A DNA stretch of 45,859 nt, taken from IMG/VR virus record IMGVR_UViG_2718218168_000002; one strand, written 5' to 3'. The notes under the pieces are model-generated. The model did no database searches. It was not told the DNA's origin and saw only the letters and a list, made by a program, of their open reading frames with translations. The translations under genes were made by a program, and so were the position numbers. Shown piece by piece: positions 1 to 45,859 of the stretch. Source of the stretch: a virus (Duplodnaviria > Heunggongvirae > Uroviricota > Caudoviricetes). Numbering within the stretch: position 1 is the first letter of the stretch; each line of letters opens with the position of its first letter.

Positions 1-1248
1 ATGGCACTGAATATTCCATTCAGAAATGCGTACTATCGTTTTGCATCCAGTTACTCATTTCTCTTTTTTATTTCCTGGTCGCTGTGGTGGTCGTTATACG
101 CTATTTGGCTGAAAGGACATCTAGGGTTGACAGGGACGGAATTAGGTACACTTTATTCGGTCAACCAGTTTACCAGCATTCTATTTATGATGTTCTACGG
201 CATCGTTCAGGATAAACTCGGTCTGAAGAAACCGCTCATCTGGTGTATGAGTTTCATCCTGGTCTTGACCGGACCGTTTATGATTTACGTTTATGAACCG
301 TTACTGCAAAGCAATTTTTCTGTAGGTCTAATTCTGGGGGCGCTATTTTTTGGCTTGGGGTATCTGGCGGGATGCGGTTTGCTTGATAGCTTCACCGAAA
401 AAATGGCGCGAAATTTTCATTTCGAATATGGAACAGCGCGCGCCTGGGGATCTTTTGGCTATGCTATTGGCGCGTTCTTTGCCGGCATATTTTTTAGTAT
501 CAGTCCCCATATCAACTTCTGGTTGGTCTCGCTATTTGGCGCTGTATTTATGATGATCAACATGCGTTTTAAAGATAAGGATCACCAGTGCGTAGCGGCA
601 GATGCGGGAGGGGTAAAAAAAGAGGATTTTATCGCAGTTTTCAAGGATCGAAACTTCTGGGTTTTCGTCATATTTATTGTGGGGACGTGGTCTTTCTATA
701 ACATTTTTGATCAACAACTTTTTCCTGTCTTTTATGCAGGTTTATTCGAATCACACGATGTAGGAACGCGCCTGTATGGTTATCTCAACTCATTCCAGGT
801 GGTACTCGAAGCGCTGTGCATGGCGATTATTCCTTTCTTTGTGAATCGGGTAGGGCCAAAAAATGCATTACTTATCGGAGTTGTGATTATGGCGTTGCGT
901 ATCCTTTCCTGCGCGCTGTTCGTTAACCCCTGGATTATTTCATTAGTGAAGTTGTTACATGCCATTGAGGTTCCACTTTGTGTCATATCCGTCTTCAAAT
1001 ACAGCGTGGCAAACTTTGATAAGCGCCTGTCGTCGACGATCTTTCTGATTGGTTTTCAAATTGCCAGTTCGCTTGGGATTGTGCTGCTTTCAACGCCGAC
1101 TGGGATACTCTTTGACCACGCAGGCTACCAGACAGTTTTCTTCGCAATTTCGGGTATTGTCTGCCTGATGTTGCTATTTGGCATTTTCTTCTTGAGTAAA
1201 AAACGCGAGCAAATAGTTATGGAAACGCCTGTACCTTCAGCAATATAG
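1..1248 (+). CDS. cscB: Sucrose:H+ symporter, LacY-family MFS permease
   Basis: 415-aa ORF with a 12-TM-like hydrophobic profile; N-terminus MALNIPFRNAYYRFASSYSFLFF recalled as E. coli CscB / oligosaccharide:H+ symporter family. Not database-verified. Confidence 0.8.
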   Translation: MALNIPFRNAYYRFASSYSFLFFISWSLWWSLYAIWLKGHLGLTGTELGTLYSVNQFTSILFMMFYGIVQDKLGLKKPLIWCMSFILVLTGPFMIYVYEPLLQSNFSVGLILGALFFGLGYLAGCGLLDSFTEKMARNFHFEYGTARAWGSFGYAIGAFFAGIFFSISPHINFWLVSLFGAVFMMINMRFKDKDHQCVAADAGGVKKEDFIAVFKDRNFWVFVIFIVGTWSFYNIFDQQLFPVFYAGLFESHDVGTRLYGYLNSFQVVLEALCMAIIPFFVNRVGPKNALLIGVVIMALRILSCALFVNPWIISLVKLLHAIEVPLCVISVFKYSVANFDKRLSSTIFLIGFQIASSLGIVLLSTPTGILFDHAGYQTVFFAISGIVCLMLLFGIFFLSKKREQIVMETPVPSAI

Positions 1249-1689
1249 ACGTAAACTTTTTCCGGTTGTTGTCGATAGCTCTATATCCCTCAACCGGAAA
1301 ATAATAATAGTAAAATGCTTAGCCCTGCTAATAATCGCCTAATCCAAACGCCTCATTCATGTTCTGGTACAGTCGCTCAAATGTACTTCAGATGCGCGGT
1401 TCGCTGATTTCCAGGACATTGTCGTCATTCAGTGACCTGTCCCGTGTATCACGGTCCTGCGAATTCATCAAGGAATGCATTGCGGAGTGAAGTATCGAGT
1501 CACGCCATATTTCGCTATCAGGATTCTGTGTGATGGTTACATCGCCCGGCCCAGGGCTGTTTAGTCATCAGCGCTTTCTGACAGTGCTGAGATTTCAACC
1601 TGTTGCAGTAAAAATGAGTAGATATAAGGCAAGTGTGCTGCCAAACCCATCTTTTACGGGGTGAAGGTAGATTTCGTTTGAAGGGTATC

Positions 1690-1704
1690 TGGTGTCCCCT
1701 GCAG
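1690..1704. repeat. Prophage attachment core (attR side): 15-bp direct repeat of the argW 3-prime end
   Basis: tggtgtcccctgcag at 1690-1704 is identical to 44776-44790 inside the tRNA-Arg gene; lies just outside torI. Confidence 0.75.
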
Positions 1705-1777
1705 ACATCTACTTGGCGCGGCAGGGGATTGATTGGAATGGTGTTTTTTAGATGTGAAAAATATTTTACCCGCTATT

Positions 1778-1978
1778 TTACTCATTGGCGCGGCTTAAGA
1801 GCTTATTTTTGAATTCACAATGGTCACGATATAACCATCTTGCTCGCCCGTGGATAACTTTGGCTTTAGGCAGGTCGCCGGACTTAATCCGGTCATAGAT
1901 GAAGGTTTTACCGAAGCCAGTATCGGCCATGATGAATTTCAAATCAACCAGTGAATCAGGCTGTAGTTCGTGTTGCAT
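1778..1978 (-). CDS. torI: Excisionase / recombination directionality factor TorI (AlpA-like)
   Basis: 66-aa ORF MQHELQPDSLVDLKFIMADTGFGK..., recalled as KplE1 TorI; sits at the prophage end opposite the integrase. Confidence 0.75.
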   Translation of the reverse strand: MQHELQPDSLVDLKFIMADTGFGKTFIYDRIKSGDLPKAKVIHGRARWLYRDHCEFKNKLLSRANE

Positions 1979-1997
1979 GAGTGCTATCTCCGAATAG

Positions 1998-2013
1998 GGA
2001 ATCGAACCTGCAA
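1998..2013. repeat. 16-bp copy of the argW T-arm segment upstream of torI
   Basis: ggaatcgaacctgcaa at 1998-2013 is identical to 44790-44805, the segment of argW contiguous with the att core. Confidence 0.6.
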
Positions 2014-2302
2014 ATCAGGTAATAAAAAACCGCCATCAGGCGCTTGGTGTTCTTTCAGTTCTTCAATTCGAATATTGGTTACGTCTGCATGTGCTATCTG
2101 TGCCCATAGCATCCAGTGGTCATAGCAGTCGTTGATGTTCTATGCTTCGATAACTCTGTTGAATGGCTCTCCATTCCATTCTCCTGTGACTCGGAAGTGC
2201 ATTTATCATCTCCATAAAACAAAACTCGCCGTAGCGAGTTCAGATAAAAGAAATCCCCGCGAGTGCGAGGATTGTTATTCACCTTTGACGGCAAGTTGCA
2301 GG

Positions 2303-2590
2303 TTAGCCACGACCTTCCTCCTTTGGCTTGTGAATTTGTATCGTCATGCCGCTTTGAGTGGTGACTACAACGACAGAACCAGGCTGAAGACTGTTAAGAT
2401 TGAATGCTTCGTAAAACGAAGCCAAGGCCAGCGCTTTTTTATTCTTTCGGTTCCACCAACGCCATCCATTGCTACAGGCTACACTGACAATCCACTGTCC
2501 ACTCCTGTAAGCCATATAAAACCAGATGAGCAAAACCTGAATGAATGCTATCCAGTCAATAATCGTATATTTCGCGAAGGAGACCATCAA
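2303..2590 (-). CDS. Hypothetical phage protein
   Basis: 95-aa ORF; its start overlaps the stop of the upstream gene by 4 nt (2587-2590), suggesting translational coupling. Confidence 0.45.
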   Translation of the reverse strand: MMVSFAKYTIIDWIAFIQVLLIWFYMAYRSGQWIVSVACSNGWRWWNRKNKKALALASFYEAFNLNSLQPGSVVVVTTQSGMTIQIHKPKEEGRG

Positions 2591-3372
2591 TTAACCTCCT
2601 GCGGCGGTTCCGGTAGAGGCATCCAGTACAAGGCGTTCCCTAACCACGATAAAGTGCCGTCGCTCAACTCCACGTATTCCTCTTGTACCTGTCCTGCCAT
2701 ATACTCGCCGTGCTTTGAATAAATTAAAATCCAATCATCTTGAGCGGGCATTCGCTCACTACAGCTTATCCAACCATCCGGAGTTACCGGAGAGTTGCCA
2801 CCCTGAACAGTAGGCATATCCGGACCTTTGCGAATCGCCCTGGCAAGATCGATTGGGTCGTCGTACAACCAGTCACCTGTTTGCGGATGATTGGCCTCTG
2901 CCTGTTGCGCCGCCCACTCCAGACCGTCTTTGTGTCCTTGAAGATAGTCCAGCGGTAACTCATCACTATTACTTACAGGTTCGGCCTGAAGCATGGCGGC
3001 GCGGCAGGCGTTCCAGCCAGCTGTTCGCCCAAGCGCGTAAACTTCAGATGGCTCAAGATAATCAATGTCATGCCCGTCCTCATCGTCGTTCTCAGGTAAT
3101 GCAGCAGGTACTACCGGTACTGGCGGAGCGGCGTAGACCTCAATAATTCCATTATCAATAGGCCATTCTCCATCCTTGAGATAGTCACTTGTGCCGTCAA
3201 CTTGCTGTTCTGCAATGTGGAAAGCGCCTATTGGTTTTGCTTCCAGCGATGCCAGCGCAATCCGTGCCAGCTCTTCCGCTTCTTCTGCTGGCAGTACAAC
3301 GTTGCTACCAGGTCCGTATGTTTCGCGCCACTCCTTGATTGTCAGCAGTCGCTCTTTGGTAATAGTGGTCAT
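2587..3372 (-). CDS. Hypothetical phage early protein (possible DUF551-like C-terminus)
   Basis: 261-aa ORF in the leftward early operon; C-terminal WISCSERMP motif recalls DUF551. Weak assignment. Confidence 0.5.
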   Translation of the reverse strand: MTTITKERLLTIKEWRETYGPGSNVVLPAEEAEELARIALASLEAKPIGAFHIAEQQVDGTSDYLKDGEWPIDNGIIEVYAAPPVPVVPAALPENDDEDGHDIDYLEPSEVYALGRTAGWNACRAAMLQAEPVSNSDELPLDYLQGHKDGLEWAAQQAEANHPQTGDWLYDDPIDLARAIRKGPDMPTVQGGNSPVTPDGWISCSERMPAQDDWILIYSKHGEYMAGQVQEEYVELSDGTLSWLGNALYWMPLPEPPQEVN

Positions 3373-3375
3373 GTG

Positions 3376-3525
3376 TTAGTCCTCTGTAGCAGGTGATACG
3401 CCGTAGTTGCATTCTTCATAGAATATGTCTCTGCCTATTTCTTCGGCATCCTCTGGCGTGTCTGCTTCAAACTCAACAACCTTGCAATCATTAAATCCTT
3501 CGATAGTCACGATGTACTTAGCCAT
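3376..3525 (-). CDS. Small hypothetical protein
   Basis: Internal ATG of track ORF 3376..3606, preceded by AAGGAGAG Shine-Dalgarno; starts 2 nt after the upstream stop. Confidence 0.4.
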   Translation of the reverse strand: MAKYIVTIEGFNDCKVVEFEADTPEDAEEIGRDIFYEECNYGVSPATED

Positions 3526-3526
3526 A

Positions 3527-4126
3527 TCACTCTCCTTTGATGCGAATGCCTGCGGCGCGTGGCACATTAACTTCCACGATGCGCACAGTTGGTTTGTACA
3601 TCTCAATCGCTGTCAGCCAGTCAGCGCCGGTCATATGCTTTTCTGCATCGCCATTAGTCCATTGAACCGGCACACCAATAGCTTTCATCGCAATTTCTAT
3701 TTCCCCGGCAATGGCGCTTTTCCCGCAACCAGTAAAACCAGAGACAACGACAAGAACTTCGCCTTTGGCTGGTTTTATTTCCCGTGCTTCCAGTTCAGCA
3801 ATACGCTTACTCCCATCCGAGATAACACCTTCGTAATACTCACGCTGCTCGTTGAGTTTTGATTTTGCTGCCTCCAGTTCGTCCAGTAGTGCAATCACAT
3901 CAGGGGCACTGTCATCAACTACTGTTACGCGTGATTTTTCATAATGCTCGTCGGCAAGTGTTCGACCAATTTTGAAATCTCCATCACCACCATAACTGGA
4001 GCAGGCATAAGTGACATGTGCTCCAGATATACGCTGTATTGACATTTCCTCGCCACAAACAGAGCATTCAGGTACTGGCTTAGGTGAATAACGTTCCCGT
4101 AGCGCCTGATAATCAATCTTGCTCAC
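3527..4126 (-). CDS. Ea22-like early protein (hypothetical)
   Basis: 199-aa ORF with an N-terminal Cys cluster and a coiled-coil-like middle, as in ead/Ea22-family proteins of lambdoid early-left regions. Confidence 0.5.
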   Translation of the reverse strand: MSKIDYQALRERYSPKPVPECSVCGEEMSIQRISGAHVTYACSSYGGDGDFKIGRTLADEHYEKSRVTVVDDSAPDVIALLDELEAAKSKLNEQREYYEGVISDGSKRIAELEAREIKPAKGEVLVVVSGFTGCGKSAIAGEIEIAMKAIGVPVQWTNGDAEKHMTGADWLTAIEMYKPTVRIVEVNVPRAAGIRIKGE

Positions 4127-4178
4127 TGGTTGCCCCCTGCTTTTCTGCCTTCAACACCATGTGCGAACCATCATCCAG

Positions 4179-4367
4179 CTACCACGCGATCTCACCACCT
4201 TCAGCCATAACCAGTCGCCACACCAATTGAGCAGCCTCATTGGTAACATCACGACCTGGATCATTGCCAACGCGCATACGCCCACCTTCAACATCGCGCA
4301 TTTTTGCCAGCATGATAGTTTTTGATAGCGGTGAAAAACCAAGCTGTAGTCGTGCTGAATTACTCAC
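4179..4367 (-). CDS. Small hypothetical ORF
   Basis: 62-aa ORF in a head-to-tail chain of small leftward ORFs; no recognisable motif. Confidence 0.3.
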
Positions 4368-4549
4368 TGGTTGCCTCCTTTGCGCAACATCGCATTCAGA
4401 TATTTGTTTTTATTCACTGATGGAAAAGAATTTCTCTTAAGCAATTCCTCTCTCGATGGCATTGGCTTTACGCGTTGGCGAATAATCATTTCTGCCGGAA
4501 GAATGCCGGGATTGTATGCAAGTCCTCTCATGGTAAATTCCTCAGTCAT
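4364..4549 (-). CDS. Small hypothetical ORF
   Basis: Internal-start version of track ORF 4364..4564; start ambiguous. Confidence 0.3.
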
Positions 4550-4838
4550 TACTGATAGCGCCATAGCGTGAGCGGTAATTACGCAGGCGCGGGTCGATAT
4601 ATTCAGGGAATTTGTCTATTGTCGCTTTTCGCAACGGTCGCATTGCTGTTTCGTTTGTTCGGTCCCTCTCATCTTTTAACGCGAGCTGTATATCGCGTCG
4701 GTACATCCGTTCTGCTTTTGTTTCTGGTGTCAGGGCAATAAACGTGTCGAAATTGTTTTTGATATTTTCCAGCACCTCCGCCTTGGAGCTACCGGAGCAG
4801 TTGCGCGGGTCATCCGCACCATACAGAGGCGCTGGCAT
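4542..4838 (-). CDS. Hypothetical phage protein
   Basis: 98-aa ORF in the leftward operon, immediately downstream of the DUF669-like gene. Confidence 0.4.
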
Positions 4839-4861
4839 AATGGGAGCCTTATTTTCAGTAA

Positions 4862-5449
4862 TCAGAAAGGAGGGTAATCGTTCTGGCTGTAACCATAATC
4901 ATCTGCATGATTCTGGATTACGTTTTTAGAGCGATTGTCTTTATCTTTGAGACTGGCAACCATGTTGGCGATAGTTTCTGGTTGCTTGCCTTCCGCCTTT
5001 TCTTTAAGGGTTTGACCAGTTTGTGCAATAAACGGGATGCGTATTTCCATCTGGTAGCTGTCTGCGCCAGTCTTTTTGTTTGTGGTTAATACTTTCTGGA
5101 GCACCAACCCGATTTTCTTTCCATGAAATTCAGGTGCAACAAATTTACTGACGGAAATCATATGTTGCGTTAACTGCCCAATCCCGGCACACCCCATCAT
5201 GGCGTGAACGACATTTGCGCCAAATTTGTTTTCCGTTCCGTCATTTTTCTGAACGCAGACGCTAAGATATTGGATTTTACGTCCGTCGTCGGATTCGCCA
5301 GAAAACTCAATAAATTTGGCTCCTTTTTCTGATTGCTTTAGTTCTGCTTCAGTAATGGTAATGATATGAGCGCCAGTTTCGTTAATAAAACCACCTTGCC
5401 CTGCTGTCAGTGCTGCTTCTTCGTTATAAGTAAAAATCACGTTGCTCAT
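4862..5449 (-). CDS. DUF669-like ssDNA-binding protein with SSB-like acidic C-terminal tip
   Basis: 195-aa ORF ending in DYPPF (compare the SSB DDDIPF tip); overlaps the upstream ATPase gene by 4 nt, the usual Sak4/DUF669 pairing. Confidence 0.5.
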   Translation of the reverse strand: MSNVIFTYNEEAALTAGQGGFINETGAHIITITEAELKQSEKGAKFIEFSGESDDGRKIQYLSVCVQKNDGTENKFGANVVHAMMGCAGIGQLTQHMISVSKFVAPEFHGKKIGLVLQKVLTTNKKTGADSYQMEIRIPFIAQTGQTLKEKAEGKQPETIANMVASLKDKDNRSKNVIQNHADDYGYSQNDYPPF

Positions 5450-6126
5450 GCGGCGTTTTCCTTAATTTGATGAACATTATTGATGCCGTAGTAATCACAA
5501 ACAGTGGCATCGACAAAAGAGAGATCGTTATCAATCTCATTGGAATCAAACATTCCCATTGGGGATTTAACAGTGTCTGCACCGTTGTTTTTCGTGGTGA
5601 AAAAGAACTGGTCATCACGGGTAAGGGTGCGAAGAACTATAGTAAACATGCCTTCGACAGTGATTTTCTCGTCCAGCATTTTGCCGATAGTTTTCATTTT
5701 CACGCGCCCCATAGGGGTTTCTTCTGTGTGCGCAAGAAAATAGACTCTCAGGTCATCAGGTGCATCCTGTGCAGCCTTAATCACCTCCCATGCGTGGCGG
5801 CCTATCTCAGTAAATTTATCAAACGATTTTTCTTCTGAGCGGCGCATAAACTCATTGCTCATCACATACTGGAAGTCATCAACAATAACGATTCTTTTCC
5901 CGTATTCGTGAGCACGCTTAATTACGGCAACTATTACGTCCCATTTGTCAGTGGTAACTACGGTTCCTTTTTTTGCTCTGGCATCCCATGCCAGCCATTC
6001 TTTTGATTTAAAAGGTAGCGGCTTGCCTATTGGTTTTATAAGTATTGCTTCCTCTGGATTGATATTTCTCATGCTGGTTGATTTTCCGGTGCCAGATTCA
6101 CCGAGTATTAATGTCGCAGTTCCCAT
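5446..6126 (-). CDS. Sak4-like AAA_24 ATPase (phage recombination)
   Basis: 226-aa ORF with N-terminal Walker A GESGTGKST and a Walker B-like IVIVDD; occupies the position of lambda Red. Confidence 0.6.
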   Translation of the reverse strand: MGTATLILGESGTGKSTSMRNINPEEAILIKPIGKPLPFKSKEWLAWDARAKKGTVVTTDKWDVIVAVIKRAHEYGKRIVIVDDFQYVMSNEFMRRSEEKSFDKFTEIGRHAWEVIKAAQDAPDDLRVYFLAHTEETPMGRVKMKTIGKMLDEKITVEGMFTIVLRTLTRDDQFFFTTKNNGADTVKSPMGMFDSNEIDNDLSFVDATVCDYYGINNVHQIKENAA

Positions 6127-6134
6127 AATTTGCC

Positions 6135-6335
6135 TCAGAATGGTAATTCGGATGGGACGGAAAGAAATTCGCGCTCATTCATGCGCTCTCTTTGAGCCTG
6201 CCATAAACAAAGTTGTTTCTTTGATTTATCTCCCGCTTTACGCCAGTAACGAGCCTCAGCAATGTGATATTCTCTTTTTAATCGACTTAATTCTGGAGTT
6301 TTCGCCAGTTCTACCGGAATCATTTTGACCTCCAT
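6135..6335 (-). CDS. Hypothetical phage protein
   Basis: 66-aa ORF directly downstream of kil; overlaps the kil end by 16 nt. Confidence 0.35.
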   Translation of the reverse strand: MEVKMIPVELAKTPELSRLKREYHIAEARYWRKAGDKSKKQLCLWQAQRERMNEREFLSVPSELPF

Positions 6336-6433
6336 TTTCTGTAGGCTTCGATGGCCTCACGAAACATCTTTTCATCGCCAATAAAAGTGGCGATAGTGAA
6401 TTTAGTCTGGATAGCCATAAGTGTTTTATCCAT
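6320..6433 (-). CDS. kil: Kil-like host-killing protein
   Basis: 37-aa product MDKTLMAIQTKFTIATFIGDEKMFREAIEAYRKW from the internal ATG of track ORF 6320..6559; recalled as lambda Kil-like; directly follows cIII as in lambda. Confidence 0.5.
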   Translation of the reverse strand: MDKTLMAIQTKFTIATFIGDEKMFREAIEAYRKWRSK

Positions 6434-6566
6434 TTTTGGGAACTCCTGGCTGATTAAGTACGTCGATGAGTCGTTTCCATCCGTCACGTAATTTGCGGGT
6501 GATTCGTTCAAGTAAAGATTCGGAAGGGCAGCCAGCAACAGGCCACCCTGCAATGGCATATTGCAT
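6426..6566 (-). CDS. cIII: CIII-like protease inhibitor
   Basis: 46-aa ORF below the track cutoff: MQYAIAGWPVAGCPSESLLERITRKLRDGWKRLIDVLNQPGVPKNG, matching recalled lambda CIII; AAGGAG Shine-Dalgarno upstream. Confidence 0.65.
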   Translation of the reverse strand: MQYAIAGWPVAGCPSESLLERITRKLRDGWKRLIDVLNQPGVPKNG

Positions 6567-6645
6567 GGTGTGCTCCTTATTTATACATAACGAAAACGCC
6601 TCAAGTGAAGCGTTATTGGTATGCGGTAAAGCCGCGCTCAGGCGG

Positions 6646-6894
6646 CTACTCTATTTCTTCTTCGAATGATTTTATTAGCCGGTCAATAACATCATCTGTT
6701 TCAATATCATTTCCGTCTGATTGCTTTAATACGTCTATTGATTCTGCTGCGGTAAATTCCATCGCTGTGAGAAACTCGACAATTGCACACTCAACGACAT
6801 GTCGTTCTTCATCTGTACGACATGAGATAAAAGAGCATTTAATTGCTGTTATTACTTTTTGTTTAAGTTCTGCAGGATAATCAGTTTTTATCAT
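6646..6894 (-). CDS. Hypothetical phage protein
   Basis: 82-aa acidic ORF in the pL operon, with GGAG before the ATG. Confidence 0.45.
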   Translation of the reverse strand: MIKTDYPAELKQKVITAIKCSFISCRTDEERHVVECAIVEFLTAMEFTAAESIDVLKQSDGNDIETDDVIDRLIKSFEEEIE

Positions 6895-6907
6895 CGTTTA
6901 CTCCGTC

Positions 6908-6935
6908 AAAAAAAATCGCCCTCACACTGGAGGGC
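6908..6935 (-). terminator. Rho-independent terminator in the leftward operon (tL-like)
   Basis: Minus strand reads GCCCTC-cagtgt-GAGGGC followed by an 8-nt T run (plus-strand A run 6908-6915). Confidence 0.55.
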
Positions 6936-7071
6936 AAAGAAGATTTCCAATAATCAGAACAAGTCGGCTCCTGTTTGGTTACGAGCGACATTGCTCCGTG
7001 TATTCACTCGTTGGAATGAATACACAGTGCAGTGTTTATTCTGTTGTTTATGCCAAAGATAAAGGCCACTA

Positions 7072-7169
7072 TCAGGCAGCTTTGTTGTTCTGTTTACCAA
7101 GTTCTCTGGCAATCATTGCCGCCGCTCGTAATGCCCACACCATTGATTCTTATCAATAGTCGCAGTCAT
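7072..7169 (-). pseudogene. ral: ral (restriction alleviation) remnant with internal deletion and frameshift
   Basis: N-terminal frame gives MTATIDKNQWCG then a stop after 18 codons; a second frame gives WALRAAAMIARELGKQNNKAA. Both match recalled lambda Ral termini; about 100 nt of the middle are missing. Confidence 0.45.
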
Positions 7170-7293
7170 ACGGATAGTCCTGGTATTGTTCCATCACATC
7201 CTGCGGATGCTCTTCGAACTCTTCAAATTCTTCTCCCATATCTCACCTCAAATAAGTGGTTTGCTGCGAAAGTAAATACGCTTAAGTTACCTG

Positions 7294-7431
7294 TTATTTA
7301 TCCCACCAAGTTCCGTATCTATCTATCCAGTTACACCAATCATCGACACTCCATTTTGTTGTGTCGCATTTTGGCAACTGGCATGAATATCTACCTTCTT
7401 TGTAAAGTCGGCGTTTGACTTTCTTGAGCAT
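7294..7431 (-). CDS. Small Cys-containing protein immediately downstream of N
   Basis: 45-aa ORF MLKKVKRRLYKEGRYSCQLPKCDTTKWSVDDWCNWIDRYGTWWDK, with GAGGTGAG Shine-Dalgarno; below the track length cutoff. Confidence 0.35.
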   Translation of the reverse strand: MLKKVKRRLYKEGRYSCQLPKCDTTKWSVDDWCNWIDRYGTWWDK

Positions 7432-7439
7432 GGCTCACC

Positions 7440-7745
7440 TCAATCGTAATAAGCTGGAATTGATTTTCCGCGTTGCTTCTGGCGGCCTGAGCATGTCACA
7501 CCCATTTCACTGCGTGGCTTGCGGTAGTAAATGCGATTCTGTTTACTCTCGACTTCTTCTGCCTTCTTGCAGCGAAGGCTTCCGAGTGATGCTGCTTTAT
7601 CTGCTCTGACGCAACCAGAGAGCTTTAGCGCAATTTTTCGTGCCAGTCGCTGCTCTTGCATTGCCTGTTCACGTTGAGCCTGTCTGCGTGCTCTGCGGCG
7701 ATTTCTGGCGTTATCGTCAGCCAGATATGTAATGACTACTGTCAT
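7440..7745 (-). CDS. N: N-like transcription antitermination protein
   Basis: 101-aa basic ORF with an arginine-rich N-terminal motif (ARNRRRARRQAQRE) and C-terminus GVTCSGRQKQRGKSIPAYYD resembling lambda N; first gene downstream of pL. Confidence 0.7.
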   Translation of the reverse strand: MTVVITYLADDNARNRRRARRQAQREQAMQEQRLARKIALKLSGCVRADKAASLGSLRCKKAEEVESKQNRIYYRKPRSEMGVTCSGRQKQRGKSIPAYYD

Positions 7746-7852
7746 GTTGACCTCCGATGATTGATTTTGGCGGTGACGCGCCGGGTGCTTATCTTCCGGT
7801 TGCCGTCGTGCAGCTGCACTTCACGTCACCCCAAAGCCAACTACTCTTTGGT

Positions 7853-7894
7853 TCCCGCATTTCGGCGGGACAATCCCATCAATGTTAAAGAGCC
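7853..7894 (-). promoter_or_regulatory. nutL-like site (boxA plus boxB hairpin)
   Basis: Minus strand reads GGCTCTTTAACA (boxA-like), a 12-nt spacer, then hairpin TCCCGC-cgaaat-GCGGGA; the same pair recurs downstream of cro. Confidence 0.55.
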
Positions 7895-7940
7895 TGCCAA
7901 TCTGTTCCGTTTGGCTTCCAGCTTCCTGCTGATGTGTTTA

Positions 7941-8003
7941 GTATCACCGCTAGTGGTATGCGTGTCAACACCGCCAGAGATAATTTATCACCGCAGATGG
8001 TTA
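7941..8003 (-). promoter_or_regulatory. pL promoter with oL1-oL3 operators (lambda-type)
   Basis: Minus strand TTGACA (7964-7969), 17-nt spacer, GATACT (7941-7946); operator-like 17-mers tatcaccgctagtggta, caacaccgccagagata and tatcaccgcagatggtt. Confidence 0.8.
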
Positions 8004-8160
8004 TCTGTATGTTTTTTATATAGATTTATTTTTTGCAGGGTTGTATGGATTGGGAAGGTGATCGAGAGATCTGAATTGCGATGTTTAGTGAGTTGTATCT
8101 ATTAATTTTCAAATAAATACAATTGGTTATGTGTTTTTAGGTGTGGCGATCGTGAGGCAA

Positions 8161-8186
8161 AGAAAACCCGGCGCTGAGGCCGGGTT
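8161..8186 (-). terminator. Rho-independent terminator ending the cI operon
   Basis: 8-bp stem aacccggc/gccgggtt with a 6-nt loop, then a T-rich tail on the minus strand; 6 nt after the stop of 8192..9064. Confidence 0.5.
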
Positions 8187-8191
8187 GTATA

Positions 8192-9064
8192 TTATTTAAT
8201 TTCTTTTTCCGGTAAATACATTGTCATTTGAACAGGTTTCTTTCCATAGTGTTGAGCAACTCGACTTCTTAGCTCATGCATGGTGTCGCATGTTTTTGCG
8301 ACCCCAATAACCTCCCAGCACCTTGATACAAGCTGCCTTACACCTAGGTTCTCGGTTAACTGTCTATGCCAGTGAACTCCTGCCGCAGGCTTGTTTTCTT
8401 TAAGATATTTAGCCACATCTTCGTCAAGAGTGTCATAAATTAACTCTATAACTAATTTCCCCCACCATTTGGGCCTTGATTGCAATGGGGTACTCCATCC
8501 TGTCAATCTACCAAATTCTTCCCATAACTCATCAGGAAATGTTTTTTCCCATGCTCTTAGTTCCTCAGCGATGAACGCCCTGAGTTTTACTTGGAGAGCA
8601 TCCTCTGCGCGCTCATACTGATACCCAGTAGCCTCATCAATTAGAGCATCTAACCCAGTCCTGGTTAAACCTGCTGTTAATACAGCACATTTAATTGCTA
8701 TTTCTCGCTGTCTATCTGTCAATGGCGCGCCTTTGTATAGCGCCTGTACATAGCCGCGACAAATCAATTCAAATTGCTCAGTCTTAAGTCCTTGGCTTTT
8801 AAATTGGGTTCCTGGTATGGAAAACTCTATGAGTTCGGCCAGGACTAAGTCTTTGTCTATAAAGCCATTAAGTGAGCTAACGCCAATAAATTTAGCCAGG
8901 TCTCCTGACTCCGCATTGGCAATTGCTTTTACAGTTGCTCGCAAAGCTATAACACGATGTCCAGTGTCAAGCACATAGCAATCAATACTTTCACCACCTA
9001 AGTCGATCTTCCCCTTCCATTTTGCGAATGGGGATGGTAATTGCTGTAAATCATCATGTTCCAT
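8192..9064 (-). CDS. Uncharacterised cargo protein in the rexAB slot of the immunity operon
   Basis: 290-aa product from the internal ATG (MEHDDLQQLPSPFAKWKGK...) 32 nt after the cI stop; the full track ORF 8192..9160 would overlap cI by 65 nt. No similarity to RexA/RexB recalled. Confidence 0.6.
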   Translation of the reverse strand: MEHDDLQQLPSPFAKWKGKIDLGGESIDCYVLDTGHRVIALRATVKAIANAESGDLAKFIGVSSLNGFIDKDLVLAELIEFSIPGTQFKSQGLKTEQFELICRGYVQALYKGAPLTDRQREIAIKCAVLTAGLTRTGLDALIDEATGYQYERAEDALQVKLRAFIAEELRAWEKTFPDELWEEFGRLTGWSTPLQSRPKWWGKLVIELIYDTLDEDVAKYLKENKPAAGVHWHRQLTENLGVRQLVSRCWEVIGVAKTCDTMHELRSRVAQHYGKKPVQMTMYLPEKEIK

Positions 9065-9095
9065 TAATTGAATTACCCTTTTTTGCTGCGTTGAA

Positions 9096-9812
<717 letters not shown>

Positions 9813-9819
9813 TTAAATC

Positions 9820-9885
9820 TATCACCGCAAGGGATAAATATCTAACACCGTGCGTGTTGACTATTTTACCTCTAGCGGTGATAAT
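9820..9885. promoter_or_regulatory. oR3-oR2-oR1 operators with divergent pRM and pR
   Basis: tatcaccgcaagggata, taacaccgtgcgtgttg, tacctctagcggtgata; pR -35 TTGACT (9857-9862) and -10 GATAAT (9880-9885); AGGAGG before cro. Confidence 0.9.
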
Positions 9886-9900
9886 GATTGCATGTACTAA

Positions 9901-10110
<210 letters not shown>

Positions 10111-10117
10111 GTAACAC

Positions 10118-10161
10118 CGCTCTTTAACAGTCATGGTCCTCATTCCCGCCGAAATGCGGGA
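10118..10161 (+). promoter_or_regulatory. nutR-like site (boxA plus boxB hairpin)
   Basis: CGCTCTTTAACA (10118-10129) then hairpin TCCCGC-cgaaat-GCGGGA (10144-10161), identical in boxB to the nutL-like copy. Confidence 0.6.
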
Positions 10162-10219
10162 ATACAACGCGCATAAGTTGATGCGCATAACTTCTTATTT
10201 GTTAAGGAAATACTTACAT

Positions 10220-10516
10220 ATGGTTCGTGCAAACAAACGCAACGAGGCTCTACGAATCGAGAGTGCGTTGCTTAACAAAATCGCAATGCTTGGAACTGAG
10301 AAGACAGCGGAAGCTGTGGGAGTTGATAAGTCGCAGATCAGTAGGTGGAAGAGGGACTGGATTCCAAAGTTCTCAATGCTGCTTGCTGTTCTTGAATGGG
10401 GCGTCGTTGACGACGACATGGCTCGATTGGCACGACAAGTTGCTTCGATTCTCACCAATAAAAAACGCCCGGTGTGCAAGACCGAGCGTTCTGATCAAAT
10501 ACAAATGGAATTTTAA
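10220..10516 (+). CDS. cII: CII transcriptional activator
   Basis: Internal ATG of track ORF 10133..10516 gives MVRANKRNEALRIESALLNKIAMLGTEKTAEAVGVDKSQISRWKRDW..., recalled as lambda CII. Confidence 0.9.
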   Translation: MVRANKRNEALRIESALLNKIAMLGTEKTAEAVGVDKSQISRWKRDWIPKFSMLLAVLEWGVVDDDMARLARQVASILTNKKRPVCKTERSDQIQMEF

Positions 10517-10538
10517 CAACATCCAACGAGGTAATTAT

Positions 10539-10682
10539 ATGCGAAAAACGCAGGAAAATAAACGCGTTAATCACCGAAAAGATGTGCTACGTGACCAGTT
10601 TTATCAGGGGGTTAATCCAGCAATAGCTGTGCCACTGAGAGAAATACTTAACAGGTACAAAACTTCGGAGAAGTCAAAATGA
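10539..10682 (+). CDS. Small basic hypothetical protein upstream of the replication initiator
   Basis: 47-aa ORF MRKTQENKRVNHRKDVLRDQFYQGVNPAIAVPLREILNRYKTSEKSK with GAGG Shine-Dalgarno; its stop overlaps the next start (ATGA). Confidence 0.4.
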   Translation: MRKTQENKRVNHRKDVLRDQFYQGVNPAIAVPLREILNRYKTSEKSK

Positions 10683-11563
10683 GCATGAATCTTATGGCTA
10701 AGGCCATGAATATAAAGGTTGGCAACCCACTGAGAAAACTGGTTCTGATTAAACTTGCCGATAACGCCAATGATAATGGCGAATGCTGGCCTTCATATCA
10801 ACATGTCGCTGACCAGTGTGAGGTGAGCAGATCGACAGTAAAAAGTCACATTAGGGCACTGGAAGAGATGGGGCTTTTGAAAAGGGAATTCAGAAGAAAA
10901 GGAGAGCTTAACCAGTCAAACGTTTTTTATCTGACGCTGGATAATGCACAACAAATCCAACCAGAATCAGGTGGGGCAGGAGCTGCCCGGGGTGGGGCAG
11001 GAGCTGCCCGGGGTGGGGCAGGAGCTGCCCGGGGTGGGGCAGGAGCTGCCCGGGGTGGGGCAGGAGCTGCCCGGGGTGGGGCAGGAGCTGCCCTAGGGGG
11101 TGGGGCAGGAGCTGCCCTAGGGGGTGGGGCAGGAGCTGCCCCCAGAACCTATCACTCTTTTGAACCAGTCAATGAACCTAAAAACATTATGTTCGAACAT
11201 GTCCGAACAGAGTGTGAAAAAACTCCTGACCGTCACGAAGAAACCGACAAGGCATTCGAGGAAATATTCTGGTGTGCAGGAATGCGGAAAGCCGGGAAGA
11301 AAAACGCAGCTTCGGCATTCAGAACACAGTTCAGGGAATGGCGTAAAACTACCAGGGGTACGGCAAGCGAGTTTGCCACGATGCTGGCAGAAGACATCGC
11401 ATGCAGGAATGGTAAGCAGTTCGGATTCGACAGGTTGTTACCATCGAGCTACCTGAACGGTCAACGCTGGAACGACGAGAAGCCAGAAACTATTCAACCA
11501 CAATCCAAACCATCATCCGCAATCACCGTATCGAAAACTGGCTACGTGTTTTTCGACAGGTGA
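10679..11563 (+). CDS. Replication initiator protein (winged-helix HTH N-terminus; O-like role)
   Basis: 294-aa ORF at the lambda O position; N-terminal HTH-like segment (SYQHVADQCEVSRSTVKSHIRALEEMGLLKR); internal Gly/Ala-rich linker encoded by an iteron array. Confidence 0.55.
   Translation: MSMNLMAKAMNIKVGNPLRKLVLIKLADNANDNGECWPSYQHVADQCEVSRSTVKSHIRALEEMGLLKREFRRKGELNQSNVFYLTLDNAQQIQPESGGAGAARGGAGAARGGAGAARGGAGAARGGAGAARGGAGAALGGGAGAALGGGAGAAPRTYHSFEPVNEPKNIMFEHVRTECEKTPDRHEETDKAFEEIFWCAGMRKAGKKNAASAFRTQFREWRKTTRGTASEFATMLAEDIACRNGKQFGFDRLLPSSYLNGQRWNDEKPETIQPQSKPSSAITVSKTGYVFFDR
10970..11143 (+). repeat. Tandem 21-bp iteron array inside the initiator gene (candidate origin)
   Basis: Five exact copies of ggtggggcaggagctgcccgg, then three 24-bp variants; each unit holds inverted arms gggcag/ctgccc. 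Confidence 0.6.
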
Positions 11564-11670
11564 ACCATGAAATCAAAAATCAAATCGCTACTGGTCGCTG
11601 GTTATAACCACGGCTGGTTAAGTATTTCGTTTGTCGATTTCTGGTTTAAAAATCTCAATCTGAGGGAATC

Positions 11671-13551
11671 ATGAGGCCAAGTGAACTCAGCGACCTGCTT
11701 TGGGCGCAGGTTGACAGGGTGGCTCCGCACCTGTTGCCAAACGGCAAGAAAGAGGGGCATGAGTGGGTTGCCGGTAACGTTAACGGTGACAAGGGAAACA
11801 GCCTTAAGGTCAACCTTAGCGGCAAGAAAAAATGGGCTGATTTCGCTGAGGGAGACGGCGGTGACATGCTTGATTTGTGGATGTCATGTCGTGGAATTAA
11901 TCTGCATCAGGCTATGCAGGAAGCGAAAGCATTTCTCGGTATCAAGGATGACGATCACCATTTCGATGCCAAACGTGAGAAGAAATTCTCCAGACCTGAC
12001 CGCAAGAAAATCGCCCGCTACGTTACCAGAACAGAATCCCATCTTGAGTACCTGCAATCGCGTGGCATATCGCCAGAAATCGTAAAGCGCTACGAGGTTG
12101 TCAGCGGCAAGGTGTGGAATGGAGAGCGAGAACTGGATGCTCTGGTGCTTCCGTACAAACGCGATGGTGAGTTGTTGCAGGTAAAGCGAATCAGCACTGA
12201 GCGCCCGGGCGGGAAGAAAGTCATTATGGCAGAAGGTGATTGCGAACCTTGTCTGTTCGGATGGCAGGCTCTGGACGCTGGCGTGAGGGCGGTTGTACTT
12301 TGCGAAGGCGAAATTGATTGTATGAGCTATGCGCAATACGGCATCTCGGCGTTATCCGTACCGTTTGGTGGCGGGAAAGGCGCTAAGCAGCAGTGGATTG
12401 AGTTTGAGTATCACAACCTCGACAGGTTTGAGGAAATATTCATCTCGATGGACGTTGATGATGTTGGTCGTGAAGCCGCAAGGGAAATCGCAAGCCGACT
12501 CGGTGAACATCGTTGCCGTCTTGTTACTCTGCCGTACAAAGACATCAACGAATGCCTGATGAACGGTGTTACCGAGGATGAAATCTGGCAGTACATCGGC
12601 ACGGCATCCTACTTCGATCCTGAAGAACTCTACAGCGCGCGAGAGTTTTACCAGGACACTATCAACGCTTTCTACGGCAAGCAGCAGTATCTGTTTAATC
12701 CACCGTGGGAATCTCTGGCAGATAAATTCCAGTTCCGTGAGGCCGAGTTGACGCTGGTCAATGGTGTGAACGGTCACGGAAAAACGGAGGTTGTCGGGCA
12801 TATGGCACTTGAGGCAATGCGTCAGGGTGTGAAGACGTGCATCGCGTCACTTGAGCTGAAGCCTGGTATTCTCCTTAAGCGCCTTACCCGTCAGGCGACG
12901 TGCTGCAAGATGCCGCCAGTGCTGGAAATTGACTCTGCATTTAAATTTTATGACGAAAGACTTTGGGTGTTTGGCCTGACCGGAACGGCGAAAGCCGACA
13001 GGCTGATCGAAATATTCGACTACGCTCGCCGCCGATACGGGATCCAGTTATTCATCATCGACAGCCTGATGAAATGTGGCATAGGCGACGATGACTATAA
13101 CGGGCAGAAGGCGTTTGTTGACTCGATTTGCGACTTCAAAAACAAAACAAACTCCCACGTCATTCTCGTTACTCACTCGCGAAAAGGAGACAGCGAAGAA
13201 AAACCAACCGGGAAAATGGACGTAAAAGGCTCTGGAGCGATAACAGACCTGACAGACAACCTTTTCATCATCTGGCGTAACAAGGCTCGCGAGAGAGCGT
13301 TACAGAGAGTTCAGAGTGGTGAAAAGATGTCTGAGAAGGACGAACAGCTACTGGCATCTCCGGCATCTGTTTTGATGCTTGAAAAACAACGTAACGGAGA
13401 AGGTTGGGAAGGTGGTGTCCCGTTGTTCCTTGACGAGCAATCGCACCAGTTCCTGCAACTTGAATCAGGATCGCCATATAGCTACATCGCCAATATGCCG
13501 AAATCGGAATATGACGAGGCGTGGCGACAGGAAAACGTGACGGAGTATTAA
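11671..13551 (+). CDS. Bifunctional DNA primase/helicase (TOPRIM plus DnaB/SF4-like ATPase)
   Basis: 626-aa ORF; TOPRIM-like acidic motifs (VVLCEGEIDCMSYAQ, ISMDVDDVGREAA) and a C-terminal Walker A (NGVNGHGKTE) with a RecA-like core (FIIDSLMK); GAGGGA before the ATG. Confidence 0.7.
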   Translation: MRPSELSDLLWAQVDRVAPHLLPNGKKEGHEWVAGNVNGDKGNSLKVNLSGKKKWADFAEGDGGDMLDLWMSCRGINLHQAMQEAKAFLGIKDDDHHFDAKREKKFSRPDRKKIARYVTRTESHLEYLQSRGISPEIVKRYEVVSGKVWNGERELDALVLPYKRDGELLQVKRISTERPGGKKVIMAEGDCEPCLFGWQALDAGVRAVVLCEGEIDCMSYAQYGISALSVPFGGGKGAKQQWIEFEYHNLDRFEEIFISMDVDDVGREAAREIASRLGEHRCRLVTLPYKDINECLMNGVTEDEIWQYIGTASYFDPEELYSAREFYQDTINAFYGKQQYLFNPPWESLADKFQFREAELTLVNGVNGHGKTEVVGHMALEAMRQGVKTCIASLELKPGILLKRLTRQATCCKMPPVLEIDSAFKFYDERLWVFGLTGTAKADRLIEIFDYARRRYGIQLFIIDSLMKCGIGDDDYNGQKAFVDSICDFKNKTNSHVILVTHSRKGDSEEKPTGKMDVKGSGAITDLTDNLFIIWRNKARERALQRVQSGEKMSEKDEQLLASPASVLMLEKQRNGEGWEGGVPLFLDEQSHQFLQLESGSPYSYIANMPKSEYDEAWRQENVTEY

Positions 13552-13580
13552 ATGGCCATCTACATCACTGAGCTAATAAC

Positions 13581-13613
13581 AGGCCTGCTGGTAATCGCAG
13601 GCCTTTTTATTTG
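13581..13613 (+). terminator. Rho-independent terminator after the primase-helicase gene
   Basis: Stem aggcctgc/gcaggcct with an 8-nt loop, followed by ttttatttg. Confidence 0.6.
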
Positions 13614-13627
13614 GGGGAGAGGGAAGT

Positions 13628-13954
13628 GTGGCTGACTGGCAAATTCCAATCATCATTCTTGCCGGAGCTTCGCTGGTTGCTGGCTTTATCCTGCTGAAAA
13701 AGCATAAAGACCGTGATCAAAAAGTCGAAGTTCTCTATGGGTATCCAGCGAACAGCACAACATGGCTGACCATTTACCACTACCGAAAATCAGGCCGTTG
13801 GGTATTCGAATGGGATGATCTGTTCGCTGAAAAGCGACCAAAGTCATGGGGAGACATCAGCGAATGCATGATGTTTGAAGAAAGAAAATCCGGCGCAACC
13901 CGAGAAGAGTTTAACGAAGCGTGGAGGCGATTAAGTGAGAGGGGGTATCAATGA
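13628..13954 (+). CDS. Hypothetical protein with N-terminal transmembrane segment
   Basis: 108-aa ORF with a GTG start after GGGAGAGGG; hydrophobic N-terminus IPIIILAGASLVAGFILL. Confidence 0.4.
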   Translation: MADWQIPIIILAGASLVAGFILLKKHKDRDQKVEVLYGYPANSTTWLTIYHYRKSGRWVFEWDDLFAEKRPKSWGDISECMMFEERKSGATREEFNEAWRRLSERGYQ

Positions 13955-13976
13955 GCAGAATTAAGTCGAGGTAACA

Positions 13977-14423
13977 ATGAAGCAAATATACATGCTTCGC
14001 AACGAAGCAATCAGAAATAACGCCATAGACGCAATACTCTCACTTCCGATCGACGACAAGTCACCTCACGAAGTCCACATTAAAGAACCCAAGCGGAGCA
14101 ATCCTCAAAACCGCCTTATGTGGGCGTTATTGCAGGACGTATCACGTCAGGTGCTTTGGCATGGACAGAGACTTGCGCCGGAGGACTGGAAAGACCTGTT
14201 TACTGCCCTGTGGCTTAAGACCAAAAAACTGGAGCAACGAAGTGTGCCTGGTATCGACGGTGGCGTTGTCATGCTTGGCGTGCGTACCAGCAAAATGCGA
14301 AAGGCCAGCATGACTGAGCTTATCGAAATCATGTTTTGGTTCGGCTCAGAGCGCAACGTGCGGTGGAGTGATGACTCCCGGCGAGAGTATGAATGGTCAC
14401 AACGAAAAGGGAAGGCTGCATGA
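13977..14423 (+). CDS. ninB: NinB (Orf-family recombination protein)
   Basis: 148-aa ORF; NPQNRLMWALLQDVSRQVLWHG and the C-terminal RNVRWSDDSRREYEW match the recalled lambda NinB pattern. Confidence 0.75.
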   Translation: MKQIYMLRNEAIRNNAIDAILSLPIDDKSPHEVHIKEPKRSNPQNRLMWALLQDVSRQVLWHGQRLAPEDWKDLFTALWLKTKKLEQRSVPGIDGGVVMLGVRTSKMRKASMTELIEIMFWFGSERNVRWSDDSRREYEWSQRKGKAA

Positions 14424-14947
14424 CTATCAAATCAAATACGCCAGCGTCAGATAGGTATCGGCTTATTGAGGATTATCTGTATTTAGACGGAGATACAGTC
14501 AGATACAAAAAGGACTCGCTAAAACACCCCAACCACAGCCACCGGGCAGGAGATGAAATTAAAACATCGATAAATGGATCTGGGTATAGACAGGTGTGTT
14601 TTGCAGGCATTCAGATGTTTGTTCACGTAGTTGTTTTTGCGCTGCACAACAAAAGAATGCCATTGAAAAATATTGACCATATTAACGGGAACAGGCTGGA
14701 CAATTCCCCAAAAAATCTTAGGGAGGCAGGCCGGATAGCAAACAGCCGAAATCAGAAAACTAAGTGCAATAGCCGTTCTGGAATAAAAAATGTTTTATGG
14801 AACAAGCAAAAAAATAAATGGGCCGTTCAAGTGCGCACAGATTTTGGCCGGTTGTATTTTGGGCTCTATGAAGATCTTGAACTTGCTTGTTTGGTTGCCA
14901 GTGAGGCTATCAACAAATATCACGGACAATATGCGAAGGTTGTATGA
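14420..14947 (+). CDS. HNH endonuclease with AP2-like DNA-binding domain
   Basis: Internal ATG (MTIKSN) of track ORF 14393..14947; HNH motif HVVVFALHNKRMPLKNIDHINGNRLDNSPKNL; overlaps the ninB stop by 4 nt. Confidence 0.65.
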   Translation: MTIKSNTPASDRYRLIEDYLYLDGDTVRYKKDSLKHPNHSHRAGDEIKTSINGSGYRQVCFAGIQMFVHVVVFALHNKRMPLKNIDHINGNRLDNSPKNLREAGRIANSRNQKTKCNSRSGIKNVLWNKQKNKWAVQVRTDFGRLYFGLYEDLELACLVASEAINKYHGQYAKVV

Positions 14948-15474
14948 TTAAGCATAAATCAGAAACACCAAAAGAAGTTAGAGACTGCTGGCAAACACCG
15001 CTTTGGCTTTTTGATGCACTGGATATTGAGTTTGGATTCTGGCTGGATTCGGCAGCGAGCGACAAAAATGCTCTGTGTGCTCACTGGCTAACTGAGGCCG
15101 ACGACGCGCTCAATTCTGAGTGGGTAAGCCACGGTGCAATCTGGAATAACCCACCGTACAGCAATATCAGGCCGTGGGTGGAAAAAGCCGCTGAGCAGTG
15201 CATACAACAGCGACAGACGGTAGTGATGCTTGTGCCAGAGGATATGTCAGTCGGATGGTTCAGCAAGGCTCTGGAGAGTGTTGACGAAGTTCGTATTATC
15301 ACTGATGGACGGATTAATTTTATCGAACCATCGACAGGGCTGGAGAAGAAGGGAAACAGCAAAGGCTCCATGCTGCTGATTTGGCGACCGTTCATCAGTC
15401 CTCGACGGATGTTTACTACCGTATCCAAAGCGGCATTGATAGCGATCGGGCAGGGCGTCAGGAGGGCTGCATGA
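14944..15474 (+). CDS. Phage Dam-family DNA N6-adenine methyltransferase
   Basis: 176-aa ORF with the catalytic NPPY motif (WNNPPYS); ATGA start/stop overlap with the HNH gene. Confidence 0.7.
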   Translation: MIKHKSETPKEVRDCWQTPLWLFDALDIEFGFWLDSAASDKNALCAHWLTEADDALNSEWVSHGAIWNNPPYSNIRPWVEKAAEQCIQQRQTVVMLVPEDMSVGWFSKALESVDEVRIITDGRINFIEPSTGLEKKGNSKGSMLLIWRPFISPRRMFTTVSKAALIAIGQGVRRAA

Positions 15475-16316
15475 TAAATGTCGTTAGTTTCTCCGGTGGC
15501 AGGACGTCAGCATATTTGCTCTGGCTAATGGAGCAAAAGCGACAGGCAGGTGAAGACGTGCATTACGTTTTCATGGATACAGGGGCAGAGCACCCTAAAA
15601 CATATGAGTTCATCCGAAATATCGTCAGTAACTGGAAAATAGACTTACATTGCCTTCGTGTAATACCTAATCCAGAAATGGGGAAGGCCAGTAGTTATGA
15701 AGAGATAGGTGTCAATGATATTGGTCCAGATCTTATACCGTGGAAAAGGATGTTAAATAAATACGGACATCCATATATCGGCGGTGCGTTCTGTACCGAC
15801 AGAATGAAGTCTGTTCCATTCACCAAATATTGTCAGGAAAAGTTTGGGAAAGGAAATTACATCACATGGCTTGGCATTCGCACAGATGAACCAAACAGGC
15901 TTAAAAGGGCTAATGGTTTTCGGTACCTGGCTGATATAAGCGATTTTGAAAAACAGGATGTGCTTGATTGGTGGAGTGGGCAGAAGTTTGATCTTGGCAT
16001 ACAGGAGCATCTTGGTAATTGTGTTTTCTGTATAAAAAAAAGTATGCAAAAGGTTGCGCTGGCAGCCATGGATGAGCCAGAACTTGCAGATGCATTTATC
16101 AACATCCTTGATACAGAAATAAAAACAGGAAAGGAACCGGTTATGTATCGAGGGAATAATACACTTAAATCACTGATTGCCTTGTTTAGTGATATATCAA
16201 GAGATGAGTTAGCCTCAAGAATGACATCAATGCGACAGTATGATTCAGGTTCGTGTTCTGAATCATGTGAAGCATTTTCATGTCAGCTTGGATTTAATTT
16301 TGAGGATGCGGCATGA
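15471..16316 (+). CDS. PAPS-reductase-like PP-loop ATPase family protein
   Basis: Internal ATG after AGGAGG; PP-loop motif [12 protein letters not shown]; C-terminal Cys clusters; 4-nt overlap with the methyltransferase gene. Confidence 0.65.
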
Positions 16317-16495
16317 GACGACAGCGACGAAGCATCACCGACATAATCTGCGAAAACTGCAAATACCTTCCAACGAAACGCTCCAGAAATAAACGCAAGC
16401 CAATCCCAAAAGAATCTGACGTAAAAACCTTCAACTACACGGCTCACCTGTGGGATATCCGGTGGTTAAGACATCGTGCGAGGAATACAAGGTGA
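16313..16495 (+). CDS. ninE: NinE-like protein
   Basis: 60-aa [32 protein letters not shown]..., recalled as lambda NinE; start overlaps the upstream stop. Confidence 0.55.
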
Positions 16496-16586
16496 TTGAC
16501 GCGATGATTTATTCGGGGCTATATTCCCAGCACGCCAGCAAAATCTGGCGTCGGGATTGGAACCCCGGATAGAGACCGCGACAAAC

Positions 16587-16610
16587 ACACGCCGCGAGCG
16601 TGTTTTTTAT
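16587..16610 (+). terminator. Rho-independent terminator upstream of the ORF6N moron
   Basis: Stem acacgc/gcgtgt with loop cgcga, followed by tttttatt. Confidence 0.5.
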
Positions 16611-16769
16611 TGTCGTATGCACGCGCACATCTGAATTATGGTGGGGCGCATGGGGGAGCTGAAAAGCTCGCCGGTCGGTTTCCCGGTAGTTCCAACCCTG
16701 TGCGTCTCACCACCCGATGATTGGAACCTGACGGTGGTGATAGTTTAGAAACCACCAGAGGGCGTCATT

Positions 16770-17450
16770 ATGACAACTCAAATTTCTGTTGAAACTCTCT
16801 CCCCGATCACCCATAACCAGATTCCTGTTATTACCACCGAACTTTTGGCGCAGCTTTACGGCACTGAGCCGGTGCGTATTCGCCAGAATCATCATGAGAA
16901 CAAAGTACGCTTCGTTGAAGGGATACACTTTTTCAAAGTTGTTGGTAATGACCTTAAAGAATTGCGGGTAGCTTTAAACTACTCACAAAATCCCATCTCT
17001 CCCAAAGCCCGCTCCCTCATCCTCTGGACAGAACGAGGCGCAGCACGCCACGCCAAAATGCTCGAAACCGATCAGGCGTGGGAAGTGTTCGAAAAACTGG
17101 AAGACTGCTATTTCAGCCAGTGCGAGAAAAATACAGGTAAACAAGAGAAGAGCACCAACAAGCTTTCCGCAAAAGAAGCAAACAGCCTTGTATGGTTATG
17201 GGATTATGCTAACCGCTCACAGGCATTATTCCGCGAATTGTATCCAGCGCTAAAGCAAATTCAGTCTAACTATTCCGGCAGATGCTACGACTACGGTCAT
17301 GAGTTCTCGTATGTTATTGGAATGGCGAGAGACGTTTTAATCAATCACACACGAGATGTTGATATCAATGAGCCAGACGGACCAACGAATCTTTCCGCAT
17401 GGTTAAGGCTTAAGAACAAAGAATTACCTCCTTCACTGCATCGCTACTGA
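16770..17450 (+). CDS. ORF6N-domain antirepressor-like protein
   Basis: 226-aa ORF; N-terminal pattern [11 protein letters not shown]...[10 protein letters not shown]...[36 protein letters not shown] typical of the ORF6N domain; C-terminal half unassigned. Confidence 0.6.
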
Positions 17451-17467
17451 CAATTGACAACTTAACA

Positions 17468-17492
17468 AACCCAGCTTCGGCTGGGTTTTTTA
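17468..17492 (+). terminator. Rho-independent terminator after the ORF6N gene
   Basis: Stem aacccagc/gctgggtt with loop ttcg, then a T run; two TTGACA hexamers lie just upstream. Confidence 0.65.
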
Positions 17493-17518
17493 TTGGTGAA
17501 TTTTCAATATGAGAGGAC

Positions 17519-18247
17519 ATGACAATGAACGAGCTGATAAATAGCAATGTCATCAAAATGACTAGCATTGAAATCGCTGAGCTTACAGGTAAGCGTCATG
17601 ACAATGTGAAACGTACCATCGAAACGCTGGCTAAAAATGGTGTTATCCGGCTTCCTCAAATTGAGGTTTCCGAAAGAATCAATAACTTAGGGTTCAATGT
17701 TCAGTACGAGCATTACGTCTTCGAGGGCGAACAAGGTAAGCGAGACAGTATTGTCGTTGTTGCCCAGTTGTCGCCGGAATTCACGGCTCGCCTTGTTGAC
17801 CGTTGGCGAGAGCTTGAAGAAACTGCGGTTAATATCCCCAAAACGCTACCGGAAGCGTTGCGCCTTGCTGCTGACCTTGCTGAGCAGAAAATGCAACTGG
17901 AAAACCAGCTCGCAATTGCCGCACCTAAAGTTGAGTTTGCCGATCGCGTTGGCGAGGCCAGCGGAATTTTGATTGGAAACTTTGCAAAGGTTGTTGGTAT
18001 TGGTCCAAACAAACTGTTTGCGTGGATGCGCGATCACAAAATCCTTATTGCTTCAGGTTCCCGGCGCAATGTGCCAATGCAGGAATATATGGATCGCGGC
18101 TATTTCACAGTGAAAGAAACAGCGGTCAACACAAATCACGGAATACAGATATCGTTCACCACAAAAATCACCGGGCGTGGTCAACAGTGGCTGACCAGAA
18201 AGCTGCTCGATAACGGAATGCTGAAAGTAACAGGGGAGGCTGCTTAA
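17519..18247 (+). CDS. Rha/Ant-family phage antirepressor
   Basis: 242-aa ORF; N-terminal Rha-like segment (MTSIEIAELTGKRHDNVKRTIETL) and a C-terminal AntA/AntB-like region; GAGAGG before the ATG. Confidence 0.65.
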   Translation: MTMNELINSNVIKMTSIEIAELTGKRHDNVKRTIETLAKNGVIRLPQIEVSERINNLGFNVQYEHYVFEGEQGKRDSIVVVAQLSPEFTARLVDRWRELEETAVNIPKTLPEALRLAADLAEQKMQLENQLAIAAPKVEFADRVGEASGILIGNFAKVVGIGPNKLFAWMRDHKILIASGSRRNVPMQEYMDRGYFTVKETAVNTNHGIQISFTTKITGRGQQWLTRKLLDNGMLKVTGEAA

Positions 18248-18537
18248 TGGCTAACCTACGCAAAGAAGCGCGCAACAGAGAATGCCAGGTACGTATTTAC
18301 GGCGTATGCAATGGTAATCCTGAAACTACAGTTCTGGCACATTACCGGATGGCTGGAATTTGCGGAACGGGAATGAAGCCTGACGACCTGATCGGTGCAT
18401 GGGCTTGTAGTGACTGCCACGCGGAGATCGACCGACGCACCCATAATCTCGACAACAAAGACGCCAGACTTTACCACCTCGAAGGCGTGATCAGGACGCA
18501 GGCGATACTGCTGAAGGAGGGGAAGATTAAGTCATGA
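18247..18537 (+). CDS. YbcO-like DUF1364 protein (putative nuclease)
   Basis: 96-aa ORF with a conserved Cys/His pattern (CQVRIYGVCNGNPETTVLAH...CSDCHAEIDRRTH), recalled as similar to DLP12 YbcO. Confidence 0.65.
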   Translation: MANLRKEARNRECQVRIYGVCNGNPETTVLAHYRMAGICGTGMKPDDLIGAWACSDCHAEIDRRTHNLDNKDARLYHLEGVIRTQAILLKEGKIKS

Positions 18538-18896
18538 ACGAATATCAGTTTGTGCTTCCATACCCGCCGTCGGTGAACACCTACTGGCGAAGACGGGGAA
18601 GCCAATACTACATCAGCGATAAAGGCCAGAAATACCGAAAAGACGTTCAGCAAATCATCCGCCAACTCAAGTTAGATATTTTCACCAAATCACGACTCCG
18701 CATCAAAGTCATCGCAGACGTTCCAGACTCCCGCCGCCGCGACCTCGATAACATCCTGAAAGGTTTACTCGACTCCCTTATCCACGCCGGATTTGCGGAA
18801 GACGACGAGCAATTCGATGACATTCGCGTAATTCGTGGTGTGAAAGTACCTGGCGGACGGCTTGGAATAAAAATCACCGAACTGGAGAGCGTATGA
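18534..18896 (+). CDS. rusA: Holliday-junction resolvase RusA
   Basis: 120-aa ORF with the RusA signature (VNTYWRRRG..., DSRRRDLDNILKGLLDSL, GGRLGIKITELE). Confidence 0.85.
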   Translation: MNEYQFVLPYPPSVNTYWRRRGSQYYISDKGQKYRKDVQQIIRQLKLDIFTKSRLRIKVIADVPDSRRRDLDNILKGLLDSLIHAGFAEDDEQFDDIRVIRGVKVPGGRLGIKITELESV

Positions 18897-19027
18897 ACAA
18901 AGCATTCGAACGATATATGCGCCAGCGTTATGGCAATCGCTACGATCTGACCCGCGATACTGGCGGTTTCTACTGCCGTGAGGTTGTGAAACGAATGTTT
19001 GAAGTGTGGTGTCATTGCAAAGGATAG
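18893..19027 (+). CDS. Small hypothetical protein between rusA and Q
   Basis: 44-aa ORF MNKAFERYMRQRYGNRYDLTRDTGGFYCREVVKRMFEVWCHCKG; its ATG overlaps the rusA stop. Confidence 0.35.
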   Translation: MNKAFERYMRQRYGNRYDLTRDTGGFYCREVVKRMFEVWCHCKG

Positions 19028-19038
19028 AGGGGAAGACG

Positions 19039-19527
19039 ATGAGCATAAGAGAACTAAACCTCACCAAAGAACAGCACGATTGGCTGAATGGCTGGCTTGA
19101 ACTGTGGGGAGCATGGGTTTATTCAGGTCGTCTTGAAAAGCGCATGAGCAGCGTAATAGCGAAGTTTATGGAGAGCGTAGAGCCGGGAAGAGTTATTACA
19201 AGGCCAATGTGTAATGATGATGATGGAATGTTGATTTCTCAGGTCGTCGATTCCGTCATGTACATTGACAAGAAAGCCTTTGGCATCCTCCTCAGCTACT
19301 ACGCTCATGGATCTTCCAAGCACGCCATTGCATCTTACTATCATCGTGTCGCAAGACCTCGCAAGATGTTATGCCGGGGCGGCGGGCGCATTCAAAAACC
19401 ATCGCTCGCAACCTGTCGCCGGGAAGTTGACGAAATCCTCAATGCCTCGTTGTTTATGATTTATCCGGCTCTGGATAGTGCGTTTAAAAACCGGAAACGT
19501 GTAGAGAAAATTAAACATATAGCATAG
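19039..19527 (+). CDS. Late-gene antiterminator Q-like protein
   Basis: Internal ATG (MSIRELNLTKEQHDWLNGWLELWGAWV...) of track ORF 19006..19527; sits between rusA and the lysis cassette; motif recalled from Q-family proteins. Confidence 0.6.
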   Translation: MSIRELNLTKEQHDWLNGWLELWGAWVYSGRLEKRMSSVIAKFMESVEPGRVITRPMCNDDDGMLISQVVDSVMYIDKKAFGILLSYYAHGSSKHAIASYYHRVARPRKMLCRGGGRIQKPSLATCRREVDEILNASLFMIYPALDSAFKNRKRVEKIKHIA

Positions 19528-19533
19528 AACGTG

Positions 19534-19614
19534 TTGACATCATTGAGCAAATGAGCAACACTATTCGCATAAGCTGCCGTTAGTGGCTCTTAAGTTGCAA
19601 CGGTGGCTTTTTTT
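19534..19614 (+). promoter_or_regulatory. Candidate late promoter (pR-prime-like) and short-transcript terminator
   Basis: TTGACA at 19534-19539, 7 nt after the Q stop; 9-bp stem (gctgccgtt/aacggtggc, two G-U pairs) then TTTTTTT at 19608-19614. The -10 is weak. Confidence 0.35.
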
Positions 19615-20054
19615 GTTTGCACAACAGGTAAGAGCATTCTCCTTTATGGGGCTTGGCTTAAATGCACCGAGTGCTCTTATCGTTGTGGTGAAGCTCAATG
19701 GCGAGCTAGCAGATAGGCGACAGTGAAAATACTAGTCATGTAGCTGACCGCCGCGCGTACTGCAATCGGCAGCGCACCGATGGAAGCCGGTTCGATTCCG
19801 GCCGCCACAACCCAAACTGAGCCGTAGCCACTGGCTATCCTGAATTCATCAGTGATAGTTACGCTGCGGCCTTCTACACATGACCTCGTGAAAGCGGGTG
19901 GCAGGAGGTTGCGCTAACAACCCCCTGCCGCTTTGCCCGTGCATATCGGTCACGAACAAATCTGATTACTAAACACAGTAGCCTGGATTTGTTCTATCAG
20001 TAACCGACCATATTCCTAATTAAATAGAGCAAATCCCCTTATTGGGGGTAAGAC

Positions 20055-20378
20055 ATGAAGATGCCAGAAAAAAATGACCTGTTAGCCGCCATTCTCGCGG
20101 CAAAGGAACAAGGCATCGGGGCAATCCTTGCGTTTGCAATGGCGTACCTTCGCGGCAGATATAATGGCGGTGCGTTTACAAAAACAGTAATCGACGCAAC
20201 GATGTGCGCCATTATCGCCTGGTTCATTCGTGATCTTCTCGACCTCGCCGGACTAAGTAGCAATCTCGCTTATATAACGAGCGTGTTCATCGGCTACATC
20301 GGTACTGACTCGATTGGTTCGCTTATCAAACGCTTCGCTGCTAAAAAAGCCGGAGTAGAAGATGGTGGAAATCAATAA
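20055..20378 (+). CDS. S: Holin S (lambda type)
   Basis: 107-aa [46 protein letters not shown]..., recalled as lambda S with a dual-start MKM. Confidence 0.9.
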
Positions 20379-20838
20379 TCAACGTAAGGCGTTCCTCGAT
20401 ATGCTGGCATGGTCAGAGGGAACTGATAACGGACGGCAGAAAACCAGAAATCATGGTTATGACGTCATTGTAGGAGGAGAGCTATTCACTGATTACTCCG
20501 ATCACCCTCGCAAACTTGTCACGCTAAACCCCAAACTCAAATCAACAGCCGCCGGACGCTACCAGCTTCTTTCCCGTTGGTGGGATGCCTACCGCAAGCA
20601 GCTTGGCCTGAAAGACTTCTCTCCCAAAAGCCAGGACGCTGTGGCACTGCAGCAGATTAAGGAGCGTGGCGCTTTACCGATGATTGATCGCGGTGATATT
20701 CGTCAGGCTATTGATCGTTGCAGCAATATTTGGGCTTCATTGCCCGGCGCTGGCTACGGTCAGTATGAACACAAGATCGATAGTCTGATTGCCAAATTCA
20801 AAGAAGCTGGCGGGGTGGTTAATGAAACTTCGCTATAA
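20362..20838 (+). CDS. R: Endolysin R (lytic transglycosylase, lambda type)
   Basis: 158-aa [42 protein letters not shown]..., recalled as lambda R. Confidence 0.9.
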
Positions 20839-21283
20839 GCTGGTTATTTCTGCTTTCCTCCTGACTTTATTCGGTTCTCTCGTCTGGTCAGCTAATCATT
20901 ACCACAATAAAGCCATTGAATACAAAAAACAGCGCGACGAAAACGCTATGGCATTAGATTCGGCTATGTCGACGATCTCTGATATGCAGAAGCGTCAACG
21001 TGACGTAGCAGAACTCGATGCCAGATATACAAAGGAGCTTGCTGATGCTAACGCGACTATCGAAAGTCTCCGTGCTGATGTTTCTGCTGGTCGTAAGCGC
21101 CTGCAAGTCGCCGCCACCTGTGCAAAGTCAACGACCGGAGCCAGCGGCATGGGCGATGGAGAAAGCTCAGGACTTACAGCAGATGCTGAACTCAATTATT
21201 ACCGTCTCCGAAGTGGAATCGACAGGATAACCGCGCAGGTTAACTACCTGCAGGAATACGTCAGGACGCAATGCCTGAAATAA
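20822..21283 (+). CDS. Rz: i-spanin Rz
   Basis: Internal ATG of track ORF 20789..21283; N-terminal TM segment then a coiled-coil region similar to recalled lambda Rz (RQRDVAELDARYTKELADA). Confidence 0.8.
   Translation: MKLRYKLVISAFLLTLFGSLVWSANHYHNKAIEYKKQRDENAMALDSAMSTISDMQKRQRDVAELDARYTKELADANATIESLRADVSAGRKRLQVAATCAKSTTGASGMGDGESSGLTADAELNYYRLRSGIDRITAQVNYLQEYVRTQCLK
21045..21230 (+). CDS. Rz1: o-spanin Rz1 (lipoprotein embedded in Rz in +1 frame)
   Basis: Embedded ORF with a signal/lipobox-like LLVVSAC followed by a proline-rich segment, as in lambda Rz1. Confidence 0.6.
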   Translation: MLTRLSKVSVLMFLLVVSACKSPPPVQSQRPEPAAWAMEKAQDLQQMLNSIITVSEVESTG

Positions 21284-21316
21284 ATTTTTTTGCAAATCAC
21301 AAAGTCCATTTAATGA

Positions 21317-21341
21317 GCCTCGCGAAAAGCGGGGCTTTTTT
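21317..21341 (+). terminator. Rho-independent terminator after the lysis cassette
   Basis: 7-bp stem gcctcgc/gcggggc (one G-U pair), loop gaaaa, then TTTTTT. Confidence 0.6.
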
Positions 21342-21492
21342 ATGTCCGCAGTAAACCGCGCATTCTCGTGCGCATATCAACCAAGAGCTTTTCGGGATAT
21401 GAGACAGAGACAGGATGGTGGCTTACATCGTGCCGCTCTTGGGCTGTCCATGTCTGCGAGAACTGGCTCATATCACCAAAAAGGTAAATACG

Positions 21493-22221
21493 ATGTCCAA
21501 TATCATCCCGATTGATTTCGAAGGCCATCCCATGCGTTTTTCTGACGATGGCTGGTTTGACGCGACTGCGGCAGCTGACAAGTTCAACAAGGAGCCGGCT
21601 CAGTGGCTTAGGCTTCCTGAGACTGTCCGTTACATCGAGGCGTTAAAGAGTAGATATGGGAATATCACATATGTAAAAACCAGCCGCGCTCGCAAAGACC
21701 GTGGCGGCGGAACATGGCTTCACCCAAAACTGGCGGTCAGATTTGCTCGATGGCTTTCTGTAGATTTTGAGATCTGGTGTGATGAGCAAATTGACGCAAT
21801 CATTCAGGGTTCCGTTCATCATATCGACGATGAAAGAATAAAGGCTATTTTCCTTCTGGATAAATCTCAGCCATGGGAAAAGAGGTTTAGCGATCCGTTT
21901 TATTCTGCGATGTTCAAAATGTCAGGGCTGCCCCGTCATCGACCAGGTCGTCGCCCCGCACTATTTGGGATGATCAGTGCCAAGTGGGTATATGGCCCGG
22001 TATTACCACCAGAAGTATATGCAGAGGTTAAAAGACGGCTGGCTGCGGGAGACAAAATCCATCAGCACCTTAAACCTGACGCGCTGACATTGGTTGAGCG
22101 ACAGATCATTGCCGTTACCAGCATTGCCAATGGGTGCTCTGATTATCGTGATTTCGAAGCGCGTTGCATGTCGGCATTCCCGGTGAAAGGGCAGATGAAA
22201 TTGCTCTATGCGGCGGCCTGA
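21493..22221 (+). CDS. KilA-N domain protein
   Basis: Internal ATG (MSNIIPIDFEGHPMRF...) after AAGGTAAA; KilA-N-like core (GTWLHPKLAVRFARWL). Confidence 0.55.
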   Translation: MSNIIPIDFEGHPMRFSDDGWFDATAAADKFNKEPAQWLRLPETVRYIEALKSRYGNITYVKTSRARKDRGGGTWLHPKLAVRFARWLSVDFEIWCDEQIDAIIQGSVHHIDDERIKAIFLLDKSQPWEKRFSDPFYSAMFKMSGLPRHRPGRRPALFGMISAKWVYGPVLPPEVYAEVKRRLAAGDKIHQHLKPDALTLVERQIIAVTSIANGCSDYRDFEARCMSAFPVKGQMKLLYAAA

Positions 22222-22223
22222 TC

Positions 22224-22481
22224 ATGATCACCCGAATAATAGAATGCGCCTCCAGAGCGGGGCGCGACTTCTCAGAGTTTATGAAAGGCGAGAAGGGCAT
22301 GATGGAAGCATTGGCCTCGGTGGATGAGTTTGGCGAGCAGCTGCGCCTCAACGGCTGTGTCAATCATCACTTTGTTAGCTACATGATGCGGAACTCGATC
22401 ATGCAGGCATTCATGGACATGGCAAAAGCCGAGAGGAAAGAAGAGCGCCGGCGTAAGCGAGCGGAAGCAAAAGCGAAGTAG
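22224..22481 (+). CDS. Small hypothetical protein with basic C-terminal tail
   Basis: 85-aa product from the internal ATG 3 nt after the KilA-N stop; C-terminus KAERKEERRRKRAEAKAK. Confidence 0.4.
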   Translation: MITRIIECASRAGRDFSEFMKGEKGMMEALASVDEFGEQLRLNGCVNHHFVSYMMRNSIMQAFMDMAKAERKEERRRKRAEAKAK

Positions 22482-22775
22482 CCATTACAAAGCCCATCTA
22501 CTGGTGGGCTTGATAATGAAACCGGAATTTATTCTGGGCAACCAGTTACGGCAGTACAGCGAAACAACCCAAGCCAGTAAGTGGGGAAATAACACTGGCA
22601 GCCACTGAAAGATGAACCTCCAGCCTTATGGCAAAAAAGATTCTTTGTGGTGGCGGACTGATGGAAAGACATCGGTTATTGCAGAGGCCATTCAATGAGT
22701 GGTCTCGACAATGGCTTATACCCTACACGGGATAACTTAACTGATATCCCTTTTAACGGATAAACGGAGCCAACA

Positions 22776-23330
22776 ATGGCAAAGCTCACAGACAAACAAG
22801 AGCTGTTTGCCCGTGAGTACCTGAAAGATTTAAACGCCACTCAGGCAGCTATCAGGGCGGGTTACAGCGAGAAAACTGCTCGCGCCACTGGCAGCGAGAA
22901 CCTGTCAAAACCTGACATAGCAGATCGCATTGCTGAGCTAAAGGCTGAACGCAATGAAGAGGTAGGTATAGACGCTGCCTATGTATTGCGACGGCTGACT
23001 GAAATCGATCAGATGGACGTGCTTGACATTCTGCTTGCCAATGGCGAACTGAAGCCGATTAAAGACTGGCCTAAGGTGTGGCGTACAACGCTATCAGGAA
23101 TGGATGTCGTCGAGATGGCATCAGCAGATAGTGCTGCTCTCCTGAAGAAAATCAAATGGCCTGATAAGGTTAAAAACCTTGAGTTGCTTGGGCGTCATGT
23201 TTCTGTTCAGGCGTTTAAAGACAACGTCAAAAATGAAGTGACTGGCGCTGATGGAGGACCAGTCAGAACAGAAATTACCAACTTAACGCCGGAGCAGGCT
23301 GCAGAGGCGTATAGAAAAATGATGGGCTAA
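22776..23330 (+). CDS. Terminase small subunit
   Basis: 184-aa ORF; N-terminal HTH-like [32 protein letters not shown] typical of TerS; directly precedes the large subunit. Confidence 0.7.
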
Positions 23331-23332
23331 GT

Positions 23333-24955
23333 ATGCCGTTACCATTCCCCTTCGATTTTAAACATCCTGATTACCAGATGGTTTTTGAATGGCGGATGGA
23401 GCGCTTACAGCGCATTCGCCAGAACCCTGAAATGCTGCCAGCGCTTAAGCAGTTTTATCGCACCAACCCGGCCCAGTTCATTATCGACTGGGGCATGACG
23501 ACAGACCCGCGCAACATTGATTATGGCCTGCCGGTCACCATCCCTTTTCTGCTGTTCCCGAAACAGGAAGAGTGGATTCACTGGATCATGGAGCGGCGCG
23601 AAAAGCTGGAGAACGGCATTACCGAAAAGAGCCGTGAAATGGGGCTCAGCTGGACGGCGATCGGGCTGGCCTGCTCGCTCTGCCTCTTCAACAAAGAGAT
23701 GGTTATCGGCTTCGGCTCCCGTAAAGAGGAATACGTCGACAGTACCGGTGACCCGAAGGCGCTGTTCTGGAAGGCGCGAAAGTTCGTGGAAACACTGCCC
23801 ATTGAGTTTCGTGGTTCGTGGGACGAGAAGAAGCATGCGCCGTATATGCGCGTTGAGTTTCCAGATACTGGCGCGGTTATCAAAGGCGAGGCTGGCGACA
23901 ATATCGGACGTGGTGACCGTACCACGCTCTACCTGGTGGATGAAGCTGCATTCCTCCAGCGTCCTCTGTTGATTGATGCGGCGCTGTCGCAAACCACCCG
24001 TTGCCGTATTGACCTGAGCTCGGTTAATGGCATGGCGAACCCGTTCGCGCAGAAGCGCCACGGCGGAAAGATACCAGTATTCACGTTCCACTGGCGAGAT
24101 GACCCGCGCAAGGATGAAGAGTGGTATCGCAGGGAGTGCGAGAAAATCGACAATCCGGTGGTGGTGGCGCAGGAACTTGACCTGAACTACAGCGCATCTG
24201 CGGAAGGCGTCCTGATCCCGTCCGACTGGGTACAGGCTGCCGTCGACGCGCATATCAAACTTGGTATTCAGCCAACGGGCAAGCGACTGGGCGCGATGGA
24301 CGTCGCCGACGAAGGCCGGGACAAAAATGCCTTTTCGACCCGTCACGGCTTCCTTCTGGAGAACGTGCGTGAATGGTCCGGCGTTGGCAGCGACATTTAC
24401 CAGTCTGTTGAGAAGGTCTTCGGCTTTTGCGAACAGGACAACCTCGAAGAGTTTCGCTTCGACGAGGACGGCCTGGGTGCTGGCGTTCGCGGCGATGCGC
24501 GCGCCATCAACGAACTGCGTTACGCAGCGCGCCGACCGTCAATACTCGCCACACCGTTTCGTGGTAGCGGCGCGGTATTTGATCCGGACGATGAAGCGGT
24601 GCGCGGGGACAACGGACAGGCCGCACGCCTGAACAAGGACTTCTTCGCCAACGCCAAGGCCCAGAGCTGGTGGTGGCTACGCAAGCTTTTCCAGAACACC
24701 TATCGCGCCGTGGTTGAGGGCATGGCCTACAACCCGGACGAAATCATCTCAATCAGCAGCGCCATGGCGAGCAAAGACAAACTCATCATTGAGCTGTCGC
24801 AGCCGACCTACTCCATTAATGGCGTGGGGAAAATCGTTGTTGATAAACAGCCTGATGGAACCCGGTCGCCAAACCTTGCCGACTCGGTGATGATCAGCTA
24901 CGCGCCAATGAATTCAGCCCTGAACATCTGGGAGCTGCTAGGGAGACAGGCCTGA
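23333..24955 (+). CDS. Terminase large subunit
   Basis: 540-aa ORF between TerS and portal; Walker B-like LYLVDEAAF; an acidic C-terminal half is consistent with a nuclease domain. Confidence 0.65.
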
Positions 24956-26421
24956 TGGCACGAAACAAACAAGCCACGCGGCGAACGGCACAGGCCACCG
25001 CTGATGGCTATGAGAACTTTGTTGCCCGCGTGGGGATGCAGACACCTAACCAGCACTCAGCATCCACCTACCGGGCTAATTTCACCAGTCGTAACCGCAT
25101 GCTGGTGGAATGGTCCTATCGTTCGTCCTGGATTATCGGCGAAGCAGTCGATGCTATCCCGGATGATATGACCCGCAAAGGCATTCGCATCACTTCGGAA
25201 ATTGATGCAAAAGATCGTGGCATTCTCGAATCACAACTGGATGAGTTGCAAATCTGGGATGCGCTGAATGACGTGCTGAAATGGTCGCGCCTCTACGGCG
25301 GCGCGGTGGGTTTCATCATGATTGAGGGGCAGGCACCAATGACCCCGCTGCGACCCGAAACCATCGGTAAGGGCAAGTTTAAGGGGATTCTCCCGCTCGA
25401 CCGCTGGATGATTGACCCGGTACTGACCCGCCGCATTAAAGATATGGGGCCGGACCTGGGTAAACCTGAGTTTTACGATGTGGTGACCACAGCAACGGGA
25501 ATTCCTGCCTGGCGCATTCATCACAGTCGACTGATTCGCTTTGATGGCGTCACGCTGCCATTTCAGCAGAAGATGACCGAGAACGAATGGGGAATGTCGG
25601 TTGTAGAGCGTATCTGGGATCGTCTTACCGCGTTCGACAGCGCTACTGTCGGCGCGGCGCAGCTGGTCTACAAAGCGCATTTGCGCACCTACAGCGTGGA
25701 GAAGCTACGCGAGCTTATCGCACTTGGTGGTCCTGCGTATGAAGCGTTGCTGAAGAATATTGACCTGATTCGACAGTTCCAGAGCAATGAAGGCATGACG
25801 CTCATGGACTCGCGGGATAAGTTTGAAACTCATCAGTACAGCTTCAGTGGTCTGGATGACATCCTTTCACAGTTTGCAGAACAGATTAGTGGCGCTGTTG
25901 GTATCCCACTGGTGCGGCTGTTTGGACAGTCCCCGAAAGGATTTTCTACCGGTGATGCAGACCTTGCCAACTATTACGACCGCATCAGTTCGTTGCAGGA
26001 GAGGCGTTTACGTCTTCCGGTGCGGCGGATACTGGACATCATGCATCGTTCGGAACTTGGCAAGCCGCTCCCGGATGATTTCACGTTTGAGTTTAACCCG
26101 CTCTGGCAAATGTCTGATGTCGATCGCTCAACGGTGGCGTTAAACACCACCAACGCAATCAGTACGGCGCTGGGTGATGGTCTGATGACACTGAAAGCCG
26201 CTATGACCGATTTGCGCGAAAATTCTGACGTAACCGGCATCGGGGCATCCATTACCGACGAGGACATAGAGAATGCCGAAGACGAAGCGCCGCCCGGCAT
26301 CGGCGAACCTGATGACGAACCGCAGGAACCGTCAGGCGGAAATCCGCTATCGAACCAGCCTACGCAGGATAGCGCGGGCGGTCGGAGACATCGTAAATGG
26401 TCGCTACGATGGTTCAAATGA
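24955..26421 (+). CDS. Portal protein (candidate)
   Basis: 488-aa ORF whose start overlaps the TerL stop (tgATG); position between terminase and Mu-F-like gene; acidic C-terminal tail. Confidence 0.6.
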   Translation: MARNKQATRRTAQATADGYENFVARVGMQTPNQHSASTYRANFTSRNRMLVEWSYRSSWIIGEAVDAIPDDMTRKGIRITSEIDAKDRGILESQLDELQIWDALNDVLKWSRLYGGAVGFIMIEGQAPMTPLRPETIGKGKFKGILPLDRWMIDPVLTRRIKDMGPDLGKPEFYDVVTTATGIPAWRIHHSRLIRFDGVTLPFQQKMTENEWGMSVVERIWDRLTAFDSATVGAAQLVYKAHLRTYSVEKLRELIALGGPAYEALLKNIDLIRQFQSNEGMTLMDSRDKFETHQYSFSGLDDILSQFAEQISGAVGIPLVRLFGQSPKGFSTGDADLANYYDRISSLQERRLRLPVRRILDIMHRSELGKPLPDDFTFEFNPLWQMSDVDRSTVALNTTNAISTALGDGLMTLKAAMTDLRENSDVTGIGASITDEDIENAEDEAPPGIGEPDDEPQEPSGGNPLSNQPTQDSAGGRRHRKWSLRWFK

Positions 26422-27046
26422 CAGTATCACGGAAATTATTGAGGCGCTGGAACGCTACAGTGAAATCATCACCCCCTGGGCGACAAAGGTCGCGGAAAAC
26501 TTTACCGCCGATATTGTGCGCAAGAATGATGAGCAGTGGCGTAAACACAGCAAAACCATCAGCCGTGAGCTACGCAATCTGGTAAACAGTGCCCCGCCAG
26601 GGCAGGTGATGAAATCCATCGTTGCTGAACAGGTTAAGTACATTAAATCGCTACCCCTCGAGGCGGCTGACAGGGTGTACGACATCCAGAATCGGGCGAT
26701 TGAAGCTGTTGTGACCGGTGGGAGAGCGGAACATTTTGCTAAAGAAATAGCCGCATCGGGTGATATAGCAAAGTCCAGAGCTGACCTGATTGCCCGTACT
26801 GAACTTGGACGTGCAACCGGCGCGCTGGATCAGGCGCGTGCGCTGGCAATTGGTTCGAATGGTTATATCTGGCGTACAGCCGAAGATGGTGACGTCAGGC
26901 ATTCTCATCGGGAAATGGAAGGTAAATTTGTCGAATGGGGCAAACCTCCAACGCTTGATGGCATGACCGGTCACGCTGGCGAGCTCCCGAATTGTCGCTG
27001 TTATAAAGAAATCGTTTTTCCCACCTCCCATTCTTATCCCGCCTGA
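26273..27046 (+). CDS. Head morphogenesis protein (Mu F / SPP1 gp7 family)
   Basis: C-terminal Mu-F-like motifs (RTELGRATG, DGDVRHSHREMEGKF, ELPNCRCY); start uncertain, as the track ORF overlaps the portal by about 150 nt. Confidence 0.65.
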   Translation: MPKTKRRPASANLMTNRRNRQAEIRYRTSLRRIARAVGDIVNGRYDGSNDSITEIIEALERYSEIITPWATKVAENFTADIVRKNDEQWRKHSKTISRELRNLVNSAPPGQVMKSIVAEQVKYIKSLPLEAADRVYDIQNRAIEAVVTGGRAEHFAKEIAASGDIAKSRADLIARTELGRATGALDQARALAIGSNGYIWRTAEDGDVRHSHREMEGKFVEWGKPPTLDGMTGHAGELPNCRCYKEIVFPTSHSYPA

Positions 27047-27060
27047 ATCGCAGGTAACAC

Positions 27061-28281
27061 ATGAAATATTTTTTCAATACCCGGCTGGGGGAAACCCGCT
27101 ATCAGCTGGCTGACGGCTCGTTGCTGTGCAAAGACGTGCCGATAGGACGAACAGGTAAGCAGCTCTATGGTGCTGATGACCTGCCAAAACTGAAACCCGA
27201 TAAGTTCGGTGAAATAGTCGTCACGCGTTCTCCTGAGCAGGTATTCCATCCCGCCACGCTTGCCTCATTCGAAGGAATGAGTATCACGGTGTTGCATCCC
27301 GAGGATGAAAACGGGGATGTGCGGCTGGTGAATCCAGAGAACTGGAAAGAGCTCGCGGTCGGGCATCTTCAGAATGTCCGGCGCGGGACGGGTGTGCAGT
27401 CTGATTTGATGCTGGCTGACCTTATCGTCAAAGACGAAAACGCCATTCAGCTGATCGAAGATGGCCTGCGCGAAGTGTCGTGTGGCTATGACGCGGAATA
27501 TAAGCAGACTGAGCCGGGTAAGGCTGAGCAGGTTGATATTACCGGAAACCATGTGGCTCTTGTCCCTAAAGGCAGAGCCGGAAATCGTTGTGCAATTGGA
27601 GACAGAGACACAATGGCAAATCAAAAGAAAAGCTGGTGGACCCGCATGCGCACGGCCATCAAAACGGGTGACGCTGACACCATGAACGAACTGGTGGAGT
27701 CGGCTCCCGCATCGGTTACAGGAGATGAGGGGGATTTGCCGCAGGGCGTTAATCTCAACATCAACCTGTCCCCGCAGCAACCGCTACCGGACAAAGCACC
27801 AGAGATGGGCGGAGGTCCAACGGGCGACAGTGATGATGACCTCAAAACATTACTGAAAGCCCTGCTGGCTAAGCTGGAAGGAAATGCGACGGGCGATAAC
27901 GACAATAAGCCTGACGATAATCCGACCGGTGACGGCGAGGACGATGAAGAGGAAACCACGATTACTGGTGACTCAGCCTGGCGTGCCGAAGTTATCGTTC
28001 CGGGTATTGATCTGAGCCGTAAGATGAAACCGACCGCGTTCAAACGTGAGGTTCTGGCTTCTGCTGACAAAACGCTGGTTCGCCAGATAGTCGGTGATGC
28101 GGATATCCGCAAATTGCCGAAACAATCAGTCGACATGGCGTTTAATGCCGTGTCTGAGATTGCCAAAGGGCGAAACACCCGCGCCACCACCGGCGATGCA
28201 CAGCGCCCAAATATGGGCATGACCAGTATCGCTTCCCTGAACAAACAAAACGCTGAATTCTGGGCAAACCGTAAAGGGTAA
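27061..28281 (+). CDS. Head scaffold/protease-like protein (DUF2213-like)
   Basis: 406-aa ORF between Mu-F-like and capsid genes; acidic low-complexity central region typical of scaffolds. Confidence 0.5.
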   Translation: MKYFFNTRLGETRYQLADGSLLCKDVPIGRTGKQLYGADDLPKLKPDKFGEIVVTRSPEQVFHPATLASFEGMSITVLHPEDENGDVRLVNPENWKELAVGHLQNVRRGTGVQSDLMLADLIVKDENAIQLIEDGLREVSCGYDAEYKQTEPGKAEQVDITGNHVALVPKGRAGNRCAIGDRDTMANQKKSWWTRMRTAIKTGDADTMNELVESAPASVTGDEGDLPQGVNLNINLSPQQPLPDKAPEMGGGPTGDSDDDLKTLLKALLAKLEGNATGDNDNKPDDNPTGDGEDDEEETTITGDSAWRAEVIVPGIDLSRKMKPTAFKREVLASADKTLVRQIVGDADIRKLPKQSVDMAFNAVSEIAKGRNTRATTGDAQRPNMGMTSIASLNKQNAEFWANRKG

Positions 28282-28284
28282 AAA

Positions 28285-28791
28285 ATGAATAATGTATTTC
28301 TGTACCGGATGCCTGTTGGCATTGCCGGGGCTGTCTCTCGTCCGCAGGACTTAACCGTCGAACCGGTGGTCCTTAAATCCGATAACGCCTTTGCTGCCTA
28401 TGGGCTGGCTGGTAAATACGATGATGACGGTTTTTTCGTGCCGCTGGCAGATGGTGATACCGCAGACAAGGTGAAGGGGATCTATGTGCGCCCTTATCCG
28501 ACCACTTCGCAGCCGGACATGGTTCGCCAGGTGGGGAGTGGCAAGAACTTCCCTGGCGACGCCATGAAGCGTGGCTACGTGACCGTTAATCTCGGTTCTG
28601 ATTTTGATGCCAGCACCATCAAAAAAGGCGACCCGGTATACGTTGTCGTCTCCACTGATGAATCCATCAAAGTGCCGCTGGGTGGATTCATGTCCACGTC
28701 AGTCAGTGGCAAAAATGTGGTGCTGACCAACGCTGAATTCACAGGTGCCGGTGATGCTGACGGCAATGCAGAAATTTCCTGGAAGATTTAA
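28285..28791 (+). CDS. Head structural protein (decoration-like; hypothetical)
   Basis: 168-aa ORF immediately upstream of the major capsid gene; position-based. Confidence 0.4.
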   Translation: MNNVFLYRMPVGIAGAVSRPQDLTVEPVVLKSDNAFAAYGLAGKYDDDGFFVPLADGDTADKVKGIYVRPYPTTSQPDMVRQVGSGKNFPGDAMKRGYVTVNLGSDFDASTIKKGDPVYVVVSTDESIKVPLGGFMSTSVSGKNVVLTNAEFTGAGDADGNAEISWKI

Positions 28792-28802
28792 GGAACAGAC
28801 GA

Positions 28803-29744
28803 ATGATTACTTTTGATCAGGCAACCGTTGACAGCTCTGGTGCCTTTCTCATCGGAGAGCTGGAGCGACTCGACCAGACGCTGAACCTGCCACTGGTGGG
28901 GTACACCTGGACCCGCGATATTCAGTTGCGTGAAGATGTCTCTATCGCAGATGACATTTCCAGCTGGACGAATACCAGCTTCGCCGCTGCGGGTACTGGT
29001 GCAAATCCGAATGGCAAAAACTGGGTAGGCAAAGACTCAACCGCTATTGCTGGCGTAAACGTGGATATCGGCAAATCCGGTAACCCGCTGAACCTGTGGG
29101 GGATGGAACTTGGCTGGACGGTCATAGAATTGCAGGCTGCTCAGCAGGTCGGACGCCCGATCGATACGCAGAAGTATGACGGGATGCAACTGAAATGGCA
29201 GATGGATAACGATGAACAGGTATATGTTGGCGATTCCGCATTAAACCTGAAAGGCCTTGTTACCCTGGACGGCGTGCCTGTCAACAACGCTGCCAAAACG
29301 TGGGCAACCTCAACACCGGACGAAATCCGCGCAAGCATTAACCAGGTGCTGTCTGATGCGTGGGCCGCTTCTGGTTACTCTGTGGTCCCGCGTGATTTGC
29401 TGATCCCGCCTGAGCAGTTTGCTCTGTTGTCCAGCATCATCGTTTCATCTGCGGGTAACCAGTCCCTGTTGACGTACCTTCAGACCAACACCATCAGCTA
29501 TCACCAGAACGGTATTCCGCTGAATATCCGCGCGGTTAAATGGCTGAAAGGCCGTGGTGTGGGGAATAAGGATCGCATGGTTGCGTACACCAACGATAAA
29601 AAATACGTCCGCTACCCGCTGGTTCCGCTTCAGAGCGTGCCGGTGCAGTATCGCGGTCTGTATCAGATCGTCACTTACTACGGCAAGCTGGGTGCAGTCG
29701 AGCCAGTGTACAAAGAAACCATTTCGTACGTTGATGGCATTTAA
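28803..29744 (+). CDS. Major capsid protein (candidate)
   Basis: 313-aa ORF in the head module; size and position fit a major capsid protein of Mu-like heads. Confidence 0.55.
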   Translation: MITFDQATVDSSGAFLIGELERLDQTLNLPLVGYTWTRDIQLREDVSIADDISSWTNTSFAAAGTGANPNGKNWVGKDSTAIAGVNVDIGKSGNPLNLWGMELGWTVIELQAAQQVGRPIDTQKYDGMQLKWQMDNDEQVYVGDSALNLKGLVTLDGVPVNNAAKTWATSTPDEIRASINQVLSDAWAASGYSVVPRDLLIPPEQFALLSSIIVSSAGNQSLLTYLQTNTISYHQNGIPLNIRAVKWLKGRGVGNKDRMVAYTNDKKYVRYPLVPLQSVPVQYRGLYQIVTYYGKLGAVEPVYKETISYVDGI

Positions 29745-29785
29745 CAGCCACATGGCCCCCTGGCGGGGCCATTAAGGATGACCCG

Positions 29786-30007
29786 ATGGCAAAAAATAAT
29801 GCAGTAATACACGTACATACCCCGTTTGTGCTCACGCTTCCCGACGGTTCACGGCGCGAGTTTGTTAAAGGCCGTCATGCTGTGGAGGAAGACGTTGCCA
29901 CGCACTGGTTCACTCGTGCGCACGCGGAAGTATCCGTTGGCAAAGCCACAGACGCGCGTAACGAGGTAAAAAATGCCAAAGAATCAAAGTCTGCCAGCGG
30001 TAAGTGA
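29786..30007 (+). CDS. Small hypothetical protein
   Basis: 73-aa ORF between capsid and head-tail genes. Confidence 0.3.
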
Positions 30008-30380
30008 TTTTCGCCGCGACTTCCCGCAGTTTGCTGACCCTGCCAAATATCCCGAAGCGCAAATCCAGTTTCGTCTGAATCTGGCCGATGAACTGCTGAG
30101 CGAAAACGTCACCGGCAAAAAGTTGTTTCCGTACTTTGCCGGGTTGTTCGTTGCGCACTACATGACGCTCTGGGCGGCAGACAGCCGGGCGATGCTGGCT
30201 GGTGGTTCGGGCGGTTCAACCAATGGTGTTCAGTCCTCAAAGTCCGTGGATAAGGTAAGCGTCAGTTATGACACCAGCGCGACGCTGAATCCTGATGCAG
30301 GTTTCTGGAATAACACCCGATATGGCGCTGAATTTTATCAGTTGATCACGATGTTCGGTGCAGGCGGTCGCCAGCTATGA
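29973..30380 (+). CDS. Head-tail connector region protein (DUF4054-like; hypothetical)
   Basis: 135-aa ORF with GAGGT Shine-Dalgarno; position-based. Confidence 0.4.
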
Positions 30381-30931
30381 GTTTCAAAAGCGGTGTAACA
30401 ACGAGGGTGGATAACGCTAAGGCCATTCTGGATGCGCTCAGGTCGTTAACCAAAAAAGATGTGCTGGTCGGCATCCCTTCGGAAGACAGCGAGCGGGATG
30501 ATGTTCCGTTTGGTAATGCGGGCATCGGTTACCTCAACGAATACGGCTCACCAGAGCAGAACATCCCGCCACGACCTCACCTGGCCCCCGGCGTTAAATC
30601 GGCAGAAGAGCAGACGGTGCCGCAGCTCAAAGCCGCGGCGCAGGCTGCGCTTGATGGTAATGCGTCGGGTGCGGAAAGAGCGCTCAACCGTGCCGGAACG
30701 CTGGCCGTTAATGGTGTCAGGCGTTACATGACCATTACCGGCTTTACGCCGCTTGCTGACAGTACTGTTGAAGCCCGGGCTCGTCGGGGGCGCAAGGGGG
30801 CAACACTGGAACTTGCCCGGCGTGCTGCTGGCGAATCTCCCGGAACCGATCTGGCGAAACCATTAATTGACACCGGGCAATATCGCAGAGCTATTACCCA
30901 TGTAGTGAGGGATAAAGATGCCGACTCTTGA
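30377..30931 (+). CDS. Hypothetical virion protein
   Basis: 184-aa ORF with an ATGA overlap to the upstream gene. Confidence 0.4.
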
Positions 30932-31307
30932 TGTAACAGATGTGCTTTTTGACCCCGATTTTTGCGACTTCAATTTGTGGGTAACACGCCGAGTGCAAAC
31001 GGTGGATGAGGACGGGATCGGCAGCGACAGCGAAGTTAAAAAGCAGTTTGCCGGAGTCGTAACTGTTGATCGCTCTCTGGAAAACCGCCGTATGCAGGCA
31101 GGGCAGGTAATCAGCGGTGCAATTCTGATTGTGACGACTGAGCGACTGACGCAGGGACAGACTGGCCGTGATGCCGATATCGTGACGTATCAGGGCCGTG
31201 ATTATCGTGTGACTTTCGTCGACCCATATACAGCGTATGGTGCCGGATTCGTTCAGGCGCATTGTGAGTTGCTGCCGTTTGATGGGGGAATTCCGGTTGA
31301 GCAATAA
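30918..31307 (+). CDS. Hypothetical virion protein
   Basis: 129-aa ORF in the head-tail joining cluster. Confidence 0.4.
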   Translation: MPTLDVTDVLFDPDFCDFNLWVTRRVQTVDEDGIGSDSEVKKQFAGVVTVDRSLENRRMQAGQVISGAILIVTTERLTQGQTGRDADIVTYQGRDYRVTFVDPYTAYGAGFVQAHCELLPFDGGIPVEQ

Positions 31308-31845
31308 CACCAGCACAGAGCGCGGATGGCTGATACCAACCAGTGGCGATCCGGATTATGACGAAGCGCTCGACAGGCTGTTAAGCCAGTGGATGCGTAA
31401 CGTTTCCGGTCTGTCTGCCGGGATGGTTCGCCCGCGCTGGCAGAAAGAGCAGCCGCCACTGCTACCGGTTGAAACGAACTGGTGTGCGTTTGGGGTTATC
31501 GGATGGTCAGGTGATGACAGTCCGGCATTCACCAGACAGACCGATGATGGCTCTCAGCTCTGGCGGCATGAAACGATTGAGTGTATGGCTTCGTTTTATG
31601 GTCCGGCGGGGATGGTGTATGCGTCCCGGTTTCGTGACGGTATATCTGTACCGCAGAACAATGCAGCACTGAATGCGCTGGGGCTGTCTCTTGGCGATTA
31701 CACAGGTCTGACTCCCTTCCCTGAACTTATTAATCAGCAATGGGTCCGCCGCTACGATATGACGGTGCGTCTGCGCCGGAAGGTTGTGCGCGAGTACGGT
31801 ATTAAATCGCTGGTGGAAGCACCAGTCATCTTTTTCGGAGATTAA
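31282..31845 (+). CDS. Hypothetical virion protein (start uncertain)
   Basis: Internal ATG of track ORF 31237..31845; overlaps the upstream gene by 26 nt. Confidence 0.35.
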   Translation: MGEFRLSNNTSTERGWLIPTSGDPDYDEALDRLLSQWMRNVSGLSAGMVRPRWQKEQPPLLPVETNWCAFGVIGWSGDDSPAFTRQTDDGSQLWRHETIECMASFYGPAGMVYASRFRDGISVPQNNAALNALGLSLGDYTGLTPFPELINQQWVRRYDMTVRLRRKVVREYGIKSLVEAPVIFFGD

Positions 31846-31848
31846 GCT

Positions 31849-32994
31849 ATGGCACAGGGCTTGCCTGTATCAAACGTTGTTAATGTTGATGTGATCATGT
31901 CGCCGCGTGCAGCATCAGGGCGAAATTTTGGTGCATTACTCATTCTCGGCCCGTCCACAATCATTCCGGTAAGTGAGCGCATTCGTCGTTATTCTGCCAC
32001 GGAAGATATTGGAAAAGATTTTGGCGTGGAATCACCAGAATATAAAGCTGCGCAGGTGTTTTTCTCACAATCACCGAAACCTCAGGAGGTTTTTGTTGGT
32101 CGTTGGGTGAAAACGAAGGGAGACAGCGAACAGGCCACGACTGAGACGCTGGAGCAGGCTGTGAATGCCATGCTCGATTATACTTCATGGTATGGGCTGG
32201 GGATTGCAGACGATGAAGATATTCCGGATGCAGACTGGCTGAAAGTGGCTGCGGCGATCGAATCCTCTTCTGTAAGCCGTATTCTGGCGATTACGACAAG
32301 CGATGAGAAATGCCTACAGACTGCATCCAGCGATGATTTGGCATCAAAACTGAAAACCGCCGGATATTCACGCAGTTTTATTCAGTATTCATCGGGTAAT
32401 AAATACGCTGCGTTATCTGCATTTGGCCGGGCATTCACGGTTAATTTCAATGGCAGTAATACCGCGATTACGCTCAAGTTTAAGCAGGAGCCGGGTGTCG
32501 GGTATGAAACACTGACAGTCAGCCAGGCATCGGCACTTGATGCAAAAAACTGCAATGTGTTCGTGTACTACCAGAATGATACAGCTATCCTCCAGCAGGG
32601 AGTGATGGCTAACGGCGATTTCTTTGATGAACGCCACGGCCTGGACTGGTTACAGAATTATGTGCAGACCAACCTCTATAACCTGCTTTATACCAGCACC
32701 ACGAAGGTTCCCCAGACTGAAGCCGGTATTACCAGACTGTTATCAAATGTTGAAAAATCACTGGATCAGGCCGTTCAGAATGGACTGATTGCTCCGGGCG
32801 TATGGAACGGGGGCGACCTTGGCCAGTTGTCATCAGGTGACACGCTGCCCAAAGGTTATTACGTATACGCCCAGCCGCTGGATGAACAGGCACAATCAGA
32901 ACGTGAAGCCCGTAAGGCTCCGGTGATTCAGGCTGCAATAAAACTTGCAGGCGCGGTTCATTACGCTGACGTACAGATTAACGTTGTTCGCTAA
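31849..32994 (+). CDS. Tail sheath-like protein (DUF3383-like)
   Basis: 381-aa ORF followed by a tube-like gene, a frameshifted chaperone and the tape measure: the sheath slot of a contractile-tail cluster. Confidence 0.5.
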
Positions 32995-33004
32995 GGGGAA
33001 GTGA

Positions 33005-33445
33005 ATGTCTACCTATTCTTTTATGGATGTCACTGCGACGCTGACCGGGCCGACCGGTTCGATTGACCTCGGGTACGGTTCTGCAAGTTCTGAAGAGGGG
33101 ATTGTGGTTGCGATGGGCGGTCCTAAAAACACCATGACCATCGGTGCTGATGGCGAAGTGATGCACAGTCTCCATGCAGATAAAAGCGGGACGATTACCG
33201 TTAACCTTCTGAAGACATCACCGACAAATAAAAAATTGTCGCTGGCGTATAACGCACAGAGCCAGTCTTCTGCCACATGGGGGAATAACGTTATTGTGAT
33301 CCGAAACAAGGTCAGCGGCGACATCATCACGGCACGTAGTGTTGCGTTCCAGAAACAACCGGATAATGCCAACGCTAAAACCGGTAATACGATGCCGTGG
33401 GTGTTTGACTGCGGCAAGATTGACCAGGTTCTCGGGGAGTTTTAA
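33005..33445 (+). CDS. Tail tube-like protein (DUF3277-like)
   Basis: 146-aa ORF between the sheath-like and chaperone genes. Confidence 0.5.
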   Translation: MSTYSFMDVTATLTGPTGSIDLGYGSASSEEGIVVAMGGPKNTMTIGADGEVMHSLHADKSGTITVNLLKTSPTNKKLSLAYNAQSQSSATWGNNVIVIRNKVSGDIITARSVAFQKQPDNANAKTGNTMPWVFDCGKIDQVLGEF

Positions 33446-33448
33446 TAC

Positions 33449-33901
33449 ATGGAATTCGAAATCAAAGGCGTGAAATATCGCGCGGCAAAACTCAGCGTTT
33501 TTGATCAGCTGAAAGTGACCCGCAAACTTCTGCCTGTGCTGGCAGGAATGATGTCAGATTTCGGGAGCATTCGCTCCCGTTTGCCTGCTGATGGCAAAAT
33601 CGACACCGTGAAATTCGAGCAGTTAAAACCGGTGTTTGAAACCATGCTCCCGCGTATCGCTGAGGAACTGTCTTCCCTGACCGAAGATGACACCAGTGCG
33701 ATTATTCATCCCTGTCTTGCGGTGGTATCGCGGCGTCATATGGACGGATGGGTTCCGGTATTTACCCAGGGCGAACTGATGTTTGATGATATTGACTTGC
33801 TGGTCATGCTGCATCTGGTGGCGCGGGTGGTCGCCGATTCGCTGGGAAATTTTTTGCCTACACCCCTTACCAGCACGACGCAGAGCCTGCAACAGGGCTG
33901 A
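33449..33901 (+). CDS. Tail assembly chaperone (short form)
   Basis: 150-aa ORF directly upstream of the tape measure gene; slippery heptamer near its 3-prime end with an open -1 frame continuing to 34089. Confidence 0.5.
   Translation: MEFEIKGVKYRAAKLSVFDQLKVTRKLLPVLAGMMSDFGSIRSRLPADGKIDTVKFEQLKPVFETMLPRIAEELSSLTEDDTSAIIHPCLAVVSRRHMDGWVPVFTQGELMFDDIDLLVMLHLVARVVADSLGNFLPTPLTSTTQSLQQG
33850..33856 (+). other. Candidate -1 programmed ribosomal frameshift site (T TTT TTG)
   Basis: Heptamer in X XXY YYZ register relative to the chaperone frame; the -1 frame is open from 33850 to the stop at 34087-34089. Confidence 0.5.
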
Positions 33902-34078
33902 CGTTTAACAGCCTGCCTGACGGGCTGTCTTACCTTCTCAATCCGGTTGACGCCGGGTTAATTCCTTATACAGCACTTAAAGATGGCTCTGTCGATTTGT
34001 ACGACATTGCTCTCTTGAATGACCATCTGGCGGTAAAAGCGGATAACCAGCGGCGCATTGAGAAATGGAGAGAGGATA

Positions 34079-36067
34079 ATGAACGCTGAAACTATTAAAG
34101 ATTTCCTCGTCTCGCTTGGCTTCAGTGTGGATGATGCAGGAGCGAAAAAGTTCGGTTCTGTCCTCGCCGGTACAACTGCAAATGTCATCAAAATGGGACT
34201 GGCCGTTGAAGGAGCTGCGCTGTCCGTGGTGGCCTTCACGGCTAAGATCGCCTCCGGCCTGGATAATCTTTACCGGGCGTCACAGCGCACCGGCGCGACA
34301 GTCCAGGGAATTCAGTCTATTGGCTATGCGGTTTCGCAGGTTGGCGGCAGCGTGGACGCGGCGCGAACCTCTCTGGAAAGCCTCTCCCGGTTTGTTCGTA
34401 ACAATCCCGGCGCGGAAGGCTTCCTGAATCGCCTGGGGGTACAGACACGGGATGCCAGCGGTAACATGCGTGACATGGCCGCTATTTTTACAGGTGTAGG
34501 CCAGAAGCTCAGCGGCATGCCGTATTACCGGGCTAACCAGTATGCGCAGATGCTAGGCATTGACGAAAATACCCTTATGGCGATGCGCCGGGGTGTGGGT
34601 GATTTCTCCGGGCAGTACAGCGCAATGGCGAAAGCTATCGGCTTCAATGCTGACGAGGCGGCCAGAAGCTCCAACAAATTCATGACCTCCCTGCGCGAGT
34701 TCGGCGCGATGGCAGGCATGGCCCGTGACAAAATCGGCTCTAATCTTGCTGGTGGTCTGGCGGGTTCGCTGGACACACTGCGCCGCCACATCCTCGATAA
34801 CTTCCCGCGCATCGAGCAGACCCTGACGAAAGCCATAAAAGGCATTCTGGCGATCGGAGACATCATCGGGCGGCTGTTCTTCAGGCTAATTGAGGGAACA
34901 TCCAGCCTTATCACCTGGTGGCAATCGCTGGATAAGCAAACGCGGGAGCTCATCTCGCTGTTTGGCGCGCTGACGATTGCGCTGCGCATTCTGAACAGTA
35001 CGTTCTGGATGTCGCCGATTGGCCTCATTACCGCGCTGGCGGCGGGGATTGCCCTTCTGTGGGAGGACTATCAGACCTGGAAGGAAGGCGGCGACAGCCT
35101 GATTGACTGGGGCAAGTGGAAGCCGGAGGTCGATGCCGCGCTGAAGATGGTTCGTGACCTGAAAGGGTCTGTTAATGAACTGGCGAAAGCGCTGGCGAAA
35201 CTGCTCAATATTGACCCCAAATCATGGTCCCTGAAGTGGGATTTCAGCAACTTCATCGACCAGATGGGCGAATTCAGCAAAATGCTGAACATGATCGCCG
35301 ACCTGCTCAACGCTATCAAAGATGGCCGCTGGGCTGATGCCGTCATCATCGGCAAACAGATACTTAATCAGGGCAGCGAAAATCCGTCAGCGATGCCGAT
35401 GGTTACAGACAGCGCTAACAGTACTGCCGACTGGATTAAAGAGCACTGGGGATTCGATCCCCGCAGTGTGGGCCGGACGGTACGCGGCTGGTTTGGTGAT
35501 GATGAGCCGGAACAATATGCACAGGCTACGAAACGAGGAGAACGGAATAACAATCCGGGAAACCTTAATTTTGCTGGTCAGGCAGGGGCTTCTCTTGAAC
35601 GCCCGGGCGGGCGATTTGCCAGATTTGAAACTGCTTTTGATGGATTACGGGCTCTTGCTCGTCAGTTAATGCTGTACGCCGGACGGGGAATAAACAGTGT
35701 GGAGAAAATTATCTCTACCTGGGCACCTGCGTCTGATAATAACAACACAACTGCGTATATCAGGGCTGTATCGCAACGACTGGGAGTGGATCCCCGGGCT
35801 GCCCTGAATATGAGCGATCCGCAAACCATGTCAGCATTGATGAGCAGCATTATCCAGCATGAGAATGGAAGAAATATCTATTCTCGAGAGCTGATTAATA
35901 AGGCTGCCGTGGCGGGAATTAGTGGCAAAATGACAGAGGTTAACCAGCAAAATACTTACCACATTTACGGTGGCGGAGATCCGCACGCTGTCGGTAATGA
36001 GGTTGCACGTCGGCAACAGTCTGCAAATGCTCAGGTCATGCGAAGTAATCAGGTGAGGGTGGGTTAG
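34079..36067 (+). CDS. Tail tape measure protein
   Basis: Long ORF after the chaperone; ATG at 34079 preceded by GAGAGAGGA (track ORF uses TTG at 34058); alpha-helical, Ala/Gly-rich N-terminal half. Confidence 0.7.
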   Translation: MNAETIKDFLVSLGFSVDDAGAKKFGSVLAGTTANVIKMGLAVEGAALSVVAFTAKIASGLDNLYRASQRTGATVQGIQSIGYAVSQVGGSVDAARTSLESLSRFVRNNPGAEGFLNRLGVQTRDASGNMRDMAAIFTGVGQKLSGMPYYRANQYAQMLGIDENTLMAMRRGVGDFSGQYSAMAKAIGFNADEAARSSNKFMTSLREFGAMAGMARDKIGSNLAGGLAGSLDTLRRHILDNFPRIEQTLTKAIKGILAIGDIIGRLFFRLIEGTSSLITWWQSLDKQTRELISLFGALTIALRILNSTFWMSPIGLITALAAGIALLWEDYQTWKEGGDSLIDWGKWKPEVDAALKMVRDLKGSVNELAKALAKLLNIDPKSWSLKWDFSNFIDQMGEFSKMLNMIADLLNAIKDGRWADAVIIGKQILNQGSENPSAMPMVTDSANSTADWIKEHWGFDPRSVGRTVRGWFGDDEPEQYAQATKRGERNNNPGNLNFAGQAGASLERPGGRFARFETAFDGLRALARQLMLYAGRGINSVEKIISTWAPASDNNNTTAYIRAVSQRLGVDPRAALNMSDPQTMSALMSSIIQHENGRNIYSRELINKAAVAGISGKMTEVNQQNTYHIYGGGDPHAVGNEVARRQQSANAQVMRSNQVRVG

Positions 36068-36654
36068 TGGATATTCTCTCTACACTTTTTCATCAGCAGA
36101 GCAGAAAAATAGGAATGATTGTTCCCAGTGTTGTTATTTCAGAGAAGCATACAGATATGCTTGAAATAACAGAGCATCCGGTAGAGGTCGGGGCCGCTGT
36201 CGCTGATCATGCCTATAAAAAACCGTCAGAAGTGGTGATGGAGGTTGGTTTCGCCGGTGGCGGCGCATTGCTGGATTTTGCCAGTAATCTGACGGCTACC
36301 AGCCTGCTCGGCCTGAGTCCTCAGCAGACGTATCAGGAGCTACTGGATCTGCAGGAAAGCCGTATCCCCTTCGATGTGGTAACCGGTAAACGGCTGTACA
36401 GCAACATGTTGATCCGGGCGCTGGAAGTGACGACGGACAAGACAACCGAAAACGTCCTGTCCGCCGTCCTCACCCTGAGGGAGGTCATTATCTCCCGGAC
36501 ACAGCAGATTACCGTCGCGGATAAAACCAACATGAAGGAAGGGGCCAGCACGTCGGCGGTACAGAATAGAGGTAACAAAACCACAAAGCCTCCAGATACT
36601 TCACTGCTGAAAAGCATCACGGGTAACGTGGCGTCATTACTGGGAGGCGGCTAA
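36067..36654 (+). CDS. Hypothetical tail protein
   Basis: 195-aa ORF with a GTG start overlapping the tape-measure stop. Confidence 0.4.
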   Translation: MDILSTLFHQQSRKIGMIVPSVVISEKHTDMLEITEHPVEVGAAVADHAYKKPSEVVMEVGFAGGGALLDFASNLTATSLLGLSPQQTYQELLDLQESRIPFDVVTGKRLYSNMLIRALEVTTDKTTENVLSAVLTLREVIISRTQQITVADKTNMKEGASTSAVQNRGNKTTKPPDTSLLKSITGNVASLLGGG

Positions 36655-36956
36655 TGACAATTCAGGAAATTCCGCTGACAGCGGACAACCAGCAGTTCAG
36701 CATCGTCCTGGGTGGTGTCACCTGGCGGATTAGCATCATATGGCGCGATCCTTACTGGATTATGGACCTGCAGAACGACAGAGGAGAGCCGGTAATCTCC
36801 GGTATTCCTCTCGTCACTGGCGCTGATCTGCTGGCGCAGTACGCCTGTATGGGACTTGGTTTTAAGCTGTTGGTGGTCTGCGATGACAACACACAGGATT
36901 ATCCCACGAAAACTGACCTGGGCGGGCGCAGTCATTTGCTGGTATCAACGGAGTAA
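36654..36956 (+). CDS. Hypothetical tail protein
   Basis: 100-aa ORF with a start/stop overlap to the upstream gene. Confidence 0.4.
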   Translation: MTIQEIPLTADNQQFSIVLGGVTWRISIIWRDPYWIMDLQNDRGEPVISGIPLVTGADLLAQYACMGLGFKLLVVCDDNTQDYPTKTDLGGRSHLLVSTE

Positions 36957-36958
36957 GC

Positions 36959-38020
36959 ATGTCACAGAACTGGATGAGACATTTCGAGCTGCAGCTTGTG
37001 GACGGGAACGGTAAGGGAATTGAGCTAAGTGATTTCAAAGTCACCTTTACGATCGACTGGTTCAACATCAGCAGCGCGTCCCGGGTAGGGACTATCAAAA
37101 TTTATAACCTTTCGGCAGATACTGTGAACCGAATTACCGGGCAGGAGTTTTCGAAAGTGCGGCTGATTGCCGGTTACGACGGTATCGCGCCGGAGGTGGC
37201 GGCAAGCGACGTCGGGACTGTGCGTGAAGTTGACGCGGCGGACGTGGGCCAGAGTGATGGCCGCAACTACGGGCTGATTTTCAGCGGAGAAATTCGCTAC
37301 TCGGTCACAGGAAAAGACAGTCCGGTTGATACCTACGTCCTGATTCAGGCAGCAGATACTGATCTGGCATTTGCCACCAGTATAACCTCACAGACGCTGG
37401 CTGCCGGTTACACAGTCGCAGATGTGAACCGTGCGCTGATGAAAGACTTTGAGGCCAAAGGCGCGACCGAAGGACTGACACCTGAAATGCCTGCTACCGT
37501 ATACCCTCGAGGGCGGGTGCTGTTCGGCATGACACGGCATCTTATGGATAACGTGGCCGGACAATGTGGCGCAACATGGCAATTTGTGGACGGTCAGCGC
37601 CAGATGGTGGCGAATAACGAGTATGTTCACGACGCGATTGTGCTCAACAGCGCCACCGGGCTTATCGGCATGCCGCAGCAGACTATCGGTAACGGCGTAA
37701 ACGTCCGCGCTCTTATTAATCCGAACATCCGGGTTAACGGGCTTATTCAGCTGGATCAGGCTTCCGTGTACCGCACCGCGCTGTCGAACAATGATATCGC
37801 GATGGCTGGTGGGCAGATCACCGACCAGAACACAGACGGAAATATCACGCTCAGCGGCACCACAGCACAACCTGCCAGCATCGCAACGGATGGCGTTTAT
37901 ATTGTGCGCGGGATTATGTACACTGGCGATACAAGGGGCCAGGCGTGGTACATGGATATGATGTGCGAAGCGCGTGGCGCGGCGGATCTGTATACGCAAT
38001 CGGCTTTGCAAAGGGGATGA
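36959..38020 (+). CDS. Tail/baseplate hub-like protein (hypothetical)
   Basis: 353-aa ORF between tape-measure-proximal genes and the baseplate cluster; position-based. Confidence 0.45.
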   Translation: MSQNWMRHFELQLVDGNGKGIELSDFKVTFTIDWFNISSASRVGTIKIYNLSADTVNRITGQEFSKVRLIAGYDGIAPEVAASDVGTVREVDAADVGQSDGRNYGLIFSGEIRYSVTGKDSPVDTYVLIQAADTDLAFATSITSQTLAAGYTVADVNRALMKDFEAKGATEGLTPEMPATVYPRGRVLFGMTRHLMDNVAGQCGATWQFVDGQRQMVANNEYVHDAIVLNSATGLIGMPQQTIGNGVNVRALINPNIRVNGLIQLDQASVYRTALSNNDIAMAGGQITDQNTDGNITLSGTTAQPASIATDGVYIVRGIMYTGDTRGQAWYMDMMCEARGAADLYTQSALQRG

Positions 38021-38023
38021 GCA

Positions 38024-38365
38024 ATGAGGGGTATCATTTTTCTGTTAGCTGTCTTTTCTGCGTGCAGCGTGTGGGCGGATGGCTTCACGGTTAAATGCGG
38101 TGGCTACACTATGGTTGCAAACCAGGGCGAGTTATCGACAATTAACGGTGAAAGAGTTACCTCTCAAAAAATCACCGAACTGGGTACCAATGGTTTGAAA
38201 GTAGACATGGGGATTATGCCTGCCAAAGACGGTAACAACTACGGCTTTGAATACATTCGTCGCCCTGGTACCGAAACGCGATTCCTGAATGTGCAACTGC
38301 TGCAGAACAGCATGGATGCGCCGAAAATCATCGGTTCCTTTCCATGCAAAAAGATTGTTGATTAA
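38024..38365 (+). CDS. Secreted or lipoprotein moron (uncharacterised)
   Basis: 113-aa ORF with signal peptide MRGIIFLLAVFSACSVWA (possible lipobox FSAC); unlike the flanking structural genes. Confidence 0.5.
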   Translation: MRGIIFLLAVFSACSVWADGFTVKCGGYTMVANQGELSTINGERVTSQKITELGTNGLKVDMGIMPAKDGNNYGFEYIRRPGTETRFLNVQLLQNSMDAPKIIGSFPCKKIVD

Positions 38366-38418
38366 TCACTCGTAATTATAATGTGATACTTCTACTTTCA
38401 CGATAAGGAATTTGTCGC

Positions 38419-38658
38419 ATGTTCGGATTTGATAAATTAATAACTCCAAAAATCATCAACGTTCTGTATGGCATCACAATGTTACTTCTGGTTGTTGCCG
38501 CCATTATAACGTTTGTTAATGGGAAGGCTGCTGGCGCTTTAGTGCTTTTGTTATGTGCTGTATTTTGCCGAATATTTTTTGAGTGCATCATGGTTTCATT
38601 TAAAAACAATGAGTATCTTCGCCGAATAGCTGAAGCGTTAGAAGCAAACAAGCAGTAA
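38419..38658 (+). CDS. Small inner-membrane protein moron (two predicted TM helices)
   Basis: 79-aa ORF with own AAGGAA Shine-Dalgarno; two hydrophobic stretches; followed by a terminator. Confidence 0.5.
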   Translation: MFGFDKLITPKIINVLYGITMLLLVVAAIITFVNGKAAGALVLLLCAVFCRIFFECIMVSFKNNEYLRRIAEALEANKQ

Positions 38659-38674
38659 TGAAACTTCAATAATG

Positions 38675-38698
38675 AACCCGCCACCCGGCGGGTTTTTT
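38675..38698 (+). terminator. Rho-independent terminator after the tail-region moron
   Basis: Stem aacccgcc/ggcgggtt with loop accc, overlapping a TTTTTT run. Confidence 0.6.
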
Positions 38699-38717
38699 GC
38701 TTTCTGGAGCCTACTAA

Positions 38718-39473
38718 ATGGCAGTATCTGACCAGACCCGCAGCGGCGACCTTGCCGAAACATTCAAATCTGAACGGGAAACAACAAAGAACCAGATCCG
38801 TGTCGCCTTGCCTGGCATTGTTCAGTCATTCGATCCCGACGCGGTGACGGCGGTTGTGCAGCCAGCTATCCGTTCGGTTGAAAAGGATAACGACGGTAAC
38901 CGCATTACCAAAAATTACCCGTTGCTGGTGGATGTGCCAGTGGTATTTCCGCGCGGTGGAGGCTGTACGTTGACTTTTCCGGTTAAAGCCGGGGATGAAT
39001 GCCTGGTGATTTTCGCCGACCGCTGCATCGATTTCTGGTGGCAGAACGGCGGGGTGCAGGAGCCTGTCGACGACCGGGTGCATGATTTATCGGATGCTTT
39101 CTGTATCGTCGGGCCGCAGTCTCAGGCGCAGAAAATAAGCGGAATAAGCACCAGTGGCGCGCAGCTGCGTACTGATGATGGCGCTGCGTTTGTGGAAGTG
39201 GCCGCAGGCCATAATATCACGGTTAAAACTCCCGGCGCGTTGACGGCGACAGCAGAAGGAGGAACCACGATCACATCACCCACCATCACGCTAAACGGCA
39301 ACGTGACAATAAACGGGAATCTCTCTCAGGGGATGGGCGAAAGCGGCGGCACCGCGACGATGCTTGGCCCTGTCACGGTGACTAACGATGTAAAAGCTGG
39401 TGGTAAGAGCCTGATGACGCACACGCACGGCGGAGTACAGACCGGCGGCGGTAACACAGGAGCGCCTAACTGA
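38718..39473 (+). CDS. Baseplate spike protein (gpV-like)
   Basis: 251-aa ORF heading a V-W-J-I-H-G-like gene order; Gly/Thr-rich C-terminal region with HTHGG. Confidence 0.55.
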   Translation: MAVSDQTRSGDLAETFKSERETTKNQIRVALPGIVQSFDPDAVTAVVQPAIRSVEKDNDGNRITKNYPLLVDVPVVFPRGGGCTLTFPVKAGDECLVIFADRCIDFWWQNGGVQEPVDDRVHDLSDAFCIVGPQSQAQKISGISTSGAQLRTDDGAAFVEVAAGHNITVKTPGALTATAEGGTTITSPTITLNGNVTINGNLSQGMGESGGTATMLGPVTVTNDVKAGGKSLMTHTHGGVQTGGGNTGAPN

Positions 39474-39826
39474 TGCGATACAGACGTGAAGACGCCGATG
39501 GCGATTATACCTTTGGCAGCGGTGATGACACCTGGCTGATTAACTCACCGGAGGCCGTGGCGCAGGCGGTAAAAACGCGATTCGAATTGTGGTATGGGCA
39601 ATGGTTTCTCGACACCACCGAGGGGACTCCGTGGATCCAGTCCGTGCTGGGCAGGCAAAAACCGGAAACTTACAACCTGGCGATCAGAAAACGCATTCTG
39701 GAAACGCGGGGCGTTAAATCAATCCTCTCTTTCAATACGACGGTGGATACCACGACCCGACGTGTCATGTTTTCCGCTGAAATCGACACTCTCTATGGAA
39801 TAACGACTGTTACATCGGAGGCGTAA
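39473..39826 (+). CDS. Baseplate wedge protein (gpW/gp25-like; candidate)
   Basis: 117-aa ORF, similar in size to P2 W, between the V-like and J-like genes. Confidence 0.45.
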   Translation: MRYRREDADGDYTFGSGDDTWLINSPEAVAQAVKTRFELWYGQWFLDTTEGTPWIQSVLGRQKPETYNLAIRKRILETRGVKSILSFNTTVDTTTRRVMFSAEIDTLYGITTVTSEA

Positions 39827-41025
39827 TGGCTCTGAACCTTGATTCTCTCGGTTTATCTGCAAAGGTAACCGCAGAGGGGATCAGTGCGCCTGATTATCAG
39901 ACGATACTCAGCACCCTGATTAGCTATTTTCAGCAGATTTATGGCAGTGATGCCTACCTCGAACCGGACAGCAAAGACGGCCAGATGGTGGCTCTGATGG
40001 CGCTGGCGATTCATGATGCCAATAATATGGCGATAACTGTCTACAACTGTTTTTCACCGGCAACCGGCTATGGGGCTGCACTGACCAGCAACGTGAAAAT
40101 AAATGGTATTTCACGTAAAGGCGCGACGAACTCTACGGTTGATTTGCTTCTTACAGGAACTGCCGGAACAACCATCATTAATGGCAGCGTGAAAGACAGT
40201 AATAATGTGATATGGCGTTTGCCTGCTTCAGTGGTGGTCGGCGTGGATGGTACAGTGATGGTGACTGCAACATGTTCCGTCAGTGGTGCAGTGGCGGCGC
40301 TGGCTGGAACTATCACTGAAATAAATACGCCAACCCGTGGCTGGGTTTCGGTAACTAATCCTGCTGCGGCTACCGTGGGCACTCCGGCAGAAACTGACGC
40401 GGAGTTACGTATCCGCCAGTCGCAAAGTGTTGCGTTGCCATCAATAACCCCATTTGAAGCACTGGATGGTGCTGTTTCTAATGTTACCGGTGTAACCCGC
40501 CACAAACTCTATGAAAACGATACTGGTTCGGAGGACGGTAACGGGTTACCGCCACACTCTGTTGCTGTAATTGTGGATGGCGGTGATGTAACGGATATTG
40601 CTCAGGCTATCAGAGGGAATAAAGGCCAGGGGACAGCCACTCACGGTACAACATCCGTTACGGTTCCGGATAAATACGGCAATCCCCATGTAATCAAATT
40701 CTCGCGTTCCAGTGATGTGCCTGTTTATGCCCGGATTAAATTAAAAGTTTTTACGGGTTATACCTCACAGATAGGGCAGCAGATCCAGCAGGCTATTTCC
40801 GACTATATCAATAGTCTGATGATTGGTAATTCGGTCCTTTTAAGTCGCATTTACTCACCGGCGAATCTTGGCGTGGTGAGTGGCGGGAATGCACGCTATT
40901 ACGATATTCAGGAACTGACGATTGGGAAATCCCCGGGGGCTTTGTCGTCATCAAACATTGATATCAGATATAACGAATCTGCGTCCTGTACCCCGGAAAA
41001 TATCGTTATAACGGTGGAGTCATGA
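39826..41025 (+). CDS. Baseplate J-like protein
   Basis: 399-aa ORF at the J position of the baseplate cluster. Confidence 0.6.
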   Translation: MALNLDSLGLSAKVTAEGISAPDYQTILSTLISYFQQIYGSDAYLEPDSKDGQMVALMALAIHDANNMAITVYNCFSPATGYGAALTSNVKINGISRKGATNSTVDLLLTGTAGTTIINGSVKDSNNVIWRLPASVVVGVDGTVMVTATCSVSGAVAALAGTITEINTPTRGWVSVTNPAAATVGTPAETDAELRIRQSQSVALPSITPFEALDGAVSNVTGVTRHKLYENDTGSEDGNGLPPHSVAVIVDGGDVTDIAQAIRGNKGQGTATHGTTSVTVPDKYGNPHVIKFSRSSDVPVYARIKLKVFTGYTSQIGQQIQQAISDYINSLMIGNSVLLSRIYSPANLGVVSGGNARYYDIQELTIGKSPGALSSSNIDIRYNESASCTPENIVITVES

Positions 41026-41702
41026 GCAAATACACCGAACTAATCACGAACTACCACGCCACCAAACCTAAATTTCTTGCACATGTTGATCTGATGACCC
41101 GGCCGCTTATTGATGTTGCGGCTGCCACCAGAGGGCTGATTACTGCATTTGATATTGACTCTGCGGTTGGTGTGCAACTTGACATTCTGGGATTGTGGAT
41201 CGGACGTAGCCGTGTTGTCAGCCAGCCTATTTCAGGTGTCTATTTCAGCTGGGATACCGACGGGCTTGGATATGATCAGGGTGTATGGCAGGGGCCATAC
41301 GATCCTGATTCCGGATACATGTACCTCAGCGATGAAACTTATCGTGTCATCCTTAAAGCGAAGATTGCGATTAATAACTGGGACGGACGGAATGATTCGC
41401 TTCCGGCAATTCTTGACGCGGCAACAGCAGGATCCGGACTGCGAATGCAGATAGTCGATAACCAGGACATGACGATATCGGTCTGGGTCTTTCCTGATAC
41501 TGATATTTCAGATGTATCGCGTGAGTTAATTGCGACAATTAAACAGGGGTATCTAACAGTAAAAGCCGCCGGGGTATGGGCGGGGAGCATTGAAACACCT
41601 TCGGTGGAAACTCCATCGGAAGGCTCTAAATTTTTTGGTTTTGATATGGATAACGAATTCATCAGTGGTTTTGATGTAGGGGCATGGGGAGTATTACTCT
41701 GA
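41022..41702 (+). CDS. Baseplate/tail protein I-like
   Basis: 226-aa ORF between the J-like and tail-fiber genes. Confidence 0.5.
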
Positions 41703-42535
41703 TGGCGAAAAATGACTTTAAAGCGTTTGCAACTGATCGAAATGCCAATGTTATGTCGCAGGAAGAATGGGAAGCGTTGCCTGCGCTTATATCCGGATTT
41801 ACAGCAGGGAAAGCATCCAGTGCGCAAGTCAATAAGGTTATTCGGCAGGCCAGCTTTATTGCTGCAGCTCTGGCCCAGTTTGTAAGTGATAAAACGCAAC
41901 GGGATGTGCTTGATAATGGTGATCTGCCCGGTTTTGTTGAATTGCTGGGATCGGGGTTTGCTGTTGAATACCTGAGCCGCAAGAATCCGTTTGGTGATAT
42001 CAAATCGGATGGCACGGTGAAAACGGCTCTCGAAAACCTTGGTTTGGGAGAAGGCTCTGCATTACCGGTTGGGGTGCCTGTTCCGTGGCCTTCAGCCACT
42101 CCGCCGACAGGCTGGCTGAAATGCAATGGTGCGGCTTTTTCTGCTGAAGAATACCCGGAACTGGCAAAGGCTTACCCGACCAATAAATTGCCTGATTTAC
42201 GTGGTGAGTTTATTCGTGGCTGGGATGATGAACGTGGTGTGGATAGTGGGCGAACTCTGCTTTCATCGCAAGGAGATGCTATTCGAAACATTACTGGCGG
42301 TTTTGGTCAGTTGCGCGTAAACAGCGAAATTAATGCAATTGTCGATGTTCAAAGTGTGAGTGGGGCTTTTTACGGAGGTACCTCAGTCCGGAATAACATC
42401 AATGTGTCTATGACATACGCTAATGACCGAAAAATCCGACAAGATGTTCACTTCTCGGCGGCAAATGTTGTTCCAACAGCAAATGAAAATCGTCCACGTA
42501 ACATCGCCTTTAATTATATTGTGAGGGCTGCATGA
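41702..42535 (+). CDS. Tail fiber protein with tail-collar motif
   Basis: Internal ATG overlapping the upstream stop; conserved collar-like segment [52 protein letters not shown]. Confidence 0.7.
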
Positions 42536-43137
42536 TGAATAAAGCTGTATTAAATAGTGAACTCATTGCCATAAAAGCGGGAGACATTATCATTTATAAT
42601 TATGATGGTGAAACGCGTGAATATATTTCTACATCAACTGAATATCTCGCTGTCGGCGTCGGTATCCCGGCATGTTCTTGTTTAGATGCACCAGTTACAC
42701 ATAAAGCTGGTTATGCAATCTGCCGTTCTGCAGATTTTAACTCATGGGAATATGTGCCAGACCATCGCGGTGAAATCGTCTTTAGCACCGAAACAGGAGA
42801 ATCAAAAGAAATCACAGCTCCGGGTGATTACCCTGATAATACAACCACTATCGCCCCGTTAACACCATACGATAAATGGGATGGTGAGAAATGGGTGACG
42901 GATACCGAAGCACAGCATAGCGCCGCAGTAGATGCAGCAGAAGCACAGCGCCAGTCACTGATTGATACTGCAATGGCTTCAATCAGTCTGATTCAGCTGA
43001 AATTACAGGCCGGACGGAAGTTGACGCAGGCAGAAACAACCCGACTTAACGCCGTGCTGGATTACATTGACGCGGTGACGGCAACAGATACCAGCACCGC
43101 GCCGGATGTCATCTGGCCTGAACTGCCGGAGGCGTAG
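42532..43137 (+). CDS. Tail fiber assembly protein
   Basis: 201-aa ORF directly after the tail fiber gene with a start/stop overlap; C-terminal motif [17 protein letters not shown]. Confidence 0.7.
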
Positions 43138-43291
43138 GCCATTCAATATCTGGCGCACCGGAAGTATCGACCAGCTCCAGTGCGTCCAGTTGACATCCTC
43201 CACGCCCTGAAGGACGGGGTTTTACGGCGCACCGGATAAATCCAAATGGAGTTTCGGGAGATAAATGAAACCGCAGCCACGTCGTATGCAA
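43109..43291 (-). pseudogene. Inverted C-terminal fragment of a tail fiber assembly gene
   Basis: Minus-strand ORF ending [21 protein letters not shown], homologous to the C-terminus of the plus-strand Tfa; overlaps its 3-prime end tail-to-tail. Confidence 0.4.
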
Positions 43292-43457
43292 GAACTTGCT
43301 GCGGTTCGCTGGTGAAGTGTCGATGGTGAGAGTATTGAATGATTTCCAACTGTTGCCAATTTTACTATGTTTTCAGTAGAACACTTAGACAAAACTGAGG
43401 CACACAAATCTTTGCACTGGATTGCAAGGCTTTGTGTTATTCGATAGTTAATGCGGA

Positions 43458-44615
43458 TCACTCCACCTTTTCATCAATCCAGTCCGCCCACCACTGCATC
43501 ATTTCTCTGCGCTTATCTAGATACTGAGCATGGTTGTAAATACCGCGCACAGATCCGCCGTTGGCATGTGCCAGTTGCACCTCAATCGCGTCAGCAGGCC
43601 ATTCGTGCTCGTTCATAATCGTGCTAAATTCATGCCTGAATCCGTGACCGCTTTCCAGACCCTCATAGCCGATTTGTTTGATCACAAGTAGAACCGCGTT
43701 CTCGCAGATTGGCTTCTTCTTATCGTTGCGCCCGGCAAAAACAAACTCTGATACTGGTTTGGTGATGGAGCTTAGCGTAGTGAGAAGTTCAACCACCTGG
43801 TCTGACATCGGGACCACATGAATTTTGCGTCCCTTCATCACACTGGCGTCGATGGTGATAATCCTGTTTTCAAAATCGACGTTCTTCCATAGCATGGAAC
43901 GAAGCTCTTTCGTTCTTAGGGCTGTGTAGCGTAAAACTTTGGTCGCAATGAGCGATACGATACTTCCTGAAAATGTTGCCAGTGCTTTGTTGAATGCCGG
44001 GATCTGGTCTGCAGGAAGAAACGGGAAGTTCTTCTTGCGGTATCCCTTCATGGCGTCTGCAAGGTCAGGTGCCGGGTTGTATTTAGCCCTTCCGGTGACA
44101 ATAGCGTAACGGAAAACTTCGCCGCATCTTCTGCGGGCTTTGTTGGCTCGCTCCATTGCACCGCGATCTTCAAATCTGCGGATTACTTCCAGCAGTTGCA
44201 TCGGCTCAATATCCTGAATTTCAAGGCTGCCGATGATAGGTAAAATGTCGTCATCAAACATTTTTGCAAGTTCATTTGCATAGCCTACTGACCAGACTTG
44301 CTTCTTGTGCTCGTACCATTCCTTGTAAATGGCGCTAAAGGAATTGTTGTTAGACGAAGCCTTTTTCGCTTTTACCGGATCGATGCCAACCGAGATGTCT
44401 TTCCTAGCGGTCCATGCTTTATCCCTTGCCTCCTGCAAAGTCATAAGCGGATATTTTCCGACGGTCAGGATTTTCTCTTTACCGTCAATCTTGTAGCGAA
44501 GCTGCCATACCTTTTTCCCGGATACAGGAACATAAAGGTACAGGCCATTACCATCGAGAAGGCGGTATGGTTTTTCTTTCGGCTTTGCTGCTTCAATCTG
44601 CTTAACGGTGAGCAT
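43458..44615 (-). CDS. intS: Tyrosine integrase (P4/KplE1 IntS type)
   Basis: Start placed at MLTVKQIEAAKPKEKPYRL (track ORF extends to 44651); C-terminal catalytic region HGFRHEF...HANGGSVRGIYNHAQY; adjacent to argW. Confidence 0.85.
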   Translation of the reverse strand: MLTVKQIEAAKPKEKPYRLLDGNGLYLYVPVSGKKVWQLRYKIDGKEKILTVGKYPLMTLQEARDKAWTARKDISVGIDPVKAKKASSNNNSFSAIYKEWYEHKKQVWSVGYANELAKMFDDDILPIIGSLEIQDIEPMQLLEVIRRFEDRGAMERANKARRRCGEVFRYAIVTGRAKYNPAPDLADAMKGYRKKNFPFLPADQIPAFNKALATFSGSIVSLIATKVLRYTALRTKELRSMLWKNVDFENRIITIDASVMKGRKIHVVPMSDQVVELLTTLSSITKPVSEFVFAGRNDKKKPICENAVLLVIKQIGYEGLESGHGFRHEFSTIMNEHEWPADAIEVQLAHANGGSVRGIYNHAQYLDKRREMMQWWADWIDEKVE

Positions 44616-44775
44616 GGGTAAAAATCCGGTGGGTAAAATTATTTTATCCACTTTTTACCCGTCATGGAGTGCGGCTGTCAACGATCTGACGCGAACCATG
44701 ACGAACCGTGAATATACGGAAGGCTTGATATTCAGGGGATTTTGCGGACTGGTACGGATGGGAGCGAACTGATAA

Positions 44776-44851
44776 ATGGTGTCCCCTGCAGGAATCGAAC
44801 CTGCAATTAGCCCTTAGGAGGGGCTCGTTATATCCATTTAACTAAGAGGAC
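44776..44851 (-). tRNA. argW: tRNA-Arg (anticodon CCU)
   Basis: Minus-strand cloverleaf: acceptor GTCCTCT/AGGGGAC, D stem GTTA/TAAC, anticodon stem AGCCC/GGGCT with loop CTCCTAA, T arm GCAGG-TTCGATT-CCTGC, discriminator A, CCA. Confidence 0.9.
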
Positions 44852-44926
44852 AATGCGGCATGAGTATACCCGCTAATGGACTGCGGGGTAAGTACGCTGC
44901 CGCTCGATTGCTTAAACCCTCGCCAT

Positions 44927-45859
44927 TTATGCTGGGTTTTTATCATTTTTCTTAATGTTTTCCGCACGTTCTGCTTTTTGGCGTGCTTCTGCTTTACGCT
45001 TGTTGCTCATGTCGTTACGAATCTGTGCATGACTCATTAACGCGAAGATAAAGGTGCCGCCGCAGATGTTCCCCGCTAAAGTAGGTAGTGCGAAGGGCCA
45101 GATGAAATCGCTCCAGTGCAGCGTGCCGTTAAACACCAGATAGAGGATTTCAACAGAACCGACAACGATGTGGGTGGTGTCACCCAGTGCAATAAGCCAG
45201 GTCATCAATATAATCACCACAATCTTTGCCGCACCCGCAGCAGGAAACATCCAAACCATAGTGGCGATCAGCCAGCCGGAAATGATCGCGTTGGCAAACA
45301 TCTCGCTGGGGGTGTTCTTCATCACATCCATGCCGATTTTGACAAATGCATCGCGAGTTTCTTCATTGAAGATAGGCATATATTCAAATGCCCATGCAGC
45401 AATACCTGTCCCGAGAATATTACCCAGCAGCACGACGCCCCATAATCGCATAAGTAAGCCGACGTTGCTCATTGTCGGTTTTTGCATGACGGGTAGTACC
45501 GCAGTCACGGTGTTTTCGGTAAATAATTGCTGGCGGGCCATAATGACGATAATAAAACCAAAGGTATAACCGAGATTCTCCAGTAAGAAGCTGCCTGGCA
45601 CTCCTTCCAGTTCGACATGAAATATCCCTTTTGCCAGTAGCGAAGCGCCCATCGACAGACCCGCCGCAATGGCTGACCACAGTAGCGCCATTGCGTCGCG
45701 TTCCAGCTCTTTTTCACCATCCTGGCGGATATGCTCATGAATTGCCATCGCCCGGGAGGGGAGTCGATCTTCATCTATTTCTATTTTTTTGCCGCGCTCT
45801 TTTTCTTCGCTCTCAACTTCAATTTCGTCGCTGTGTTGATCAATTTTGTCGTTGTCCAT
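44927..45859 (-). CDS. yfdC: Formate/nitrite-transporter-family inner membrane protein YfdC
   Basis: 310-aa ORF starting exactly at the window end; multi-TM with acidic N-terminus MDNDKIDQHSDEIEVESEEKERG; recalled as the K-12 neighbour of argW. Confidence 0.75.
   Translation of the reverse strand: MDNDKIDQHSDEIEVESEEKERGKKIEIDEDRLPSRAMAIHEHIRQDGEKELERDAMALLWSAIAAGLSMGASLLAKGIFHVELEGVPGSFLLENLGYTFGFIIVIMARQQLFTENTVTAVLPVMQKPTMSNVGLLMRLWGVVLLGNILGTGIAAWAFEYMPIFNEETRDAFVKIGMDVMKNTPSEMFANAIISGWLIATMVWMFPAAGAAKIVVIILMTWLIALGDTTHIVVGSVEILYLVFNGTLHWSDFIWPFALPTLAGNICGGTFIFALMSHAQIRNDMSNKRKAEARQKAERAENIKKNDKNPA

Follow-up and report, generated by a model that had tools for sequence, protein, structure and literature searches.

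The initiator O of phage lambda binds four repeats located centrally in gene O (PMC8022706), and the specificity of lambda-type origins differs from phage to phage (PMC8022706, PMC7466680). The predicted origins of P22 and phage L are short repeats inside the initiator gene, gene 18, and differ by initiator (PMC8022706). The N-terminal regions of the epsilon34 and ES18 proteins are 94% identical to aa 17-148 of lambda gpO (PMC2629481). For Shiga-toxin phages, the papers on the Eru types classify the replication genes only, with no mention of iterons or of an origin (PMC8951638, PMC8044961). Here we describe a tandem repeat array found inside a replication initiator gene in a 45,859-nt stretch of viral DNA (IMG/VR record IMGVR_UViG_2718218168_000002), called the window below. 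Comparison with these systems and with the relatives of the window gene points to a lambda-style origin carried by an initiator family that is not that of lambda.

Tandem Repeats Finder scored the array as one tandem repeat, 10970-11141, with a period of 21, 7.9 copies, 98% matches and a score of 290. Its parts are as follows.

10970-11143, no strand: eight candidate iterons, head-to-tail (sequence reading, Tandem Repeats Finder and homologous repeats in relatives)
10970-11074: five exact 21-bp units, GGTGGGGCAGGAGCTGCCCGG (sequence reading)
11075-11098 and 11099-11122: two 24-bp units, GGTGGGGCAGGAGCTGCCCTAGGG (sequence reading)
11123-11143: terminal 21-nt unit, GGTGGGGCAGGAGCTGCCCCC, which merges into the adjoining 37-nt element
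10974-10988, 10995-11009, 11016-11030 and 11037-11051: dyad cores 1-4
11058-11072, 11079-11093, 11103-11117 and 11127-11141: dyad cores 5-8

Every unit carries the 15-bp dyad core GGGCAG-GAG-CTGCCC (GGGCAGGAGCTGCCC), in which 6-bp inverted arms flank a 3-nt spacer, and the core-to-core spacings are 21, 21, 21, 21, 21, 24 and 24 bp. The window contains eight exact plus-strand copies of this 15-mer, all of them inside the array, and a window-wide scan allowing ≤3 mismatches gave no match beyond the array. That scan returned 16 matches, i.e., the eight sites on both strands, against 0.99 expected, and none of 100 shuffles reached 16. The original prediction had listed eight tandem units with gggcag/ctgccc arms, five of 21 bp and three of 24 bp. 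The eight units, their arms and the five exact 21-bp units all hold, but only two units are 24 bp long, the last being the 21-nt terminal unit. No alternative iteron-like repeat family was found in 9800-14000, and a promoter and terminator scan gave no excess over shuffles. A relaxed DnaA box (TGTGAAAAA) lies at 11213-11221, 35 nt past the 37-nt element; the window total of two such boxes is below the chance count of 4.4.

The array is in frame within the ORF 10679-11563 and codes for aa 98-155, as five copies of GGAGAAR, two of GGAGAALG, and GGAGAAP; the Gly/Ala-rich linker of the original prediction is present and joins a DNA-binding N-domain to a C-domain. The GC content is 71-80% in the array versus 40-53% in the flanks. 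Because four of the six arm pairs of the window unit are dictated by GGN, GCN and CGN codons, the palindrome of the window locus, taken alone, is weak evidence. A codon-shuffle test of the dyad content of the window array was highly significant, but non-independence of the eight copies led us to discount this result and to rely on tests across the family instead.

The gene in which the array lies, and the gene that follows it, have these parts.

10679..11563, + strand: replication initiator gene, 294 aa, with a winged-helix N-domain, a repeat-encoded linker, a conserved element and a swappable C-domain
10679..10969, + strand: predicted N-terminal winged-helix DNA-binding domain, aa 1-97, with a predicted recognition helix at aa 51-63
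11179..11563, + strand: C-terminal domain, its DNA 93-97% identical to the C-terminal half of the 'O' genes of Sf101, mEp043, epsilon34, g341c and ES18
11671..13551, + strand: primase-helicase gene, 626 aa (Pfam Toprim_2, E=3e-12, AAA_25 and DnaB_C; PHROG 239 'DNA primase/helicase', E=1e-170)

The initiator gene is flanked by cI-cro-cII upstream and by the primase-helicase gene downstream, and its homologue is annotated 'O' in the Stx2 phages 24B, Min27 and F403. In PHROGs the protein is a 'replication initiation protein / O-like', and its Pfam matches are to HTH_36 (E=6.8e-14) and also HTH_24, with no match to Rep_3 or RepA_N. An AlphaFold model of the N-domain, built from a 44-sequence alignment (pLDDT 81, pTM 0.75), has helices at aa 17-29, 40-47 and 51-63 and a beta wing at 67-85; it superseded a poor single-sequence prediction (pLDDT 41). 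Foldseek matched this model to winged-helix proteins, among them iteron-bound N-domains of plasmid RepA proteins. The RepA N-domain structures 4pql, 4pt7 and 5kbj were among the top fold matches, although these are neither strong nor specific (E about 2e-3, TM 0.5-0.6, 18-20% identity), and a PDB sequence search gave nothing relevant. We also considered whether the initiator belongs to the lambda O (Phage_rep_O) family, and rejected this: the window protein hits HTH_36 but not Phage_rep_O, the family to which Sf101 O is assigned with E=1e-37. Further, an hhalign comparison of the window N-domain with the lambda-type N-domain of Sf101 gave a probability of 0.3%, which is not significant, and the N-domain was therefore kept out of the lambda O family. 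Similarity to O-type proteins is confined to the C-terminal half (query 501-885). The C-terminal domain presumably contacts the primase-helicase, which we presume to be the replicative partner that the initiator recruits.

As in lambda ori/O and in the six-iteron variants of Stx phages, symmetric repeats lie in the middle of the window's initiator gene, between a DNA-binding N-domain and a C-domain that binds the partner in lambda and presumably does so in the window; they adjoin the unwinding region in lambda and a candidate for one in the window (PMC8022706, PMC7466680). Four differences set the window apart. Its N-domain is HTH_36 and not Phage_rep_O; it has eight perfect head-to-tail units, versus four imperfect ones in lambda or six in the Stx variants; its array adjoins a conserved element of 43% GC rather than the AT-rich tract of lambda; and its partner is a primase-helicase, where lambda uses P and host DnaB. 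A close likeness is to ES18 gp59, epsilon34 gp50 and the Sf101 and mEp043 'O' genes, which share with the window the C-terminal half noted above and a primase-helicase of the same type (1881-bp gene). In Sf101, mEp043, epsilon34 and ES18 a lambda-O-type N-domain is followed by lambda-type repeats (GTGTCAC/GGTGACA) and a tract rich in A/T, at the position of the window array; unlike them, the window has a different cassette of N-domain, repeats and element swapped in. Three statements of the original prediction hold: that the arrangement is lambda-like, that the protein is nonetheless not lambda O, and that a primase-helicase gene goes with the initiator gene, here as the next gene downstream. 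P22 and phage L differ from the window in initiator sequences and in motifs, the phage L repeat being the 11-bp TGTCCAACGGA, present six times.

The initiator family of the window also includes the 'replication proteins' of Eru2A and Eru5 Shiga-toxin phages, SfV orf39 and that of phage cdtI (PMC8951638, PMC8044961). Stx2a_F403, the reference phage of Eru5, has the type seen in the window, and a 273-aa Eru2A-type protein is the commonest relative; unlike the window, Eru2A-type genes have five imperfect GTGCA-N5-TTCAC repeats and other partners. We found no experiments on any member of this initiator family in the literature, and no description of an origin in the literature on 24B, lambdoid replication modules, SfV orf39 or the Eru types, though there may be an earlier one in Weigel & Seitz 2006. 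In RepA_N plasmids the iterons lie within the rep gene, between the N-terminal DNA-binding domain and a host-specific C-domain. The window resembles iteron plasmids (RepA of the RepA_N plasmids pSK41 and pTZ2162; the R6K gamma origin) in having a winged-helix initiator and direct repeats, which in the plasmids are 17-22 bp long and about 22 bp apart and in the window are 21 or 24 bp apart, with binding there predicted. Unlike in those plasmids, the initiator has no Rep_3 or RepA_N match, so that the likeness is at the level of the fold only, and the context is the early operon of a lambdoid prophage.

Loci were collected via the adjoining element (n=129) and, independently, via N-domain peptides (n=80). 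About 150 distinct relatives in gamma-proteobacterial prophages, from Escherichia, Salmonella, Klebsiella, Pantoea, Pseudomonas, Aeromonas, Shewanella, Xenorhabdus and other hosts, have dyad repeats between the N-domain and the element. Each has from one to nine repeats, mostly four or five (mode 5), spaced by 21, 22, 23 or 24 bp, and per 100 nt there are 2.8 dyad repeats in the linker, as against 0.14 and 0.08 in the coding DNA to either side. The copy number of the window's own repeat type, which the original prediction had proposed to compare among related prophages, varies from 1 to 9. Some relatives (L084, SI5) have one or two repeats only, fewer than classical origins, and in EH2085 and SI5 all units read CTGACC, with the loss of one arm pair. 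The N-domain, the repeats and the element move as one cassette, which is joined to varied C-domains and partners, i.e., lambda P, a DnaB-like helicase or a primase-helicase.

Among 109 distinct relatives, the columns of the arm pairs are 74-99% Watson-Crick, and individual columns hold alternative pair types (GC 77 / TA 31, GC 49 / TA 49, GC 68 / CG 18). Overall arm pairing was 63%; shuffling the columns gave 44%, with a maximum of 48%, and sliding the partner gave 17-42%. This pattern indicates that dyad symmetry is maintained by compensatory change across these relatives. One dyad scheme codes for peptides as unrelated as GGAGAAR, GGSAGDSP, PPMPPDGT, PSEKSAP and PSVKITP, and the copies fall in different reading frames in 50 of 151 distinct loci, which argues that selection acts on the DNA and not on the peptide. 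Further, the arm sequence tracks the recognition helix: RSTVK-H is found with GGGCA, SKRSVMNH with GTGCA/TTCAC, and SRKTAIGH with GTGTAA/TTACAC. There are 20 N-domain clusters with distinct arm sequences, and the mutual information between N-domain and iteron arms peaks at aa 49-64, corresponding to helix 3 of the model; tight linkage and shared descent both confound this co-variation.

Downstream of the last core lie two more features.

11142..11178, no strand: conserved 37-nt element, CCAGAACCTATCACTCTTTTGAACCAGTCAATGAACC, 43% GC, containing GAACC three times and coding for PRTYHSFEPVNEP
11189..11209, no strand: 10-bp direct repeat / palindromic stretch, ATGTTCGAACATGTCCGAACA, just past the module junction

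With ≤4 mismatches allowed, the 26-nt core of the element was found in 73 of the 80 loci that had been collected by N-domain peptide only. Among identical residues, the fraction of identical codons is 0.91 in the element versus 0.42 in the N-domain, and the GC3 of the element is 0.35 versus 0.75 in Pseudomonas-like loci; even its synonymous sites are conserved across hosts ranging from E. coli to Pseudomonas. Its 3' end is the exact point at which modules join, the Sf101-type junction being at window position 11179. The GC content drops from that of the array to about 40%, and the element, though not strongly AT-rich, is a candidate unwinding or helicase-loading site. At the place equivalent to the 11189..11209 stretch, Sf101 has GTCCGAAAGTGTTCGGAC. 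In lambda ori an inverted repeat lies to the right of the AT-rich tract, a position that matches that of this stretch.

Given the dyad repeats of the relatives, the tracking of the recognition helix, the conservation at the DNA level and the lambda-type iterons at the equivalent position, we consider it likely that the array is the iteron set of a prophage replication origin inside the initiator gene, as had been proposed from the window alone. It would be a different matter if the repeats were initiator-binding sites with a regulatory role, blocking or attenuating transcription into the helicase gene or serving copy control by handcuffing, and replication started elsewhere, e.g., in the AT-rich segment 11564-11670. 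An initiator bound at sites within the operon would inevitably come up against transcribing RNA polymerase. In Sf101, SI5 and phiKp_30, this 107-bp intergenic stretch (39-43% GC, with AAATCAA twice) and the 3' end of the initiator gene are conserved together. In the relatives L006, L007 and L008, however, the initiator and partner genes overlap or touch, leaving no such intergenic stretch, and the repeats and element persist; this, and the lambda-type iterons at the equivalent position in the Sf101/ES18 chimeras, make a start elsewhere improbable. Regulatory and origin roles are mutually compatible.

The in-frame units of 21 and 24 bp, their perfect identity, the copy number polymorphism (1 to 9) and the four arm pairs dictated by the amino-acid sequence would all be expected of a coding minisatellite prone to slippage, whose only role is to set how long a flexible Gly/Ala linker is and which has no function at the DNA level, its palindrome a by-product of GGN/GCN codons. 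We think this very improbable, because the dyad scheme is retained in relatives that code for unrelated peptides, have spacings of 22 or 23 bp and, in 50 loci, place copies in more than one frame, because the arms stay complementary through compensatory changes, and because the arm sequence tracks the recognition helix. Changes that preserve complementarity are also expected if the dyads are hairpins in single-stranded DNA or mRNA, acting in priming or helicase entry on the unwound strand or in control of initiator translation, rather than binding sites in duplex DNA. The single strand 10960-11200 does fold somewhat better than shuffles (z = -2.6), but this excess is modest, and hairpins are not required to explain the array. 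The stems are just 5-7 bp, many of the mismatches are of non-wobble types (C-T, G-G, G-A), an Rfam scan of 10400-11800 gave no match, and neither the 21-24-bp spacing nor the link between arms and DNA-binding helix would be explained, so that hairpins are the least probable of the readings considered and scarcely credible.

From the observed anatomy, the family-wide arrangement, the selection on DNA and the positional equivalence to lambda-type iterons, we infer for the origin a sequence of binding, unwinding, helicase recruitment and firing. Derepression would allow rightward transcription and production of the 294-aa initiator, and the N-terminal winged-helix domain would then bind the eight 15-bp dyad cores, probably as dimers. 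The spacing of about two helical turns would place the cores on one face of the DNA, and the nucleoprotein complex so formed would destabilise the adjoining, lower-GC element at 11142-11178, as the O-some does in lambda. The C-terminal domain would recruit the phage primase-helicase coded just downstream, and replication would start. The Gly/Ala-rich peptide would be the incidental coding of DNA sites in a tolerant interdomain linker, and the perfect repeats would gain and lose copies through slippage or unequal recombination, giving the range of copy numbers among the relatives.

As a variable-number repeat, the array is a possible subtyping marker, and it may break short-read assemblies. We propose, more tentatively and as something possible rather than probable, that a previously undescribed origin design is common to a large family of gamma-proteobacterial prophages. 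The arm bases of a variable iteron set would be predictable from the recognition helix, a protein-DNA recognition code of practical use that would set origin specificity, and the invariant 37-nt element would be a sequence-specific site of unwinding or helicase entry, recognised perhaps by a conserved host factor or by the initiator's invariant N-terminal part, whichever helicase system is recruited. With about 20 natural pairings of helix and iteron, and a fixed adjoining element, origin specificity and unwinding are testable by simple swaps. Shiga-toxin phages of clinical importance (24B, Min27 and F403, 'Eru5') have a replication module of the window type, the commonest relative of which is the 'Eru2' module. 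Where replication starts in these 'non-lambdoid' modules is not stated in the papers that define them, and the rate of replication affects toxin gene dosage after induction.

When the array inside the initiator gene was read directly from the sequence, the original prediction of eight tandem units, five of them exact 21-bp copies, was confirmed, but its "three 24-bp variants" proved to be two 24-bp units and a terminal unit, as follows.

10970-11074: five exact 21-bp units, GGTGGGGCAGGAGCTGCCCGG
11075-11122: two 24-bp units with 3' ends CCCTAGGG
11123-11143: terminal unit, GGTGGGGCAGGAGCTGCCCCC

Tandem Repeats Finder reported one strong array (10970-11141; period 21, 7.9 copies, 98% matches, score 290). 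As predicted, each unit carries the inverted arms gggcag/ctgccc, here within a 15-mer, GGGCAGGAGCTGCCC, in which 6-bp arms flank a 3-nt spacer and which occurs eight times on the + strand. With three mismatches allowed, the 15-mer was absent from the rest of the 45.9-kb window: the 16 matches were the eight array sites on both strands, vs. 0.99 expected by chance. The array is in frame within the 294-aa ORF at 10679-11563 (+), where aa 98-155 read GGAGAAR x5, GGAGAALG x2 and GGAGAAP, i.e., the proposed Gly/Ala-rich linker.

The initiator gene is preceded by cI (S24 peptidase plus HTH_3), cro and cII (Phage_CII), and followed by a gene for a 626-aa primase-helicase (Toprim_2, AAA_25, DnaB_C). 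That the protein is not lambda O was borne out by a Pfam scan, in which its N-terminus matched HTH_36 (E 7e-14) and the winged-helix HTH_24, with no match to Phage_rep_O; PHROGs describes the family as "replication initiation protein / O-like". Aa 1-97 were modelled as a winged helix with recognition helix 51-63 and wing 67-85 (alignment-based AlphaFold, pLDDT 81, pTM 0.75). The top fold matches of the model were generic winged-helix proteins, among them, with weak scores, the N-domains of plasmid RepA proteins whose structures were determined in complex with iterons (4pql, 4pt7, 5kbj). Other features of the neighborhood were as follows.

8192-9160 (minus strand): 322-aa ORF with a P63C domain, directly downstream of cI, its start overlapping the cI ORF by 65 nt; this slot of the immunity region is often taken by accessory or exclusion genes in lambdoid phages
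10462-10492 (minus strand): 12-bp stem then T-run, antisense to the cII 3' end, where lambda has its oop RNA terminator
11564-11670: 107-bp AT-rich spacer between the initiator and primase-helicase genes, in which AAATCAA occurs twice and a 35-codon ORF (MKSKIKSLLVAGYNHGWLSISFVDFWFKNLNLRES) is possible; conserved together with the last ~20 initiator codons in Sf101, SI5 and phiKp_30

The initiator gene is the "O" gene of Stx2 phages 24B, Min27, F403 and F451 (~98% identical) and the type gene of the "Eru5" replication unit (PMC8951638). The comparison of copy number among related prophages that had been suggested with the original prediction gave a range of one to nine.

Repeat copies in the window and its close relatives
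1 copy: locus L084 and protein cluster P0001
2 copies: Salmonella phage SI5; loci L011, L068 and L116
3 copies: phage 24B
5 copies: locus L064
7 copies: EH2085
8 copies: window array
9 copies: E. coli 07_3636

Initiator gene lengths of 777, 798, 819, 840, 861 and 903 bp in complete E. coli genomes fit 3-9 units, three being commonest among the sampled E. coli rows. The window's eight copies are at the high end, the family norm being 4-5 imperfect copies. Every unit of EH2085 (L002 1292-1439) and of SI5 (L004 3290-3340) has CTGACC (C-to-A, Ala to Asp), and the L011 array mixes both unit types. From this uniformity we conclude that the arrays are homogenised (concerted evolution) and that one arm pair can be lost; the identity of the units and the range of copy number point to slippage or unequal exchange. 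Several deposited genomes start or end in or beside the array (phiKp_30, at position 1 of L005; APC_JM3.2; Si3; SF10), and 171 "partial" database proteins of cluster P0005 stop within it, which suggests that short-read assemblies break at the array and that copy numbers as published may not be reliable.

Because codons force four of the six arm pairs in the window unit, the case for a DNA function rests on the family rather than on the window locus alone. Weak megablast matches led to E. coli prophages in which the partner of the HTH_36 initiator is lambda P (L006) or a helicase resembling DnaB (L007, L008), and which share with the window only ~40-65 bp directly after the repeats. A search of IMG/VR with this post-repeat segment gave at least 120 stretches; together with loci from earlier comparisons, the pattern was found in at least 129 loci, whose N-domains formed 20 clusters at 85% identity among the matches listed. 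In every cluster, dyad-symmetric repeats lie between the N-domain and the segment, with differing sequences and peptides.

Repeat types and encoded peptides
GGGCAG-GAG-CTGCCC: GGAGAAR
(T/G)(A/G)GTGCA-N5-T(T/G)CAC: GGSAGDSP
CTGTGCC-N7-9-GGCACAG-like: PPMPPDGT
GTGTAA-AAA-TTACAC: PSVKITP
TAGTGAAAAATCTGCAC: PSEKSAP

A second set, collected independently of the DNA segment with N-domain peptide patterns against one genome per species (80 loci kept; Pantoea, Tatumella, Enterobacter, many Pseudomonas, Aeromonas, Shewanella, Xenorhabdus, Photobacterium and others), had the same layout.

The repeat closest to the conserved segment keeps a fixed register among 109 distinct sequences. Watson-Crick pairing at its five core arm pairs is 74-99%, and more than one type of pair is used (GC 77 / TA 31, GC 49 / TA 49, GC 68 / CG 18). 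When eight pair columns were counted, 63% were paired, vs. 44% for column shuffles (maximum 48%) and 17-42% for slid partners. In 151 distinct loci, mostly with 4-5 copies, spacing was 21 bp (196 cases), 22 (41), 23 (32) or 24 (195). Repeat-copy density in the linker was 20-36 times that of flanking coding DNA. Copies stand in more than one reading frame in 50 of the 151 loci; in one gene the identical motif is read as GAGADL and VGQELT. These frame changes, the unrelated peptides and the compensatory changes contradict a pure coding minisatellite, which we regard as very unlikely. Compensatory change would be expected as well if the dyads were hairpins in single-stranded DNA or RNA, but that reading, also very unlikely, leaves the repeat spacing and the link to the helix unexplained. 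Rfam gave no match, and the folding exceeded that of shuffled sequences only modestly. The helix link is the concentration of mutual information between protein columns and arms at aa 49-64 (52, 53, 55, 56, 59), i.e., the modelled recognition helix, with much less at the equally variable positions 11, 12, 33 and 63; it is inflated by shared descent, because helix and repeats are tightly linked. That the repeats are regulatory sites, with the origin elsewhere, e.g., in the AT-rich intergenic 11564-11670, is unlikely: repeats and segment are kept in relatives without such a stretch. Regulatory and origin roles can coexist.

The conserved segment, a 37-nt element at 11142-11178 (CCAGAACCTATCACTCTTTTGAACCAGTCAATGAACC), lies directly 3' of the last repeat, beyond the 10970-11143 of the original prediction. 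GAACC occurs three times in it, the third often again GAACCAGTC in relatives. A 26-nt core was found with at most four mismatches in 73 of the 80 peptide-collected loci. In that set identical residues had identical codons in 91% of comparisons in the element vs. 42% in the N-domain, and GC3 in Pseudomonas-like loci was 0.35 vs. 0.75; thus the element is constrained as DNA, beyond its conserved peptide, PRT(S/Y)HSFEPVNEP, with synonymous sites kept among gamma-proteobacteria and low GC3 even in Pseudomonas. In L145, L196 and L202 (~3240-3420 each; Erwinia rhapontici, Pseudomonas bharatica and Erwinia tracheiphila), the ORF crosses repeats and element in another frame (…PEPVTLLNQS…); these are probably frameshifted pseudogenes, and the DNA element is intact despite the altered frame. 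Module junctions fall exactly at the element's 3' end. Just past the junction, 11189-11209 holds a 10-bp direct repeat of palindromic character (ATGTTCGAAC ATGTCCGAAC), the minus strand of which scores as a terminator-like hairpin then T-run; the matching place in Sf101 (L003 3003-3026) reads GTCCGAAAGTGTTCGGAC. A relaxed DnaA-box match, TGTGAAAAA (11213-11221, +), lies 35 nt past the element and also in Sf101 and phiKp_30; in the relaxed-box scan such matches were no commoner in the window than by chance.

Lambda is the classical case of an origin built of repeats within the initiator gene, and such origins have been predicted in P22 and phage L (PMC8022706). The C-terminal half of the window gene (11179-11563) has 93-97% DNA identity to "O" of Sf101, mEp043, epsilon34, g341c and ES18. 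The N-terminal half of the "O" proteins sharing this C-domain is Phage_rep_O, the epsilon34/ES18 N-regions being 94% identical to lambda gpO aa 17-148 (PMC2629481). Just before the shared part, Sf101 has lambda-type GTGTCAC/GGTGACA repeats and then an A/T-rich tract at the position of the element, in agreement with the lambda-like placement originally proposed. This equivalence argues that the window's N-domain, array and 37 nt replace the lambda O N-domain, lambda iterons and AT tract as one cassette. SI5 is the converse, with N-domain, repeats and following segment as in the window and a different C-domain.

The element is a candidate unwinding or helicase-entry site of the family's origins; alternatively, a conserved host factor or the invariant part of the initiator might bind there. 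Onto the anatomy, conservation and positional equivalence observed here, binding, opening and recruitment can be placed by the lambda paradigm (PMC8022706, PMC7466680). Initiator dimers would bind the eight dyads on one helical face, a complex resembling the lambda O-some would form, the adjoining element would open, and the C-domain would recruit the primase-helicase encoded downstream.

Neither iterons nor an origin is mentioned in the papers defining Eru replication units, among which are the window type and its commonest relative (Eru2A, 273 aa), and the repeat and element sequences had no match in searchable papers; an earlier mention in the SfV genome paper or a 2006 review of phage replication modules is possible. 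The proposed origin logic is known and like that of lambda; different from lambda are the DNA-binding family, the conserved non-AT-rich neighboring element, the interchangeable partners, and the expanded, perfect array at the window locus.

Follow-up and report, generated by a model that had tools for sequence, protein, structure and literature searches.

Organization of the nin-region locus

The DNA analyzed here (the window) is a stretch of 45,859 nucleotides that holds a complete lambdoid prophage integrated at tRNA-Arg, and the genes of interest belong to its mosaic delayed-early nin region. Profile searches and reading of the sequence identify three genuine genes on the + strand between 14420 and 16316. 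They code for an HNH_3 endonuclease (14420..14947), a phage Dam (14944..15474) and a PP-loop protein of the PAPS-reductase family (15471..16316). These identities (HNH, NPPY adenine methyltransferase and PAPS-reductase-like PP-loop protein) had been proposed in a preliminary description of the locus, and the Pfam, NCBIfam and PHROGs profiles bear them out. The PP-loop gene is ninC. Upstream of the three genes is ninB, which encodes an Orf-family recombination mediator (13977..14423, + strand; PF05772, 165 bits), and downstream is ninE (16313..16495, + strand; PF05322, 146 bits). A consensus scan found terminator-like hairpins, also on the + strand, upstream of the orf108-ninB-HNH-dam-ninC-ninE block (13581..13604; a stem of 8 pairs with 6 GC, then a T-run) and directly past ninE, within a match to the isrK sRNA (16587..16603). 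The starts at 14420 and 15471, given in the preliminary description, are likelier than those of the mechanical ORF calls (14393 and 15381), because the N-termini of homologues support them. The locus is otherwise ordinary, and public records already carry annotations for every one of its genes.

The five consecutive genes ninB, HNH, dam, ninC and ninE are packed by ATGA stop/start overlaps. Two such overlaps of 4 nt had been described within the trio, and both can be read directly from the sequence: ATGA at 14944-14947 contains the HNH stop and the dam start, and ATGA at 15471-15474 the dam stop and the ninC start. Shine-Dalgarno-like runs are present 5′ of dam (GAAGG) and of ninC (AGGAGG). 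dam and ninC are separate ORFs in different frames, having only the ATGA in common, and do not form a single fused polypeptide. Inspection of this joint by eye for a −1 frameshift signal capable of joining Dam and NinC showed no slippery heptamer.

The overlaps do not set the trio apart. Joints of the same type connect ninB to HNH (ATGA at 14420-14423) and ninC to ninE (ATGA at 16313-16316). Four-base gene overlaps are frequent across the whole window, where the GCNGCATGA motif occurs 9 times against 2.7 expected. ATGA coupling is also present in the ninB-dam-ninE arrangement of VT2-Sakai, which has no ninC, and characterizes the nin region as a whole. The three-gene operon proposed earlier is thus exact in its genes and overlaps, but it does not stand as a three-gene unit, since HNH is a presence/absence cassette in the 5′ end of dam. 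Each gene is found without the others, as in ninB-ninC-ninE of P22-like phages and ninB-dam-ninE of Stx phages; the mosaic arrangements ninB-HNH-dam-ninE and ninB-dam-ninC-ninE exist as well. The full arrangement, at a coverage of at least 80%, was found in no complete E. coli genome. The ATGA overlaps double as joints for cassette exchange among lambdoid phages.

The phage Dam and the HNH cassette

The product of dam is an orphan N6-adenine DNA methyltransferase. It matches PF05869 at 220 bits (against 28.1), covering positions 1-167 of the 169 in the profile, and the TIGR01712 equivalog at 262.3 bits (cutoff 97.05). The catalytic motif IV, NPPY, was read from the sequence at residues 69-72 (15148..15159, + strand) and is invariant in 30 NinC-Dam fusions. 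The protein resembles M.EcoVT2Dam and phage T1 Dam (PF05869, TIGR01712), and is 97% identical to the former, the Dam of VT2-Sakai, which is reported to target GATC (PMC6602927). From this identity, the window Dam is very probably a GATC adenine methyltransferase. The first 13 residues differ from those of the VT2-Sakai protein and represent another N-terminal allele. In VT2-Sakai, too, dam is located after ninB with ATGA joints; there, however, ninE comes next, and both ninC and the HNH insertion are missing. A PDB sequence search with Dam returned chance matches only. SPN19 gp22, which is annotated as a 'PAPS reductase', was set aside on finding that it is in fact a Dam-only protein.

The HNH protein scores 39.2 bits with PF13392 (HNH_3; cutoff 24.8) and matches phrog_99 with an E of 2.8e-42. 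The HNH_3 catalytic motif region, by the Pfam coordinates, covers residues 67-108 (14618..14743, + strand) and ends in ...IDHINGNRLDNSPKNLR. The protein had been described as HNH-AP2. The HNH part is secure, being above the curated cutoff, but the AP2 part was a resemblance by eye: no AP2 domain was detected in Pfam at E≤1, in NCBIfam or in a PDB sequence search. In one related locus (L057), window positions 14427-14934 are missing and ninB adjoins dam directly; in three others (L008, L011 and L001), positions 14446-14982 are missing. Among the HNH-less 5′ ends of dam, a MTIKSNTPAHDK type and a MIKHKSETPKEVR type can be distinguished. The first 9 codons of HNH (MTIKSNTPA) are the N-terminus of the HNH-less dam allele in L001 and L008. 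As HNH carries the first codons of a dam allele, it interrupts dam and is not its partner. To judge from these alignments, HNH is a selfish cassette for a homing endonuclease, inserted into the 5′ end of dam and without a role in what Dam and NinC may do together. It shares with free-standing phage HNH homing endonucleases (HNH_3; phrog_99) the motif and the small size, the presence/absence polymorphism at a fixed site in otherwise near-identical loci, and the lodging in the 5′ end of another gene with a replacement N-terminal coding segment.

One could still imagine a true three-gene unit, in which HNH would provide the nuclease, and Dam plus NinC the modification, of a system resembling restriction-modification or acting against restriction. 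The tight ATGA coupling throughout the trio would fit, as would the recurrence of the identical HNH-dam-ninC arrangement in L006 (97.9% identity). We consider this extremely improbable. Besides being an indel that carries dam codons, HNH has divergent copies in other nin-region slots, its sole PADLOC match is 'homing endonuclease', and no HNH domain was found in any case of NinC-methyltransferase fusion or adjacency.

NinC and its association with methyltransferases

NinC matches PF01507 (PAPS_reduct) at 35.0 bits (cutoff 22.5), has the PP-loop alpha/beta fold of that family, and hits phrog_33262 (E 4e-112, residues 1-273) and phrog_424 (E 1.4e-72). GenBank records label the matching gene NinC, and the position of the gene, between ninB and ninE in an interval that also contains dam and HNH, is that of a lambdoid ninC. 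The PP-loop, S6-F-S-G-G-R-T-S13 (15486..15509, + strand), is a variant of SGGxDS. In 33 homologues, S6, S8, G9, G10, R11 and S13 are invariant and T12 nearly so. Four core cysteines, C108 (in FCTDRMK), C121, and C184xxC187 (in GNCVFCIKK) (15792..16031, + strand), are invariant in two alignments of homologues (A1 and A2) and are also kept in the lambda-type allele; they are candidate ligands of a metal or an Fe-S cluster. A further pair, C262xxxC266 in GSCSESCE (16254..16268, + strand), is conserved among homologues and lies in a flexible C-terminal tail, residues 259-281 having a pLDDT below 50 in the predicted structure. In fusion proteins, this Cys-x3-Cys tail is the start of a disordered inter-domain linker. 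The C-terminal Cys clusters noticed earlier, C184xxC187 and C262xxxC266, are thus conserved features.

Among solved structures, the best matches of NinC are APS/PAPS reductases and tRNA thiolases (NcsA, TtuA), and a BFVD fold search returned only phage 'PAPS reductase' and QueC entries. A weak PDB sequence match to 21fy_C, 'PptA' (E 0.4), was absent from the fold-search results, and a literature search on it turned up nothing relevant. In PADLOC, a library without curated cutoffs, NinC matches SspD (E 2.6e-14, 51.6 bits), BrxP (6.6e-8) and DndC (5e-4), all confined to residues 4-144.

Single ORFs join NinC domains to DNA amino-methyltransferases of four different families (PF05869, PF02086, PF05063 and PF01555), in both orders. 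Single-ORF NinC-Dam fusions make up 17 of 80 IMG/VR NinC loci, and one more is a NinC-D12 fusion. Representatives at 50% identity include both NinC-Dam and Dam-NinC orders (the latter occurring naturally in P0122 and P0124) as well as NinC-D12. When a Vibrio phage fusion (see below) was the query, 43 of the best 120 clusters were PF01507+PF05869, and PF01507+PF01555 and MT-A70 fused in both orders were found in the same 120. Of 25 NinC clusters at 90% identity, 13 have a fused or abutting adenine methyltransferase. In one NinC allele group (L016-L018), the same slot holds either an MT-A70 or a PF05869 Dam. The NinC-Dam fusions keep the catalytic residues of both domains invariant, namely, the PP-loop, six Cys and NPPY. 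At the genome level, PF05869 Dam is present in about 402 of 539 NinC-bearing records against about 23 expected at its base rate of 4.2% in 50,697 phage records, a roughly 17-fold co-occurrence that is inflated by many near-identical Vibrio phage genomes.

The association has its limits. The coupling is not obligatory: lambda- and P22-type phages have ninC and no phage methyltransferase. No adenine methyltransferase is found within 4 kb in 43 of the 80 loci. The same NinC allele (99-100% identical) is found with and without Dam (L003, L005 and L010 vs. L001, L004 and L006), and most phage Dam genes are without NinC. An AF2 model of a natural NinC-Dam fusion (pTM 0.56) has two good domains joined by a disordered linker of 40 residues and no predicted fixed interface; as a model, it would neither support nor exclude an interface between the domains. 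The 366-aa proteins encoded upstream of some fusions and of SPN19 gp22 were considered as a third partner and dropped, as they are not mutually homologous.

The closest characterized relative is the fusion p0018 of Vibrio phage 44E38.1, annotated as 'Dam methyltransferase with PAPS reductase domain'. Both of its domains are homologous to the window pair: NinC is 62% identical to its PAPS domain over 278 aa, the full length (E 6e-121), and the two Dam sequences align over 180 aa at 37% identity (E 6e-32). p0018 retains the PP-loop and all the conserved cysteines of the window NinC, and is situated in a lambdoid-style early region near ninG/rap. It differs in being one polypeptide of 479 aa in the order PAPS-Dam, whereas the window has two genes in the order dam-ninC with an ATGA overlap. 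When p0018 was moved together with p0019 into a sister phage, the recipient could grow on a Dnd host (Piel et al., bioRxiv 10.1101/2021.05.05.442762). The evidence is from Vibrio phage genetics only, p0019 was co-transferred and the chemistry was not identified (bioRxiv 10.1101/2021.05.05.442762); the second gene, p0019, is a DUF6475 gene. The PAPS-Dam fusion is in this way genetically implicated in escape from Dnd (phosphorothioate) defense. We found no later study of it in the literature. Another candidate from the literature, 'anti-Dnd JSS1_004', has no relation to NinC, being a T7 gp0.7-like kinase/shutoff protein.

From the comparisons above, dam and ninC of the window correspond, in all likelihood, to a two-domain module that is widespread in phages and is here split into two genes; it combines a PAPS-reductase-like domain with an adenine methyltransferase. 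A link of the pair to DNA modification or anti-restriction, suggested in the preliminary description, appears functional in view of the fusions to four families and the Dnd-escape relative in Vibrio.

Possible functions of the Dam-NinC pair and known relatives

What might the pair do? Dam and NinC may be functionally coupled parts of an anti-restriction module directed at DNA, a proposal for and against which we find the arguments evenly balanced. Our best guess for NinC itself, by analogy, is a DndC/SspD-like activity, one that would use ATP and sulfur for DNA marking or anti-restriction. Both proteins would act on replicating phage DNA, Dam by recognizing and methylating GATC. Association with Dam would recruit NinC to the same DNA, and host Dam could serve in phages that have ninC only. 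NinC would then act as is typical of its family, adenylylating an oxygen of phosphate or sulfate and afterwards transferring a sulfur borne on Cys or Fe-S, as proposed for DndC/SspD. The product would be an extra mark, most likely a phosphorothioate beside the methylated adenine, or else restriction that senses phosphorothioates would be neutralized in some other way; in both cases, the phage DNA would pass as 'self'. We consider it doubtful that phosphorothioation is the specific chemistry of NinC. Several reports make the general scheme attractive. G6mATC can replace GpsATC in protection against DndFGH (PMC6435447). In BREX type 4, PAPS-reductase proteins are found in place of the methyltransferase and make phosphorothioate (PMC12914056, PMC12839542). 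Phage PAPS reductases have already been named as anti-defense candidates (PMC13551039).

Several observations weaken the module reading: the sharing of one NinC allele by loci with and without Dam, the presence of ninC alone in lambda- and P22-type phages, the lack of a fixed interface in the AF2 fusion model, the inclusion of p0019 in the Vibrio transfer and the dispensability of lambda ninC. The module, and phosphorothioation in particular, is further weakened because no DndD/SspC-type ATPase is nearby, the PP-loop is SGGRTS and not SGGKDS, and the similarity to SspD/DndC is N-terminal only.

One alternative is that dam and ninC are unrelated accessory cassettes in one exchangeable ninB-ninE slot, NinC acting alone and Dam serving as an anti-restriction or regulatory GATC methylase. 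The locus is mosaic, four ninB-to-ninE arrangements exist, an identical NinC allele is found with and without Dam, the full arrangement is missing from complete E. coli genomes at a coverage of at least 80%, and more than half of the 80 NinC loci have no adenine methyltransferase within 4 kb. A slot effect, however, leaves unexplained the fusions to four methyltransferase families, in both orders and in non-lambdoid phages, as well as the roughly 17-fold co-occurrence, and we regard the alternative as unlikely. NinC could also be a metabolic or RNA-directed enzyme with no link to DNA, such as a CysH-like protein of sulfur assimilation, or a tRNA thiolase or modifier that boosts phage translation. 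The solved-structure matches to reductases and tRNA thiolases agree with this, and PHROGs places the family under 'moron, auxiliary metabolic gene and host takeover'. The preliminary description had counted a match to a characterized sulfate-assimilation enzyme against a role in DNA modification, but NinC misses the equivalog cutoffs widely, both for CysH (PRK02090; 18.7 vs. 154 bits) and for APS reductase (TIGR02055; 16.6 vs. 235.3 bits). The C-terminal catalytic Cys of CysH lies within an ECGLH motif, which is absent from the C-terminus of NinC, where GSCSESCE is found instead. The repeated fusions to DNA methyltransferases also suggest that NinC works on DNA, and we hold a metabolic or RNA-directed role to be very improbable. 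A third alternative keeps the DNA substrate and changes the product: NinC would adenylate a carboxylate or another group (cf. TilS, QueC and the t6A pathway) and put it on N6 of an adenine flipped out by the methyltransferase, yielding a non-methyl adenine adduct and not a backbone modification. This seems to us quite improbable, given that PF01507, the top PADLOC hit (SspD) and the conserved cysteines all suggest chemistry on sulfate/phosphate and sulfur, and that the methyltransferase domain, NPPY included, is intact, which fits ordinary methyl transfer. Lambda DNA, moreover, is not known to contain any unusual base.

A broader form of the DNA-marking proposal is that NinC-type proteins, lambda's included, are minimal DNA-marking enzymes that piggyback on adenine methyltransferases, be they phage-encoded, fused or the host Dam, and place a second mark at or beside the methylated sites. 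We offer this speculatively and think it rather unlikely. The second mark could be a phosphorothioate made without a DndD/SspC ATPase, which would amount to a fifth, minimal PT system, or a new adenine adduct; either could defeat modification-sensing defenses.

ninC is among the last genes of lambda without a function, and phage 'PAPS reductase' genes are widely annotated as metabolic genes. Fusion or translational coupling to four unrelated methyltransferase families, together with one report of Dnd escape, makes ninC a concrete target for experiments that are cheap to do in the best phage genetic system available. Should NinC prove to mark DNA, phages would be seen to have a further answer to immunity based on phosphorothioates, and a new pathway of DNA modification might be added as well; otherwise, an explanation of the fusions would still be needed.

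Known relatives include lambda NinC (Nin290) and the NinC of P22-like phages, which belong to the same family (phrog_33262/424) and have the same position between ninB and ninE. With the 290-aa lambda-type allele, the window NinC shares 58% identity, the first ~35 residues being identical. These phages differ in having no phage dam beside ninC. The ninC gene of lambda carries the annotation 'PAPS reductase family protein'; it is non-essential, being dispensable in the laboratory. The assimilatory APS/PAPS reductases (CysH; PDB 2goy, 1sur and 6vpu) are more distant: about 157-180 residues superpose with NinC at 18-20% identity, and they are set apart by their equivalog cutoffs and C-terminal Cys motif.

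DndC, SspD and BrxP resemble NinC in their Cys-rich PP-loop PAPS-reductase fold, SspD being the top match in the defense library, followed by BrxP and DndC. The similarity is, however, confined to the N-terminal ~140 residues of NinC, which is much shorter than DndC or BrxP, and the PP-loop of DndC is SGGKDS (PMC6435447) in place of SGGRTS. Neither an ATPase of the DndD/SspC/BrxC type nor a DndE/SspB partner was found near ninC, the neighbors being ninB, HNH, dam, ninE and antirepressors; in the systems studied, no phosphorothioate is made without the NTPase partner (PMC12914056). In BrxP, the PAPS-reductase domain is fused to a DNA-binding module and stands in for the methyltransferase (PMC12914056, PMC12839542). 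By analogy, the methyltransferase joined to NinC may take the place of the DNA-binding partner of phosphorothioation systems.

Gene identities and the nin-region setting

Three head-to-tail genes on the + strand, evident from both the ORF list and the raw sequence, lie between ninB (13977-14423, +) and ninE (16313-16495, +). They encode an HNH_3 endonuclease (14420-14947; PF13392, 39.2 bits; phrog_99), a phage N6-adenine methyltransferase, Dam (14944-15474; PF05869, 220 bits; TIGR01712, 262 bits; NPPY motif at residues 69-72), and a PP-loop protein of the PAPS-reductase family (15471-16316; PF01507, 35 bits; phrog_33262, E 4e-112), whose matching gene is called ninC in GenBank records. These profile searches agree with the identities proposed in the preliminary description, except for the "AP2" part of the HNH label: Pfam gave no AP2 match even at E<=1.

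The genes belong to a complete lambdoid prophage. A CI-type repressor and a primase-helicase gene precede ninB; antirepressors, YbcO, RusA and Q lie beyond ninE. A LacY-family symporter gene (1-1248, +) marks the left boundary, and a tyrosine integrase gene (43458-44651), tRNA-Arg(CCT) (44777-44851) and a formate/nitrite-transporter (FNT)-family gene (44927-45859), all on the - strand, lie on the right. It appears that the whole prophage of ~43 kb, integrated at the tRNA-Arg gene, is inside the window. A lambda cIII thermoregulator RNA element is matched at full length at 6521-6579 (-; Rfam RF01804, 88.5 bits).

The ninB-to-ninE block is flanked by two terminator-like hairpins, 13581-13604 and 16587-16603. 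Between the upstream hairpin and ninB, in the position of lambda ren, is a 108-aa ORF (13628-13954, +) with a hydrophobic N-terminus and no Pfam match. Right after ninE, 16519-16717 (+) matches the Rfam c4-a1b1 targets, the isrK Hfq-binding sRNA (78 bits; the downstream hairpin falls within it) and C4 antisense RNA (71 bits), followed by two antirepressor-type genes (16770-17450, ORF6N+P22_AR_C; 17519-18247, Rha+KilAC). The stretch 16519-18247 looks like a P1/P7 immI-like c4-ant immunity module inside the nin region.

The raw sequence reads ATGA at exactly 14944-14947 and 15471-15474, confirming the four-nucleotide stop/start overlaps at both junctions, and a Shine-Dalgarno-like run precedes each start of the trio inside the upstream gene. 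The same ATGA overlaps join the trio to ninB and ninE, and four-base overlaps are frequent across the whole window. The window has 9 copies of the joint motif GCNGCATGA, GC(N)GCATGA, in which Ala-Ala-stop overlaps Met, where 2.7 would be expected (9 was reached in 1 of 100 shuffles). Five copies are at gene junctions: 14415-14423, 15466-15474, 16308-16316 and 42527-42535 (+), and 5446-5454 (-). Translational coupling is thus a property of the nin region as a whole and not the signature of a three-gene unit. The motif may be a microhomology where nin cassettes swap; an Ala-Ala C-terminal end is also found in many NinC and fusion homologues.

A mosaic locus and its HNH cassette

No phage record or complete E. 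coli genome searched covered at least 80% of 13900-16600, and the pieces of the locus turn up in all combinations. P22-like phages have ninB-ninC-ninE; Stx phages, VT2-Sakai among them, have ninB-dam-ninE, likewise with ATGA joints. Many E. coli genomes carry ninB-HNH-dam-ninE, whereas CFSAN061770 and phage vB_SosS_Oslo carry ninB-dam-ninC-ninE. HNH-dam-ninC-ninE occurs at 97.9% identity in one IMG/VR locus (L006), behind another ninB. The N-terminal ~35 residues of NinC (15471-15575) are identical to the 290-aa lambda-type allele of locus L040, the rest being only ~55% identical (58% overall), which points to a recombination joint within ninC.

Relative to locus L057, where ninB directly adjoins dam, 14427-14934 is an insertion, and 14446-14982 is replaced by 10 nt in loci L001, L008 and L011. 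Over its first nine codons (MTIKSNTPA), the HNH ORF is identical to the N-terminal end of the dam allele that lacks HNH (MTIKSNTPAHDKDCWQTP...); beyond the cassette, dam begins anew from a second N-terminal allele (MIKHKSETPKEVRDCWQTP...). The cassette thus lies within the 5′ end of dam and starts where dam itself originally did. In related loci, divergent HNH copies are found in other slots of the nin region. Judged from these alignments, the HNH gene is a selfish insertion; a free-standing homing endonuclease with co-converted flanks would be expected to leave such a pattern. Of the coupled operon first proposed, the overlaps are real, but the coupling is region-wide and the HNH gene does not belong to a functional unit.

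Association of Dam and NinC across phages

Among 80 IMG/VR loci with NinC relatives, a PF05869 Dam lies directly upstream with overlap, as here, in 10, and is fused to NinC in a single ORF of 477-579 aa in 17. Dam directly downstream (1/80), a NinC-D12 (PF02086) fusion (1/80) and an MT-A70 gene directly downstream with ATGA overlap (2/80) complete these arrangements. As a control for redundancy, NinC was clustered at 90% identity: a fused or abutting adenine methyltransferase was present in 13 of the 25 clusters. In one allele group (L016-L018), the same slot 3′ of NinC holds either MT-A70 or Dam. Wider protein searches, one of 50%-identity representatives and one with the fusion protein p0018 of Vibrio phage 44E38.1 as query, returned NinC-Dam, Dam-NinC, NinC-D12 and NinC-N6_N4_Mtase (PF01555) fusions, and MT-A70 fused in either order; PF01507+PF05869 made up 43 of the best 120 clusters from the Vibrio query. 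These come from Serratia, Yersinia, Pectobacterium, Klebsiella, Salmonella, Morganella and Shewanella prophages, among others, and in the fusions neither domain varies at its catalytic residues. In the phage collection, 539 records matched the NinC half of a fusion, 2151 its Dam half and 2288 the full-length fusion, which implies ~402 genomes with both against ~23 expected, a count inflated by many near-identical Vibrio phages. These several independent lines argue that the pairing is meaningful, as had been proposed.

The association is asymmetric. Most Dam genes occur without NinC; NinC occurs without any phage methyltransferase in 43 of the 80 loci, in lambda and in P22-like phages, and an identical NinC allele is found both with and without Dam. 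Since nearly all hosts among the matches listed are Dam+ gammaproteobacteria, one may speculate that host Dam replaces phage Dam in NinC-only phages.

Two further proteins deserve mention. P0127, a metagenomic representative of 492 aa, carries, C-terminal to its NinC domain, a further domain of ~200 aa that contains an ISNPPFD motif; that domain had no above-threshold match to Pfam methyltransferase families but may be a fifth methyltransferase-like partner family. Gp22 of Salmonella phage SPN19 (2953-3639 of locus L081; NC_019417.1), annotated "phosphoadenosine phosphosulfate reductase", is Dam-only (PF05869, 104.7 bits; no PF01507), the annotation probably being carried over from NinC-Dam fusion proteins.

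A candidate anti-restriction module and its known relatives

Dam is 97% identical to the VT2-Sakai enzyme, M.EcoVT2Dam, whose reported target is GATC (PMC6602927). In an alignment of 33 homologues, NinC has an invariant PP-loop variant, S6xSGGR(T)S13, with a DTG motif and cysteines C108, C121, C184xxC187 and C262xxxC266, a set that the lambda-type allele and 30 fusion proteins also have. NinC falls far below the CysH and APS-reductase equivalog cutoffs and so is no assimilatory reductase, the kind of match that would have told against the preliminary description. Among defence families it matches SspD best (51.6 bits), followed by BrxP and DndC, in each case over the N-terminal ~140 residues only, and its loop reads SGGRTS where DndC has SGGKDS. 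We take NinC to be a distinct family inside the PAPS-reductase clade, not a demonstrated DndC or SspD.

We give roughly even weight to the view that Dam and NinC form a functionally coupled, DNA-directed anti-restriction module. The gene identities, conserved motifs, fusions and homology to the Vibrio protein are established, and from them a mechanism is inferred. Both proteins would work on one pool of replicating phage DNA, Dam supplying GATC recognition and methylation. NinC would use ATP to activate a phosphate oxygen, a reaction that CysD and FAD synthetase share and that has been proposed for DndC; its Cys tail or metal centre would then donate sulfur. The outcome would be a phosphorothioate beside m6A, or another block to phosphorothioate-sensing restriction. 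Phosphorothioation as the specific chemistry is doubtful. Several points tell against the mechanism as a whole: no DndD/SspC-type ATPase is present, although published data suggest a need for one (PMC12914056); the PP-loop departs from the canonical form; the AF2 model of a fusion (pTM 0.56) has only a flexible tether between the domains; and the ninC of lambda, which carries the annotation PAPS reductase family protein, is dispensable.

That dam and ninC are independent neighbours would suit the asymmetry and the shared NinC allele, but fusions with several methyltransferase families speak for coupling, and we consider it unlikely. Adenine hypermodification, which would also engage both proteins, seems improbable, and a metabolic or tRNA role for NinC, given the missed reductase cutoffs and the recurrent methyltransferase partners, more so. 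A true three-gene unit including HNH would account for the overlaps, but these are region-wide and no NinC-methyltransferase fusion or adjacency case has an HNH domain; we regard it as very improbable indeed.

The nearest experimental parallel is Vibrio phage 44E38.1. Its p0018 is a single 479-aa PAPS-Dam fusion, to which the NinC described here is 62% identical over 278 residues and the Dam 37%. Transfer of p0018 together with its neighbour p0019 to a related sister phage, which has a 96% identical Dam but no PAPS domain, allowed growth on a Dnd-carrying host (Piel et al., bioRxiv 10.1101/2021.05.05.442762). The co-transferred p0019 (L082, 1908-2498) is a DUF6475 protein (37.5 bits), and no counterpart was seen beside dam-ninC in the window. 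Further published findings are in keeping with such a module. G6mATC can replace GpsATC as protection from DndFGH (PMC6435447). In Dnd, Ssp and BREX type 4, sulfur is inserted by PAPS-reductase-domain proteins, which in BREX type 4 stand in the methyltransferase's place and are fused to a DNA-binding module (PMC12914056, PMC12839542), and phage PAPS reductases are among the anti-defence candidates of a 2026 survey (PMC13551039).

In sum, all three genes are already annotated in public records, the dam-ninC arrangement is present in described phages (vB_SosS_Oslo), and an anti-Dnd phenotype has been published for the fused form. The locus is thus a further case of a known arrangement, with a selfish HNH insertion. 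Worth pursuing are the biochemistry of NinC and the pattern of its partners: its domain is coupled to DNA amino-methyltransferases of four families, whereas the literature searched had just one such fusion.

Follow-up and report, generated by a model that had tools for sequence, protein, structure and literature searches.

The closest described relatives of the locus analyzed here are the isrK-orf45-anrP module of the Salmonella prophage Gifsy-1 (Hershko-Shalev et al. 2016, PMC4825925) and the c4-icd-ant1/2 module, immI, of P1 and P7 (Citron and Schuster 1990; NC_005856 annotation). In Gifsy-1, the promoter PisrK is active (280 versus 3 Miller units), read-through of the terminator that follows IsrK gives the orf45-anrP mRNA, and a stable processed RNA of approximately 80 nt arises in Salmonella from the region equivalent to c4; the base pairs G28–C162 and G31–C159 between IsrK and orf45 were proven by compensatory mutagenesis and a further pair, C18–G173, was verified by mutation (PMC4825925). 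In P1 immI, the order of elements is promoter, boxes a1 and b1, the antisense RNA c4 with boxes a' and b', boxes a2 and b2, and the first start codon; the boxes are the specificity determinants and an antirepressor is regulated. This kind of module is already known, its parts and pairing logic having been established in P1 (1990) and Gifsy-1 (2016) and curated in Rfam. In the literature, IsrK and c4 have separate histories: the 2016 paper on IsrK (PMC4825925) makes no reference to the P1 work, and a 2025 review gives the two as unrelated entries.

We analyzed a stretch of 45,859 nucleotides (the window) from a virus of the Caudoviricetes, IMG/VR record IMGVR_UViG_2718218168_000002, and we consider it highly probable that positions 16496–17492 constitute a single riboregulated antirepressor module of the P1 immI/Gifsy-1 isrK type in the nin region of a lambdoid prophage. 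Homology and covariation are the support for the predicted promoter, RNA processing, box pairing, and antirepressor activity of this module, whose elements are the following.

16496–16525, plus strand: predicted sigma-70 promoter P_isrK, with –35 TTGACG (16496–16501), an 18-nt spacer, and –10 TATATT (16520–16525).
16532–16608, plus strand: IsrK sRNA, a predicted transcript of 77 nt (Rfam RF01394, 78.2 bits against a gathering score of 50, model positions 1–77 of 77).
16557–16563, plus strand: box a1 (UUGGAAC), the first direct repeat, in the loop of IsrK hairpin 2, aligned with P1 a1 TTGACAG.
16572–16578, plus strand: box b1 (GAGACCG), aligned with the annotated P1 b1.
16587–16610, plus strand: intrinsic terminator of IsrK, stem ACACGC/GCGUGU and a U6 tract, found in the terminator scan and also by the Rfam isrK model, whose 3' end it forms.
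16634–16717, plus strand: c4-type antisense RNA (Rfam RF01695, 71 bits against a gathering score of 45, model positions 1–87).
16638–16748, plus strand: short upstream ORF (36 codons), in the position that orf45 has in Gifsy-1.
16676–16682, plus strand: box b' (CGGUUUC), in the loop of c4 hairpin 2, complementary to b1 and b2.
16689–16695, plus strand: box a' (GUUCCAA), the inverted copy of the repeat, in the c4 internal loop.
16721–16727, plus strand: box a2 (UUGGAAC), the second direct repeat, 4 nt 3' of the Rfam c4 match, corresponding to the annotated P1 a2.
16748–16753, plus strand: box b2 (GAAACC), 4 nt 5' of the Shine–Dalgarno sequence (SD) AGAGGG (16757–16762), mapping to P1 b2.
16770–17450, plus strand: antirepressor gene, 226 aa, with ORF6N at residues 12–97 and the P22 Ant C-terminal domain at residues 126–198.
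17467–17492, plus strand: intrinsic terminator closing the unit, a 9-bp stem (17467–17488) with core CCCAGC-UUCG-GCUGGG, then a U tract.

An earlier note, made from the sequence alone, had placed the 226-aa ORF6N gene at 16770–17450, which we confirm, and had described approximately 270 bp of non-coding sequence upstream of it. From the ninE stop (16495) to the ATG at 16770 there are 274 bp, in which ORF inspection finds no long ORF, but this gap is densely filled by RNA genes. Three curated Rfam families score above their thresholds there, namely the IsrK sRNA, the c4 antisense RNA, and the c4 a1/b1 target motif (47.9 bits against a threshold of 46.7), and no match to any other Rfam family at or above the gathering score was found in the window. 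The RNA elements of the module are all intact, with scores equal to those of the best relatives. Two small ORFs were rejected as genes, one (16450–16572) overlapping the promoter and IsrK and the other (16638–16748) having a reading frame that is not conserved among relatives.

The predicted P_isrK is the top promoter match of the scan (10/12), with a predicted start site near 16532; it ends 6 nt before the start of the IsrK model, for which a hairpin and U6 form the 3' end. It aligns with the –35 and –10 of the P1 promoter P1c4/P51b, and across 59 related leaders A(–11) and T(–7) of the –10 never vary and the TT of the –35 hardly does, with a variable spacer. The putative RNA is assigned on its sequence to RF01394, which is Rfam's Hfq-binding sRNA family, and is laid out as hairpin 1 (16532–16551), hairpin 2 (16552–16567) presenting a1, a single-stranded stretch with b1, and the terminator. 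Hairpins 1 and 2 are paired at 99.8–100% in the 59 sequences, hairpin 1 with four compensatory pairs; the terminator helix is only 48% paired in the same alignment, which is an artifact of aligning hairpins of variable length and not counter-evidence. The other prophage sRNAs of E. coli O157 that we considered, AgvB and AsxR (3' of PR') and HnrS (late genes), are different RNAs at different loci.

Terminator-like hairpins with U tracts were reported on both sides of the gene, and the terminator scan finds them at 16587–16603 and 17467–17488, each followed by its tail, the downstream stem having nine pairs of which five are G-C. The proposal that the gene is its own transcription unit also stands insofar as there is a dedicated promoter and terminator in a moron-like layout, although the cargo is a phage regulatory gene and not a lysogenic-conversion gene. 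What does not stand is the role of the upstream terminator as an insulator: it ends the IsrK sRNA, and its counterpart in Gifsy-1 is leaky (PMC4825925). Lying 3' of the unit's conserved sigma-70 promoter, it falls within the transcription unit, where it is an attenuator; it probably also blocks pR transcription that has not been antiterminated.

The last point touches on the genomic setting. The module lies between pR and Q (19006), with ninE upstream and a Rha/KilAC (Roi-like) antirepressor gene at 17519, beyond the closing terminator; the nin region of the window comprises NinB, NinE, this Rha/KilAC gene, YbcO, and RusA. Since this is the classic nin region and the annotation of Nil2 has tR2 in the corresponding region, one could suppose that the terminators, like lambda tR2–tR4, make Q depend on N and that the RNA module is incidental or decayed. 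We regard this as improbable, given that the RNA elements are intact and the key bases of the promoter conserved, and that in other phages the module occurs at other genomic positions; such varied positions indicate a portable unit and not merely a pair of terminators. A role of the nin-terminator kind is compatible with the riboregulated module that we favor.

The evidence that the leader acts through RNA comes from the repeats. As the earlier note described, GATTGGAACC is found at 16555–16564 and 16719–16728 and GTTCCAA at 16689–16695. Over the whole window the 7-mer TTGGAAC shows no enrichment (6 matches, 7.6 expected), with three of the six matches concentrated within 171 bp, and the 10-mer has two occurrences against 0.17 expected, a count reached in 1 of 100 shuffles; because the repeats are marginally significant within the window alone, it is the comparative covariation that makes the observation real. 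In 59 leaders, the helices a1:a' and a':a2 have seven pairs each. Compensatory changes occur in six of the a1:a' pairs, for which 99.5% of cells are paired, and in five of the a':a2 pairs, for which the figure is 96.6%. Sliding the partner by one to three columns reduced pairing to 35–45%, and the observed values were reached in 0 of 500 shuffles. A second set of boxes, b1/b'/b2, which had been missed, is also present: b1 forms 7 bp, including one G-U, with the c4 loop CGGUUUC, and b':b2 amounts to 6 bp in the window.

The boxes are diverse between leaders and matched within them. The 114 unique leaders contain at least 24 distinct variants of a', at least 53 of b', and at least 71 combinations of the two; each of the 24 a' variants is accompanied by a matching a1 and a2, and most of the 53 b' loops by a matching b1 and b2. 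Complementarity within as opposed to between these leaders is 6.96 versus 4.57 bp for a':a1, 6.96 versus 4.80 bp for a':a2, 7.79 versus 5.30 bp for b':b1, and 8.01 versus 6.10 bp for b':b2.

These patterns bear directly on the interpretation given in the earlier note, in which the TTGGAAC copies are DNA operators for a protein that controls a promoter between the two insulating terminators of a moron. The close grouping of the motif, twice direct and once inverted, and the presence of a promoter and terminator in the unit are what such an arrangement would show; however, the sole good promoter sits upstream of the supposed upstream terminator, each repeat copy coincides with a particular unpaired element in the curated RNA fold, the copies covary as Watson–Crick partners with occasional G-U, and a second, non-identical box set shows the same behavior. 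Furthermore, the same N-terminal DNA-binding-domain sequence accompanies different boxes, such that the boxes do not track the protein (the first 27 residues of Gifsy-1 AnrP and the window protein are identical and their boxes differ), and the homologous pairs in Gifsy-1 were proven at the RNA level. The operator interpretation is largely refuted and we give it next to no credence. The repeats are indeed regulatory, as had been supposed, but as a1, a', and a2 they are the RNA–RNA pairing boxes by which a c4-type antisense system works, and they covary as base pairs across related leaders.

The c4 RNA itself is strongly conserved in structure, its 17-bp outer stem and two inner hairpins being paired at 97.6–98.7% with compensatory changes at 14 pairs, and the CCACC at its 3' end is nearly invariant among relatives. 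Mapping the ends of P1 c4 by alignment predicts a mature RNA at 16640–16714, with predicted processing by RNase P, and the predicted cleavage site between 16639 and 16640 would fall inside the first AUG of the upstream ORF. This RNA is the equivalent of STnc1160/'orf45'' of Gifsy-1.

Across its length, the leader is collinear with that of Gifsy-1 (82.8% identity over 279 nt) and shares with it the promoter, the terminator, the hairpins of IsrK, and two AUGs, at +107 and +119. The proven IsrK:orf45 pairs coincide with a1:a' of the window, where 28:162, 31:159, and 18:173 are all standard pairs; G28–C162 and G31–C159 correspond to 16559:16693 and 16562:16690. The box sequences differ, box a being GGCGU in Gifsy-1 and GGAAC in the window and b' being CGGUGAU and CGGUUUC, respectively, so cross-talk between the two is not expected. 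The location differs as well: the Gifsy-1 module is downstream of antQ (after Q), whereas that of the window is between ninE and the Rha/KilAC gene, upstream of Q. An Rfam scan detected no IsrJ-like RNA downstream of the window module. The upstream ORF of the window begins with AUGs at 16638 and 16650, in agreement with the Gifsy-1 numbering (107, 119–121), and stops with TAG at 16746–16748, 21 nt before the ATG at 16770, whereas Gifsy-1 orf45 has 45 codons and an AUGA overlap with anrP.

This ORF is central to a reading modeled strictly on Gifsy-1, according to which the c4-like stretch is a coding or structural part of the upstream ORF, IsrK activates that ORF, and the antirepressor is made only by translational coupling, excluding both a trans-acting c4 RNA and targeting of a2/b2. 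In Gifsy-1, SPA-tagged orf45 is translated and mutants of its start or stop codon lower activation (PMC4825925), and the window retains both AUGs and a stop close to the gene. Yet the length and stop of the ORF are not conserved, the AUGA overlap with the start being found in 7 of 79 leaders and a stop more than 25 nt upstream in 47 of them, and the Gifsy-1 authors themselves report that the nucleotides are conserved and the peptide sequence is not (PMC4825925). Moreover, a2 and b2, which are given no role, covary with a' and b'; the processed RNA seen in Salmonella is stable; and the stretch scores as c4 and aligns with mature P1 c4. We therefore think this reading unlikely, though we take it more seriously than the other alternatives.

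The leader of P1 immI aligns with that of the window end to end (54.2% identity), the elements follow in the same order, and every annotated P1 feature finds a counterpart. The systems differ in that P1 has icd, translationally coupled to ant, in the place of which the window has the ORF6N antirepressor gene; in that P1 Ant has a KilAC/ANT domain, whereas the protein regulated in the window combines ORF6N and P22_AR_C; and in that P1 is a plasmid prophage and the window a lambdoid integrated one. The P1 operon also has a second promoter under its C1 repressor (Op51); the window, with its lambda-type cI, probably lacks a C1 operator. In P1, b2 covers the icd ribosome-binding site, whereas b2 of the window abuts the SD, its core stopping 4 nt short; the predicted b':b2 duplex (–16.6 kcal/mol) reaches 16765 and brackets the SD. 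In relatives, b':b2 is typically 8–9 bp, over or beside the SD, and where the b2 run is at least 7 bp, the median distance from its end to the start codon is 10 nt.

If the module worked exactly as annotated for P1, c4 would be the sole regulator and would repress by masking a2 and b2, and the IsrK part (a1/b1 and terminator) would have no role of its own. The P1 annotation (NC_005856) does label a1 and b1 as merely "putative" targets and a2 and b2 as functional. Against this, the covariation of a1/b1 with a'/b' is as tight as that of a2/b2 or tighter, a':a1 is predicted to be stronger than a':a2 (–18.6 versus –9.6 kcal/mol), and IsrK in trans raises anrP translation more than 100-fold in Gifsy-1 (PMC4825925). 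We see little prospect that c4 acts alone in this manner.

A third system, the CI RNA of satellite phage P4, was proposed by the Gifsy-1 authors as a structural analog (PMC4825925). Like the predicted c4 of the window, it is a processed antisense RNA flanked on its upstream and downstream sides by complementary targets (seqA and seqC) on the same transcript; it differs in belonging to another RNA family, with no Rfam match in the window, in controlling replication genes rather than an antirepressor, and, per the cited literature, in acting via transcription termination.

By extension from Gifsy-1 and P1, we posit that the majority of transcripts would end at the IsrK terminator and yield the 77-nt sRNA. 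In a read-through transcript, a' and b' may pair in cis with a1 and b1 ("structure A" of Gifsy-1), leaving the antirepressor untranslated; alternatively, RNase P may excise c4, whose a' and b' would then pair with a2 and b2 beside the SD, again leaving the antirepressor untranslated. Surplus free IsrK would titrate a' and b' and open the leader, allowing translation to begin, possibly helped by ribosomes that finish the 36-codon ORF 21 nt before the ATG. The antirepressor would then inactivate the cI-type repressor and so trigger or accelerate induction independently of RecA cleavage, and the variable box sequences would serve as a private address for each module. The minimum free energy fold of the 259-nt leader consists of independent IsrK and c4 hairpins (z = –3.8) and does not contain the long-range structure A, and folding cannot discriminate between the models. 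Duplexes between whole RNAs (IsrK with c4, –52 kcal/mol; c4 with the leader, –40 kcal/mol) are marginal, 37–38 of 500 shuffles being as good, and for this reason we use only the box-level pairings and covariation.

We tentatively suggest, as a possibility somewhat short of even odds, that the IsrK decoy (a1/b1), the c4 antisense RNA (a'/b'), and the mRNA target (a2/b2) form one three-component switch in which the two boxes provide a combinatorial address. Such an address, if true, would let co-resident prophages run private induction circuits or deliberately share one. We are cautious about a simple model in which c4 represses, with which one Gifsy-1 result does not fit: constitutive expression of the c4-equivalent RNA together with IsrK raised toxicity instead of lowering it (PMC4825925).

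The product of the ORF6N gene is a predicted antirepressor that, by analogy, would be able to induce the prophage with no need for RecA-dependent cI cleavage; the repressor of the window is of the lambda cI type (9096–9809, HTH and S24). The protein matches PHROG 377 ("anti-repressor Ant") over its full length (E = 2.2e-85) and carries PF10543 (ORF6N, E = 3.2e-20) and PF10548 (P22_AR_C, E = 3.6e-29), the latter assigning the C-terminal half that the earlier note had left unassigned. No solved structure was found for it by sequence search. Its residues 1–118 are 70% identical to Gifsy-1 AnrP, with which it shares the ORF6N N-terminal domain and which induces Gifsy-1 (PMC4825925). AnrP is without the P22_AR_C domain and ends in an unrelated one, which means that the two proteins may act on different repressors. 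Residues 123–226 (104 residues) are instead 91–95% identical in tblastn to Ant of P22-like phages, the C-terminal domain being shared with P22 Ant and the N-terminal domain differing from it. The control of P22 ant lies with Mnt, Arc, and an antisense RNA, sar, and not with c4/IsrK. The "ant" genes of the Stx phages phi24B, 2851, and VT2-Sakai match over their full length (73–88% identity) and have the same leader as the window; in phi24B, Ant favors induction, and its knockout lowers late-promoter activity after induction to approximately 27–56% of wild type (PMC3064807).

Of 5426 complete E. coli genomes, 1478 contain matching DNA, at up to seven places per genome, and the leader is also present in many Shiga-toxin phages. 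Given this spread, the control logic bears on the spontaneous and stress-driven induction of Stx phages and on prophage cross-talk. Public phage records leave the leader blank or annotate it as "hypothetical protein" ORFs, an annotation that can be corrected, the stretch being a complete riboregulatory leader. The first gene after 93 distinct leaders most often encodes ORF6N (66), followed by Bro-N (16) and Rha (4). Conversely, 31 of 39 loci found by seeding with the protein (L002–L040) carry isrK/C4 or sRNA-Xcc1, mostly just 5' of the ORF6N match, and it looks as though the same design has diversified a second time, independently, in the sRNA-Xcc1 leaders. In some Stx2a phages, the module is located at another map position (approximately 4–5 kb, or 32 kb in phi346) and on the opposite strand.

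The 274-bp gap between the ninE stop codon (16495) and the ORF6N gene contains matches to three Rfam covariance models above their curated thresholds (isrK, 50 bits; C4, 45 bits; c4-a1b1, 46.7 bits), preceded by the best sigma-70 promoter match of the region, whose 3' end lies 6 nt upstream of the isrK model start. This kind of module is already known from c4 of phage P1 (1990) and IsrK of the Salmonella prophage Gifsy-1 (2016); the c4 and c4-a1b1 motifs were described by Weinberg 2010 (PMC2864571), both RNAs are annotated in APSE phages (PMC7313666), and the searchable literature handles IsrK and c4 separately. In the least conventional reading, IsrK, c4 and the a2/b2 boxes may be parts of a single decoy-antisense-target switch whose address combines two boxes. 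The copy in the window differs from the known systems in its box address, its P22_AR_C C-terminal domain, an upstream ORF that does not overlap the gene, and its position in the nin region.

Features of the module
16496-16525: promoter match, TTGACG-18-TATATT
16519-16571: c4-a1b1 target motif, 47.9 bits
16532-16608: isrK, 78.2 bits
16572-78: box b1, GAGACCG
16634-16717: C4 antisense RNA, 71 bits
16676-82: box b', CGGUUUC, in the loop of c4 hairpin 2
16748-53: box b2, GAAACC, 4 nt upstream of the Shine-Dalgarno sequence
16757-62: Shine-Dalgarno sequence, AGAGGG
16770-17450: ORF6N gene, as first called; 226 aa (Pfam ORF6N domain at residues 12-97)

A pattern scan recovered both reported terminator-like hairpins, each with a U tract, at 16587-16603 and 17467-17488. 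The upstream hairpin had been taken for an insulator of the gene; it is instead the 3' end of the isrK model and lies downstream of the promoter, making it an internal attenuator, and because the promoter precedes isrK, the transcription unit begins upstream of this terminator. The repeats described in the earlier note are present, GATTGGAACC at 16555-16564 and 16719-16728 and GTTCCAA at 16689-16695, and correspond to a1 (first TTGGAAC), a' (inverted copy) and a2 (second direct copy); that note overlooked a second set, b1/b'/b2. Taken within the window alone, these repeats have little statistical weight: there are 6 copies of TTGGAAC where 7.6 are expected, and the 10-mer GATTGGAACC is present twice where 0.17 is expected, a count reached in 1 of 100 shuffles. 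The clustering of three TTGGAAC copies in 171 bp is suggestive and becomes solid only through comparative data.

The Gifsy-1 isrK locus, between antQ/STM2617 and anrP/STM2616, aligns over its full length with 82.8% identity, and the orf45 AUGs at +107/+119 correspond to window AUGs 16638/16650 when the start site is set at 16532. Three Gifsy-1 pairs proven through compensatory mutagenesis (G28-C162, G31-C159 and C18-G173; PMC4825925) map to 16559:16693, 16562:16690 and 16549:16704, all three standard pairs, so that the first repeat and its inverted copy form the core of the Gifsy-1 "helix b-I" (a1:a' in P1). We also aligned the annotated features of the P1 record (P1c4/P51b promoter, a1, b1, c4, a2, b2 and icd start) onto the window; for a2, where the automatic column mapping was shifted (16718-16722), the assignment relies on location and on the recurrence of the box.

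P1 features and their positions in the window
-35: 16496-16501
-10: 16520-16525
a1 (TTGACAG): 16557-16563 (TTGGAAC)
b1: 16571-16578
c4: 16640-16714
a2 (TTGACAG): second TTGGAAC, 16721-16727
b2: 16746-16759
icd ATG: ATG at 16770

A protein-seeded genome search returned 39 loci from many genera; isrK/C4 or sRNA-Xcc1 is present at 31 of these, in most cases immediately 5' of the ORF6N match. A further 120 loci came from a leader-seeded pattern scan of viral contigs. The 114 unique leaders show 24 versions of the a boxes (including GGAAC/GUUCC, GGCGU/ACGCC, GGUCU/AGACC, GAGAC/GUCUC, CGAAC/GUUCG, UGCAC/GUGCA and AGCAC/GUGCU, and one with a 1-nt insertion shared by its three copies) and 53 of the b' loop, most with matching b1 and b2. 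The longest complementary run in these leaders averages 6.96 bp within a leader versus 4.57 between leaders for a':a1, 6.96 versus 4.80 for a':a2, 7.79 versus 5.30 for b':b1, and 8.01 versus 6.10 for b':b2. In a 59-sequence alignment, compensatory changes affect 6 of 7 pairs of the a1:a' helix (99.5% of cells paired) and 5 of 7 of the a':a2 helix (96.6%); sliding the partner by 1-3 columns gave 35-45% paired, and none of 500 shuffles reached the observed values. In the same alignment, pairing amounts to 97.6-100% in the IsrK hairpins and in the three c4 helices, with many compensatory changes, and the promoter shows no variation at -11 A or -7 T and almost none at the TT of the -35. These comparisons speak against protein operator sites and favor RNA-RNA pairing as the conserved function. 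In leaders with a b2 run of at least 7 bp, the 3' end of b2 and the start codon are separated by a median of 10 nt (interquartile range 8-11), which places b2 over or beside the Shine-Dalgarno sequence as in P1. The comparisons also speak against a conserved upstream peptide: the ORF from the c4 5' AUG is not conserved in frame, length (8 to >45 codons) or stop, overlapping the gene start in 7 of 79 cases (as in Gifsy-1), ending within 25 nt of it in 8 (including the window) and further upstream in 47.

The loop of IsrK hairpin 1 (GCAAAAUC, 16538-16545; GCAAAUUC in P1) is almost invariant, including in 13 of 14 loci found via the protein. We found no complementary partner for it within the leader, and it may be an A-rich Hfq site.

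The encoded protein matches PHROG 377 "anti-repressor Ant" over its full length (E=2.2e-85), and its C-terminal half, previously called unassigned, contains Pfam P22_AR_C at residues 126-198 (E=3.6e-29). Over residues 1-118 the protein shares 70% identity with Gifsy-1 AnrP, and the two agree at each of the first 27 positions; residues 123-226 match Ant of P22-like Salmonella phages at 91-95% identity. Stx-phage "ant" proteins (VT2-Sakai, 1717, 2851 and Stx1a phages) share 73-88% full-length identity as well as the leader. Expression of AnrP induces Gifsy-1 (PMC4825925), and phi24B without Ant shows post-induction late-promoter activity reduced to ~27-56% of wild type (PMC3064807). The first genes behind 93 distinct leaders encode ORF6N (66), Bro-N (16) or Rha (4) domains, 19 also with P22_AR_C; judged by this gene content, the leader cassette is dedicated to antirepressor-like cargo.

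Sequence, homology and covariation establish the parts list and the predicted pairings; for the mechanism we draw on the Gifsy-1 and P1 experiments. In the lysogen, P_isrK would be active and the majority of transcripts would stop at 16608, yielding IsrK. Read-through RNA would stay untranslated either by pairing of a'/b' with a1/b1 in cis (the Gifsy-1 leader fold, structure A) or by excision of c4 and pairing of its a'/b' with a2/b2 beside the Shine-Dalgarno sequence. Surplus IsrK would compete for a'/b' and open the leader, possibly assisted by ribosomes that terminate on the 36-codon upstream ORF, 21 nt short of the ATG, and the antirepressor would then inactivate cI. Alignment with the P1 c4 5' end predicts an RNase P cut at 16639/16640, within the upstream ORF's first AUG, so c4 excision and translation of this ORF would exclude each other. 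In the lytic cycle, N-modified pR transcription would pass both terminators and give the gene delayed-early expression, as proposed for phi24B (PMC3064807). Weak points of this mechanism are the b':b2 pairing of only 6 bp in the window and the Gifsy-1 result with constitutive STnc1160, the c4 equivalent, which is at odds with a simple repressor model (PMC4825925).

The module is part of a lambdoid prophage that includes replication genes and is flanked by a lacY-like gene and by an integrase and tRNA; a cIII thermoregulator RNA confirms a lambda-type pL operon.

Features of the prophage
6521-6579 (-): lambda cIII thermoregulator RNA (RF01804; Rfam, 88.5 bits)
9096-9809 (-): cI-type repressor, HTH and peptidase S24
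nin region, genes listed: NinB, HNH endonuclease, Dam, PAPS-reductase-like protein, NinE, the gap, the ORF6N gene, a Rha/KilAC gene, YbcO, RusA
16313-16495: NinE
19006: Q

Extra nin-region cargo comprises an HNH_3 endonuclease ORF between ninB and the Dam methylase gene (14393-14947) and a 311-aa PAPS-reductase-domain ORF between Dam and ninE (15381-16316). Directly past the module's terminator lies a second antirepressor-like gene (17519-18247; Roi in the Nil2 annotation) with a Rha N-terminal domain and a KilAC (ANT) domain, the latter in common with P1 Ant; it matches PHROG 63 "anti-repressor Ant" (E=4.5e-100).

Upstream of many ORF6N homologs, sRNA-Xcc1 (RF02221) occupies the position of c4 (phage Nil2, L001, 3530-3800; also loci L006, L008, L011, L013, L014, L016, L017, L023, L030, L031, L033 and L036). 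The Nil2 antB leader has an isrK-c4-like order of promoter, upstream boxes GCUCAAAAC and GCAAGUAG, terminator, Xcc1 RNA containing CUACUUGC and GGUUUUGAGC, and downstream boxes CUCAAAA and CAAGUAG over the Shine-Dalgarno sequence. Xcc1 appears to be another antisense cassette of the c4 type, parallel in design to isrK-c4. Tandem isrK-c4-ORF6N modules occur at L010/L160 (two, ~1 kb apart), with different a boxes (GGAAC versus UGCAC) and a common b box (CCUUUUCAG), and at L066 (2376-3820), where both boxes differ, a pattern that suggests duplication followed by address diversification. In Stx2a phages PA2, PA8, phi346 and others (hits H45-H56), the leader (16549-16772) is found at 93.8% identity on the opposite strand and at another map position (~4-5 kb in most records, 32 kb in phi346); the cassette has moved from one genome position to another. 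These matches begin past the window's promoter, and a different promoter may drive the cassette in these phages.

Many phage records carry hypothetical ORFs over the IsrK/c4 genes or leave the stretch without annotation: in Nil2, ORF23 and ORF57 ("hypothetical protein"; 2506-2577 and 2605-2778) lie right over IsrK and c4, and RefSeq E. coli records list the protein gene alone.

Follow-up and report, generated by a model that had tools for sequence, protein, structure and literature searches.

The interval between the Q and holin genes

The window, i.e., the whole stretch of DNA analyzed (45,859 nucleotides, IMG/VR record IMGVR_UViG_2718218168_000002), is a lambdoid prophage in which a gap of 527 bases, with no convincing open reading frame (ORF), separates a Q-type late antiterminator gene from a holin gene. 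These genes and the features found between them are the following:

19006–19527, + strand: Q-type late antiterminator gene (Pfam Phage_antitermQ, 86.7 bits), upstream neighbor of the tRNA-like element
19571–19617, + strand: probable late-promoter-proximal terminator, analogue of lambda tR', with a strong hairpin and then a U run; paired in the minimum free energy (MFE) structure of 19565–19830 and aligning with lambda tR'
19620–19687, + strand: H module, a hairpin (cacaac-a-ggtaagagca ... tgctcttatc-gttgtg) with variable interior, fold z = −4.0
19682–19811, + strand: complete tRNA-like element (TLE), a five-way junction of 130 nt (covariance model, covariation, RNAalifold, and single-sequence fold)
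19806–20054, + strand: constant right flank of the slot, 95.6% identical to lambda 44936–45185 and reaching the holin start
20055–20378, + strand: holin gene of the lambda S family (Pfam Phage_holin_3_1, 103.7 bits), downstream neighbor of the TLE

The terminator-like hairpin is homologous to a stretch annotated as "terminator" in the HK75 record, and a consensus promoter/terminator scan of 19450–20100 called nothing, this hairpin included. The TTGACA at 19534–19539 is considered a late-promoter candidate only. A stem GUUUG/CAAAC that closes around both the H module and the TLE in the MFE structure of the window was dismissed as probably fortuitous because lambda does not have it.

A sequence-only reading of this region had described, at 19765–19810, an anticodon arm, a 4-nt variable loop, a T arm, and an acceptor 3' strand, and had taken them for the 3' half of a tRNA with neither a D arm nor an acceptor 5' strand upstream. 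All four components are indeed present there, while the two supposedly missing ones lie at 19682–19690 and 19692–19707, so that the element has both of its halves. The acceptor 5' strand and the D arm are found ~80 nt upstream of the 3' half, with a 55-nt extra arm in between. The components are detailed below, with reference to A2, an alignment of 24 diverse TLE copies in which pairs were counted for the named structure:

19682–19690, + strand: acceptor 5' strand gttgtggtg, pairing with 19803–19811 over 9 bp, one of them G-U
19684–19690, + strand: invariant 7-bp acceptor core tgtggtg (opposite strand c(a/g)ccaca), from the alignment
19692–19707, + strand: D arm agctc-aatggc-gagct with conserved G18 and G19; columns 19–23/31–35 of A2 100% paired, stem almost invariant
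19709–19763, + strand: long arm, in which a conserved internal loop separates a short stem gcag/ctgc from a distal hairpin of ~8–10 bp (A2 helices 4 and 5)
19731–19736, + strand: six-base palindrome ACTAGT within the long-arm apical loop, self-complementary in 24 of 24 A2 sequences
19765–19781, + strand: 5/7/5 hairpin atcgg-cagcgca-ccgat, stem invariant in A2
19782–19785, + strand: linker ggaa, read directly from the sequence
19786–19802, + strand: T arm gccgg-ttcgatt-ccggc; columns 115–119/127–131 of A2 100% paired, two pairs with double changes
19803–19811, + strand: acceptor 3' strand cgccacaac, followed by cca at 19812–19814

The five helices are the acceptor stem, the D arm, the long arm, the 5/7/5 hairpin, and the T arm. 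Folded alone, the 130 nt adopt the five-way junction at −49.7 kcal/mol (z = −2.6), a value equaled by 1 of 200 shuffles. The internal loop of the long arm (ATA on its 5' side, GCGCGTA on its 3' side) is nearly invariant, and variation in the loop of the 5/7/5 hairpin is confined to its first three positions, with the remaining CGCA never changing. The ends behave differently: the outer two acceptor pairs depend on the site occupied, late-leader copies having GTTGTG/CACAAC and N-leader copies (see below) GGTGTG/CACACC, and the 3' tail reads CCCA in the window, ACCA in many copies (type B among them), and otherwise elsewhere, a CCA-like tail being absent in the Skate and L015 types. A CCA tail is thus not conserved across the aligned copies of the family.

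Conservation, covariation, and the palindromic loop

BLAST comparisons delimit the block 19670–19811 as a discrete unit whose flanks are unalignable. The TLE is 95–100% identical in HK75, vB_EcoP-611R6, and the Salmonella phages seszw, Skate, and Akira, with identity values of 81% for ST1UNAM, 79% for Pantoea phage PdC23, and 73% for the P22-like BIS08P22, and its carriers are phages and prophages of E. coli, Salmonella, Klebsiella, Enterobacter, and Pantoea. Matches occur in 323 of 5426 complete E. coli genomes, all chromosomal and unannotated among the matches listed, as well as in at least 120 IMG/VR contigs, the aligned core being represented by 60 distinct sequences. A contig scan with one genome per species, for which a 20-base motif was used, gave 12 matches, including three true copies in Klebsiella pneumoniae, Enterobacter intestinihominis, and one MAG; this last copy is identical to the E. 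coli type and probably reflects contamination. At least eight of the remaining motif matches were discarded as chance hits lacking any tRNA-like context. Type-B variants (copies located upstream of N) are almost absent from the cultured-phage collection, and their context was taken from raw ORFs. The TLE is unannotated in RefSeq and covered by no Rfam family, and no prior description of it was found in the literature searched (tRNA-like RNAs in lambdoid leaders, phage tmRNA, the phi80 M3 RNA, and boundary sequences); a preprint on the Pas sRNA proved unrelated.

Pairing in A2 was then compared with controls. Cells of the proposed helices are paired in 90.8% of cases, versus 33–45% when partners are slid by 1–3 columns, and 20 pairs show double changes, versus 6–10 in the slid versions. 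None of 500 shuffles reached any of the pairing measures, a significance that is inflated because the A2 sequences are relatives; the slid-partner control retains this relatedness and still yields far lower values. Compensatory changes affect four of the five varying helices. The acceptor (columns 9–17/132–140, 96.8% paired) exhibits double changes in four pairs, with GC/UA/AU at the second pair and AU replacing UA at the fifth; the short stem of the long arm displays GC/CG/AU/UA pair types and its distal stem double changes in six pairs; and the T stem includes CG/UA/AU and UA/AU/CG. Because neither the D stem nor the 5/7/5 hairpin varies, covariation has no bearing on these two helices, for or against. 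RNAalifold recovers the same fold with no structure supplied. With R1, a covariance model built from the 24 relatives in A2, the window copy reaches 156 bits (E about 5e-38) over 19677–19819 and is the single copy detected in the window.

Regarding the strand, both fold about equally well when the window copy is taken alone. Nonetheless, the paired columns of A2 contain 57 G-U cells versus 13 A-C cells, which indicates that it is the + strand, the strand of Q and S, that is under selection, and the canonical T loop also reads correctly on this strand. The orientation of the element matches that of Q and S here, of N in type-B copies, and of a tRNA-Ile in Skate. Indels of 1 nt in the D loop (ST1UNAM and the copy L098) and in the apical loop (Skate) indicate that the TLE is not protein-coding. 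The alignments show that compensatory substitution maintains the fold in phages whose hosts belong to five or more genera of enterobacteria. The tRNA relation proposed by the sequence-only reading is retained as descent, given the TTCGAYT T loop, the D-loop GG, and the 7-bp core acceptor, but its idea of decay does not agree with 73–100% identity across five genera and compensatory pairs.

The apical loop of the long arm deserves separate consideration. Among the 60 distinct copies its hexamer is ACTAGT (29), TCTAGA (14), TCGCGA (12), TCTGGA (3), GCTAGC (1), or ACCGGT (1). Five of these six variants are perfect palindromes, versus an expectation of 1 in 64, and TCTGGA is self-complementary through one G-U, so that self-complementarity is kept in all 60 copies. 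No other segment of the TLE covaries with the hexamer, the CTAG on the D-arm side and the CGCG of the internal loop being invariant. Since a contiguous hexamer is unable to pair with itself within one molecule, and no segment changes along with it, an intermolecular loop-loop contact is the simplest explanation. This pattern suggests that two copies may pair by a kissing loop through the hexamer to yield a homodimer. Predicted energies for the hexamer duplexes are −3.6 to −8.3 kcal/mol, placed by the analysis in the range of the reference palindromes computed in parallel (GUGCAC, −7.9 kcal/mol; GCGCGC, −10.9 kcal/mol). The six-base palindromes of the HIV-1 DIS are kissing-loop dimerization sites, and they resemble the TLE loop in being six-base self-complementary sequences, exposed on a hairpin loop, that vary while retaining self-complementarity. 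On the contrary, the palindrome of the TLE sits on a tRNA-like scaffold of a DNA phage, and its putative role in dimerization is deduced from covariation only.

Slots in phage leaders and relation to tRNA and tmRNA

The H module that precedes the TLE has a stem of 17 bp, the last 6 bases of the module overlapping the acceptor stem. It is also present in lambda, P1/JL22, FelixO1, MK54, and ST1UNAM; fold z-scores range from −4 to −6.7, and covariation in the stem is seen when lambda, P1, FelixO1, and ST1UNAM are compared (GGTAAGGGTA/TACCCTTACC, GGAAATAGTA/TGCTATTTCC, TAAAGGGTA/TACCCTTTA). In FelixO1 it lies within tRNA clusters, and in a P1-like phage after tRNA-Asn and tRNA-Thr; no Rfam family matches it. 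Alignment with lambda places the same H after tR' (CACAAC-A-GGTAAGAGCA ... TGCTCTTTCC-GTTGTG), followed by an unrelated 84-nt hairpin unit, W, closed by GTTGTGCTG/CAGCACAAC, and then by the same right flank as in the window (CCAAACTGAGCCGTAGCC...) up to S. The slot in the window hence holds, in this order, tR', H, the TLE, and the lambda right flank, with the TLE replacing W. Homology with lambda resumes at 19806, and in the CUS-3 record both flanks of the slot are labeled as boundary sequences, the right one as "bsq3; boundary sequence", which gives substance to the module exchange that the sequence-only reading had envisaged. Its remark that some lambdoid phages carry tRNA genes between Q and the lysis genes is also borne out, as P22-like and Stx phages hold tRNA genes in this leader; in phages L and Sf6, such genes follow the late promoter and precede those for lysis (PMC8022706).

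Type-B copies are found between a cI-like repressor gene and a lambda-type N gene, with boxA, boxB, the stem GCUUUGGGGUGUG...CACACC-A-CCAAAGC, and the N start as in lambda, and with the TLE replacing the interior of the stem; they are thus located between nutL and the N ribosome-binding site. The lambda N-leader hairpin, which we take to be an RNase III site modulating N translation and which was reportedly described as an RNase III site by Wilson et al. in 1997 and 2002, is therefore used by these copies, at the same place between nutL and N, to extend their acceptor stem. The interior of the lambda hairpin is, on the contrary, unrelated and not tRNA-like, and the TLE of the window is in the late leader instead. 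The ACCA of type-B copies was discounted as a tRNA 3' end because the lambda N-leader stem has the same bases without a tRNA-like interior. In Skate and ST1UNAM, the TLE forms part of a short promoter-to-terminator unit opposite to the tail-gene strand, containing only structured RNAs plus, in Skate, tRNA-Ile. Three or more types of location are accordingly available to the cassette, namely the late leader, the N-leader hairpin of lambda type, and RNA/tRNA operons running from a promoter to a terminator.

With default settings, ARAGORN misses the TLE in the window and in eight related loci, so the absence of scanner hits that the sequence-only reading would have taken against a tRNA applies to that setting alone: with relaxed score and introns allowed a call is obtained at 19683–19814, and the Rfam tRNA model RF00005 passes threshold for one relative, the PdC23 copy (37.4 bits, cut-off 29), which it matches end-to-end with a 7-bp acceptor UGUGGUG/CACCACA, a discriminator A, and standard D and T arms. 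PdC23 is the only copy to pass. In the RF00005 alignment the long arm takes the place of the anticodon arm, its loop being an insert of 45 nt, and the AUCGG hairpin is assigned to the variable region (a long variable arm according to Infernal). The TLE can also be read alternatively as a class-I tRNA with a 5/7/5 anticodon arm, a GGAA(G) variable loop of 4–5 nt, and an extra arm after position 26; R1 aligns the 5/7/5 hairpin with the anticodon arm of a phage tRNA-Arg(UCU). In the first reading the canonical arm carries a structured insert of 45–55 nt, and in the second the 7-nt loop CAGCGCA has A33 and C37, neither U33 nor a purine at 37, so that no usable anticodon loop exists in either.

The likeness to tRNA resides in a spacing of two bases ahead of the D arm, in a D stem GCUC/GAGC whose loop contains GG, and in a UUCGAYU T loop abutting the acceptor 3' strand, with a 7-bp acceptor stacked on a 5-bp T stem (general T-loop pattern UUCRANY) and with the elbow-forming bases of tRNA in the D and T arms. 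The TLE differs from tRNAs in having five helices, not four, in its loop bases, in its lack of a conserved CCA, and in being missed by default ARAGORN. The mascRNA from MALAT1 and the t-elements of plant mitochondria are tRNA-like processing signals in longer transcripts, and they share with the TLE a tRNA shape that forms part of a longer RNA and from which recruitment of RNase P and 3' processing is expected; they show, however, neither a conserved extra arm nor a palindromic loop, and processing of the TLE is a prediction.

Comparison with tmRNA is less favorable. With E values up to 10, the only Rfam hit for the window copy is a sub-threshold tmRNA match on the 3' half (20.2 bits, cut-off 47). 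The alanine identity pair G3-U70 is lacking, as the third pair of the acceptor is not G-U whichever register is chosen (the sole wobble is at the inner end of the stem). Whereas tmRNA has a stemless D region and no arm at the anticodon position, so that SmpB can be accommodated, the TLE has a D stem of 5 bp that is 100% paired and its long arm at that position, and no resume codon or tag frame is found in the window. The mycobacteriophage DS6A encodes little more than a tmRNA tRNA-like domain (TLD), and such a molecule inhibits tmRNA (PMC4131195). The TLE resembles tmRNA TLDs and this TLD-only RNA in being a phage-borne tRNA mimic with no decoding anticodon, and departs from them in having a true D stem, a closed long arm at the place taken by P2 and SmpB in tmRNA, and no attached reading frame.

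A separate observation concerns module X, a structured RNA of ~190 nt located upstream of the TLE in E. coli 55989, ST1UNAM, and others, and absent from the window. Alone, it is found in at least 120 viral contigs, including a FelixO1 tRNA cluster and phages of ~155 kb. It displays a tmRNA resume signature (AAAGAUAAAU, then GCAAACGA) and a 10-codon frame with 16 variants (ANDDVVLMAA in 33 copies, ANEEMYLAVA in 29, and ANDDLMLMAA in 20), its stop codon lies in a hairpin loop, and it has a covarying pseudoknot and no attached tRNA-like domain. ARAGORN does not call X, and its tmRNA mode, run on all fetched loci, returned only a host ssrA and one unrelated permuted tmRNA. The phage tmRNAs listed in a 2014 survey were confined to mycobacteriophages and Bacillus phage G (PMC4131195). 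A fixed association of X with the TLE was rejected, as X is upstream in only 5–6 of 126 copies and has variable downstream architectures, and a one-piece tmRNA joining the 5' half of the TLE to X was likewise discarded, with 0 matches in IMG/VR.

Regarding the relic att-like site also proposed by the sequence-only reading, the true att repeats of the prophage lie elsewhere and consist of tRNA-Arg(CCU) fragments at 1690–1709 and about 1997–2012. The intact tRNA-Arg(CCU), the sole tRNA called by default ARAGORN in the window, is at 44777–44851 and adjoins the integrase ORF. The TLE is internal, complete, and unrelated in sequence to it. Altogether, the TLE is best filed with the tRNA-like RNAs of mobile elements, being unusual among them in its added arm, its palindromic loop, and its behavior as a cassette in lambda leaders.

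Proposed function and rival explanations

The explanation we favor, with somewhat better than even confidence, is that 19682–19811 encodes a tRNA-derived structured small RNA, carried as a late-leader cassette, which would be excised, dimerize, and act as a tRNA mimic. Transcription of the TLE would take place only once Q lets RNA polymerase read through the terminator at ~19571–19617. The RNA would adopt a fold in which the tRNA elbow and the acceptor/T stack are intact, and host tRNA-maturation enzymes would then excise it as a stable species of ~130 nt: RNase P would cut on the 5' side of the acceptor stem, RNase III would act on the long flanking stems where present, and 3' trimming would complete the process. 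Excision is considered likely because elbow and acceptor/T stack are the features that RNase P and other tRNA enzymes read; these structural prerequisites are observed, as are H or N-leader stems of 15–17 bp for RNase III. Two such RNAs would join through the palindromic loop to form a homodimer, and the TLE would bind or titrate a tRNA-recognizing factor, as a mimic and not as a decoder, since there is no usable anticodon loop.

The main rival, which we regard as possible rather than probable, is a cis-acting leader element: the TLE fold and the long stems would be only processing signals for RNase P and RNase III, the excised RNA would have no role, and cutting the leader off the holin and late genes (or N in type B) would set the stability or translation of the message. 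The position of the TLE in leaders of antiterminated operons is equally expected of such an element. Consistent with it, type-B copies lie exactly inside the lambda N-leader hairpin with its basal stem retained, the TLE of the window has a 17-bp H stem before it and the holin leader after it, and the same lambda slots hold unrelated interiors, as expected if only stems matter; a precedent is given by the tRNA-like t-elements that reportedly define mRNA ends in plant mitochondria (PMC1920247). Nonetheless, (i) a cleavage signal needs no conserved 55-nt arm, invariant internal loop, or covarying palindrome, (ii) the interior of the TLE is far better conserved across genera than its flanks, and (iii) the Skate and ST1UNAM operons have no downstream protein gene to regulate. 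This last point is the one taken as decisive, in that RNA operons devoid of protein genes would favor a product acting in trans. A different trans role, in which the TLE would supply the tRNA-like part of a phage tmRNA-like system or compete with it, together with module X, or would titrate SmpB as proposed for TLD-only molecules, seems improbable. The weak tmRNA match on the 3' half, the inhibition of tmRNA by the DS6A molecule, the occurrence of X with its tmRNA-type resume region and 10-codon tag upstream of the TLE in E. coli 55989, ST1UNAM, and a few others, and the resemblance of the 5' end of X (AUAGUUUUCGGUG) to the internal loop plus distal stem of the TLE (AUAGUUUUGCGGUG) all speak for it. 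Against these stand a score of 20 bits versus a cut-off of 47, the lack of G3-U70, a full D stem and an arm where SmpB would sit, as well as the scarcity of X within 1.2 kb upstream of TLE copies (the 5–6 of 126 mentioned above, with none in the window), the high variability of the modules downstream of X, and the lack of chimeras in IMG/VR.

Readings that deny any present role to the RNA are far less credible. That the TLE is a DNA-level feature, either an att relic or a recombination boundary sequence for module exchange, appears very unlikely. It would agree with lambda homology beginning within the acceptor 3' strand, with the boundary-sequence labels of CUS-3, and with outer acceptor pairs that match the local slot. 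Microhomology at the edges accounts, however, for movement of the cassette and not for conservation of its interior, and the bases of tRNA tertiary contacts are conserved; the 57 to 13 ratio of G-U to A-C cells indicates selection on + strand RNA, and the att repeats are elsewhere. A decayed phage tRNA pseudogene with no present function, the main proposal of the sequence-only reading, is hardly tenable. Rejection by default tRNA scanning, the lack of a canonical anticodon loop (A33 and C37 in the 7-nt loop of the other arm), and the real tRNAs that the slot holds elsewhere are in line with it, but a relic would show neither compensatory changes in four helices nor conservation from E. coli to Pantoea phages while flanks diverge completely. 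In addition, conservation extends to the inserted arm, in which loop bases do not vary and the palindrome covaries, and copies are carried by 323 E. coli genomes as well as by at least 120 viral contigs.

Returning to the excised tRNA mimic favored above, a bolder extension, which we consider doubtful, would make it one self-dimerizing member of an unrecognized modular set of RNAs that manipulate the host tRNA and ribosome-rescue machinery during lytic growth. Such a set might comprise the H hairpins, the W/Y/Z units, the TLE, and the tmRNA-like tag unit, with CACAAC/GTTGTG and GGTAAGAGCA/TGCTCTTACC as shared complementary connectors. Its conceivable carriers would be lambda-like, P1-like, FelixO1-like, and other enterobacterial phages, which would hold these RNAs in leaders and tRNA clusters, and its targets might include, for example, trans-translation or tRNA-targeting defense.

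If the favored explanation is true, the lambda late leader (after tR') and the N leader would be slots for interchangeable structured-RNA cassettes, one of them a tRNA mimic, and hundreds of E. coli and Salmonella prophages would express a tRNA-shaped RNA, missed by annotation, at lysis time or from pL. The palindromic loop would predict an RNA homodimer, a simple and testable property. Module X, if functional, would extend phage-encoded components of trans-translation to enterobacterial phages. The TLE, for its part, would provide a handle on non-decoding phage tRNA-like genes, whether as defense decoys, in titration of tRNA factors, or as processing punctuation.

A tmRNA-like module and further units

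Loci related to that of the tRNA-like element carry a further structured RNA of ~190 nt, module X, which occurs in at least 120 IMG/VR contigs and is absent from the window.

Examples of module X (coordinates local to each locus)
L001 1256-1431, E. coli 55989
L128 ~1335-1500, Klebsiella phage MK54
L004 ~1030-1210, ST1UNAM
L127 ~1320-1480, FelixO1

Module X contains a resume region of tmRNA type, AAAGAUAAAU then GCAAACGA, and a tag frame of 10 codons, whose 16 variants are all AN[D/E]...[A/V]A and whose stop codon is situated in the loop of a hairpin, together with a pseudoknot that covaries. A tRNA-like domain is not attached to it, ARAGORN made no call on it, and it fell below threshold with the Rfam tmRNA models.

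Further units have the closing stem GTTGTGGTG/CACCACAAC in common and score 17-30 bits with the covariance model of the tRNA-like element. In unit Y, a loop of 9 nt holding GAUCAG caps a T-like arm, and another tRNA-like unit with this closing stem contains UAUAGG-UUCGAGU-CCUAU.

Units closed by GTTGTGGTG/CACCACAAC
L128 1558-1714
L002 ~650-790
L153 11372-11514

Small annotated proteins on one strand or the other overlap H modules (long hairpins) or the tRNA-like element, namely 'plp' of phage JL22 (L002 689-1021), 'polyubiquitin-A' (ON470589 ~19895-20390) and CPT_Skate_053/054 of Skate, all of them probably spurious calls on structured RNA.

Other features of the prophage

tRNA-Arg(CCU) and adjoining integrase-sized ORF
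1690-1709, tRNA-Arg(CCU) fragment
~1997-2012, tRNA-Arg(CCU) fragment
44777-44851, - strand, intact tRNA-Arg(CCU) gene
43458-44651, - strand, integrase-sized ORF adjoining the intact gene

The 3' end and the T-arm part of tRNA-Arg(CCU) are repeated ~43 kb away from the intact gene, and the prophage has its true att-type tRNA fragments in these two repeats. A small AlpA/Xis-like ORF lies between them, hinting at a second, remnant integrative element. Separately, a 21-nt unit (GGTGGGGCAGGAGCTGCCCGG) is present in 7-8 tandem copies at 10949-11140, within the ORF at 10679-11563; these repeats look like replication-origin iterons inside an O-like gene.

Lambda leaders and the module set

Leader hairpins and comparison loci
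lambda 35360-35520 (L259), N-leader hairpin, between nutL and N
L008 7840-8075 and L005 1400-1690, type-B/N-leader comparison loci
lambda J02459 ~44790-44945 (L258 ~390-545), late leader between tR' and S, H hairpin plus W unit
window 19620-19687, H module

In type-B copies, the tRNA-like elements sited inside a lambda-type N-leader hairpin, the extended acceptor stem is the lambda hairpin's own basal stem put to a second use, and the lambda interior is swapped out. H modules are also found within the tRNA cluster of FelixO1 and, in P1-like phages, the same ones follow tRNA-Asn and tRNA-Thr. In the lambda late leader, the W unit spans 84 nt and is closed by the stem GTTGTGCTG/CAGCACAAC; the H hairpin and W unit of lambda are members of the same connector-flanked module set.

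Follow-up and report, generated by a model that had tools for sequence, protein, structure and literature searches.

Tail chaperone frameshifts in described phages and the locus of this prophage

The tail chaperones of phages lambda and P2 are close counterparts of the one considered here. In the lambda model (gpG/gpGT, ratio about 30:1) the tape measure protein is the partner of the G domain, and the tail tube protein that of the T domain (PMC5009743). The shift producing gpE and gpE+E' in the FETUD tail operon of P2 is likewise reported as established (PMC3091744, PMC5009743), while the shift at the same site in the present locus is predicted. According to the criteria of Xu, Hendrix & Duda (2004), in the form in which PMC5009743 and PMC3091744 summarise them, a G/GT-type frameshift is recognised by two overlapping open reading frames between the tube and tape measure genes, by a slippery sequence in the overlap and in the register of the upstream frame, and by conservation of both among diverged relatives. 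Such a gene is further expected to yield both products, with the long one at a fixed low ratio; the two would be needed for building the tail but missing from virions, and the long one would link the tape measure and tube proteins. One described relative is Klebsiella phage Mulock (MN098327), whose depositors annotated a joined CDS named 'tape measure chaperone frameshift product' (a computational annotation); its genome announcement mentions neither frameshift nor chaperone, and the SEN34 paper does not discuss the chaperone.

The locus described here lies in a window of 45,859 nucleotides, the whole stretch of DNA analysed, from a SEN34-like (Brunovirus-related) temperate myovirus carried as a prophage by E. 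coli. With a probability that we put at about 0.9, its tail chaperone gene contains a programmed -1 ribosomal frameshift, as the first-pass annotation had proposed from the letters of this DNA. The proposal is supported by gene position, the slippery site and its conservation, suppressed synonymous variation, coding in the -1 frame, and a two-domain protein encoded by a single open reading frame in distant relatives.

Table 1. Features of the tail gene segment, in positions of the window.
Feature	Position	Strand	Content	Evidence
Tail sheath gene	31849..32994	+		Pfam DUF3383 (E 7.8e-101); phrog_205 'tail sheath' (E 1.6e-135)
Tail tube gene	33005..33445	+	RefSeq name 'DUF3277 family protein'	Pfam KPP10_Orf10 (E 8.8e-61)
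Tail assembly chaperone gene, 0 frame	33449..33901	+	150 aa, 16.7 kDa; TGA 33899-33901	ORF list and translation
GGGTGG, Shine-Dalgarno-like patch	33825..33830	+	codons CGG GTG G	reduced synonymous variation
Slippery run GGGAAATTTTTTG	33844..33856	+	G_GGA_AAT (33844), A_AAT_TTT (33847), T_TTT_TTG (33850-33856)	consecutive, in register
-1 frame extension	33856..34089	+	77 codons (AYTPYQ...KWREDNER), TGA 34087-34089	translation
DUF6889 domain (PF21829)	33964..34080	+	-1 frame, fusion residues 173-211	Pfam
Tape measure protein gene	34079..36067	+	662 aa from ATG 34079	phrog_2276 (E 3.5e-281)

The genes follow one another in the order sheath, tube, chaperone and tape measure (Table 1), and the sheath gene shows that the module is of the contractile-tail type. 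The chaperone matches Phage_TAC_15 (PF21822) over residues 6-136 with 103.6 bits against a gathering cut-off of 22; its PHROG match is phrog_1688 'tail assembly chaperone', with an E value of 4e-61. Between the tube and tape measure genes there are thus two overlapping open reading frames, the chaperone frame and a -1 frame running to 34089, and the slippery sequence falls where the two overlap and is in phase with the upstream one. The tape measure start is the RefSeq start mapped from an E. coli locus of 99.8% identity and is preceded by GGAGAGAGG at 34067-34075. The scan of positions 31000-37000 gave no promoter-like site on the + strand and one terminator-like match (33940-33959), which has a weak T tail and is situated inside the coding extension.

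The resemblance to P2 is close in layout. Both phages have a contractile tail, the order tube, chaperone, -1 extension and tape measure, an identically phased heptamer TTTTTTG (GGT TTT TTG in P2, AAT TTT TTG here), and a -1 stop overlapping the tape measure ATG (ATGAGTAA in P2, ATGAACGCTGA here). P2 differs in the size of its products (E 91 aa and E+E' 142 aa, against 150 and 213 aa), in the distance from heptamer to stop (21 nt against 42 nt) and in not having the two extra overlapping heptamers. From lambda comes the mechanistic model applied to the chaperone here, and G_GGA_AAT is one base off the lambda heptamer G_GGA_AAG. Lambda is however a siphovirus. Its T extension has about double the length of the one here (GT has 279 aa), and AAG, the last codon of its heptamer, works far more efficiently in the A site in E. 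coli (PMC4066793). At the level of protein families no relationship was detected: the P2 E families gave no Pfam match at E <= 0.01, and a comparison with E/E' gave a phmmer E value of 0.08 and a hhalign probability of 0.65%; lambda G/T gave no Pfam match and a hhalign probability of 0.19%. The arrangement of lambda G/GT and P2 E/E-prime invoked in the first-pass annotation therefore holds for layout and mechanism and not for descent, and the chaperone is an analogue of these proteins rather than a member of their families. Mulock, by contrast with both, has the same protein families, the same GGGAAATTTTTTG run and a -1 extension of 78 codons against 77, at 67% nucleotide identity and in a different host.

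The slippery site and its conservation

The codons at the site are GGA (33845), AAT (33848), TTT (33851) and TTG (33854), which places T_TTT_TTG in the canonical X_XXY_YYZ register. From this heptamer to the 0-frame stop there are 42 nt, followed by the TGA, in agreement with the 45 nt originally counted to the end of the gene. All open reading frames of at least 100 aa in the window were scanned, spurious shadow frames among them, and hold 56 in-register heptamers. Apart from the three of the chaperone site, five have a -1 frame extending at least 30 codons beyond the 0-frame stop; none is a candidate, because four are in shadow frames and the -1 frame of the fifth runs into the next gene. 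G_GGA_AAC at 15351, considered as a second candidate, was rejected, its long -1 frame being simply the next gene.

Conservation was determined on 77 non-redundant loci, one genome per species, with 44-85% chaperone identity. The diversity of this set comes from a scan of genome contigs with alignment; a scan of viral contigs returned near-identical loci only (97-100% identity), which are uninformative on conservation. T_TTT_TTN is present in register in 76/77 loci, 33-48 nt before the 0-frame stop, A_AAT_TTT in 68, G_GGA_AAT in 63 and all three heptamers in 62, so that the third and last of the consecutive heptamers is the conserved core. The -1 extension (75-82 codons) is kept in 75/77 loci, so that diverged relatives preserve the shift site as well as the layout in two frames. 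The +1 frame usually shuts within a few codons and stays open for tens of codons in a minority of loci. Three loci have a -1 frame stop directly before the T run, and the frame switch must therefore occur on the T run.

Selection at the site is also evident at the level of codons. The normalised codon entropy at N134, F135 and L136 is 0.00, 0.00 and 0.04, corresponding to AAT in 69/69, TTT in 74/74 and TTG in 69/70 loci, while for the other conserved residues of the gene it is about 0.3-1.0 and mostly above 0.5. Elsewhere in these chaperone genes Phe is encoded about half by TTT and half by TTC, and Leu mostly by CTG. A second stretch of reduced synonymous variation is the GGGTGG patch, situated 13 nt upstream of G_GGA_AAT and 19 nt upstream of T_TTT_TTG: R126 is encoded by CGG in 46/68 loci, where other Arg positions favour CGC, and V127 by GTG in 68/75 loci (entropy 0.29). 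GGGTGG may act as a stimulator of the shift.

No downstream stimulatory RNA structure, which the first-pass annotation had suggested looking for, was found. The fold of the 44 nt 3' of the heptamer is no better than that of shuffled sequences (z -0.17), the same applies to downstream segments of 44-141 nt folded one sequence at a time (z -0.17 to -1.7), and RNAalifold on 52 loci gave no consensus downstream structure (-0.97 kcal/mol). The hairpins at 33908-33928 and 33940-33959 are clean stems; they begin 51 and 83 nt downstream and were rejected as stimulators for being too distant. P2 is similar in this respect, as no downstream hairpin is reported for it (PMC3091744).

A homopolymer run may also shift the frame during transcription, with RNA polymerase stuttering on the six T's and adding a U to some transcripts, from which the fusion is then translated normally; this is an established route to chaperone-type fusions (PMC5009743). 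One locus (L168, encoding protein P0001) is a genomic T7 variant in which the frames are fused exactly as by an added U. Slippage by bacterial RNA polymerase is not known on runs as short as six and typically requires at least eight, whereas the run is of six T's in 72/77 loci, of seven in four and interrupted in one, and never exceeds seven despite the strong selection on the site. In addition the flanking G of TTG is kept in 71/77 loci, as fits the heptamer rule, and for P2 the shift at the identical heptamer is taken to occur in translation (PMC3091744). We regard transcriptional slippage as very unlikely.

The -1 frame extension and its annotation

The -1 frame is open from 33796 and continues for 77 codons after the slip to the TGA at 34087-34089, close to the 80 codons first estimated, and it overlaps the tape measure start by 11 nt, which agrees with the overlap noted at that time. 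Among the relatives this overlap is 4-22 nt in nearly all cases and 11 nt in 50. The predicted fusion has 213 aa and 23.9 kDa. Its -1 frame part matches DUF6889 with an E value of 8.9e-20 (70.6 bits against a gathering cut-off of 23.9), and phrog_4364 matches fusion residues 161-213. The entropy of the -1 frame at codon positions 1, 2 and 3 is 0.74, 0.60 and 1.40, the third being about twice the other two, which is a coding-type substitution signature. None of the papers found in a literature search mentions DUF6889, NCBIfam holds no model for either the chaperone or the extension, and a profile search of PDB sequences gave no match; an AlphaFold2 model of the fused P0001 (50-sequence alignment) averaged a pLDDT of 41, which is not good enough for searching by fold.

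In distant relatives (34-41% identity; P0143, P0225, P0237, P0245, P0252; L165-L167) a single open reading frame encodes Phage_TAC_15 and DUF6889. The two domains are the same and in the same order, and the junction aligns free of gaps; the difference is that one frame encodes both, in a gene without the T run. In L165 and L166 a separate chaperone-only gene precedes the chaperone-like gene carrying DUF6889, and two genes therefore do the job of one gene plus a frameshift.

Public databases treat the extension differently. RefSeq (PGAP) gives a separate 'DUF6889 family protein' CDS at 33925-34089 with a CTG start; the extension is a stand-alone CDS in every E. coli match listed (15 of the 314 records holding the region) and likewise in other Enterobacterales entries, under the name 'DUF6889 family protein' or 'NTP pyrophosphohydrolase' and with a length of 43-78 aa. 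These entries, and the ATG which many relatives have at the 'LMRPV' position, would suit an independent small gene of about 54 aa, translated without any frameshift from its own and possibly non-canonical start. Against it stand the starts themselves: in the window this frame holds no ATG, GTG or TTG giving an ORF of at least 40 aa, close relatives are annotated with six or more different starts, mostly non-ATG, and any ATG, GTG or TTG before the conserved LPDG motif is found in just 14/75 loci, at no conserved position. It is from the T run onwards that the frame is open and the protein conserved, and the annotated CTG comes 23 codons later. Furthermore, an independent gene leaves unexplained both the total loss of synonymous variation at AAT TTT TTG and the gap-free single-ORF fusions of the distant relatives. 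It is less credible again than slippage in transcription, and the comparison exposes the stand-alone listing as a systematic annotation error with arbitrary starts.

Premature stops in the -1 frame, whose presence in related phages the first-pass annotation had named as grounds for giving up the proposal, occur in only two of the 77 loci (L118, L151). The chance presence or decay of a heptamer and an open -1 frame without function, with only the 150-aa chaperone mattering, could appeal to these stops, to the T run broken to AAT ATT TTG in a Salmonella locus (L102, where the -1 frame is still kept) and to the fact that many prophages are defective, but it is effectively refuted by conservation in about 75 species, the Pfam-level domain in the -1 frame, the coding-type substitution pattern with synonymous suppression at the site, and the isolated phages on record with 97.8% identity in the region.

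Proposed mechanism and meaning for the phage family

Under a programmed ribosomal shift, most ribosomes would read the 0 frame from 33449 to 33901 and release the 150-aa Phage_TAC_15 chaperone, while a minority would slip one base back on the T run. The likeliest event would be a slip at U_UUU_UUG, at 33850-33856, with UUU held by tRNA-Phe in the P site and UUG by tRNA-Leu in the A site, and the two overlapping upstream heptamers may add to the slippage. Either the A_AAU_UUU heptamer, which overlaps this one, or the U_UUU tetramer could also be the true slip site. Slipped ribosomes would pass the 0-frame stop, add the 77 residues with DUF6889 and end at 34087-34089, just within the tape measure gene, so that the long form would have its N-terminal domain in common with the short one. 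The efficiency is probably a few percent. The heptamers listed as most efficient for E. coli do not include U_UUU_UUG (PMC4066793), and for this reason the efficiency may be low.

Analogy with lambda gpG/gpGT and P2 gpE/gpE+E' suggests that the tape measure protein would be coated by the domain that both forms share, and that the rare long form would use its extension to bring in the tube protein and so start polymerisation; neither form would stay in the virion. The tube protein would accordingly by this analogy be the partner of the DUF6889 domain.

A more specific reading is possible but tentative, namely that the 13 nt form a compound shift site and that DUF6889 is the tube-recruiting 'T domain' of a large lineage of enterobacterial myoviruses. 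Slippage would then be spread over adjacent codon pairs of GGGAAATTTTTTG, which is kept at synonymous sites in 62/77 species, and two junction isoforms, ..GNFFA.. and ..GNFLA.., would be made; the conserved GGGUGG 13-19 nt upstream would contribute to tuning without a downstream RNA structure. If this is true, RefSeq lists the 'T domain' as a gene of its own, and distant relatives obtain it from a second gene instead of a frameshift.

Taken by itself the arrangement is real and ordinary, being well known for long-tailed phages and, as a frameshift, already annotated in Mulock. The tail module probably has the usual two-product chaperone and is probably functional. To phage biology this adds a routine confirmation. 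The programmed shift would, beyond that, assign a function to DUF6889, an orphan Pfam family, as the C-terminal domain that Phage_TAC_15 chaperones gain by frameshifting, and the loci of about 75 species would provide a natural data set for low-efficiency, structure-independent -1 frameshifting in enterobacteria, with a compound slippery run and with two-gene relatives that are free of the frameshift.

Slippery site and reading frames

The chaperone gene runs through the codons CTG GGA AAT TTT TTG CCT (L G N F L P), whose phasing (AAT TTT TTG) places T_TTT_TTG in the canonical X_XXY_YYZ register. The heptamer is followed by 42 nt and then by the 0-frame stop TGA (33899-33901), while the -1 frame contains no stop from 33796 onward and, read after the slip, extends for 77 codons. 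As its stop lies at 34087-34089 and the tape measure ATG, preceded by GGAGAGAGG, at 34079, the extension and the tape measure gene overlap by 11 nt. The ORF and codon check confirms the first-pass annotation on the heptamer position, its distance to the chaperone stop, the long open -1 frame and the overlap with the tape measure start. Overlooked there was that T_TTT_TTG is the last of three successive in-register heptamers.

Features of the window related to the frameshift, the tail module and the prophage borders
Feature	Position	Strand	Remarks
LacY-family symporter gene	1-1248		left border
Lambda CIII thermoregulator element	6521-6579	-	Rfam, above gathering score
isrK sRNA, C4 antisense RNA and its a1/b1 targets (cluster)	16519-16717	+	Rfam, above gathering score
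Neck terminator gene	31237-31845
Sheath gene	31849-32994		DUF3383, phrog_205
Tube gene	33005-33445		KPP10_Orf10 (= DUF3277)
Chaperone gene	33449-33901	+	150 aa (ORF list, translation); Pfam Phage_TAC_15, 103.6 bits; phrog_1688
GGGTGG (CGG GTG)	33825-33830		13-19 nt upstream of heptamers; reduced synonymous variation across species
G_GGA_AAT, A_AAT_TTT, T_TTT_TTG	33844-33856	+	GGGAAATTTTTTG
T_TTT_TTG	33850-33856	+	X_XXY_YYZ register
-1 extension	stop TGA 34087-34089	+	77 codons, translation after slip: AYTPYQHDAEPATGLTFNSLPDGLSYLLNPVDAGLIPYTALKDGSVDLYDIALLNDHLAVKADNQRRIEKWREDNER
Tape measure gene	34079-36067		phrog_2276, E 3.5e-281
Integrase gene	43458-44651		right side
tRNA-Arg(CCT)	44777-44851		right side
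Formate/nitrite-transporter-family gene	44927-45859		right border

Within the Dam methyltransferase gene (14944-15474), G_GGA_AAC at 15351-15357 is also in register and followed by a long open -1 frame. As the open frame corresponds to the following gene (PAPS-reductase-like, 15381-16316), this is more probably a plain gene overlap than a second frameshift.

Conservation of the site and coding of the extension

The conservation scan used a chaperone alignment and one genome per species; it returned 80 loci at 37-85% protein identity, chiefly from Enterobacterales. With three phage loci and the window added and duplicates dropped, 77 motif-containing loci were compared. Of these, 76 have T_TTT_TTN in register, 33-48 nt ahead of the 0-frame stop; the final codon is TTG in 71, TTT in 4, TTA in one and TTC in one. 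A_AAT_TTT is present in 68/77 loci, G_GGA_AAT in 63/77 and all three heptamers together in 62/77. An extension of 75-82 codons is found in 75/77 loci, and in nearly all of these 75 it overlaps the tape measure gene by 4-22 nt. In most loci the +1 frame is shut within a few codons of the stop, while a minority keep it open over tens of codons. Only two of the 77 loci (L118 and L151), which could be decayed copies, contain the premature -1-frame stops that had been named beforehand as evidence against a frameshift. The sole locus with a broken T run (AAT ATT TTG; L102, Salmonella enterica s1, around 1593-1605) keeps G_GGA_AAT and an intact -1 ORF of 77 codons; this copy may have been disabled recently, or may use the upstream heptamer for its shift.

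Most conserved residues of the chaperone gene show a normalised codon entropy of 0.5-1.0: Phe 18, 105 and 112 are encoded by TTT and TTC in near-equal shares, Asn83 by AAC in 42 loci and by AAT in 20, and Leu mostly by CTG. The site codons are AAT in 69/69 (entropy 0.00), TTT in 74/74 (0.00), TTG in 69/70 (0.04) and GGA in 68/75 (0.27). Selection acts on the nucleotides of the site, beyond the amino acids, and as the controls come from the same sequences the contrast goes beyond shared ancestry. A second, weaker dip in synonymous variation is found at R126 and V127, where CGG GTG gives GGGUGG; the CGG is unusual against the other Arg positions of the gene. This hexamer resembles the upstream Shine-Dalgarno-like stimulator of dnaX and, judged from the sequence, may have the same role here.

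The -1 product matches Pfam DUF6889 (E 8.9e-20; 70.6 bits, cut-off 23.9) and phrog_4364, so that the -1 frame is a coding sequence and no chance open frame. Past the 0-frame stop entropy by -1 codon position is 0.74, 0.60 and 1.40, and protein conservation begins exactly at the junction, with ARTPRQRD. RefSeq and older annotations systematically treat DUF6889 as a separate gene. RefSeq (PGAP) has a stand-alone 54-aa "DUF6889 family protein" with a CTG start (33925-34089; 2026-2190 in locus L001), and public-database entries vary from 43 to 78 aa with six or more different start points, many under the apparently baseless name "NTP pyrophosphohydrolase" and others as "DUF6889 family protein". 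No ATG, GTG or TTG in the window gives a -1-frame ORF of at least 40 aa, and a canonical start ahead of the conserved LPDG motif is present in only 14/75 loci, with no position in common. The frame switch is pinned to the T run by three loci in which a -1-frame stop directly precedes it. None of the papers searched mentions DUF6889.

An exhaustive search with the fused sequence against 1.84 billion representative proteins returned distant relatives of 191-210 aa (34-41% identity) spanning both halves, several of which pass the Pfam cut-offs for both Phage_TAC_15 and DUF6889. They align to the conceptual fusion with no gap across the junction (e.g. ..DSLARFLAYEP.. versus ..DSLGNFLAYTP..), and these single-ORF relatives are independent evidence for the existence of the two-domain protein. 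In a metagenomic lineage (L165, 1989-3130; L166, 577-1718) the chaperone alone has a gene of 167 aa, and DUF6889 is carried by a 209-aa chaperone-like gene behind it that has no T run, hence two genes and no frameshift. The locus L167 (2501-3133) carries a two-domain ORF without T run after a 674-aa tape-measure-like gene, the reverse of the usual chaperone and tape measure order. One E. coli phage contig from public sequencing data (L168) is nearly identical to the window but has seven T's, not six, at 1902-1908, joining the frames into a single 213-aa ORF (P0001; cluster of 16 member sequences); the extra T may be a true mutation or a sequencing error in the homopolymer. Close viral contigs have six T's in 78/80 cases, the other two being unmatched by the search pattern. 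The structure predicted for the fused chaperone reaches only pLDDT 41, too low to assign a fold.

Mechanism of the proposed shift

A ribosomal -1 shift on the T run, to which we give a probability of about 0.9, would yield a 23.9-kDa fusion beside the 16.7-kDa chaperone. The conserved site and layout, the DUF6889 match, the codon constraint and the fused relatives all support the two-product chaperone frameshift of tailed phages proposed in the first-pass annotation. Given a ribosomal shift, we lean towards tandem slippage at U_UUU_UUG. Alternatively, the slip would occur at the overlapping A_AAU_UUU heptamer or the U_UUU tetramer, giving the junction ..GNFFA.. and not ..GNFLA..; both belong to more efficient classes. 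Loci that have lost the other two heptamers (L114, L115, L133, L149, L151, L154-L156) still keep the T run, and this conservation points to the run as the essential element.

In systematic measurements in E. coli, H_HH.U_UU.Y and V_VV.A_AA.R are among the most efficient heptamers, tetramers rank A_AAG > U_UUY > C_CCY, and the best-working motifs permit cognate A-site re-pairing (PMC4066793). U_UUU_UUG is absent from the most efficient motifs listed (PMC4066793), so that a low shift efficiency is expected, in keeping with the rarity required of the long form of the chaperone. Lambda has a short to long ratio of about 30:1, and in P2 the shift is two to three times as frequent as in lambda (PMC5009743).

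Neither shuffle folds nor RNAalifold revealed the downstream stimulatory RNA structure whose search had been recommended: folding of the 44 nt after the heptamer is on a par with that of shuffled sequence (z -0.17), and 52 diverse loci share virtually no consensus structure (-0.97 kcal/mol). Longer stretches reach z of about -1.6 to -1.7 owing to two hairpins, which begin 51 and 83 nt downstream, too distant to pause the ribosome at the site. The second of these, an 8-bp hairpin inside the extension (AATCCGGTTGACGCCGGGTT, 33940-33959), was scored as resembling a terminator, though its T tail is weak; it is conserved in part, but overlies the conserved RPVDAG peptide. The window agrees here with P2, which has no structure after its TTTTTTG heptamer (PMC3091744).

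Tail module, prophage and known systems

The neighbourhood is a contractile-tail module, continued past the tape measure gene by genes for a Dit-like protein, a Pam3_gp18-like plug and the baseplate hub. The C-terminal region of the tape measure protein (about aa 442-649) matches endolysin and transglycosylase PHROGs, and for several E. coli genomes RefSeq lists the protein as a lytic transglycosylase, so that a wall-degrading domain appears to be part of it. The window is a prophage with an integrase gene; it adjoins tRNA-Arg(CCT), and the layout of the border genes suggests integration at this locus. The region is found in 314/5426 complete E. coli genomes, with 97.8% identity to four Escherichia phage records named vB_EcoM and 77% to SEN34, a temperate Salmonella myovirus whose regulation is lambda-like (PMC5261728). 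The Rfam RNAs are immunity and regulatory elements of lambdoid and P1-like types in one prophage.

The comparison with P2 E/E', also recommended earlier, shows a closely matched arrangement: heptamer, register, contractile tail, the order tube, chaperone, extension and tape measure, and an extension stop overlapping the tape measure ATG. Homology to P2 E+E' or lambda GT was detected neither by Pfam (no match) nor by phmmer (E 0.08) or hhalign (probability 0.65% and 0.19%, respectively). The element thus works like the P2 and lambda systems but lies outside their protein families, belonging to Phage_TAC_15 and DUF6889. In a relative, Klebsiella phage Mulock, the frameshift is already annotated in GenBank, but not mentioned in the phage's paper. 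The finding is real, yet the expected arrangement for a long-tailed phage. It adds a conserved compound run of three heptamers and a possible upstream Shine-Dalgarno-like element, and it gives DUF6889 a role as the domain encoded through the frameshift in the Phage_TAC_15 chaperone lineage.

Follow-up and report, generated by a model that had tools for sequence, protein, structure and literature searches.

Two accessory envelope-protein genes, one hub-linked and one exchangeable, in the tail-tip cluster of a SEN34-like prophage

The window analysed here, a 45,859-nucleotide stretch of DNA recorded as IMGVR_UViG_2718218168_000002 in IMG/VR, is a prophage and belongs to the type that E. coli O145:H28 RM12581 carries. 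Its early genes are lambda-like and its contractile tail is related to that of Salmonella phage SEN34 (PMC5261728). We looked for virion proteomics in the SEN34 paper (PMC5261728) and found none in it. The prophage encodes an antiterminator of the Q family and a complete lysis set comprising holin, endolysin, and Rz1-like (LysC) genes. Two short genes, here named ORF1 and ORF2, separate the baseplate hub gene (PHROG 196) from a gene annotated in RefSeq as a membrane-puncturing spike (Table 1).

A first-pass annotation had described this pair as a single envelope moron within the baseplate cluster, equipped with its own ribosome-binding sites and terminator. The position between the hub and spike genes was confirmed, as was the presence of two genuine genes: both start with ATG and both matched protein families, phrog_3443 (E = 2e-47) for ORF1 and DUF4282 for ORF2. 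Candidate ribosome-binding sites were found 7 nt before ORF1 (GGGGA) and 8 nt before ORF2 (AAGGA); that of the spike gene is GGAG, at 38706-38709. The GC content was 0.465 for ORF1 and 0.371 for ORF2, as compared to 0.52-0.565 for the neighbouring genes. A 102-aa reading frame on the minus strand (38376-38684) was rejected as a gene because it overlaps ORF2 and all of the homology support is on the plus strand. A search of Rfam yielded no known RNA family within the interval.

Table 1. Features of the hub-spike junction. Positions are those of the window.
Feature	Position	Strand	Description
Baseplate hub gene (E217_GP41-like)	36959..38020	+	phrog_196 baseplate hub, E = 9e-90; Pfam E217_GP41 match weak
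ORF1, predicted exported protein of the unnamed family phrog_3443	38024..38365	+	113 aa, ATG start; homology and conservation
ORF1 signal peptide, residues 1-18, MRGIIFLLAVFSACSVWA	38024..38077	+	Predicted signal peptidase I cut after A18
Promoter-like site for ORF2	38355..38382	+	TTGTTG (38355-38360), 16-nt spacer, TATAAT (38377-38382); candidate, read from the sequence
DUF4282 cargo cassette	38366..38673	+	308 bp lying after the ORF1 stop codon and before the backbone hairpin
ORF2, DUF4282 two-TM inner-membrane hairpin, predicted N-in/C-in	38419..38658	+	79 aa, ATG start; PF14110, alignment, AF2
Intrinsic terminator, hairpin and T run	38674..38698	+	Stem 38674-38695, 9 bp, 6 G-C pairs; fold z-score -2.8
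Baseplate spike gene	38718..39473	+	Pfam spike N-terminal domain, E = 1e-43; GpV Apex motif

The N-terminus of ORF1 has the layout of a signal peptide: the residues MRG are followed by a hydrophobic core of 10 residues, and V-W-A precedes the predicted cut. Across 118 homologues, the -3 and -1 positions conform to A/V-x-A, and signal peptidase I is accordingly predicted to cut after A18. The sequence thus combines what is expected for Sec export, namely a basic n-region, a hydrophobic core, small residues at -3 and -1, and a conserved mature part, and ORF1 is predicted to be a Sec-exported, periplasmic protein. The first-pass annotation had offered a signal-peptide protein or a lipoprotein; the former reading held, and the latter was rejected. 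Specifically, Cys14 occurs in only 7 of the 118 homologues, so the family is not one of lipoproteins: it has no conserved lipobox but a conserved signal peptidase I pattern.

Sequence variability peaks in the first 19 residues of the protein (entropy of 1.26 vs 0.41 in the core; 118 homologues), and the N-terminal third varies more than the core. The mature protein, of approximately 95 residues, was predicted to be all-beta, with low model confidence (pLDDT 55). Two cysteines near the ends of the mature part, C25 and C108, are retained without exception, down to relatives of 24-28% identity; they fit a periplasmic disulfide, and ORF1 is probably disulfide-bonded. One conceivable function of such a protein would be as a periplasmic inhibitor of muralytic enzymes that protects against the tail-borne lysins of incoming phages, similar to T4 Spackle or to PliC/MliC, although we consider this improbable. 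The PliC/MliC-like version, a small beta barrel with an N-to-C disulfide, is noted as a lead only.

The ORF1 family is small. Its 384 homologues all occur in Enterobacterales, and an exhaustive profile search of 1.84 billion representative proteins recovered 41 clusters. The few giant multi-repeat proteins among the profile matches (P0230, P0247) look like generic beta-repeat or compositional matches. ORF1 had no match in Pfam, NCBIfam, or PADLOC, and no relative among solved structures.

The genomic position of the family was evaluated using approximately 95 loci with ORF1 homologues, gathered from phage records, IMG/VR, Logan, and NCBI public assemblies. The scan of viral contigs used the closer ORF1 alignment, as the distant alignment, A4, contains no sufficiently conserved stretch. 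In all of these loci, the ORF1 homologue starts 3-10 nt beyond the stop codon of the hub gene; in the window, the distance is 4 nt. This order is kept even in a Klebsiella phage whose ORF1 protein is only 25% identical. A second search, based on the hub protein and on one genome per species of Enterobacterales, yielded 41 informative loci. An ORF1-family gene directly follows the hub gene in approximately 34 of them, at hub identities down to 48%. In three species, an unrelated lipoprotein or exported protein occupies the position, and in three further hub-carrying loci there is nothing there. Serratia aquatilis carries five tandem, divergent ORF1 paralogues (29-83% identity) separated by remnants of hub 3' ends, and a second ORF1 paralogue occurs as cargo in locus L078, within the variable slot described below. 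ORF1 is retained where that slot is empty. Compared to its relatives, ORF1 is not an insertion; its spacing is fixed, its GC content is only moderately low, and a promoter scan revealed no promoter-like site upstream of it. The ORF1 gene is therefore fixed directly after the hub gene across the lineage and belongs to the backbone, outside the cassette that carries ORF2. As ORF1 lacks a promoter of its own, it is most likely transcribed by the late operon.

Strict synteny with the hub gene, a conserved core, and the lack of a promoter would also be expected if ORF1 were a component of the virion or of tail assembly, either a baseplate protein or a chaperone of the hub or spike, and the 4-nt spacing suggests translational coupling with the hub gene. 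However, tail assembly is cytoplasmic, whereas every member of the family has a cleavable-type signal peptide and two invariant cysteines. Moreover, the hub loci in which the gene is absent (three), replaced (three), or present in five tandem copies (one) argue against a structural part, and we regard this role as highly improbable.

ORF2 scored 42.2 bits with Pfam PF14110 (DUF4282), for which the cut-off is 27, and the match spanned positions 2-85 of the 86 in the profile. It also matched phrog_12129 (E = 8e-48), and its product is named DUF4282 protein in RefSeq. Hydropathy is at least 1.6 throughout residues 12-61, and the AlphaFold2 model is a helical hairpin (H10-33 and H37-78; pLDDT 86) in which two hydrophobic spans are joined by a loop of 3-5 residues. 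Most of the positive charges lie on the N- and C-terminal sides, from which an N-in/C-in topology was predicted. Based on this model, ORF2 is predicted to be a two-TM inner-membrane protein. The two transmembrane helices that had been proposed for ORF2 were thus borne out, as was the signal peptide of ORF1, and both proteins are, by prediction, of the envelope type and uncharacterised, as originally described.

Conserved positions in the ORF2 alignment comprise an N-terminal ITPK motif, R51 and E55 in TM2, and FKNNEYLRRI just after TM2; these are exposed to the cytoplasm or, within TM2, sit in its cytoplasmic half. Neither BFVD nor the PDB yielded a fold match to ORF2 with E below 0.4, an outcome to be expected of a helical hairpin. 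Searches of Pfam, PHROGs, and NCBIfam with ORF1 and ORF2 returned only families of unknown function; the known exclusion families checked were T4 Imm, Spackle, gp15/YebO, Cor, Llp, and SieA. Neither protein hit an anti-phage defence model in PADLOC at E values up to 1, and a literature search found no paper mentioning DUF4282.

To set the boundaries of the ORF2 cassette, the locus was compared with 27 other cargo classes and with two sites that are empty, L082 and L086. The slot, measured from the ORF1 stop codon to the spike start codon, ranges from 61 bp at the empty sites to 1845 bp. It holds at least 28 mutually unrelated cargo classes, of which the DUF4282 cassette is one. Alleles of ORF1, alleles of the spike, and cargo classes assort independently, every combination being found. 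The architecture of the slot is fixed: hub, ORF1, cargo, terminator, spike. Within the cassette, base composition departs from that of the flanks (GC ~0.55): the intergenic region upstream of ORF2 (IGR1, 38366-38418) has a GC content of 0.34, and the GC3 of ORF2 is 0.375, as compared to ~0.6 in neighbouring genes. The cassette was found in 85 of 5,426 complete E. coli genomes; its flanks were found in 332 genomes. In 83 of the 85 carriers, which are strains from diverse hosts, the cassette is at least 99% identical. It is present or absent among near-identical prophages, and this patchy presence in close relatives, together with the deviating base composition, is characteristic of a moron.

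The candidate promoter of ORF2 has a perfect -10 hexamer. Its -35 hexamer, which overlaps the final codons of ORF1, matches at three of six positions, and the site therefore fell below the scan threshold. Homologous DUF4282 cassettes in Pantoea-type loci contain a conserved TTGAAA-17-TAAGAT. ORF2 thus behaves like an accessory cassette gained by horizontal transfer, and the designation of envelope moron fits it, on account of its low GC content, its presence or absence in relatives, and this promoter-like site; the designation does not fit ORF1, a lineage-wide partner of the hub gene with no promoter.

The terminator listed in Table 1 is real, as the first-pass annotation stated, with its 9-bp stem, T run, and favourable fold score. 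Its assignment to the moron was not upheld. In 126 of 129 loci, empty sites included, a terminator-like hairpin precedes the spike start by at most 80 nt, and the same hairpin as in the window is found at the empty sites and with most cargo classes. DUF4282 genes elsewhere likewise have terminators downstream. The terminator is therefore a feature of the backbone and the 3' boundary of the slot. It is plausible that the shared hairpins and the conserved 3' end of ORF1 serve as anchors for recombination that swaps cargoes, and the homologous 5' leaders and 3' flanks of DUF4282 cassettes in two other loci (L137 and L138) support this. The simplest reading, which we infer, is that the hairpin would stop transcription of the cargo short of the spike gene in the prophage state and that the Q-type antiterminator would read through it during lytic growth.

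These data bear on the proposal that ORF1, ORF2, and the terminator were gained as one block with its own ribosome-binding sites. The genes are indeed adjacent and on the same strand, their GC content is below that of the flanks, and a terminator follows. However, ORF1 occurs without ORF2 in most loci and persists even at empty sites, homologues of ORF2 occur without ORF1 in other types of phage, the hairpin is there whatever the cargo, and the GC contents of the two genes are unequal (0.465 vs 0.371). As ORF2 is one of at least 28 exchangeable cargoes, the two genes do not form a unit, and acquisition as a block is extremely improbable. We instead consider, with high confidence, that the locus consists of an exported-protein gene fixed to the hub gene, followed by a hypervariable slot that here carries a DUF4282 cassette and ends in a conserved hairpin.

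The other recognisable cargoes of the slot are a homologue of PD-Lambda-1 (L103 and L104; PADLOC E = 1e-84), a YafO toxin module, and an EACC1 protein. The remainder comprises several two-gene modules and membrane proteins of unknown function. PD-Lambda-1, now named SNIPE, is a nuclease bound to the membrane; it cleaves phage DNA as this is injected and makes contact with tape-measure proteins (PMC13190303). Based on these three cargoes, the slot is a hotspot for conflict genes, and the occurrence of anti-phage genes in the same slot of related phages makes a role in exclusion or defence plausible. The SNIPE homologue occupies exactly the position between ORF1 and the spike gene that ORF2 occupies in the window. 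The two proteins nevertheless differ in kind: SNIPE is a nuclease of ~400-500 aa with DUF4041 and T5orf172 domains, whereas ORF2 has 79 aa and no catalytic domain.

The neighbourhoods of DUF4282 genes were surveyed in 42 non-identical viral loci. In 33 of these, 0-61 nt separate it from a large gene upstream, taken as the tape-measure gene; of ten such large genes tested, eight encode a Pfam TMP_3 tape measure and one an SLT domain. The tape-measure-linked loci include tails of both the siphovirus and the myovirus type, and Edwardsiella phage GF-2 is one such case of linkage. Other copies lie between the lambda-like genes I and J (L138) or in the same hub-spike slot (L137). Some form a promoter-gene-terminator unit near lysis and terminase genes, and in Pantoea prophages the gene comes just after the lysis cassette. 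The tape measure of the window itself belongs to a type other than TMP_3, an observation that we counted against the mechanism proposed below.

One of 77 relatives of a Klebsiella-type tape-measure protein was accompanied by the DUF4282 gene, which was missing even from relatives at 98-99% identity; for a myovirus tape measure, the figure was 33 of 49 relatives. It is thus dispensable beside tape-measure genes. Myovirus slots that lack it hold other exported or single-TM proteins. Siphovirus slots that lack it are often empty or hold small soluble proteins, and their alternative cargoes are not membrane proteins. Because tape-measure junctions are general cargo hotspots and the siphovirus alternatives are of the non-membrane type, the positional signal may be partly non-specific. 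The divergence of DUF4282 proteins correlated moderately with that of the adjacent tape measures (Spearman 0.47), a value that does not separate co-inheritance from functional matching.

The position in Pantoea prophages bears on the possibility that ORF2 damages membranes or regulates lysis, acting in the manner of a holin or antiholin, or depolarising the membrane as a small toxin or abortive-infection protein. The predicted two-TM, N-in/C-in topology and charged C-terminus resemble those of class II holins, R51 and E55 are invariant within TM2, and the slot cargoes include toxin and abortive-type modules. Nevertheless, we consider such an activity unlikely. The lysis set of this prophage is already complete and ORF2 lies outside it; a Pfam search revealed no match to a holin family; the commonest position of DUF4282 genes is after tape-measure genes rather than lysis genes; and a single protein of 79 aa has no evident sensor.

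A further possibility is that one or both genes aid the host through lysogenic conversion with no effect on phages, as do lambda Bor and Lom. Envelope proteins encoded at an accessory position in the tail region are in keeping with this, such morons being known (PMC3594210), as is the diversity of hosts from which the cassette carriers came. The host benefits considered were envelope stress, serum resistance, adhesion, and colicin tolerance. Weighing on the other side, every recognisable cargo in the slot is a conflict system, a DUF4282 gene also directly follows the tape-measure gene in Edwardsiella phage GF-2, and expression of ORF1 is apparently late only. An exclusive benefit to the host therefore also seems an outside chance.

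We compared the locus with characterized exclusion systems. T4 pairs Imm with the periplasmic protein Spackle, a membrane-plus-periplasm combination like that of ORF2 and ORF1. Imm is, as predicted for ORF2, a small inner-membrane protein (~9 kDa); it binds the tape-measure protein and thereby keeps the genome from being translocated (bioRxiv 10.64898/2026.03.06.709160). However, ORF2 has no match to the Pfam family Imm_superinfect, and the model of Imm has four helices (bioRxiv 10.64898/2026.03.06.709160) whereas ORF2 is modelled as a two-helix hairpin. In addition, T4 is lytic and expresses Imm and Sp early, while ORF1 and ORF2 are not a co-inherited pair. The product of HK97 gene 15 is an inner-membrane moron whose gene adjoins the tape-measure gene; whether it excludes an incoming phage depends on that phage's tail or tape-measure protein (PMC3594210). 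Like ORF2, gp15 is a small inner-membrane accessory protein, encoded in the tail operon and dispensable for the virion. The two are unrelated in sequence, gp15 being YebO-like with one TM and ORF2 a DUF4282 protein with two, and the ORF2 cassette of the window is placed at the hub-spike junction, not next to the gene for the tape measure.

Two other groups of systems share features with the locus. Morons of the lambda type, such as bor and lom, are accessory genes of deviating GC content that occupy a fixed late-gene junction; a terminator insulates them, and the late antiterminator overrides it. The locus resembles them in having an accessory, GC-deviating gene at a fixed late-gene junction with terminator insulation; it differs in that the terminator belongs to the backbone slot and that ORF1 is a lineage-wide resident rather than an insertion. 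The T5 protein Llp and the phi80 and N15 proteins Cor are lipoproteins that block an outer-membrane receptor and are encoded next to tail genes. Like them, ORF1 is small and, by prediction, exported, and its gene is linked to those of the host-recognition or penetration apparatus, but it has no conserved lipobox and no match to a PHROG annotated for exclusion.

Based on these considerations, we propose that the locus comprises two independent accessory envelope-protein genes in the tail-tip cluster of a SEN34-like temperate myovirus prophage, and we assign this explanation as a whole a probability of approximately 0.5. Its most tentative part, argued by analogy and held at somewhat under even odds, is that both proteins act on DNA entry of incoming phages, that is, in superinfection exclusion. 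At the inner membrane, ORF2 would interfere with formation of the channel by the tape-measure protein, similar to T4 Imm and HK97 gp15. The predicted inner-membrane location, the dispensability of the gene, its placement by the tape-measure or tail-tip genes of unrelated tails, the company it keeps in the slot, and these two precedents are consistent with such a role. In the periplasm, ORF1 may act on a tail-tip component or on a host entry factor; its variable N-terminal third would then determine specificity. Pointing in this direction are the predicted export of the protein, the constant linkage of its gene to the penetration apparatus, the other exported proteins that take its place in some species, the variability of the N-terminal third, and tandem arrays that resemble stacked immunity genes.

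Several observations weaken the proposed mechanism. Exclusion classically requires expression in the lysogen, and such expression is doubtful for ORF1, which is apparently a late gene without a promoter. The ORF1 alleles do not co-vary with the hub, the spike, or the tape-measure C-terminal domain of the same phage. In ORF2, the conserved face is on the cytoplasmic side, which offers no obvious fit to the blocking of an event on the periplasmic side, and neither protein is similar to known exclusion proteins. A broader and distinctly doubtful version of the proposal would make DUF4282 a widespread and hitherto unrecognised immunity family directed at tape measures, a third, independent solution beside Imm and gp15, and the ORF1 family a periplasmic, allele-specific exclusion factor, the two forming in this prophage a barrier to DNA entry with one layer in the periplasm and one in the inner membrane. 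Under this combined reading, SEN34-like myoviruses would keep the ORF1 family tied to the hub gene, sometimes as an array.

Accessory genes at tail junctions and hotspots of defence genes in prophages are already well known. What is new here is the exact architecture of the slot and the separation of a lineage-fixed exported-protein gene from a mobile cassette, together with the linkage of DUF4282 to tape-measure genes and the ORF1 arrays. Should exclusion not be confirmed, the locus would be ordinary phage accessory cargo. The hub-spike junction is nonetheless defined as a hotspot in a common family of enterobacterial prophages, bounded by the exported-protein gene and the terminator. With SNIPE/PD-Lambda-1, toxin modules, and many unknowns among its contents, the slot is a good site to mine for new anti-phage genes. 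Two families are nominated: DUF4282, for its recurrent link to tape-measure genes, and the ORF1 family, which is predicted to be exported, is linked to the hub gene, and is sometimes arrayed. If DUF4282 proteins do block entry mediated by the tape measure, this would favour the view that phages in general deploy small membrane immunity proteins against tape-measure pores.

The stretch between ORF1, the exported protein encoded directly 3' of the baseplate hub gene, and the spike gene holds different cargo in different relatives. At loci L103 and L104, the position occupied in the window by ORF2, the two-TM DUF4282 protein, instead carried a homologue of PD-Lambda-1 (SNIPE), a membrane nuclease that acts on phage DNA during injection. 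At L078, the cargo was itself related to ORF1: this 121-residue protein is encoded directly 3' of the resident ORF1 homologue, bears the signal peptide MKKTVFLLLALLSSNAFA and has cysteines close to either terminus.

Features identified in the window and in the compared loci
Feature	Locus	Coordinates	Strand	Remarks
PD-Lambda-1/SNIPE homologue, 409 aa, membrane-anchored	L103 and L104			ORF1 homologue/spike slot; PADLOC, E=1e-84
Second ORF1-like exported protein, 121 aa, divergent	L078	4353-4718 (approx.)		slot cargo
Five tandem ORF1-family paralogues	L213, Serratia aquatilis chromosome	4092-6745
SEN34_20, ORF1 homologue	L003, Salmonella phage SEN34	2630-2971		tblastn
SEN34_23, hydrophobic ORF, 45 aa	L003	4294-4431		between spike and following baseplate gene
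Slot 3' of tape-measure gene	L230-L269, myovirus group
Antisense ORF, 102 aa	window	38376-38684	-	overlaps whole ORF2
Lambda CIII thermoregulator	window	6521-6579	-	Rfam match
isrK sRNA adjoining C4 antisense RNA with a1/b1 target	window	16519-16717	+	Rfam match
tRNA close to right end	window	44780-44851	-	Rfam match

The paralogues in S. aquatilis share 29-83% pairwise identity (n=5), and every one has a signal peptide. Leftover 3' ends of the hub gene lie between them, and the arrangement resembles a stack of immunity-type genes. SEN34_20 was deposited as a 77-residue protein starting at an internal Met. Using tblastn, a complete 113-residue ORF1 homologue, including the signal peptide, was found there; thus, translation probably begins upstream of the start given in the annotation. 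SEN34_23 has no counterpart in the window, and its site in SEN34 may be another small cargo slot. No homology supports the antisense ORF spanning ORF2, which is probably a side effect of the cassette being AT-rich.

Variation also extended to the tape-measure gene. Three Klebsiella loci (L018, L020 and L022) encode identical ORF1 proteins, yet the Pfam SLT domain, a lytic transglycosylase domain, is variably present in their tape-measure proteins. Thus, the tape-measure C-terminus is itself mosaic in this lineage. Finally, where slots in the myovirus group lacked DUF4282, they contained other envelope proteins, either exported (245-260 aa) or single-TM (66-93 aa). This substitution suggests that the slot adjoining the tape-measure gene is dedicated to envelope-acting cargo.
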